A DNA stretch of 20,000 nt from an uncultured virus (IMG/VR IMGVR_UViG_3300009786_004548). Taxonomy: Duplodnaviria; Heunggongvirae; Uroviricota; Caudoviricetes. The stretch lies in the IMG/VR virus record IMGVR_UViG_3300009786_004548, one strand, 5' to 3'. Positions 1 through 20,000 of the stretch are shown here, one piece after another (within the stretch, counting starts at the first letter, position 1; each line of letters opens with the position of its first letter). The notes beneath the pieces were generated by a model. The model was not told the DNA's origin. It searched no databases and saw only the letters and a program-made list of their open reading frames with translations. The translations under genes were made by a program, and so were the position numbers.

Positions 1-328
1 CTGAGGTATCGAGATCTACAGCAAAATCAATATCTATACTTGGGGCACTTGCTGATCGTAAAGTGACCTTATCTCCAGTGCCAAGTTCAATCTTATCAAT
101 TATAGTAACTGTGGTGGTTGCTGGGCGTGGAGAATAATATCTTGGAGTAAAACTGGATACTACGATGGATTCCCCAGAAATAACCGGAGACGCAGTGCCC
201 TGGTACGATTGTGCCGACGAAACTATTGTCGCCTGTCCTTCTACAACAACTCCATCAATCCCAACATAGTTACCATGAGGACGGGCAATTACAGCAACGG
301 CGCTGCCTCCTAAATTCATATGCGCCAT
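1..328 (-). CDS. Partial ORF running off the left edge; probable virion structural protein (MAHMNLGGSAVAVIARPHGNYVGIDGVVVEGQATIVSS...ATTTVTIIDKIELGTGDKVTLRSASAPSIDIDFAVDLDTS...)
   Basis: Not in the ORF track. By manual translation, the ATG at 328-326 overlaps the TAA of the upstream gene (TAATG) and the frame stays open for 109 codons to the window edge. Composition is Val/Thr/Ser/Gly-rich and beta-prone. Confidence 0.75.
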   Translation of the reverse strand, partial: MAHMNLGGSAVAVIARPHGNYVGIDGVVVEGQATIVSSAQSYQGTASPVISGESIVVSSFTPRYYSPRPATTTVTIIDKIELGTGDKVTLRSASAPSIDIDFAVDLDTS

Positions 329-888
329 TATTCACCGCCCCCAAAAACAAACACCCTTTCAACTGCAATTGAAAAATTTAACTTTTTGTATATATGGGTA
401 ACATTATAGTCTATACATTCAGGAACATTAGCCCATACGACATGTGGAATGTCAGTTAAAGTTTGAAATTCCACTTCATTTGCATTAGGCACATTAGGAC
501 CAGATGGCGCTGCTTCTGTGGGGTCTCCATATATGTCAGAACAGCAATCGGTGTTGGGTGGTCCCAATGGATTACCAAATCCTTTAAGGTTTGCCCCCTG
601 TGCCGGTTGGTTAAAAACCTGTATTTTGCAGATAGGCCAATAAAATTCCCTCTTTCTTAACTGAAGGCACAAATCACCCAGATCTCTTGCTAATATATTA
701 ACAACAAATCTAGACTCGCACTTAAGGCCAGCATTAGGATTGGGCGCTCCTGTGTCAGGAGTGGTTTGACCAGTGTCAAATCCAGTAGTATTCTGGCCGG
801 GCACAATACAACACCCCTCAACACGATAATTCTTAAGGGGAAGTTTACCTACATTCCACTTCAAGGAAAGTTCGCTAACCACTGCCAT
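328..888 (-). CDS. Hypothetical Cys/Pro/Gly-rich protein, possibly virion-associated
   Basis: 186-aa ORF. GGAG Shine-Dalgarno before the ATG at 888. Translationally coupled to the downstream ORF. Confidence 0.7.
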   Translation of the reverse strand: MAVVSELSLKWNVGKLPLKNYRVEGCCIVPGQNTTGFDTGQTTPDTGAPNPNAGLKCESRFVVNILARDLGDLCLQLRKREFYWPICKIQVFNQPAQGANLKGFGNPLGPPNTDCCSDIYGDPTEAAPSGPNVPNANEVEFQTLTDIPHVVWANVPECIDYNVTHIYKKLNFSIAVERVFVFGGGE

Positions 889-927
889 CAAACAACTCCA
901 TAAAAAAAGACTAATAGTATGTATTAT

Positions 928-1581
928 TTACTCTAGTCTTTCAAGAATTGCAGAGACTAAAGGATGCCGAACAATAGAATCTGAGCCAAATTCAATAACG
1001 CCAATGCCGTCGATACTCTCTAGTCTAGAAACAACATATGTTAATGCTACATCGCCCAACAAATCACTTTGTCGTGGATCGCCAGTAACAATTACTTTAC
1101 TATTATCATTAAAACGACTTAAAAAAAGCTTCAATTGTTGTTTAGTAGCGTTCTGAGCTTCATCAAATATACAAACAGAATCATCAAAAGACCTTCCCCT
1201 CATATATGCTAAAGGAGCTACTTCAATAGCTTTCTCTATAGCCTCTTTTTGGGATTCAGAACCAGTCAATTTGGTTATTGCGTCAAATAAAGGAAGCATA
1301 TATGGATTGACTTTTTCATCAAAAGTGCCAGGCAAAAATCCTAAGCTTTCACCAGCCTCAACTATAGGGCGAGTCAATATAATTCTTTTTTTTCTCTTAG
1401 AAAGAACTTCGTTTATAGCAAAAGCTGTTGCCAAATATGACTTACCCACTCCTGCGGGTCCTAATAAAAATGTAACATCATTCTCGCAAAAACAATCATA
1501 AGCTTCCTTTTGTGCAGGATTAAGGAAGTCTATATGAAAAGTTTTACGAGGACTTTTTTTGGTAGTTGGTTTTCTTGCCAT
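928..1581 (-). CDS. phoH: PhoH-family ATPase/RNA helicase
   Basis: Walker A GPAGVGKS, plus TRPIVEAGESLGFLPG, YMRGRSF, DEAQN, GDPRQSDL and VRHPLV motifs. ATG at 1581 is preferred over TTG at 1584. Confidence 0.96.
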   Translation of the reverse strand: MARKPTTKKSPRKTFHIDFLNPAQKEAYDCFCENDVTFLLGPAGVGKSYLATAFAINEVLSKRKKRIILTRPIVEAGESLGFLPGTFDEKVNPYMLPLFDAITKLTGSESQKEAIEKAIEVAPLAYMRGRSFDDSVCIFDEAQNATKQQLKLFLSRFNDNSKVIVTGDPRQSDLLGDVALTYVVSRLESIDGIGVIEFGSDSIVRHPLVSAILERLE

Positions 1582-1585
1582 CAAG

Positions 1586-1593
1586 TTATATAT
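1586..1593 (-). promoter_or_regulatory. ATATATAA element 4 nt upstream of the phoH ATG (putative phage late/leaderless promoter)
   Basis: Minus strand reads ATATATAA-CTTG-ATG. Same geometry occurs at three other genes. Confidence 0.55.
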
Positions 1594-1600
1594 GATATAA

Positions 1601-1636
1601 TAAAAAAGTTTAGCCCCAAATAAATTAAGGCTAAAC
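1601..1636 (-). terminator. Hairpin with U-tract (intrinsic terminator-like)
   Basis: GTTTAGCC (1608-1615) pairs with GGCTAAAC (1629-1636): 8-bp stem, 13-nt loop, followed by TTTTTTA on the minus strand. Confidence 0.4.
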
Positions 1637-1698
1637 CATACATCACAAATTTTGGCTCTAAATAGAGCTTGTGTTATTAAAAACGATAACCTTTTTCA

Positions 1699-1706
1699 AT
1701 ATATAA
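1699..1706 (+). promoter_or_regulatory. ATATATAA element 4 nt upstream of ATG 1711
   Basis: Reads ATATATAA-CTCT-ATG with no Shine-Dalgarno in between. Confidence 0.55.
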
Positions 1707-1710
1707 CTCT

Positions 1711-2136
1711 ATGAACTTTAAAACATTTATAGAATCAAAAGAACAAGATCAAGTAGAAAAGACTTTAGGGAAACTACCTAAAGCACACAAAGAGCTTGTG
1801 AAAAACTATAAAATAAAGTTCACTCCTAAGAGCACACTAAAAAACGACCCAAAACACATTGGTTCCATAGACGACAAAGAAATAATAATAGCAGCGCCTT
1901 GGAACTATGGAAGAGAATTTACAATACTGCATGAAATAGGTCATTTGATATGGGGCGAATTATTAAATAAAGATCTAAAAGCCAAATGGAAAAAAATAGT
2001 TAAAAAAACTAAAAACAAGCAAAATCAAAATTCCGAAGAACTATTCTGCATGGCCTACGCAAATTATTATTCAAAAAATAAAATTACCATTCATGACCAC
2101 GAAGAATGGAATAAATTTATAAAGGAAGAACTATGA
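1711..2136 (+). CDS. Small HExxH zincin-like metallopeptidase with capsid-targeting-like N-terminus
   Basis: ILHEIGHLIW motif and downstream SEELFCMAYANYY (candidate third ligand Glu). N-terminus is MNFKTFIE. Confidence 0.7.
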   Translation: MNFKTFIESKEQDQVEKTLGKLPKAHKELVKNYKIKFTPKSTLKNDPKHIGSIDDKEIIIAAPWNYGREFTILHEIGHLIWGELLNKDLKAKWKKIVKKTKNKQNQNSEELFCMAYANYYSKNKITIHDHEEWNKFIKEEL

Positions 2137-2564
2137 AATCATTCAAAACTTGGTTAGAAGATTATGATCCACGGGATGATATACCTGGCGGTTCTTATAA
2201 GTTTGAAGTTGAAGAAATTGGATATGCCGATAATAGACCAGCAATCATAGGTCTGCCCTCTCAAGGAGAGGACAAGGAAGTATATCAAGTAGTGTATGAT
2301 CTTAGTTATGAAATGACACCAGGAATGAAAGGACATACATCAAAGGCAGACTTTGGAGTTCAAATGACTCCCGATGATCCAAACGAATATGAAATAACCC
2401 ACAATGATCCGATAGAAGTTAATCATGAAAAACTTGATAAAAACCATCCAATATTAAAAACCTTTCATATCACTCTAGACAACTTGAAAGAAGTTCTTCT
2501 TAAATATTTTGATGCCCATTTACACGATGAAGCACTAGAGCGAGTGGAAGAACATGGTGTTTAA
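2133..2564 (+). CDS. Acidic hypothetical protein with capsid-targeting-like N-terminus
   Basis: ATGA overlap with the upstream gene. N-terminus is MKSFKTWLE. Confidence 0.75.
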   Translation: MKSFKTWLEDYDPRDDIPGGSYKFEVEEIGYADNRPAIIGLPSQGEDKEVYQVVYDLSYEMTPGMKGHTSKADFGVQMTPDDPNEYEITHNDPIEVNHEKLDKNHPILKTFHITLDNLKEVLLKYFDAHLHDEALERVEEHGV

Positions 2565-2570
2565 CACACA

Positions 2571-2598
2571 TTGATTTAATCCATCATGTCGCTAAAAT
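2571..2598 (+). promoter_or_regulatory. Putative sigma70-type promoter for rmlA, probably leaderless
   Basis: TTGATT (2571-2576), 16-nt spacer, TAAAAT (2593-2598). The ATG starts 7 nt after the -10 element and there is no Shine-Dalgarno. Confidence 0.4.
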
Positions 2599-2604
2599 TA
2601 CAAT

Positions 2605-3357
2605 ATGATAAAAGGAATAATATTAGCGGGAGGAATGGGGACACGACTACACCCGCTCACCAAAGTAACCAATAAAAACCTCTTGCCCATCTACAATAAG
2701 CCAATGATATATTGGCCTATAAAAACTCTAGTAGAAAGCGGCATAAAAGATGTCCTGCTAGTGTCAGGAGGGAATAATGCAGGTAGTTTCCTAAACGTTC
2801 TCGAAGACGGCAAGGCACTTGGTTTAAGAACTCTAAACTATGCCTACCAAAAAGAACCAAATGGGGTAGCCGACGCTCTCAGCTTGGCTAAAGAATGGGC
2901 TGGGGATTCCCCCGTTTGTGTGATATTAGGAGACAACATATTCGAATGCCCCGTTCCTGAGGGAATCCAATCTTTCGCAAAAGACCCCACAGGCGCACGA
3001 GTTTTCACATATAAAACAAAAAATCCAAAATTCTATGGAGTAGCAGAGGTAAACGAAAATAACGAGGTTGTTTCTATAGTGGAAAAACCAAAATCCCCCA
3101 AATCAAACTTAGCAGTGGTTGGACTTTATTTATATGACAAATACATTTGGGAGCATATTGATTCCCTAACCCCTTCTTGGCGAGGCGAATTTGAAATCAC
3201 GGATGTTAACAATCAATATCTTTCAGAAGGAAAGCTAAAAGCCAATATGGTTAAAGGTTGGTGGCAAGATGCGGGAGAAAGCATTGACACCTATCTTGAT
3301 ACATGTATCAAAGTGAGAGAATTTGAACTCAACAAGTCCAACCCGAATCTGGAATAA
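2605..3357 (+). CDS. rmlA: Glucose-1-phosphate thymidylyltransferase (RmlA/SpsI-type sugar-phosphate nucleotidyltransferase)
   Basis: GIILAGGMGTRLHPLT, NKNLLPIYNKPMIY, ILGDNIF, VEKPKSPKSNLAVVGLYLY, SWRGEFEITD and WWQDAG motifs. Confidence 0.92.
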   Translation: MIKGIILAGGMGTRLHPLTKVTNKNLLPIYNKPMIYWPIKTLVESGIKDVLLVSGGNNAGSFLNVLEDGKALGLRTLNYAYQKEPNGVADALSLAKEWAGDSPVCVILGDNIFECPVPEGIQSFAKDPTGARVFTYKTKNPKFYGVAEVNENNEVVSIVEKPKSPKSNLAVVGLYLYDKYIWEHIDSLTPSWRGEFEITDVNNQYLSEGKLKANMVKGWWQDAGESIDTYLDTCIKVREFELNKSNPNLE

Positions 3358-3565
3358 TCCAGCCATCAGCTTCCGTGTCATCAGAAAATTCGTGATCAAA
3401 AGTAAGCCTGTCCATCGAATCAACAAAAACAGTACTCCATTCATCATACTCGTCCTGCCACTCAAACCAATCTTCCGAATCAGTATTTAGAAGATAACAT
3501 AAATCTTCTTCTTTATTGTAATATGCTTTCCAAACCACAATATTTTCTTGTTCAGCAAAGCTCAT
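3329..3565 (-). CDS. Small, highly acidic, Trp-rich hypothetical protein
   Basis: 78 aa from the ATG at 3565, with 22 D/E versus 3 K/R and 6 Trp. Follows the GT2 gene. Its 3' end overlaps rmlA convergently by 29 nt. Confidence 0.7.
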   Translation of the reverse strand: MSFAEQENIVVWKAYYNKEEDLCYLLNTDSEDWFEWQDEYDEWSTVFVDSMDRLTFDHEFSDDTEADGWIIPDSGWTC

Positions 3566-3586
3566 GATCAATCGCCACCCTTCGAT

Positions 3587-4321
3587 TTAAACGGATTCAC
3601 TCTGAATGTCCTGAATTAACTTAGGCAAAGTTACAGTGGCTTGTTCAGTCAATCTTTCATAATCATTAATATCTAAACTAAAAATACGATAATGATGAGC
3701 AATGGGATTTCTCATAACTTGAGGATTAAACCCTTTGCGTTGGCACTGCATGGTAAGTATGAACGGACAACCTACTTGAGGAACTGATGCCTCAAAAGGC
3801 CCACAAGCCTCAAAACACTCCTTTGTTACCAAAACCAACCACTCTTGAATAAAATCTACTTTTTGATTCTGCATATAGTAAGACTGAAGTTCTGTTCCAA
3901 CCAATCCAGCGTTCTGAGATTCTGAGACGTTGACAAGAAGATCCAACCATGCTGGATTAGTTATGACAACATCACAGTGCATAAAAACAACATACTTAGA
4001 AGACTCAGATATTTCTTTAAAACCTTTATTCGCTGCCGGACCCCAGTACAGATTCTCCTTGTTTCTTACAACTGTTACCTCGTCCTCAATATCATCTAGA
4101 AATTCTTGGCTTTCTTTTCCAGAATTATTGTCTACAACAATAATTTCATAATTATTATTGAAACTAGTAACAGCTATAGATTGCAAACAAATATTTAAAT
4201 ATTCAGGTCGATCTTTATGCACTATAACAATAGAGATGTGTTCCTCACTACCATCATTTAAATCTAATGTTAGTTCGGGACGCTCCCCTTCCAAGGGATT
4301 ATGTGGAGTAATTTCTGACAT
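3587..4321 (-). CDS. Glycosyltransferase family 2 (GT-A fold)
   Basis: ISIVIV...YLNICLQSI...YEIIVVDNNS, RNKENLYWGPAANKG, and YVVFMHCDVV (the DxD position reads HCD). Confidence 0.88.
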   Translation of the reverse strand: MSEITPHNPLEGERPELTLDLNDGSEEHISIVIVHKDRPEYLNICLQSIAVTSFNNNYEIIVVDNNSGKESQEFLDDIEDEVTVVRNKENLYWGPAANKGFKEISESSKYVVFMHCDVVITNPAWLDLLVNVSESQNAGLVGTELQSYYMQNQKVDFIQEWLVLVTKECFEACGPFEASVPQVGCPFILTMQCQRKGFNPQVMRNPIAHHYRIFSLDINDYERLTEQATVTLPKLIQDIQSESV

Positions 4322-4333
4322 TATAACTTTTTC

Positions 4334-4368
4334 CTTTATTCTTTATTCTTTATTCTTTATTCTTTATT
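4334..4368. repeat. Perfect 7-bp tandem repeat (CTTTATT)x5, i.e. (AATAAAG)x5 on the minus strand
   Basis: Read directly from the sequence. Spans the stop codon of the upstream ORF and ends at the AAAGGA RBS of the GT2 gene. Confidence 0.95.
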
Positions 4369-4561
4369 CTTCAACTTCTATTTCAAAAACGCCTCTTTCA
4401 CAAAGGCATTCAACACCAGATATTGTCTCAGCCCGTTGTGCGGCAATTGTTTTAACGAAAGACTCTGCCTCGGTTGATTCTTTAAAAGCTTTTTCAGGTT
4501 TAATAAAAACATAGTCTCCATCAACCTGTCTGGCTACTGTTATTATAGCAAATATCTTCAT
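4364..4561 (-). CDS. Small hypothetical protein (MKIFAIITVARQVDGDYVFIK...)
   Basis: ATG at 4561 is preceded by AAGGTG. The longer start in the track overlaps the dUTPase-like gene. Confidence 0.7.
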   Translation of the reverse strand: MKIFAIITVARQVDGDYVFIKPEKAFKESTEAESFVKTIAAQRAETISGVECLCERGVFEIEVEE

Positions 4562-4577
4562 TTTATTACACCTTATT

Positions 4578-5060
4578 TTAGTGAAGCAAATAATCGTCTT
4601 TTTGTACAAATTTAAAAAAAATAGTAGGTTCAATCATCATTTGCGCAAACTTGTCCCCACGACAAATCGCAATGGATTCATCTCCTAAATTGCCAACAAT
4701 AACATTTAACTCTCCATTTTCAGAAGACCCTATCGGTCCATTCAAAGTTACGAACCCTTTATTTGCTAACTCTGCATTTGGATTGATTATTACTTTATAA
4801 CCAAATGGGATGTCCATTGAAAAACCACATTTAATAGAAGAAACCTTCCCAACTTCAATGGTAACATCATCTTCCAAATCCGCAAACAAATCCGCTGCGG
4901 CGGAATTTTGATTTTGATAAGACGGAACAAACTCCTTGTTTTCAACTTTTAAAACAGTATCTACAAATGAATTAAAATTGATGTCGAAGTCAGCTATAGG
5001 GGACTTAGGCATTTTGGGAATCGCCGTTACAAAAGAATCTTCTTTATCTCTTTGTGGCAT
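4578..5060 (-). CDS. Trimeric dUTPase-fold protein with degenerate catalytic motifs
   Basis: Motif I (SAAADL) and motif IV (GDKFAQ) are recognisable. Motif II RSG is replaced by NAE. Motif III reads GPIGSSENGE and lacks the catalytic Asp. Motif V is absent. Confidence 0.8.
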   Translation of the reverse strand: MPQRDKEDSFVTAIPKMPKSPIADFDINFNSFVDTVLKVENKEFVPSYQNQNSAAADLFADLEDDVTIEVGKVSSIKCGFSMDIPFGYKVIINPNAELANKGFVTLNGPIGSSENGELNVIVGNLGDESIAICRGDKFAQMMIEPTIFFKFVQKDDYLLH

Positions 5061-5295
5061 TTTCTCGTGCTTTGACTAAATGAGTATCAAAGTTTTTAAC
5101 AAACGAACTTAAAGCAGAATTAGGATATTTATTGACCAATAAAACCAACTCCTCCTTAACAGGCTCTTCTATATCTCCATTTTTTCTAATCCAATTATGC
5201 ACTCGTTCCAGTGTCAATGGCTTATCAAAAAAAGGGGACTTTCCCTCTTCTCCAATAACCCCCATACCGAAATTCATTCTATTTGCTTCCGCCAT
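5044..5295 (-). CDS. Hypothetical protein
   Basis: ATG at 5295 with GGAG Shine-Dalgarno. Short overlaps with both neighbours. Confidence 0.7.
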   Translation of the reverse strand: MAEANRMNFGMGVIGEEGKSPFFDKPLTLERVHNWIRKNGDIEEPVKEELVLLVNKYPNSALSSFVKNFDTHLVKARENATKR

Positions 5296-5791
5296 CTTTT
5301 TCACTCCCAAAAAAATCAGTGTAATTAATGCTAGACTCTACATCATTTTGTCTTTGTTTCACTTCATCAATTATTTCTTGCGGAACTTGCGGGGACTCAA
5401 ACCCATGTTGCCTATTCATTAAATAACTAATCACAGCTTCTTTAAAAAGCTTAATCTCTTCTTCAGAAGAAAAAAAAGACTCATCAGTAACTTTTAGTGT
5501 ACTAGTAGAATAATCCATATAAGCAAATACTGTAAAATCCACACCATCCTTTTCACACTCAATAAATAAAGGTATTACATTATCCACCTTTTTAATTTTT
5601 AAATCTCCAGGACGAACTATGGGCTTACTAGACTCGCCCAAATGCACCTCGCTGGAATATCTAAAAGCATTTTTCCAAACATCTTCCTTACTATCAACAT
5701 CTTCCTTACTATCAACATCTTCCTTACTATCAACATCTTCCTTACTATCAACATCTTCCTTACTATCAACTTTTTTTTCTTTATTGTCCAT
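5279..5791 (-). CDS. Hypothetical protein with N-terminal (VDSKED)x5 repeat
   Basis: 170-aa ORF; first gene of a minus-strand run. Confidence 0.75.
   Translation of the reverse strand: MDNKEKKVDSKEDVDSKEDVDSKEDVDSKEDVDSKEDVWKNAFRYSSEVHLGESSKPIVRPGDLKIKKVDNVIPLFIECEKDGVDFTVFAYMDYSTSTLKVTDESFFSSEEEIKLFKEAVISYLMNRQHGFESPQVPQEIIDEVKQRQNDVESSINYTDFFGSEKDGGSK
5678..5770. repeat. Perfect 18-bp tandem repeat (AACATCTTCCTTACTATC)x5
   Basis: Read directly; encodes VDSKED repeats in frame on the minus strand. Confidence 0.97.
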
Positions 5792-5835
5792 GAAACCATA
5801 AATATGTTAGTGTTTAATTATAAGTTAGTAGAGTA

Positions 5836-6222
5836 ATGAAACTAAATTTCAAAGAATTCATTAATGAAACAAATGTCCCTGGCGCATCTTTGTCAGGAGG
5901 GGCATTCGTTTCTAGCGATATGTCAGGAAGTGAACAAAGCAGTACTTTTTCCATGACAGGGAGACCTCTGCACCTCCCCAGTACAGACTTAGTATTGCCA
6001 TCTGTCGTAAAAACAAGTGAAATAATAATCATCCAAGAAAAAAAGACCCCAATATCTATAAAACTAAAAGACGGCACACAACTTTATTTATCTTGGGATG
6101 AATTCAAAAAAATTAAAGGAAGAACACCGCAAACGGGAAGAATTATGAACGTAATATTCCAAAGAAGACCTGATGATCTAACAGATTCATTATCTAAAAT
6201 AATTGATATCACTGTCCTTTAA
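5836..6222 (+). CDS. Hypothetical protein with capsid-targeting-like N-terminus
   Basis: N-terminus MKLNFKEFINE, then a Ser/Gly-rich linker and a beta-rich domain. Confidence 0.8.
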   Translation: MKLNFKEFINETNVPGASLSGGAFVSSDMSGSEQSSTFSMTGRPLHLPSTDLVLPSVVKTSEIIIIQEKKTPISIKLKDGTQLYLSWDEFKKIKGRTPQTGRIMNVIFQRRPDDLTDSLSKIIDITVL

Positions 6223-6232
6223 GGATAAGTTT

Positions 6233-6838
6233 ATGAACTTTTATAATCTAAATCAAATCATTGAGCAAAGCAAAGTGTCGGAGCAAGCCGACATTCGTCG
6301 AGCAACGACAAGGCCAGCAGTCACAGCAGCGAAGCCAGTGGTGAAGCCAGCAGTGCCAGGAGCGAAGCCAGCAGTGCCAGGAGCGAAGCCAGCAGTGCCA
6401 GGAGCGAAGCCAGCAGTGCCAGCCAAAACAATTGGACTAGATGAAAATCCTGACCTATCAAAAGACCCAAATGGTTTTAAAACATCAAAGAAACCAATTC
6501 CATTAAATTTTAGAACAGCAGAAGCGGACGCAACAATTCAGACAAAAGAAGGGCCTGTTAATTCAAAAGTTGGAGACGCCATCATGACAGGTACGGAAGG
6601 CGAACAATGGCCAATTCCTGCCGATAGATTTAAACAAACTTACGATGTTTTAAAAACAGGAATCGCTGCGAAGAAAAACATTCCTGTTTTTGCAAAAATA
6701 ATGAATGAGCCATTCCAAGTTAAAGTTTCTTGGTCAAATAACTTATTGCAAGGTAAAATCAATGACGTTCTAGTTCAATATGGCGTTGGAGACTACGGAG
6801 TTGTTGGCAACGCCATATTTAAAAAAACCTACCATTAA
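6233..6838 (+). CDS. PGDYG-domain protein with Pro/Ala/Lys repeat linker
   Basis: IQTKEG...GDAIMTGTEGEQWP...FKQTY and W...LQG..NDVLVQYGVGDYGVV...IFKKTY match the PGDYG family pattern as recalled. ATG at 6233 follows AAGGA. Confidence 0.75.
   Translation: MNFYNLNQIIEQSKVSEQADIRRATTRPAVTAAKPVVKPAVPGAKPAVPGAKPAVPGAKPAVPAKTIGLDENPDLSKDPNGFKTSKKPIPLNFRTAEADATIQTKEGPVNSKVGDAIMTGTEGEQWPIPADRFKQTYDVLKTGIAAKKNIPVFAKIMNEPFQVKVSWSNNLLQGKINDVLVQYGVGDYGVVGNAIFKKTYH
6343..6422 (+). repeat. Perfect 21-bp tandem repeat (GAAGCCAGCAGTGCCAGGAGC), about 3.8 copies
   Basis: Read directly; encodes (KPAVPGA)n. Confidence 0.95.
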
Positions 6839-7047
6839 TCATCAGTCCCTTCTTTGATTCTAATTACATCAACTTTATCAGGATCAAGTCCTGGGCCATA
6901 AGGAGATGGAGAATAACTTCGTTTGATCTCTTCAATCGTCCCTCTAACAGCATCTGATTGGATTTTATCTACAAGTCTTGGATAAAGTAATACTCCTGAT
7001 ATCAGCACCAAGTACAGAAAAACAACGCTCAATTTTAAAATCTTCAT
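6835..7047 (-). CDS. Small membrane protein with one N-terminal transmembrane segment
   Basis: Hydrophobic stretch LSVVFLYLVLISGVLLY. AAGGT Shine-Dalgarno. Its stop shares the TTAA at 6835-6838 with the convergent gene. Confidence 0.65.
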   Translation of the reverse strand: MKILKLSVVFLYLVLISGVLLYPRLVDKIQSDAVRGTIEEIKRSYSPSPYGPGLDPDKVDVIRIKEGTDD

Positions 7048-7058
7048 TTTTTTACCTT

Positions 7059-8006
7059 TTATTCTAATTTAGAAAGTTCAATCAAAATCTTCTCATACTT
7101 TTCATTTATTTTTTTAGGAACCTCCAAAACAACGTCTACTATAAGATCTCCCACTCCCCCATGACGAGCATCAGGAAAACCAAGACCCTTGAGTCTAAAT
7201 TTAGTTCTATTCGCAGTCCCGGCAGGAACATTGATGGACACCTTTCCGCTATTCAATGTGGGGATTTCTAATTTGTCTCCTAATACCAATTGAGTGTAAG
7301 AAACAGGTACATCCAAAATCAAATTCTTATTATCTCTAAAAAAAATAGGATGATTTTCTACATTAACAGTTAAATAGAGATCGCCATTTGTTTCTTTCCC
7401 AATATTTCCTTGACCCTTAACCTTAAGTTTAGACCCTTCCAGAATTCCTTTAGGGATACTGACACTAATTGAGCGATCATCTAATAAAAATTCACCTTTA
7501 GAGTCGCATTTAGAACAAACCCCTTTTCTCATAACCCCTACGCCCACACAATCAGGGCAAGTAACCTGCATTAAAAATGGCGGATTCGATACCTGTACCA
7601 GCCCTTTTCCTTTGCAAGAAAAACACGCCAAACATTCCTCCGCACCATGTCCGTTACACTTATCACAAAAATTTGCTCTCTTATAAGTTACTTCTTTTTT
7701 ACATCCAAAAAAAACATCATTTAAAGAAATGGTGATTTCAGAAGAAACATCTCTACCACGAACACTAATATCACTCCACGAAGAATAAAAGGGATTCCCA
7801 ACATGGGAACCCCTTTTATCATATTTCAACCGCCTGTCCGGGTCGCCCAAAACATGATGCGCTTCATTTACTTGCTTGAATTGATCAACAGCATCAAAAT
7901 CTTTATTTGTATCAGGATGATACTTTCTTGCTAACGTGCGATACGCAGACTTGATTTCATCAAAAGTTGCTTCTTTTGAAACCCCAAGAACTTCATAATG
8001 ATCCAT
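7059..8006 (-). CDS. dnaJ: DnaJ chaperone (J-domain, zinc-finger region, C-terminal domains; G/F linker nearly absent)
   Basis: HPD motif, four CxxCxxxG repeats (CDKCNGHG, CFSCKGKG, CPDCVGVG, CSKCDSKG), GDLY and GDLIV motifs. Confidence 0.95.
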   Translation of the reverse strand: MDHYEVLGVSKEATFDEIKSAYRTLARKYHPDTNKDFDAVDQFKQVNEAHHVLGDPDRRLKYDKRGSHVGNPFYSSWSDISVRGRDVSSEITISLNDVFFGCKKEVTYKRANFCDKCNGHGAEECLACFSCKGKGLVQVSNPPFLMQVTCPDCVGVGVMRKGVCSKCDSKGEFLLDDRSISVSIPKGILEGSKLKVKGQGNIGKETNGDLYLTVNVENHPIFFRDNKNLILDVPVSYTQLVLGDKLEIPTLNSGKVSINVPAGTANRTKFRLKGLGFPDARHGGVGDLIVDVVLEVPKKINEKYEKILIELSKLE

Positions 8007-8341
8007 TATTCTTCAATAATAGCCTTAATGTTCTCAGGCTGCACAATGCCTTTAGGACGATGACTATCATCATACTCAGGAAGAGGCACAAAAGTTCCCT
8101 GCAAGAGGACACGATCACCAACCTTCATGCCAAAGTCTTTACCTTCAACATGTGGCCCCATATGCAAAATGTACGCCTGAGGAGCGCCCAGTTGCACATC
8201 GTCTTGAACAACCAAAGATGTTCCTAACGCCTCTTGCGCCGTAAGCATCTCCACTAAAACGCCTCTCCCCGTTGGTACAATATTCTTAATTGAAGGAACG
8301 TTACTCAACACATTGCCTTCAGCATCCGTCAGATTACTCAT
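8006..8341 (-). CDS. GroES/Cpn10-like co-chaperonin (phage gp31-like)
   Basis: IVPTGRGVLVE...ILHMGP...GMKVGDRVLL...NIKAII pattern. Start at 8341 is supported by a GGAG Shine-Dalgarno and an ATGA overlap. Confidence 0.8.
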   Translation of the reverse strand: MSNLTDAEGNVLSNVPSIKNIVPTGRGVLVEMLTAQEALGTSLVVQDDVQLGAPQAYILHMGPHVEGKDFGMKVGDRVLLQGTFVPLPEYDDSHRPKGIVQPENIKAIIEE

Positions 8342-8784
8342 TTTATTCTCCATTGATTGTTTAAGTTGTTAATTCCGTCAGAATGAAACTCTTCCCAAGA
8401 AGACTGCGGTTTCATAGTATCAGTCTTAGTATCAGTCCAGAACGTATCCGTAGGCCAAGAACCTGCTATGGCGGTAAACTGATTAATGTCTTTCGCATCC
8501 ATTCGAATGTCATTACTTCTATAATCCACATCTTCAAAATTAAGTAACATTTGTGGATTATTAAAATATTCAGTTGTTATCGAAGTCGTCTCGTAAATTC
8601 TAGTTTCACCGTCCTCGATGACATTTGATTTTATAGAAACCTCTGGTTCTTTGCAATGCTCTTTTAATATGTCGGAAATAAAAGATTCTTTAAGTTCCAA
8701 CGAGCCACTCCACCCCTCTTCATAAACCTTGTCAAGAATATCCACTAAATCCTTCTCTTCAAAATAATAAAATTTATTAGGCAT
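8338..8784 (-). CDS. Hypothetical protein
   Basis: ATG at 8784 lies just after the ugd stop. Contains a short 12-bp duplication (8415-8437, TDTKTDT). Confidence 0.7.
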   Translation of the reverse strand: MPNKFYYFEEKDLVDILDKVYEEGWSGSLELKESFISDILKEHCKEPEVSIKSNVIEDGETRIYETTSITTEYFNNPQMLLNFEDVDYRSNDIRMDAKDINQFTAIAGSWPTDTFWTDTKTDTMKPQSSWEEFHSDGINNLNNQWRIK

Positions 8785-8786
8785 AA

Positions 8787-9719
8787 CTAATCTCTTTCTG
8801 AAACTGCACGGCCAATCAAGTTTTCCCAATCCTTTTCAGGACGTACTTCTAAATTAGTTAACCATGCGCCATAAAGTGTGTTGCATTTTACATCAAGTTC
8901 ATATGCCTTAGACAATAAGGCATTTAAATCTTTCGGAAAACAAGACCCCCCAAAACCCATTTTTCCATCAGGACCAGGCACAGACCAATGAGAGCTACCC
9001 AATCTTTTATCTTTGACTGCATATTCTACTACCTTGTCATAATCTACATCCAAAGAATCACAAACTTGCTTAATTTCATTAGCAAAAGAAACCTTAGTTG
9101 CTAAAAAACAATTTGTAGTATATTTGACTAGCTCTGCTATTGTGGAACTAGTCTTGGTCACCGGAACATTGGGATAAGCAGTTGCATACAATTGCTTTAT
9201 GACTTTTGTTGCCTTCCTAGGCCCACCGACAATGATTCTATCCTGTGATTTAAAATCTTCTAACGCTGTTTTTTCAACTAGGAACTCTGGGTTGTAACAA
9301 ACATAAACATTTTTATATTTTTTATTAAACGCCTCGGTCGTGCCTGGAATGACCGTAGATTTAATTACAACAACAATTTTCTTGCCAACAGACTCGCCAA
9401 GGCTATCTAACTCAGAAACAACAGATTCAACAATGCTTAAGTCACAAGTAGCATCCTTCTTCATAGGAGTTGGTACCGCAACGAAAATTGGCCCATCAAC
9501 ATCTTCAACGATTTTCTTTATAGGGTTTTTATCTTTAGTTGGACACGAATAAGATTCAACATCTTCTTCATAATGAACAACAGTCTGTTTTTTTGGCCAA
9601 ACCCTTACAGTAGGATCAGGATATTTTTTATCATAAGTCACTACATCAAAAGCATGCACCAATCCATCACGAATCGCCGTGCCAACAAATCCTTGCCCAA
9701 TTATACCAATATTTTTCAT
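8787..9719 (-). CDS. ugd: UDP-glucose/GDP-mannose 6-dehydrogenase family protein, short form lacking the C-terminal UDP-binding domain
   Basis: GIIGQGFVG, VAVPTP, IKSTVIPGTT, NPEFL, AELVKYTTN and catalytic GFGGSCFPKD. ATG at 9719 overlaps the ALDH stop (TAATG). Confidence 0.9.
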   Translation of the reverse strand: MKNIGIIGQGFVGTAIRDGLVHAFDVVTYDKKYPDPTVRVWPKKQTVVHYEEDVESYSCPTKDKNPIKKIVEDVDGPIFVAVPTPMKKDATCDLSIVESVVSELDSLGESVGKKIVVVIKSTVIPGTTEAFNKKYKNVYVCYNPEFLVEKTALEDFKSQDRIIVGGPRKATKVIKQLYATAYPNVPVTKTSSTIAELVKYTTNCFLATKVSFANEIKQVCDSLDVDYDKVVEYAVKDKRLGSSHWSVPGPDGKMGFGGSCFPKDLNALLSKAYELDVKCNTLYGAWLTNLEVRPEKDWENLIGRAVSERD

Positions 9720-11242
9720 TAGCTTTTCATCCCCTGTGCCCACTCAACTTCTTTTTCATAGTTAGTAGTAACAGATATTTCTTCTGTGACCGCCTGATAT
9801 GTACCTGCGGCAGACTTCCAGCCATTGCCGCTTTTTCCAATACCTCCAAACGGCAAATGACTCTCTGCGGCAATGCTACCACCATTGATGTACAACATGC
9901 CAGTATTACATTCTTCCTCAAGAATGCGATGTTTTCTAAAATCGTCGGTGACAGCCCCCAAAGCCAATCCATATGGGGTGTCATTATAAATTTTAATGGC
10001 ATCATTCAAATCATCAAAAGGAACCAACGCCACATGAGGCCCAAACACCTCTTCTTTCAAATAAGATCTTGTGCACGCCTTGCATCCTAATTCATCAACA
10101 TCATTCCACCATTCTGCTTGATAAACGAATGGCGACAAGAAATTACCATCGGATGTTTGAAAGTGACCGTCTCGGCTGTCCAAAAGAACATTAACATCTT
10201 CACTAGATTCACTTGCAGATCTAACTTGAGAATTATAACTTTCAACTTTCTCCAAAGCATCATGAGAAATTAAAGGCCCATAATATACATCATCATCTAA
10301 AAACACATCTCCTGTGCGGAGTTGAGATGCTGCCTTAGCAAAGGCAGAACAAAACTTATCATAAATACTTCTTTGAATTAATATTCTGCTTGAAGAAACA
10401 CATCTTTGTCCCGACAATTTAAATGCACTGGCTACAGAAACTTCTGTGGCAAGATCAAAATTCCCATCTTCAAAAACCATCGTGGCTGATTTGCTGCCCA
10501 TCTCACAAGAACAGGTCTTATGCCATGTTGTCGCACAATGTTTTCTTATCTCCTGTCCTACTTCCGCACTGCCTGTGAATAATATGCAAGAGACATCATG
10601 ATTAGAAACTAAATTTTTACCTGTTTCTTCCGCACCGTGTATCAAATTATAAACCCCATCAGGGAACCCAGCTTCACCATACAATTTGGCCGCCATTTGC
10701 GATGTCATTGGCGTTAATTCGCTAGGCTTGTGTACCACACAATTGCCCTCTGCAATTGCAGGTGCCGCAGACCAAAAAGAACCAATGGCCAATGGAAAAT
10801 TCCATGGAGAAATTACTGCCACAACACCTTTGGGCTTGCGAAAAACCCTTGCTGATTTACTTGCCAACTCGGAACCAACCAACTTTCCATATGGAAGTCT
10901 CCCTGATCCCGCAACATACTGACACATATGCAAGGACTCTATCACTTCGGCATATGATTCATTTCTGTTTTTACCTGTTTCATAGGAAATAACATCCGCC
11001 AACGCAGAAGTATCTCTCTTAATCAATTGAGATAATCTATCAAAAAGATCAGCCCGATTAACTCTACTGACATGTTTCCAACTTTTAAAAGACTGTTTCG
11101 CAACAGCTACGGCATCAGAAACTTCACCTTTCCTAGTTAAAGGAAATTCACCTAAATGACTTCCATTGGCTGGGCTACTGACAGAAAAGTCAGAACGATT
11201 TGGCAAAAATTCGCCATTAACATAATTCATACCGATATACAT
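9719..11242 (-). CDS. NAD(P)+-dependent aldehyde dehydrogenase
   Basis: SPWNFP, KPSELTP, FTGSAEVG, CEMGSKS (catalytic Glu), SGQRCVSSSR (catalytic Cys), EEVFGP and PFGGIGKSGNG. Confidence 0.96.
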   Translation of the reverse strand: MYIGMNYVNGEFLPNRSDFSVSSPANGSHLGEFPLTRKGEVSDAVAVAKQSFKSWKHVSRVNRADLFDRLSQLIKRDTSALADVISYETGKNRNESYAEVIESLHMCQYVAGSGRLPYGKLVGSELASKSARVFRKPKGVVAVISPWNFPLAIGSFWSAAPAIAEGNCVVHKPSELTPMTSQMAAKLYGEAGFPDGVYNLIHGAEETGKNLVSNHDVSCILFTGSAEVGQEIRKHCATTWHKTCSCEMGSKSATMVFEDGNFDLATEVSVASAFKLSGQRCVSSSRILIQRSIYDKFCSAFAKAASQLRTGDVFLDDDVYYGPLISHDALEKVESYNSQVRSASESSEDVNVLLDSRDGHFQTSDGNFLSPFVYQAEWWNDVDELGCKACTRSYLKEEVFGPHVALVPFDDLNDAIKIYNDTPYGLALGAVTDDFRKHRILEEECNTGMLYINGGSIAAESHLPFGGIGKSGNGWKSAAGTYQAVTEEISVTTNYEKEVEWAQGMKS

Positions 11243-11279
11243 TTTTTAATCCTCAACATTCAAACGATTCGTTTTACCA

Positions 11280-11696
11280 TCATCCGCAACCACCTGTGCT
11301 ACAACCGCCGGTTCCACAACCGCCAGACTCAGCACCATCACTACCATCACCAGACTCCTTAGGAGAAAAACTTGACCCACATCCGCAAGACTTGGCAGCG
11401 CCTGGATTGTTAAAAACAAACCCACGCTTATCAATTCCGCTATAAAAGTCTATGACTGTCCCTTGCAAATAGGTTGCACTCTTTTTATCGACAACAACTT
11501 TAATATCTCCTTGTTGATCAACATAATCTTCATCCTCAGACGCCTCTTCTTCTTTTATAAAATTAAGAAGATACTGAAATCCAGAGCAGCCGCCACCTTG
11601 AAGTCCGATACGAAGGGCAGAATTTTCTAAAGATTGCTCTTCCATTACTTTTTTTATTTCAGATGCAGCCTTCTCGGATATTTCTACAGGAAACAT
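11280..11696 (-). CDS. iscA: A-type Fe-S cluster carrier (IscA/HesB/ErpA family) with Cys/Gly-rich tail
   Basis: LRIGLQGGGCSGFQY, VDKKSATYLQGTVIDF and FNNPGAAKSCGCGSSF. Confidence 0.93.
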   Translation of the reverse strand: MFPVEISEKAASEIKKVMEEQSLENSALRIGLQGGGCSGFQYLLNFIKEEEASEDEDYVDQQGDIKVVVDKKSATYLQGTVIDFYSGIDKRGFVFNNPGAAKSCGCGSSFSPKESGDGSDGAESGGCGTGGCSTGGCG

Positions 11697-11715
11697 ATTT
11701 AACCCCTAATTTTTA

Positions 11716-12981
11716 TCAATGCCAATAACTTACAAAGTAACATTTCCCATTTTTTTCACCAAGAATTATAGGATTTATAATTTCACTTATGGTTAAAACG
11801 AAATCCGTTAACTTCTTACTTAACTGAGCGTGCGATCCAGGAAATTTCAAAAAAAAACTAGGAGTTATAACACGATAACTATCAAAAATAGCCCTACCCC
11901 CCGTAGCGGGATGAGATTCTAAAAGATTTATGATATTTTTAACTTTCTTGCTAGCCAACGGCCAAAAATCATGCAAAGGATACGATCTGGGGCTATACTC
12001 GCAGCTTTCGGTTGTCGGATAGAGTTCAGATTCTAAGGTTGTCGGATAGAGTTCAGATTCTAAGTAAGATAAAGGTTTTAATAGGCTATGGTCGATCACT
12101 CCGTCATTGGCAGCAACTTGAGAACAATATAAATTAACTATATTGTTTAAGATTTCTAAAAATCGCTTAGACTTAAATACATTAATCGAAGCAATCATTT
12201 CGCTGGACGACAAGGCGTTCGTCAACTCTGTGTTTGACGATTTAAAAGGAGCGTATTCATAAGAATGAGTTTTTGCCAATATAGCCGCTGCCGAAGTCAT
12301 AGTTATTCTTCTAAAACCATGATTTGTAACTCCATATAAGTTTTCAAAAGTTTTAGCATTTTTCCTTACCTCATCCCCTAGAAACTGACATCCCAACCTG
12401 TCGTAGACACTTGCTTTTGATTTGGCTTTAGACAAATACATCTCATAATGTTTTCCATTAATATGAAAAAAATCAAAATTAGAGGAGACACTCTGCCATT
12501 CGCTAAAATCTCTTGAAAGCAATGTTGATAAAGATATGCTTTGAACCTTTTTATTTTGTCTCAGATTATTTCTTTTTTTATTACACGAAACAAATCGCAT
12601 ATTGAGAAGATTAACAGATGGAGAATCTATTTTTTTTAAAACTTCAAACCAACGATTTTTGGTTTTAATATACCGACAAAATTCAAAAAACAAATCTAAG
12701 TCAGTTGGGCGACATTTATTCAGTTCGTTTAATGCAACATAAAGATCGTGCATTCGATTTAAATCATCCAAAACTGGTGAGAACAATTCCTCTAAATGGG
12801 GATGATCTACATCAATTTCAGAAAAAAAATTATAAAATCTAAGAAATTCTTCTTTACTTAAAATCTTCTCATAAAAAGAATAATTAAAATCATCTAAAAT
12901 ATTTAAAAAAACATTTTTTTTGATTTTCTTAGACTTTTTAGTTGATGAGGTTATTTTATTATACAGCTTAATAAACTGCAT
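11716..12981 (-). CDS. Hypothetical protein (421 aa)
   Basis: Long ORF with GGAG Shine-Dalgarno. C-terminal NPIILGEKNGKCYFVSYW. No family recognised with confidence. Confidence 0.8.
   Translation of the reverse strand: MQFIKLYNKITSSTKKSKKIKKNVFLNILDDFNYSFYEKILSKEEFLRFYNFFSEIDVDHPHLEELFSPVLDDLNRMHDLYVALNELNKCRPTDLDLFFEFCRYIKTKNRWFEVLKKIDSPSVNLLNMRFVSCNKKRNNLRQNKKVQSISLSTLLSRDFSEWQSVSSNFDFFHINGKHYEMYLSKAKSKASVYDRLGCQFLGDEVRKNAKTFENLYGVTNHGFRRITMTSAAAILAKTHSYEYAPFKSSNTELTNALSSSEMIASINVFKSKRFLEILNNIVNLYCSQVAANDGVIDHSLLKPLSYLESELYPTTLESELYPTTESCEYSPRSYPLHDFWPLASKKVKNIINLLESHPATGGRAIFDSYRVITPSFFLKFPGSHAQLSKKLTDFVLTISEIINPIILGEKNGKCYFVSYWH
12010..12063. repeat. Perfect 27-bp tandem duplication (GGTTGTCGGATAGAGTTCAGATTCTAA)x2
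   Basis: Read directly; encodes LESELYPTT twice. Confidence 0.95.
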
Positions 12982-12998
12982 CGTAAATCTCCATTAAT

Positions 12999-14624
12999 TC
13001 ACACCCTCTTAGATAAACCTTTTGCCATTCTTTCTAAGGCAGGGGAAATATCTTTAGGGTCAACAATAGCATTAATTATAAAAAGCTCTTTGCTTGCCAA
13101 AGCTTGCTCAAACGCTTTGTCCAAGTCACCTTCCGTCTCTATCTTTACTCCATCGCCACCATTTAACATTTCAGTTATTTTATGATATTCCCAATTTCTA
13201 ATGTCATTAAAAGGACCGTCCAACAAAAATCTTTCTGTTGTATACCCCCCATTATTAAGAACGATAATAATAGGATTAAGATCATTGTCAATACAAGTAC
13301 TCAACTCTGTGCATGACATTTGAAATGCACCGTCCCCCAATATCGCAATTGCCCTATAATTAGGAGCAGCCATCCCCAGTCCAAGAATGCCAGGTATGGC
13401 AAATCCCATAGAAGTATAAAAAGCAGGTGAAAGAAATTGATTGCTGTGGTGGACTCTTAAATCAATTGCACCAAACAAAGAATTGCCTATATCGCAAACT
13501 ATTGCCATGTTTTCGTCAAGAATAGAACCTATTTTTTCAAAAATTCTAGTTGAAGTCAAAGCATTGTTTTTCACAGATTTATATTTTTTAACTTTAATCT
13601 TAGGAACGTCAGGGTTGGGCTTTTTAGTTATTTCAGATTTAAACAAACCACAAACAAAATCCTCAAAAACAACATCTGTATAAACATGATTTTTAACTTT
13701 CAAAGAATCAATAGAGCAAGAAACCGTTCTCCTTTTTTTGAACTTGGATGGCATAAAACCAAGCGTCATATCAGTCAACATTGCTCCAAACATTAAAAGA
13801 CAATCAGAATTTTCAACGGACTCTTTAACCAATTGTTCACTAGTGTTGCCTGCATAAACTCCTAAAAACAAAGGGTGAGTTTCACTTATTACTGACTTGC
13901 TCAATAATGTGCTTGCGATGGGTATATTGGTCTTCTCTGCGAATCGAACCAATTCCTTTCCAAGGCCAAAACGAGCAAGTTCAACACCGGCTAAAATAAC
14001 AGGATTTTCAGCACCCTCAATCCAATCAACAACCTCCTCAAGAGATTCATTTAAATTCTGAACATCACTTTCAGGGGATTTAGGAGTTCCAAGCTTGACA
14101 TCATACCCAATTGGCTTGTCGGCTATATCTCGTGGAAGCTCAATGTATATTGGTTGCTTGTAATAATGAAGAGCCTCGAAAACCCTATCAATTTCGTAAC
14201 CAGCAGTCGCAGGATTGTCTAGAACTACACTTGCACATGTTATGTTGTCAAATACTTCTTTTTGACTCTCAAAACTTCTAACCATATGATGCAAAAGAAC
14301 TCCGCTCTCACGCTCCTTAACCCCAGGAGACCCACATATAACTATCAATGGAGATTTCTCAGCAAAGGCACAAGCGGTGGCGTTAACTACCTTCAATCCA
14401 CCAACGCTATAAGTCACACAAACACAGCCAATTCCTTTAATCCGAGAATAAGCGTCAGCAGCAAATCCAGCATGGCTTTCATCGGTTGTATTTATAAGAT
14501 TTATATCTTTAGACTTGGAAAGCTTATTGTAAAAATTTAATACATAATCCCCAGGCAGACCAAAGACATGCCCGACCTTAGCGTTCTCTAGCCGCTCGAT
14601 TAAAAAATCAGATACGGAAGGCAT
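12999..14624 (-). CDS. ThDP-dependent 2-oxo-acid decarboxylase (pyruvate/indolepyruvate decarboxylase family)
   Basis: FGLPGDY (catalytic Asp), TTDESHAGFAADAYSR (ThDP-activating Glu), LLHH (HH motif), ThDP-binding GDGAFQMS...NNGGYTTER. GGAGG Shine-Dalgarno. Confidence 0.94.
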   Translation of the reverse strand: MPSVSDFLIERLENAKVGHVFGLPGDYVLNFYNKLSKSKDINLINTTDESHAGFAADAYSRIKGIGCVCVTYSVGGLKVVNATACAFAEKSPLIVICGSPGVKERESGVLLHHMVRSFESQKEVFDNITCASVVLDNPATAGYEIDRVFEALHYYKQPIYIELPRDIADKPIGYDVKLGTPKSPESDVQNLNESLEEVVDWIEGAENPVILAGVELARFGLGKELVRFAEKTNIPIASTLLSKSVISETHPLFLGVYAGNTSEQLVKESVENSDCLLMFGAMLTDMTLGFMPSKFKKRRTVSCSIDSLKVKNHVYTDVVFEDFVCGLFKSEITKKPNPDVPKIKVKKYKSVKNNALTSTRIFEKIGSILDENMAIVCDIGNSLFGAIDLRVHHSNQFLSPAFYTSMGFAIPGILGLGMAAPNYRAIAILGDGAFQMSCTELSTCIDNDLNPIIIVLNNGGYTTERFLLDGPFNDIRNWEYHKITEMLNGGDGVKIETEGDLDKAFEQALASKELFIINAIVDPKDISPALERMAKGLSKRV

Positions 14625-14642
14625 CTATCCTCCAAGTTAATA

Positions 14643-16007
14643 TTAATAGTTCTCCGAAATTGGCGAACTTGTTATTTCAACAAAAAAACCTTCCTTATTT
14701 TTGGGGTAACTGCGCACCCATTCTACCCCATCCGAAAGACCACAGCCAAAATCAGTCACCGCAAATGACGAATCAGTAAAGGCTTGGCCATATACTACAG
14801 AATTATCAGATTCAACTCCAGTCGTGTTTAATACGACCGATCCATCATTTTCTGATGTGCCCGTCTTATAATCTGGATCAACCACATGATTGTTTCCAGT
14901 CCATTGAGTAGAAGGAAGCAAAAAAGTTCCCGTTTCAGGATCATACGACAACGGAACAGAACTATCTGTTGCGGAGGTACCCGTATAATATACACCGGAT
15001 ACTTGATGAGTTTCTCCCGCCCAACTTCCTCCTTGCAAAAAGTATAATATCTCCTGCATTTTAATCAATTTAAATTCAAATAAATAGCAACCAGACAAGC
15101 AAGTGTCATTGGCTTTCCAATCATAAAGGACATCGGCCTCAACAAGAGTGCTTTTTGAAGTTCCATCTACTTGAATAACATCTTCAAAAACCAACTCAAC
15201 ATCAGCAGAAGAATTTAAAACTCTAAATATTTTTAATTTGGAACCCTTCTTCCATGCAAAAGCCTCTGTGTCGTTATAAGACCTTTGGACGCTAATCAAA
15301 CTATTTGTTTCATCAAAGGCCTTTACCAACATGTGCTCAGGCCGTCGAGCACGTTCCATAATTATGACATCGCCAACCATTACCTGTTCAAAACCAATAT
15401 TATCAGCCAAACTTAAAGAAAGACTAGGATCTACTCCTCCTGTAAAATCAACTTTAGACATACCAGCAGCAGGATCGGTCAAAGCAATAGCTGCATTTCC
15501 AGCAGTACCAGAAGCAAGTTGTGTTATTGTCACCACTCCATTGCTGGCAGTAGCAATCAATTTAGAATTGGCATTTAAACAAGTTGCCAAATTAACAGCA
15601 GTAGAGGCTTCGCTGGCATCCACTATTGCCCAAGTTGGAGAATTTGTATTAGTGGTTGTGGTAGCTCCTCCATTTGCTGTAACTGTTGCCGTTATTACAG
15701 TTCCGTCAGTCGTAGTAATGGTAATATAATGAGTGGTTGCAACCAAATTTGCTTCTTCAACAATAGTGACTGTGCCTGTCGCTTGGGTGCCTGCTGTGAG
15801 TGCGCTCTTTAACTTGGCCTCAGCCCACATATTGGCTTCTGCGATAAGCCCATGAATGTTCAAAGGGCCTTTACAGTCTACAAGAGACACCTTGAATGAA
15901 GGCTTGGTATCAAACCTTTTAATTTGAAAATCAGGGCAATACGAAGTTGTAGGACAACCCGTTTTATTATTGCAGCTACCAGAGGTATTCGATGGATAGT
16001 TAATCAT
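14643..16007 (-). CDS. Probable virion/baseplate protein with a split BppU-N-like domain and inserted modules
   Basis: FQIKRFDTKPSFKVSLVD...VLYDWKANDT..SGCYLFEF...SYPKNKEGFFVEI resembles the BppU-type pattern. It is interrupted by a Thr/Ala-rich module and a 40-aa internal repeat. Confidence 0.65.
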   Translation of the reverse strand: MINYPSNTSGSCNNKTGCPTTSYCPDFQIKRFDTKPSFKVSLVDCKGPLNIHGLIAEANMWAEAKLKSALTAGTQATGTVTIVEEANLVATTHYITITTTDGTVITATVTANGGATTTTNTNSPTWAIVDASEASTAVNLATCLNANSKLIATASNGVVTITQLASGTAGNAAIALTDPAAGMSKVDFTGGVDPSLSLSLADNIGFEQVMVGDVIIMERARRPEHMLVKAFDETNSLISVQRSYNDTEAFAWKKGSKLKIFRVLNSSADVELVFEDVIQVDGTSKSTLVEADVLYDWKANDTCLSGCYLFEFKLIKMQEILYFLQGGSWAGETHQVSGVYYTGTSATDSSVPLSYDPETGTFLLPSTQWTGNNHVVDPDYKTGTSENDGSVVLNTTGVESDNSVVYGQAFTDSSFAVTDFGCGLSDGVEWVRSYPKNKEGFFVEITSSPISENY

Positions 16008-16011
16008 GCTA

Positions 16012-16019
16012 TTATATAT
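16012..16019 (-). promoter_or_regulatory. ATATATAA element 4 nt upstream of ATG 16007
   Basis: Minus strand reads ATATATAA-TAGC-ATG. Confidence 0.55.
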
Positions 16020-16034
16020 AGCAATGAATAACTT

Positions 16035-16607
16035 CTAATTTTTAAGACTCTTAAATATGCCCATGTTGTTGAACATTTCCATTTGATCCCGCATCCAATT
16101 TAAATTGCCTTCAAAAGCAACAATCCCAACATGCCCCAACCGAGCAATATCTTGACATATCTCCCAGTCATCACTATCGGCCAACATAGAACCCGAATCT
16201 GAGGACAAATAAGGAAAATAAATCACTTTTGAAATTTCCTCGTCAACAATACTTAACATACAATTAGAACACGGTGGACCAGTAACATATAACGTCGCCC
16301 CTGAAAGGCATTCGGACGAATATTTAATGGCATTCTCTTCTGCGTGCTTAATCAATGGGTACTTTCCCGCACGATCCAAAGCAGTATGTTTTGTCTCGTT
16401 TTTTCGTCCCCAATCCATTTTAGAATCATCAATTTTTTTAGGCGGGCCATTATATCCCATACCCAGAGGACGATTTTCATCACTAACTATTACCGCCCCA
16501 CATTGAGTCCGAGGATCTTTTGATCTAGATGAAGCCCAAAAAGCCTGTCCCATATAGTAGTCATGCTTCGAGGGGACATTTCTAGGATGAACAATTTTTT
16601 TTGTCAC
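16035..16607 (-). CDS. dCMP deaminase (cytidine/deoxycytidylate deaminase family)
   Basis: SKDPRTQCGAVIV, GYNG, HAEENAI and PCSNC zinc ligands. GTG start overlaps the upstream TGA (GTGA). Confidence 0.92.
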   Translation of the reverse strand: MTKKIVHPRNVPSKHDYYMGQAFWASSRSKDPRTQCGAVIVSDENRPLGMGYNGPPKKIDDSKMDWGRKNETKHTALDRAGKYPLIKHAEENAIKYSSECLSGATLYVTGPPCSNCMLSIVDEEISKVIYFPYLSSDSGSMLADSDDWEICQDIARLGHVGIVAFEGNLNWMRDQMEMFNNMGIFKSLKN

Positions 16608-17020
16608 GAATTAACCCCTGTCATCTGAAAAAAATCTATTTTATATTTATCTTGACTAAATCTAGAAGAAAAGTTTTTCAGCAATCTCTTTTGACCGGCA
16701 TCAAGATGCCTTTTGACAACAGGCTCAGGAAGAGGAATGGAAATTTGGTATCTAGAAACACCCTTAATTTTCATAGTAAATGAAATAGGTATTAAGCCCA
16801 ACAATATGTGGTCGCAACCTTCCACATAGCACACATCAGAAGATGAATCATAAGCATATCCCCCAATTGCTATCCCATCGCACTTTATACGACAAACTTT
16901 ATTATCGTCTTCATTTTCACTAACTGCCACAGCAACAACCAGAGTTTCTTCTTCCTCAAGAAAAACTTCTATAGAAGATTTTACATCTCTTACGTTTTTG
17001 TTATTTCCGCTTAATTTCAT
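16604..17020 (-). CDS. Hypothetical protein
   Basis: 138-aa ORF tightly packed between neighbours. Confidence 0.7.
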   Translation of the reverse strand: MKLSGNNKNVRDVKSSIEVFLEEEETLVVAVAVSENEDDNKVCRIKCDGIAIGGYAYDSSSDVCYVEGCDHILLGLIPISFTMKIKGVSRYQISIPLPEPVVKRHLDAGQKRLLKNFSSRFSQDKYKIDFFQMTGVNS

Positions 17021-17021
17021 T

Positions 17022-17381
17022 TTAAGAACATAAAAAACATAAAACCATTACTTGAACTAGCGTAACAAAAGCAGTGACTGGCAAGGCCCAATTTCTCACC
17101 TTGTGTGCGCCAGCCCAACTTTCTTTATAATAATATAAAAAAAGAAGAATACCCAAGACAAAAATCGTTCCCAACATCTTTGCCCCCATAAAGAGAGCAA
17201 CATCTCCATTGTCCATCCTAATAAGCATCCGACCTAACGGGTTAAGTTCTGCACTATATAGAGTATCTCTAAGCTTGACGGCAAGATATGAGTCATATGA
17301 TGCAACCAAGGAAATAAAAACTAACTGTATGTAAAATACTATACGGCTCACAACACTATTTTTACCTTTTATATTTTTCAC
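17022..17381 (-). CDS. Three-TM membrane protein, DUF5658-like (E-x-N-P motif)
   Basis: YDSYL...AELNPLGRMLI...FMGAKMLGT with three hydrophobic segments. Confidence 0.65.
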   Translation of the reverse strand: MKNIKGKNSVVSRIVFYIQLVFISLVASYDSYLAVKLRDTLYSAELNPLGRMLIRMDNGDVALFMGAKMLGTIFVLGILLFLYYYKESWAGAHKVRNWALPVTAFVTLVQVMVLCFLCS

Positions 17382-17402
17382 CCAATAAGAGAGAAAGCCT
17401 TC

Positions 17403-17612
17403 TTATTTATTCTTTTTTTTGTTCCTCTTCTTCTTTGGCTTTTTATTTGCTTTTACAAGCATTTCAACCTCAAAAGGGTGTGCGGTTCCATGACTATGCA
17501 CCGACGCCGCTGGTATTGGCGGAGCCAATCCCAAAGCCGCTGCACGTCTTCGTCTGGTGAAAGGACTGGATTCTTGTGCCAAAATCCAATCTTTAAAACT
17601 AATTATATCCAT
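17403..17612 (-). CDS. Small basic protein with capsid-targeting-like N-terminus
   Basis: N-terminus MDIISFKDWILAQE, internal RRRR, and C-terminal KKPKKKRNKKKNK. Confidence 0.7.
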   Translation of the reverse strand: MDIISFKDWILAQESSPFTRRRRAAALGLAPPIPAASVHSHGTAHPFEVEMLVKANKKPKKKRNKKKNK

Positions 17613-17616
17613 AAAA

Positions 17617-17624
17617 ATATATAT
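17617..17624 (-). promoter_or_regulatory. ATATATAT element 4 nt upstream of ATG 17612
   Basis: Minus strand reads ATATATAT-TTTT-ATG. Confidence 0.5.
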
Positions 17625-17626
17625 TG

Positions 17627-18718
17627 TTATTCAATTAAAAAATTTTCAGTCTCATCAACTAGCTTAGAAAGCCACTCCATATAAGGAGTTCCTCCCGTCC
17701 CTTTCGGATTATCAACTTTTTTATGAATATAATTTATGGCATACTCTAAATGTGTCTTCCTAAAATCTAATACCTCCTGTACGCAATCATTATAAAGATG
17801 TTTTTCCTCATCAGTTTTTACAAAATCTCTTAAATTCCTGTCGTTTTCTTGCTCTAAAATAAAATTACGATGAAATGGAGGCATATAATCTCTCATTACA
17901 TCAAGATGTTTTGTCAAAATAGATTCTTTGTGTTTAATTCCTAATGCAGCAATTACAGCCGGAACAATAGAACTTTGTGCCCCCGTTTCTCCACGAAATG
18001 TTTGAGGCTTATTATCAAAGCAATCTTCATAAACTACATTCTCAAAACTGAAAATATAAGGTCTAACCTTATTATAATAAAAATCAGGAGAACACCCCTC
18101 TGCCATCCGCAACATAGTTGCGTTTACTTTTTGAAAACTCAATTTCAACTTAGATAAACAATCAGAAAGAACTTCGGTGGGATCAGAAAAATAATCTATT
18201 ATGGCACCAATGCCTTCAGCCGCACGAGCCTCAATATCTACATGAACTAATATAAACCACGCCTCATGACTTGAATTATCTCCATGTGTAAAATATTGAA
18301 TTAAATCTAAATTATCTACAACTATATCTTTGTTGGGATCAAGTTTTTTCCAATTATAAAGACAATAGGAAGCATAAGAAAGAATTGGCTTTCGTCCAAC
18401 TACGCCTGCAAGATCGACCAAAGGAACTGATATCTCCTTAGGGATTCTGGATGCCGGTTCTTCATTAGTTGCAAAAACGTAAGAACTAGCAAAATACGAA
18501 TAAAGTCGCATTGCATGTTCTAATTCATCACCACTTCGCCACGACCCTCGGCTGAGATCAATCGCTTCTCTTAACCCATGCACCAACTCTTCCCTAACTC
18601 TCCTTTGGCTCATCCACTCAGGGATGTTCTTCCCCAATTCATCCAAATCTTTAAGATCATCGGAACTAATTAAAGGATCATTGCCAGGAAGAAACCCTCT
18701 TTTAATTTCCCAAGTCAT
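17627..18718 (-). CDS. Indoleamine 2,3-dioxygenase (heme IDO family)
   Basis: PILSYASYCLYNW, EAWFILVHVDIE, FYYNKVRPYI (substrate Arg), GETGAQSS, MRDYMPPFHRNF, FRKTH (proximal His) and GTGGT loop. Confidence 0.93.
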   Translation of the reverse strand: MTWEIKRGFLPGNDPLISSDDLKDLDELGKNIPEWMSQRRVREELVHGLREAIDLSRGSWRSGDELEHAMRLYSYFASSYVFATNEEPASRIPKEISVPLVDLAGVVGRKPILSYASYCLYNWKKLDPNKDIVVDNLDLIQYFTHGDNSSHEAWFILVHVDIEARAAEGIGAIIDYFSDPTEVLSDCLSKLKLSFQKVNATMLRMAEGCSPDFYYNKVRPYIFSFENVVYEDCFDNKPQTFRGETGAQSSIVPAVIAALGIKHKESILTKHLDVMRDYMPPFHRNFILEQENDRNLRDFVKTDEEKHLYNDCVQEVLDFRKTHLEYAINYIHKKVDNPKGTGGTPYMEWLSKLVDETENFLIE

Positions 18719-19010
18719 ATTTGCCCATCTTTAACAAAGCCAAGTTTTCTGTGTCCATTTCTTGTTTAAATTTATTATGAACTTCTAAAAGCTTCAAAAG
18801 TTTGGACTGTAATTTAAACAGCCATCTCTTTGTAATCTTATAACCAGTGTGATCAACAAAATGAGTCAATTCTCCAAATTCTAAATAATAAACCACAAAC
18901 TGCTTTTGCGCATCGGCTTTAAAATATTTAAATAAATACATTTTGTCTTTTGATAAATTGATCTCTAAAAACCTACCAGACAAAAATAATAAATTATGAT
19001 CAGAACTCAT
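18702..19010 (-). CDS. Hypothetical protein
   Basis: 102-aa ORF coupled to neighbours. Confidence 0.7.
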   Translation of the reverse strand: MSSDHNLLFLSGRFLEINLSKDKMYLFKYFKADAQKQFVVYYLEFGELTHFVDHTGYKITKRWLFKLQSKLLKLLEVHNKFKQEMDTENLALLKMGKYDLGN

Positions 19011-19011
19011 T

Positions 19012-19401
19012 TTATTCTACTAATTCAGAAACTTCAACACCCTTACAAATCTCCATGTACATAATTGTTACCCCTGCGGCAAAAAATTTAGGCACCCCTC
19101 GACTGGCACACTTATTCAAAATGCCTAAAACTAATTTAATTTGTTCTTCCTCATCTAATTCATATTTCTCTAATGCCTTATAAATCGCAGCTACCCCAGA
19201 AGTAATATCGGCATTAATTACAAGATCAATATAATTAGAAGAATGCATAATTTCATTAGGAATTTTACCACCCAAATGTATTTCTTCATACTTGAAGAAA
19301 TTAGCAATATACTCTTTAGACAAATTCCTAATGTCTTCAGCAAAATCAAGAGCGTTATTTTTTAAAAAACTACTTTCGTAAACAGCAGGTTGCAAATCCA
19401 T
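19012..19401 (-). CDS. Hypothetical helical protein
   Basis: 129-aa ORF with AGGAG Shine-Dalgarno (19414-19410). Confidence 0.75.
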   Translation of the reverse strand: MDLQPAVYESSFLKNNALDFAEDIRNLSKEYIANFFKYEEIHLGGKIPNEIMHSSNYIDLVINADITSGVAAIYKALEKYELDEEEQIKLVLGILNKCASRGVPKFFAAGVTIMYMEICKGVEVSELVE

Positions 19402-19443
19402 TTAAACTTCTCCTAAATTTTATCACTGTTGAAACATTTTGCA

Positions 19444-19472
19444 ATTAAAATGCAAATTAAGACTCAAGTCAA
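19444..19472 (-). promoter_or_regulatory. Sigma70-type promoter at the head of the leftward gene run
   Basis: Minus strand: TTGACT (19472-19467), 17-nt spacer, TTTAAT (19449-19444). An overlapping TTGCAA-N16-TAAAAT with extended TG lies just downstream. Confidence 0.55.
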
Positions 19473-19493
19473 TACATAAATGTAGGAGCAAAC

Positions 19494-20000
19494 ATGCAAA
19501 AAATCATTTTATCATTAATATTTGTAATTTCACTAGTGGCGGTGAGCGGATGCAACAATCTATCCCCTCGACAGGAAGAACATATTGATAATCAAAATGG
19601 AAAAATAGATGAAATAAGAAGCATTCAAAACGGAATATCAACCGAATTAGGCAACTTAAGAGCAGAAAACACCATCACTGATAGCGAATTAGAAGCCTTG
19701 CAACAAGGATGGGTTAACTTAAATGCCAGATTATCATCTAATAACAATTCCGGCATTCAAATACTACAAGGAGATGGGGCGCTTATAATGGTGTTTTCCC
19801 TTTCCATTGTAGGCATGTTGCTTTGGCACTATAGAGATAAAGCTAAAAAATCAGAAAAGGTTGCCGAAATTCTAGCTCAAGAAATAGTCGGAAAAAAAGA
19901 TCCCGCACTTGAAGACAAAGTGTTCTTGGCCGCTAGGCATACCAATGTAGAAGCCAAAGTATATCACTTGATGGTTAAAGCTCAAAAGAAAGACAACTAA
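19494..20000 (+). CDS. Predicted lipoprotein with coiled coil and an internal transmembrane helix
   Basis: Signal MQKIILSLIFVISLVAVSG|C (lipobox VSGC), heptad-rich region, TM ALIMVFSLSIVGMLLWHY, AGGAG Shine-Dalgarno, TAA at 19998-20000. Confidence 0.75.
   Translation: MQKIILSLIFVISLVAVSGCNNLSPRQEEHIDNQNGKIDEIRSIQNGISTELGNLRAENTITDSELEALQQGWVNLNARLSSNNNSGIQILQGDGALIMVFSLSIVGMLLWHYRDKAKKSEKVAEILAQEIVGKKDPALEDKVFLAARHTNVEAKVYHLMVKAQKKDN

Follow-up and report, generated by a model that had tools for sequence, protein, structure and literature searches.

The window examined here, a stretch of 20,000 nucleotides, carries intact genes for an IDO-family heme dioxygenase (IDO), a ThDP-dependent 2-oxo-acid decarboxylase and an aldehyde dehydrogenase (ALDH), and the three genes tend to recur together in related megaphages. 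Tentatively, we favor the view that decarboxylase and ALDH form a two-step shunt from 2-oxo acid to acid and that IDO, which would oxidise tryptophan, is an add-on retained conditionally alongside them, all three being accessory cargo of a megaphage. The first-pass annotation had proposed a virus-borne tryptophan/2-oxo-acid module; its viral context and co-occurrence stood; the decarboxylase is no IpdC equivalog, and the three genes lie in separate slots. The three genes are:

17627..18718, minus strand: IDO-family heme dioxygenase, 363 aa; accessory, slot 1, directly after the '102-aa' gene; PF01231
12999..14624, minus strand: ThDP-dependent 2-oxo-acid decarboxylase (PDC/KivD/IpdC family), 541 aa; accessory, slot 2, flanked by the 454-aa and 421-aa backbone genes; three TPP-enzyme domains
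9719..11242, minus strand: NAD(P)+ aldehyde dehydrogenase (ALDH), 507 aa; accessory, slot 3; PF00171

All three are minus-strand ORFs with exactly the ends claimed for them before, and their Pfam scores are far above chance: 211.1 bits for IDO (PF01231; E 3.1e-62, profile positions 10-362 of 412), 94.6, 95.2 and 86.7 bits for the decarboxylase (TPP_enzyme_N, M and C) and 402.1 bits for ALDH (Aldedh, PF00171). The IDO ORF had no match in PHROG or NCBIfam; its residues 67-359 aligned with human IDO2 and IDO1 (E 3.7e-33), and His323, Arg219 and the G-T-G-G-T loop 340-344 were invariant across 28 homologs. His323 is aligned with the IDO heme ligand, and Arg219 is the Arg of the F-x-x-x-x-R stretch. 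Judging from these conserved residues, the protein probably binds heme and converts tryptophan to N-formylkynurenine. In the decarboxylase, none of the catalytic residues of the PDC/KivD/IpdC family is missing: it has Asp26, Glu49, His112-His113, Glu464 and GDG430-432 with N457-N458, all of them invariant in A1. The ALDH reached no NCBIfam equivalog (best HpaE, 298.9 bits; cut-off 638), and its nearest PDB entry was a succinate-semialdehyde dehydrogenase (245 bits); the Asn148, Glu247 and Cys281 motifs are all in place.

The contig is viral, on the evidence of its IMG/VR record, a CheckV-rated twin and complete relatives. At 85 kb, it covers about a fifth of a marine megaphage genome of ~0.5 Mb. 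The twin, a 100%-identical IMG/VR contig of 95,283 bp, has a CheckV completeness of 19%, and terminal repeats are present in complete relatives that measure 511 kb and 572 kb (the latter G003). TerL-like ORFs of about 600 aa scored above the Pfam cut-off in G016 (44.7 bits) and in LR756511.1 (24.7 bits); the match in G003 was weaker and below it. The earlier remark that the enzymes are set among phage-type genes is borne out by PhoH, dUTPase, dCMP deaminase and DnaJ in the window, and the rest of the contig carries gp32-like SSB, UvsX, DnaE, ThyA, DHFR, a sigma factor and PrkA/DUF444/SpoVR. The sole close relative among GenBank phages was LR756511.1 (595 kb), where dCMP deaminase and DnaJ flank the decarboxylase and ALDH (51.7% and 49.7% identity), the gene order being conserved. 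The phage is marine and widespread, being detected in seawater runs from 21 studies.

Within the window, 12 kb form a one-strand backbone that recurs collinearly in at least 64 IMG/VR megaphage contigs, and each of the three enzymes occupies a separate variable slot in it. The neighboring genes are:

18702..19010, minus strand: backbone gene '102 aa', upstream boundary of the IDO slot; tblastn synteny
16035-16607, minus strand: backbone dCMP deaminase, upstream boundary of the decarboxylase slot
14643-16007, minus strand: backbone 454-aa Ala/Thr-rich protein, upstream boundary of the decarboxylase slot
11716..12981, minus strand: backbone gene '421 aa', between decarboxylase and IscA-ALDH
11280..11696, minus strand: A-type Fe-S carrier (IscA/ErpA family), 138 aa, 38 nt upstream of ALDH; TIGR00049
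8787..9743, minus strand: short nucleotide-sugar dehydrogenase, 318 aa, N-terminal and central domains only; PF03721, PF00984
8006-8353, minus strand: backbone gene '115 aa', downstream boundary of the variable region; synteny
7059-8006, minus strand: backbone DnaJ, downstream boundary of the variable region; Pfam, synteny

It is true that the enzymes lie on the same strand within 9 kb, as had been pointed out, yet this has no evidential weight, because all non-nested ORFs of at least 80 aa between 7059 and 19401 are on the minus strand and this block is the collinear backbone in relatives. The interspersed ORFs, described as unrelated in the first-pass annotation, are indeed backbone genes that are also found in relatives without the three enzymes (454-aa, 421-aa, dCMP deaminase, 119-aa and 138-aa ORFs). 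Both the 454-aa gene and dCMP deaminase are kept in relatives without decarboxylase, and six decarboxylase-free relatives have the 421-aa gene, whose product matched no family in Pfam, NCBIfam or PHROG. IDO was found in the same slot in ten other records. The 138-aa ORF passed the TIGR00049 cut-off (113.9 bits; cut-off 58.8), and IscA was directly upstream of ALDH in five other records as well. The nucleotide-sugar dehydrogenase (TIGR03026, 197.4 bits; cut-off 189.8) overlaps the 3' end of ALDH and follows ALDH in four other records. In relatives the three enzymes are never contiguous and backbone genes always intervene, which counts against coupling; in G016, G012 and G017, ALDH is 46-60 kb from the decarboxylase. 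Occupying three separate insertion slots, the enzymes are therefore not an operon.

Co-occurrence was analyzed in 67 related records, which are kin to one another and in many cases fragmentary. Intact decarboxylase was present in 22 of them, ALDH in 16 and IDO in 5. ALDH accompanied intact decarboxylase in 13 of 22 records, compared with 3 of the 45 without it (Fisher p = 6.6e-6), although, given this kinship and fragmentation, such p-values overstate the evidence. Co-occurrence, which had been suggested as a check, was thus above expectation, but phylogenetically corrected tests missed 0.05 (median p 0.125 for decarboxylase versus ALDH and 0.25 for IDO versus ALDH). Independent contrasts on the marker tree between decarboxylase and ALDH were in the same direction in 4-5 cases and opposite in none; among the 22 intact-decarboxylase records, IDO versus ALDH gave p = 0.054. 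The nesting of IDO was strict: all five IDO-positive records had both other genes, with no record containing IDO only, IDO plus decarboxylase only or IDO plus ALDH only, and IDO occurred in none of 45 further records chosen by marker. These IDO-positive rows are scattered and need five changes on the marker tree; therefore, they are not one subclade. In the IDO-first sample, decarboxylase was present in 6/6 megaphage loci long enough to reach its slot. On the other side, 9 of the 22 intact-decarboxylase records lacked ALDH (many fragments, but also the complete 572-kb G003) and 17 lacked IDO, and ALDH occurred without any decarboxylase homolog in one record (as IscA-ALDH) and with a degenerate decarboxylase only in two others. 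If equal size is taken as the same contig, 17 contigs were common to the top-120 homolog lists of decarboxylase and ALDH, and three to the lists of all three enzymes. The megaphage decarboxylases form a single clade (support 99), as do four of the five megaphage IDOs together with all eight contig-sharing database matches (support 99); the closest cellular IDO relatives were Planctomycetota and Chloroflexota proteins (46-48% identity).

According to the reading that we tentatively prefer, three host-derived metabolic genes would have become accessory cargo at three sites of a conserved collinear block. The host would supply a 2-oxo acid, which the decarboxylase would split non-oxidatively into CO2 and an aldehyde, and ALDH would oxidise this aldehyde to a carboxylate with formation of NAD(P)H. 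Such a shunt would dispense with the CoA, lipoate or Fe-S cluster of 2-oxo-acid dehydrogenases and ferredoxin oxidoreductases. Since only phages with both decarboxylase and ALDH retain IDO, it is read as an add-on that might contribute to one and the same reprogramming of amino-acid catabolism during infection, rather than as a consecutive step. In the tryptophan scheme proposed earlier, IDO is not part of the indolepyruvate route and so is tied to the other two enzymes only via their shared substrate tryptophan. We know of no chemistry that converts the IDO product into a decarboxylase substrate.

A possible, although less likely, explanation is that these are independent auxiliary genes in a recombination-prone variable region, with co-occurrence arising from descent, host range or niche, and unequal loss (IDO most easily, then ALDH, then decarboxylase) and with no functional coupling. 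It would fit the three separate slots, the lack of significance in phylogeny-aware contrasts and the single old origin of each gene, which makes a loss-only history possible. Decay is also visible, as seven records (four distinct sequences) have degenerate decarboxylase homologs with open frames and loss of Asp26, His-His, GDG or Glu464. Cellular homologs stand alone: at 80 cellular decarboxylase loci, IDO was nearby in none and a weak ALDH match in three, the 72 neighboring ORFs being heterogeneous, and 4 of 80 cellular IDO loci had an adjoining ALDH. In addition, IDO occurs without decarboxylase at six loci in other viral contexts. However, independence accounts poorly for the strict nesting of IDO within decarboxylase plus ALDH, the scatter of IDO-positive lineages over the tree and the common direction of every independent contrast.

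With regard to substrate, the decarboxylase had been called IpdC/Pdc-like. Its membership of the PDC/KivD/IpdC family was confirmed, but not as an IpdC equivalog, since it fell under both NCBIfam cut-offs (TIGR03393, 293.8 bits against 946; TIGR03394, the top model, 359.7 against 554.5) and was nearer to KivD/KdcA in sequence. In the search of solved structures, KivD/KdcA came first at 279 bits (KivD/KdcA/PPDC range 279-266), with pyruvate decarboxylases at 237. Pocket residues L383, T404, T463, L467, M533, L537 and M286 correspond to KivD F381, G402, V461, I465, M538, F542 and S286, as listed in the available portions of PMC5595793 and PMC9063327. Identical residues dominate in 77 cellular orthologs, and phages with and without IDO have the same pocket. 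Because the pocket is KivD-like or, if anything, roomier and is unchanged from cellular orthologs, the substrates are probably of medium or large size (branched-chain or aryl 2-oxo acids), and pyruvate might be turned over on the side.

This pocket also bears on the suggestion of a pyruvate-dehydrogenase bypass from pyruvate via acetaldehyde to acetate and NAD(P)H for nucleotide synthesis, with IDO unrelated, which we consider improbable. The nucleotide-metabolism genes for dCMP deaminase and dUTPase in the window and ThyA and DHFR elsewhere on the contig would suit it, and the family holds pyruvate decarboxylases (237 bits) and members promiscuous towards pyruvate, such as Kp-IpdC in the available portion of PMC9063327. 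Nevertheless, the decarboxylase is closer to KivD/KdcA/PPDC than to PDC, its pocket holds Leu, Thr, Leu, Met and Leu, and the nesting of IDO is left without account. ALDH also has Glu175 at a position that we take to be the mark of NAD-preferring rather than NADP-preferring enzymes. The phage enzyme lacks the bulky residues that are reported to confine Zymomonas PDC to pyruvate. One of these is I472, as described in the accessible part of PMC9063327.

An auxin scheme, with a host aminotransferase forming indole-3-pyruvate, the decarboxylase indole-3-acetaldehyde and ALDH indole-3-acetic acid (or the phenyl analog) beside IDO as a parallel tryptophan sink, seems quite unlikely. The top NCBIfam model is that for indolepyruvate/phenylpyruvate decarboxylase (TIGR03394, 359.7 bits), JGI names the homologs 'indolepyruvate decarboxylase', the pocket is big enough in principle, and the link to a tryptophan enzyme is suggestive of a tryptophan theme. 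On the other hand, the decarboxylase lies under both equivalog cut-offs, IDO would compete for the same substrate, and a phage of a marine bacterium has no evident gain from auxin. Moreover, no phage enzyme turning an amino acid into a 2-oxo acid was found in the five IDO-positive records, including the complete G016: class I/II, IV and V aminotransferases and Glu/Leu/Phe dehydrogenases were all missing, and no DAO-type oxidase was convincing. An FAD 'amine oxidase'-like ORF on the contig belongs to the CrtI/CrtO family.

Least probable of all is a linear kynurenine branch, in which N-formylkynurenine from IDO is converted by a host transaminase, the decarboxylase and ALDH in turn into an N-formyl or free 2-aminobenzoylacetate-type acid, conceivably a precursor of quinolone or aminoacetophenone-like signals: as the sole scheme with consecutive action of all three enzymes it would explain IDO only where both others are present, but we know of no precedent for it, the 2-oxo acid formed from kynurenine undergoes spontaneous ring closure to kynurenic acid, IDO-positive phages share their pocket with IDO-negative phages and cellular orthologs, and the five IDO-positive records encode no transaminase, formamidase, kynureninase or other kynurenine or NAD step.

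Among known systems, the top structure matches to the decarboxylase were KivD/KdcA of Lactococcus lactis (PDB 9msa, 6vgs, 2vbf; 279-272 bits, residues 3-535), which are branched-chain 2-oxo-acid decarboxylases. Fold (three-domain ThDP), the aligned catalytic set of Asp, Glu, His-His and Glu, and the GDG...NN motif are common to both, but the match is distant, end to end yet far under equivalog level, and KivD F381, V461, I465, F542 and S286 are replaced by L, T, L, L and M in the phage enzyme. IpdC/PPDC (Enterobacter cloacae 1ovm, Azospirillum 2nxw) are also members of this family (PPDC 266 bits, IpdC 229-239 bits) and differ in that the phage protein misses the TIGR03393/TIGR03394 cut-offs and has no aminotransferase partner on the phage. 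In both the Ehrlich pathway and the pyruvate-dehydrogenase bypass, a decarboxylase is followed by an aldehyde dehydrogenase. The same two enzyme types, in order of action, co-occur in the phage clade, whereas the phage pair is virus-encoded, not contiguous, accompanied by an Fe-S carrier and sometimes IDO, and has putative substrates. Compared with human IDO1/IDO2, the virus-encoded phage IDO is shorter (363 aa versus about 400) with a reduced N-terminal part, and has an invariant His159 where aligned IDO2 has Thr and where, we presume, IDO1 has Ser167. The main texts of PMC7162821, PMC12607003 and PMC9723777 do not mention the decarboxylase, ALDH or IDO. The marine megaphage Mar_Mega_1 has its marine habitat in common with this phage. 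Finally, LR756511.1 (huge phages, Al-Shayeb et al. 2020), although without IDO, has the collinear order 384aa-382aa-Pdf-...-dCMP deaminase-decarboxylase-IscA-ALDH-...-DnaJ.

An indoleamine dioxygenase (IDO), a ThDP-dependent decarboxylase and an aldehyde dehydrogenase (ALDH) had been proposed as three intact ORFs in this stretch, and all three were recovered on the minus strand with exactly the proposed ends. The account best supported by our results, taken jointly, is that the decarboxylase and ALDH make up a functional pair and that IDO is a separate gene kept only where the pair exists; we put it forward tentatively, at somewhat below even chances. Under this account the pair would provide a CoA- and Fe-S-independent shunt leading from a 2-oxo acid via the aldehyde to the acid plus NAD(P)H, and IDO would be a separate tryptophan-oxidising gene, retained only beside the pair.

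Features of the window
8338-8829, minus strand, ORF of 163 aa without a family match
8787-9743, minus strand, short nucleotide-sugar dehydrogenase (318 aa; N-terminal and central domains only), overlapping the ALDH end by 25 nt
9719-11242, minus strand, ALDH, 507 aa
12999-14624, minus strand, decarboxylase, 541 aa
14643-16007, minus strand, Ala/Thr-rich backbone protein, 454 aa
17627-18718, minus strand, IDO, 363 aa

On its profile match, the 363-aa protein can be assigned to the IDO family PF01231 (211.1 bits, with 26 as the cut-off, over profile positions 10-362 of 412), and it is predicted to be a heme dioxygenase converting tryptophan to N-formylkynurenine. Its His323, which we take to be the proximal heme ligand, is aligned to the histidine of the IDO2 'SYH' stretch, and His323, Arg219 and the loop G340-T341-G342-G343-T344 are invariant in 28 homologues; Arg219 and the GTGG loop presumably contact the substrate. 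Judged by its motifs, the 507-aa protein is a member of the aldehyde dehydrogenase superfamily (PF00171, 402.1 bits). It carries SPWN148FP, E247 in CEMGSKS and C281 in GQRCVS, in which we take Asn148 to be the oxyanion Asn, Glu247 the general base and Cys281 the catalytic residue. No substrate-specific NCBIfam cut-off was reached by ALDH (best 298.9 bits versus 638), and among solved structures a succinate-semialdehyde dehydrogenase comes closest to it. In the decarboxylase, the PYR, middle and PP domains (PF02776, PF00205 and PF02775) all match at 87-95 bits each, the GDG-X24-NN cofactor motif is present (GDG 430-432, NN 457-458), and D26, E49, H112, H113 and E464 have identical counterparts in the KivD/KdcA alignment and are invariant in the decarboxylase comparison set (A1). 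By these features it is a PDC/KivD/IpdC-family ThDP-dependent 2-oxo-acid decarboxylase, and the catalytic set is kept in 22 of 28 megaphage rows. Both the decarboxylase and ALDH fall in PHROG families of 'unknown function'.

The stretch corresponds to positions 42695-62694, read on the reverse strand, of one 85,364-bp contig (37% G+C, terminal repeat absent). An IMG/VR contig of 95,283 bp is 100% identical to it and has a CheckV completeness of 19%, which implies a phage genome of ~0.5 Mb; a metagenome contig of 126,864 bp is also identical across the region. Neither a capsid nor a terminase gene could be found on the 85-kb contig itself, and huge-phage status is supported by the relatives, through hallmark genes, terminal repeats and sizes above 200 kb. 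Direct terminal repeats and a completeness rating of 100% were recorded for close relatives of 572 and 511 kb. TerL-like ORFs (~600 aa) were found above the Pfam cut-off in a complete IDO-positive relative (G016) and in LR756511.1, a 595-kb 'uncultured phage', and the match in the complete 572-kb genome (G003) was weaker, below the cut-off. These relatives confirm the contig as viral, a premise of the first-pass annotation. Among GenBank phages LR756511.1 was the only close match (51.7% identity for the decarboxylase, 49.7% for ALDH), with a matching gene order of two ~380-aa proteins, deformylase, dCMP deaminase, decarboxylase, IscA, ALDH and DnaJ; a megablast search of window positions 9000-19000 against deposited phages gave zero matches. 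The rest of the contig encodes replication and nucleotide functions (gp32-like SSB, UvsX, helicase, dNMP kinase, ThyA and DHFR) as well as ClpP, peptide deformylase, a sigma factor and two amidoligases, together with the features listed here.

Further features on pieces L002, L004 and L005 of the contig
L002:2802-7740, PrkA/DUF444/SpoVR triad
L002:9288-16052 (contig 29288-36052), split DnaE
L002:13112-13468, tmRNA, tag peptide DKTNFAMAA
L004:6273-7301, minus strand, class-I fructose-bisphosphate aldolase (466 bits, cut-off 250)
L004:13171-13243, tRNA-Glu, anticodon TTC
L005:9663-11657, CrtI/CrtO-family FAD oxidoreductase, then a small cupin

DnaE is divided here into two ORFs, one of 448 aa with PHP and the beginning of the core and one of 836 aa with the remainder, with ~2.9 kb between them that holds an asparaginase-N-like ORF, an opposite-strand 406-aa ORF and the tmRNA gene; DnaE of LR756511.1 is a single 1179-aa ORF.

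Near-identical DNA is present in seawater/marine metagenome runs from 21 studies, and close homologues in these gene families number in the hundreds, on contigs up to ~0.7 Mb; thus, the activity of these enzymes would take place at scale in marine infected cells. Four RNA-library runs contained contigs at least 99% identical over ALDH, IscA, the decarboxylase, the 454-aa gene and part of IDO. Such libraries can contain DNA, so these matches are not taken as proof of transcription; the contigs carry no strand or level information, and uncovered parts are uninformative. The 454-aa Ala/Thr-rich protein, which is among the stretches matched by contigs of all four runs, could be a structural or late protein of high abundance.

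Synteny was followed by tblastn of the window proteins in 22 IMG/VR loci found by the decarboxylase and 64 loci found by a '384-aa' marker. Both sets share a single collinear, co-directional backbone, in which square brackets mark variable cargo.

Gene order of the backbone
Upstream part: 384aa - 382aa - Pdf - 168aa (opposite strand) - 129aa - 102aa - [IDO] - 119aa - 138aa - dCMP deaminase - 454aa
Downstream part, continuing from 454aa: [decarboxylase] - 421aa - [IscA - ALDH - short UDP-sugar dehydrogenase] - 115aa - DnaJ - ... - dUTPase - GT2 - PhoH

Many members have the stretch fully covered and all three slots (the sites of IDO, decarboxylase and ALDH) empty (for example, L161, L174-L176, L183, L187, L190, L204 and L214-L217). 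The three genes do not make up an operon, as backbone genes intervene among them in every relative, and IscA-ALDH is the only tight conserved pair. Their placement on the same strand within 9 kb, as first described, is true as stated; it offers no operon evidence, because the backbone is co-directional and the arrangement belongs to it. At one locus (L173, 18748-20457) IscA-ALDH is present and any decarboxylase absent, and at another (L181, 18182) IscA alone occupies the slot; thus, this Fe-S carrier is not strictly tied to either enzyme. The same short nucleotide-sugar dehydrogenase follows ALDH in several relatives.

Presence and absence of the three genes were scored by whole-record search in 67 related records, a set with kinship among its members, many fragments and some near-duplicates.

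Occurrence of the three genes in related records
Decarboxylase-found set (including the twin of this contig and LR756511.1), 22 records: decarboxylase 22, ALDH 13, IDO 5
Further marker-found set, 45 records: decarboxylase homologues 7, ALDH 3, IDO 0

All seven decarboxylase homologues of the marker-found set (L170/L210, L180, L194/L195 and L208/L209, for example, L170:18713-20300), which represent four distinct sequences of 495-530 aa with open frames, are without Asp26, His-His, GDG or Glu464. Having lost these catalytic and cofactor residues, they were counted as degenerate copies; they may be genes in decay or, alternatively, pseudoenzymes that have taken on a new role. ALDH was found in 13 of the 22 records with an intact decarboxylase and in 3 of the 45 without (Fisher p = 6.6e-6), and IDO in 5/22 and 0/45, respectively (p = 0.003), the records being related and partly fragmentary in both comparisons; by these raw counts the three genes do co-occur in relatives, as the first-pass annotation required of linked genes. 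Within the 22 records, 5 of the 13 ALDH-bearing ones have IDO and none of the other 9 do (p = 0.054), and no record had IDO without both other genes. L173 was the sole record having IscA-ALDH and zero decarboxylase homologue, and two near-identical records (G056 and G057) have ALDH beside a degenerate decarboxylase copy only. The raw association persists once identical marker rows are removed. A second sample, taken from IDO, comprised 13 distinct megaphage-type loci (5 from IMG/VR and 8 from metagenomes); the decarboxylase was present in all 6 loci that reach its slot, and the other 7 stop short of it. When equal 'longest contig' entries in the best-120 homologue lists were read as the same contig, decarboxylase and ALDH had 17 in common, decarboxylase and IDO 7, and all three genes 3. 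With this nested retention, what was only a vague idea of 'linked genes' becomes a concrete, testable hypothesis.

On a quick maximum-likelihood marker tree of 65 rows, the IDO-positive phages appeared scattered (5 changes), with 11 changes for the decarboxylase and 10 for ALDH. Independent contrasts of the decarboxylase with ALDH gave 4-5 in the same direction and 0 opposite (median p 0.125), and those of IDO with ALDH gave 2-3 and 0 (median p 0.25); both miss 0.05 because the contrasts are too few. The main rival explanation, that the three are independent cargo genes whose nested distribution came from descent and unequal loss, is compatible with these p values and with the intervening backbone genes; the absence of any opposite contrast and of IDO outside the pair argue for the other side. 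We regard independent cargo as possible, if on the doubtful side, and retain a decarboxylase-ALDH pair with a separate IDO as the preferred reading.

In the decarboxylase tree, the megaphage sequences (26 rows) fall into a single clade with support 99, separate from 76 cellular rows, which are 40-49% identical and come mainly from Verrucomicrobiota and Planctomycetota. One IDO clade (support 99) unites four of the five megaphage IDOs, all eight contig-sharing database IDOs and that of locus L071, and the cellular rows nearest the megaphage IDOs are from Planctomycetota and Chloroflexota. The trees are thus compatible with one old acquisition of each gene followed by repeated loss, and they hint at Planctomycetota or Verrucomicrobiota as donors. 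In cells, the decarboxylase and IDO stand alone: IDO lay near 0 of 80 cellular decarboxylase loci and a weak ALDH match near 3 of 80, and ALDH adjoined 4 of 80 cellular IDO loci. In the long-contig subsets of these loci, 72 ORFs beside 18 decarboxylase loci and 72 ORFs beside 24 IDO loci were heterogeneous, with no conserved partner. IDO was also seen in other viral contexts, namely beside Toprim, a PD-(D/E)XK nuclease and Volactin at L071, where it groups with a database protein from a 634-kb contig, and beside ADP-ribosylglycohydrolase and RmlD at L072. A second viral PDC-family clade (L030-L050; 20 rows, 33-36% identical to the decarboxylase studied here, catalytic residues complete) resides on smaller viral contigs, with DnaJ ~7 kb upstream in several; neither ALDH nor IDO was found within 10 kb, so this clade gives no independent support for linkage.

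According to two published studies, the substrate pocket of KivD comprises F381, G402, V461, I465, M538 and F542 (PMC5595793) and also S286 (PMC9063327); the phage decarboxylase has L383/T404/T463/L467/M533/L537/M286 at these positions. The changes F381L and F542V are reported there as favouring longer substrates (PMC5595793, PMC9063327), and two phage pocket positions go in the same direction relative to KivD. The same residues predominate in 77 cellular orthologues and are alike in phages with or without IDO or ALDH. Because the pocket is that of the cellular orthologues and does not shift with the presence of IDO or ALDH, we infer that the phage enzyme retains its cellular job, which probably involves 2-oxo acids bigger than pyruvate. 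A bypass of pyruvate dehydrogenase by the same two enzymes is unlikely with such a pocket; what speaks for it is the substrate promiscuity described for the family in PMC9063327.

A single phage pathway in which IDO, decarboxylase and ALDH carry host tryptophan to a small aromatic acid appears rather improbable. Its product could be an indole/aryl acetic acid, or an aminobenzoyl-acetate-type compound formed via N-formylkynurenine. If it were true, IDO would bring the phage no benefit in the absence of the other two enzymes, and a new route of virus-directed tryptophan metabolism would exist in the ocean. In five IDO-positive records, including the complete 511-kb genome, no match could be found to class I/II, IV or V aminotransferases (PF00155, PF01063 and PF00266) or to Glu/Leu/Phe dehydrogenase (PF00208), and DAO-type oxidase (PF01266) gave a single, unconvincing sub-threshold match. 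Thus, any 2-oxo acid must derive from host enzymes. A 528-aa FAD 'amine oxidase' ORF elsewhere on the contig (genome 81662-83248) was considered as an L-amino-acid oxidase and rejected, since it belongs to the CrtI/CrtO family of phytoene desaturases (CrtO 311 bits); its PDB match is a phytoene dehydrogenase.

The auxin route proposed by the first-pass annotation is very improbable, and no complete phage-encoded module for it was found in the five IDO-positive records. The indole/phenylpyruvate decarboxylase model TIGR03394 is indeed the nearest in NCBIfam; its score is 359.7 bits, below the cut-off of 554.5, and the IpdC model TIGR03393 reached 293.8, far below its 946, so that the IpdC assignment fails together with the aminotransferase or oxidase step in the five records. 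A linear kynurenine-branch route, which the predicted IDO product would enter, is scarcely credible. Nor was a phage-encoded kynurenine pathway found: cyclase-type formamidase (PF04199), PF00266 and quinolinate phosphoribosyltransferase (PF01729) were absent from the five IDO-positive records, leaving the formamidase, kynureninase and quinolinate steps unfilled, and kynurenine-pathway genes were absent from 64 ORFs flanking viral IDOs.

Auxiliary metabolic genes are known from huge phages. Among phages, a heme tryptophan dioxygenase appears to be a novelty: IDO has no PHROG family, no tblastn match was obtained in 50,697 deposited phage records and no relevant literature was found. Full-text searches returned nothing that pairs indolepyruvate decarboxylase with huge phages or decarboxylase plus aldehyde dehydrogenase with megaphages, and nothing on indoleamine dioxygenase as a phage auxiliary metabolic gene or in a jumbo phage; literature searches likewise gave nothing on keto-acid decarboxylase as a viral auxiliary metabolic gene. 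The main texts of PMC7162821, PMC12607003 and PMC9723777 do not mention decarboxylase, tryptophan or dioxygenase (or aldehyde).

Compared with human IDO2, the phage IDO differs in its distal pocket, where it has an invariant His159 and IDO2 has Thr. The matching residue in human IDO1 is, we assume, Ser167. His159 brings to mind the distal histidine in TDO enzymes, and it could bear on the mechanism or the substrate of the phage protein.
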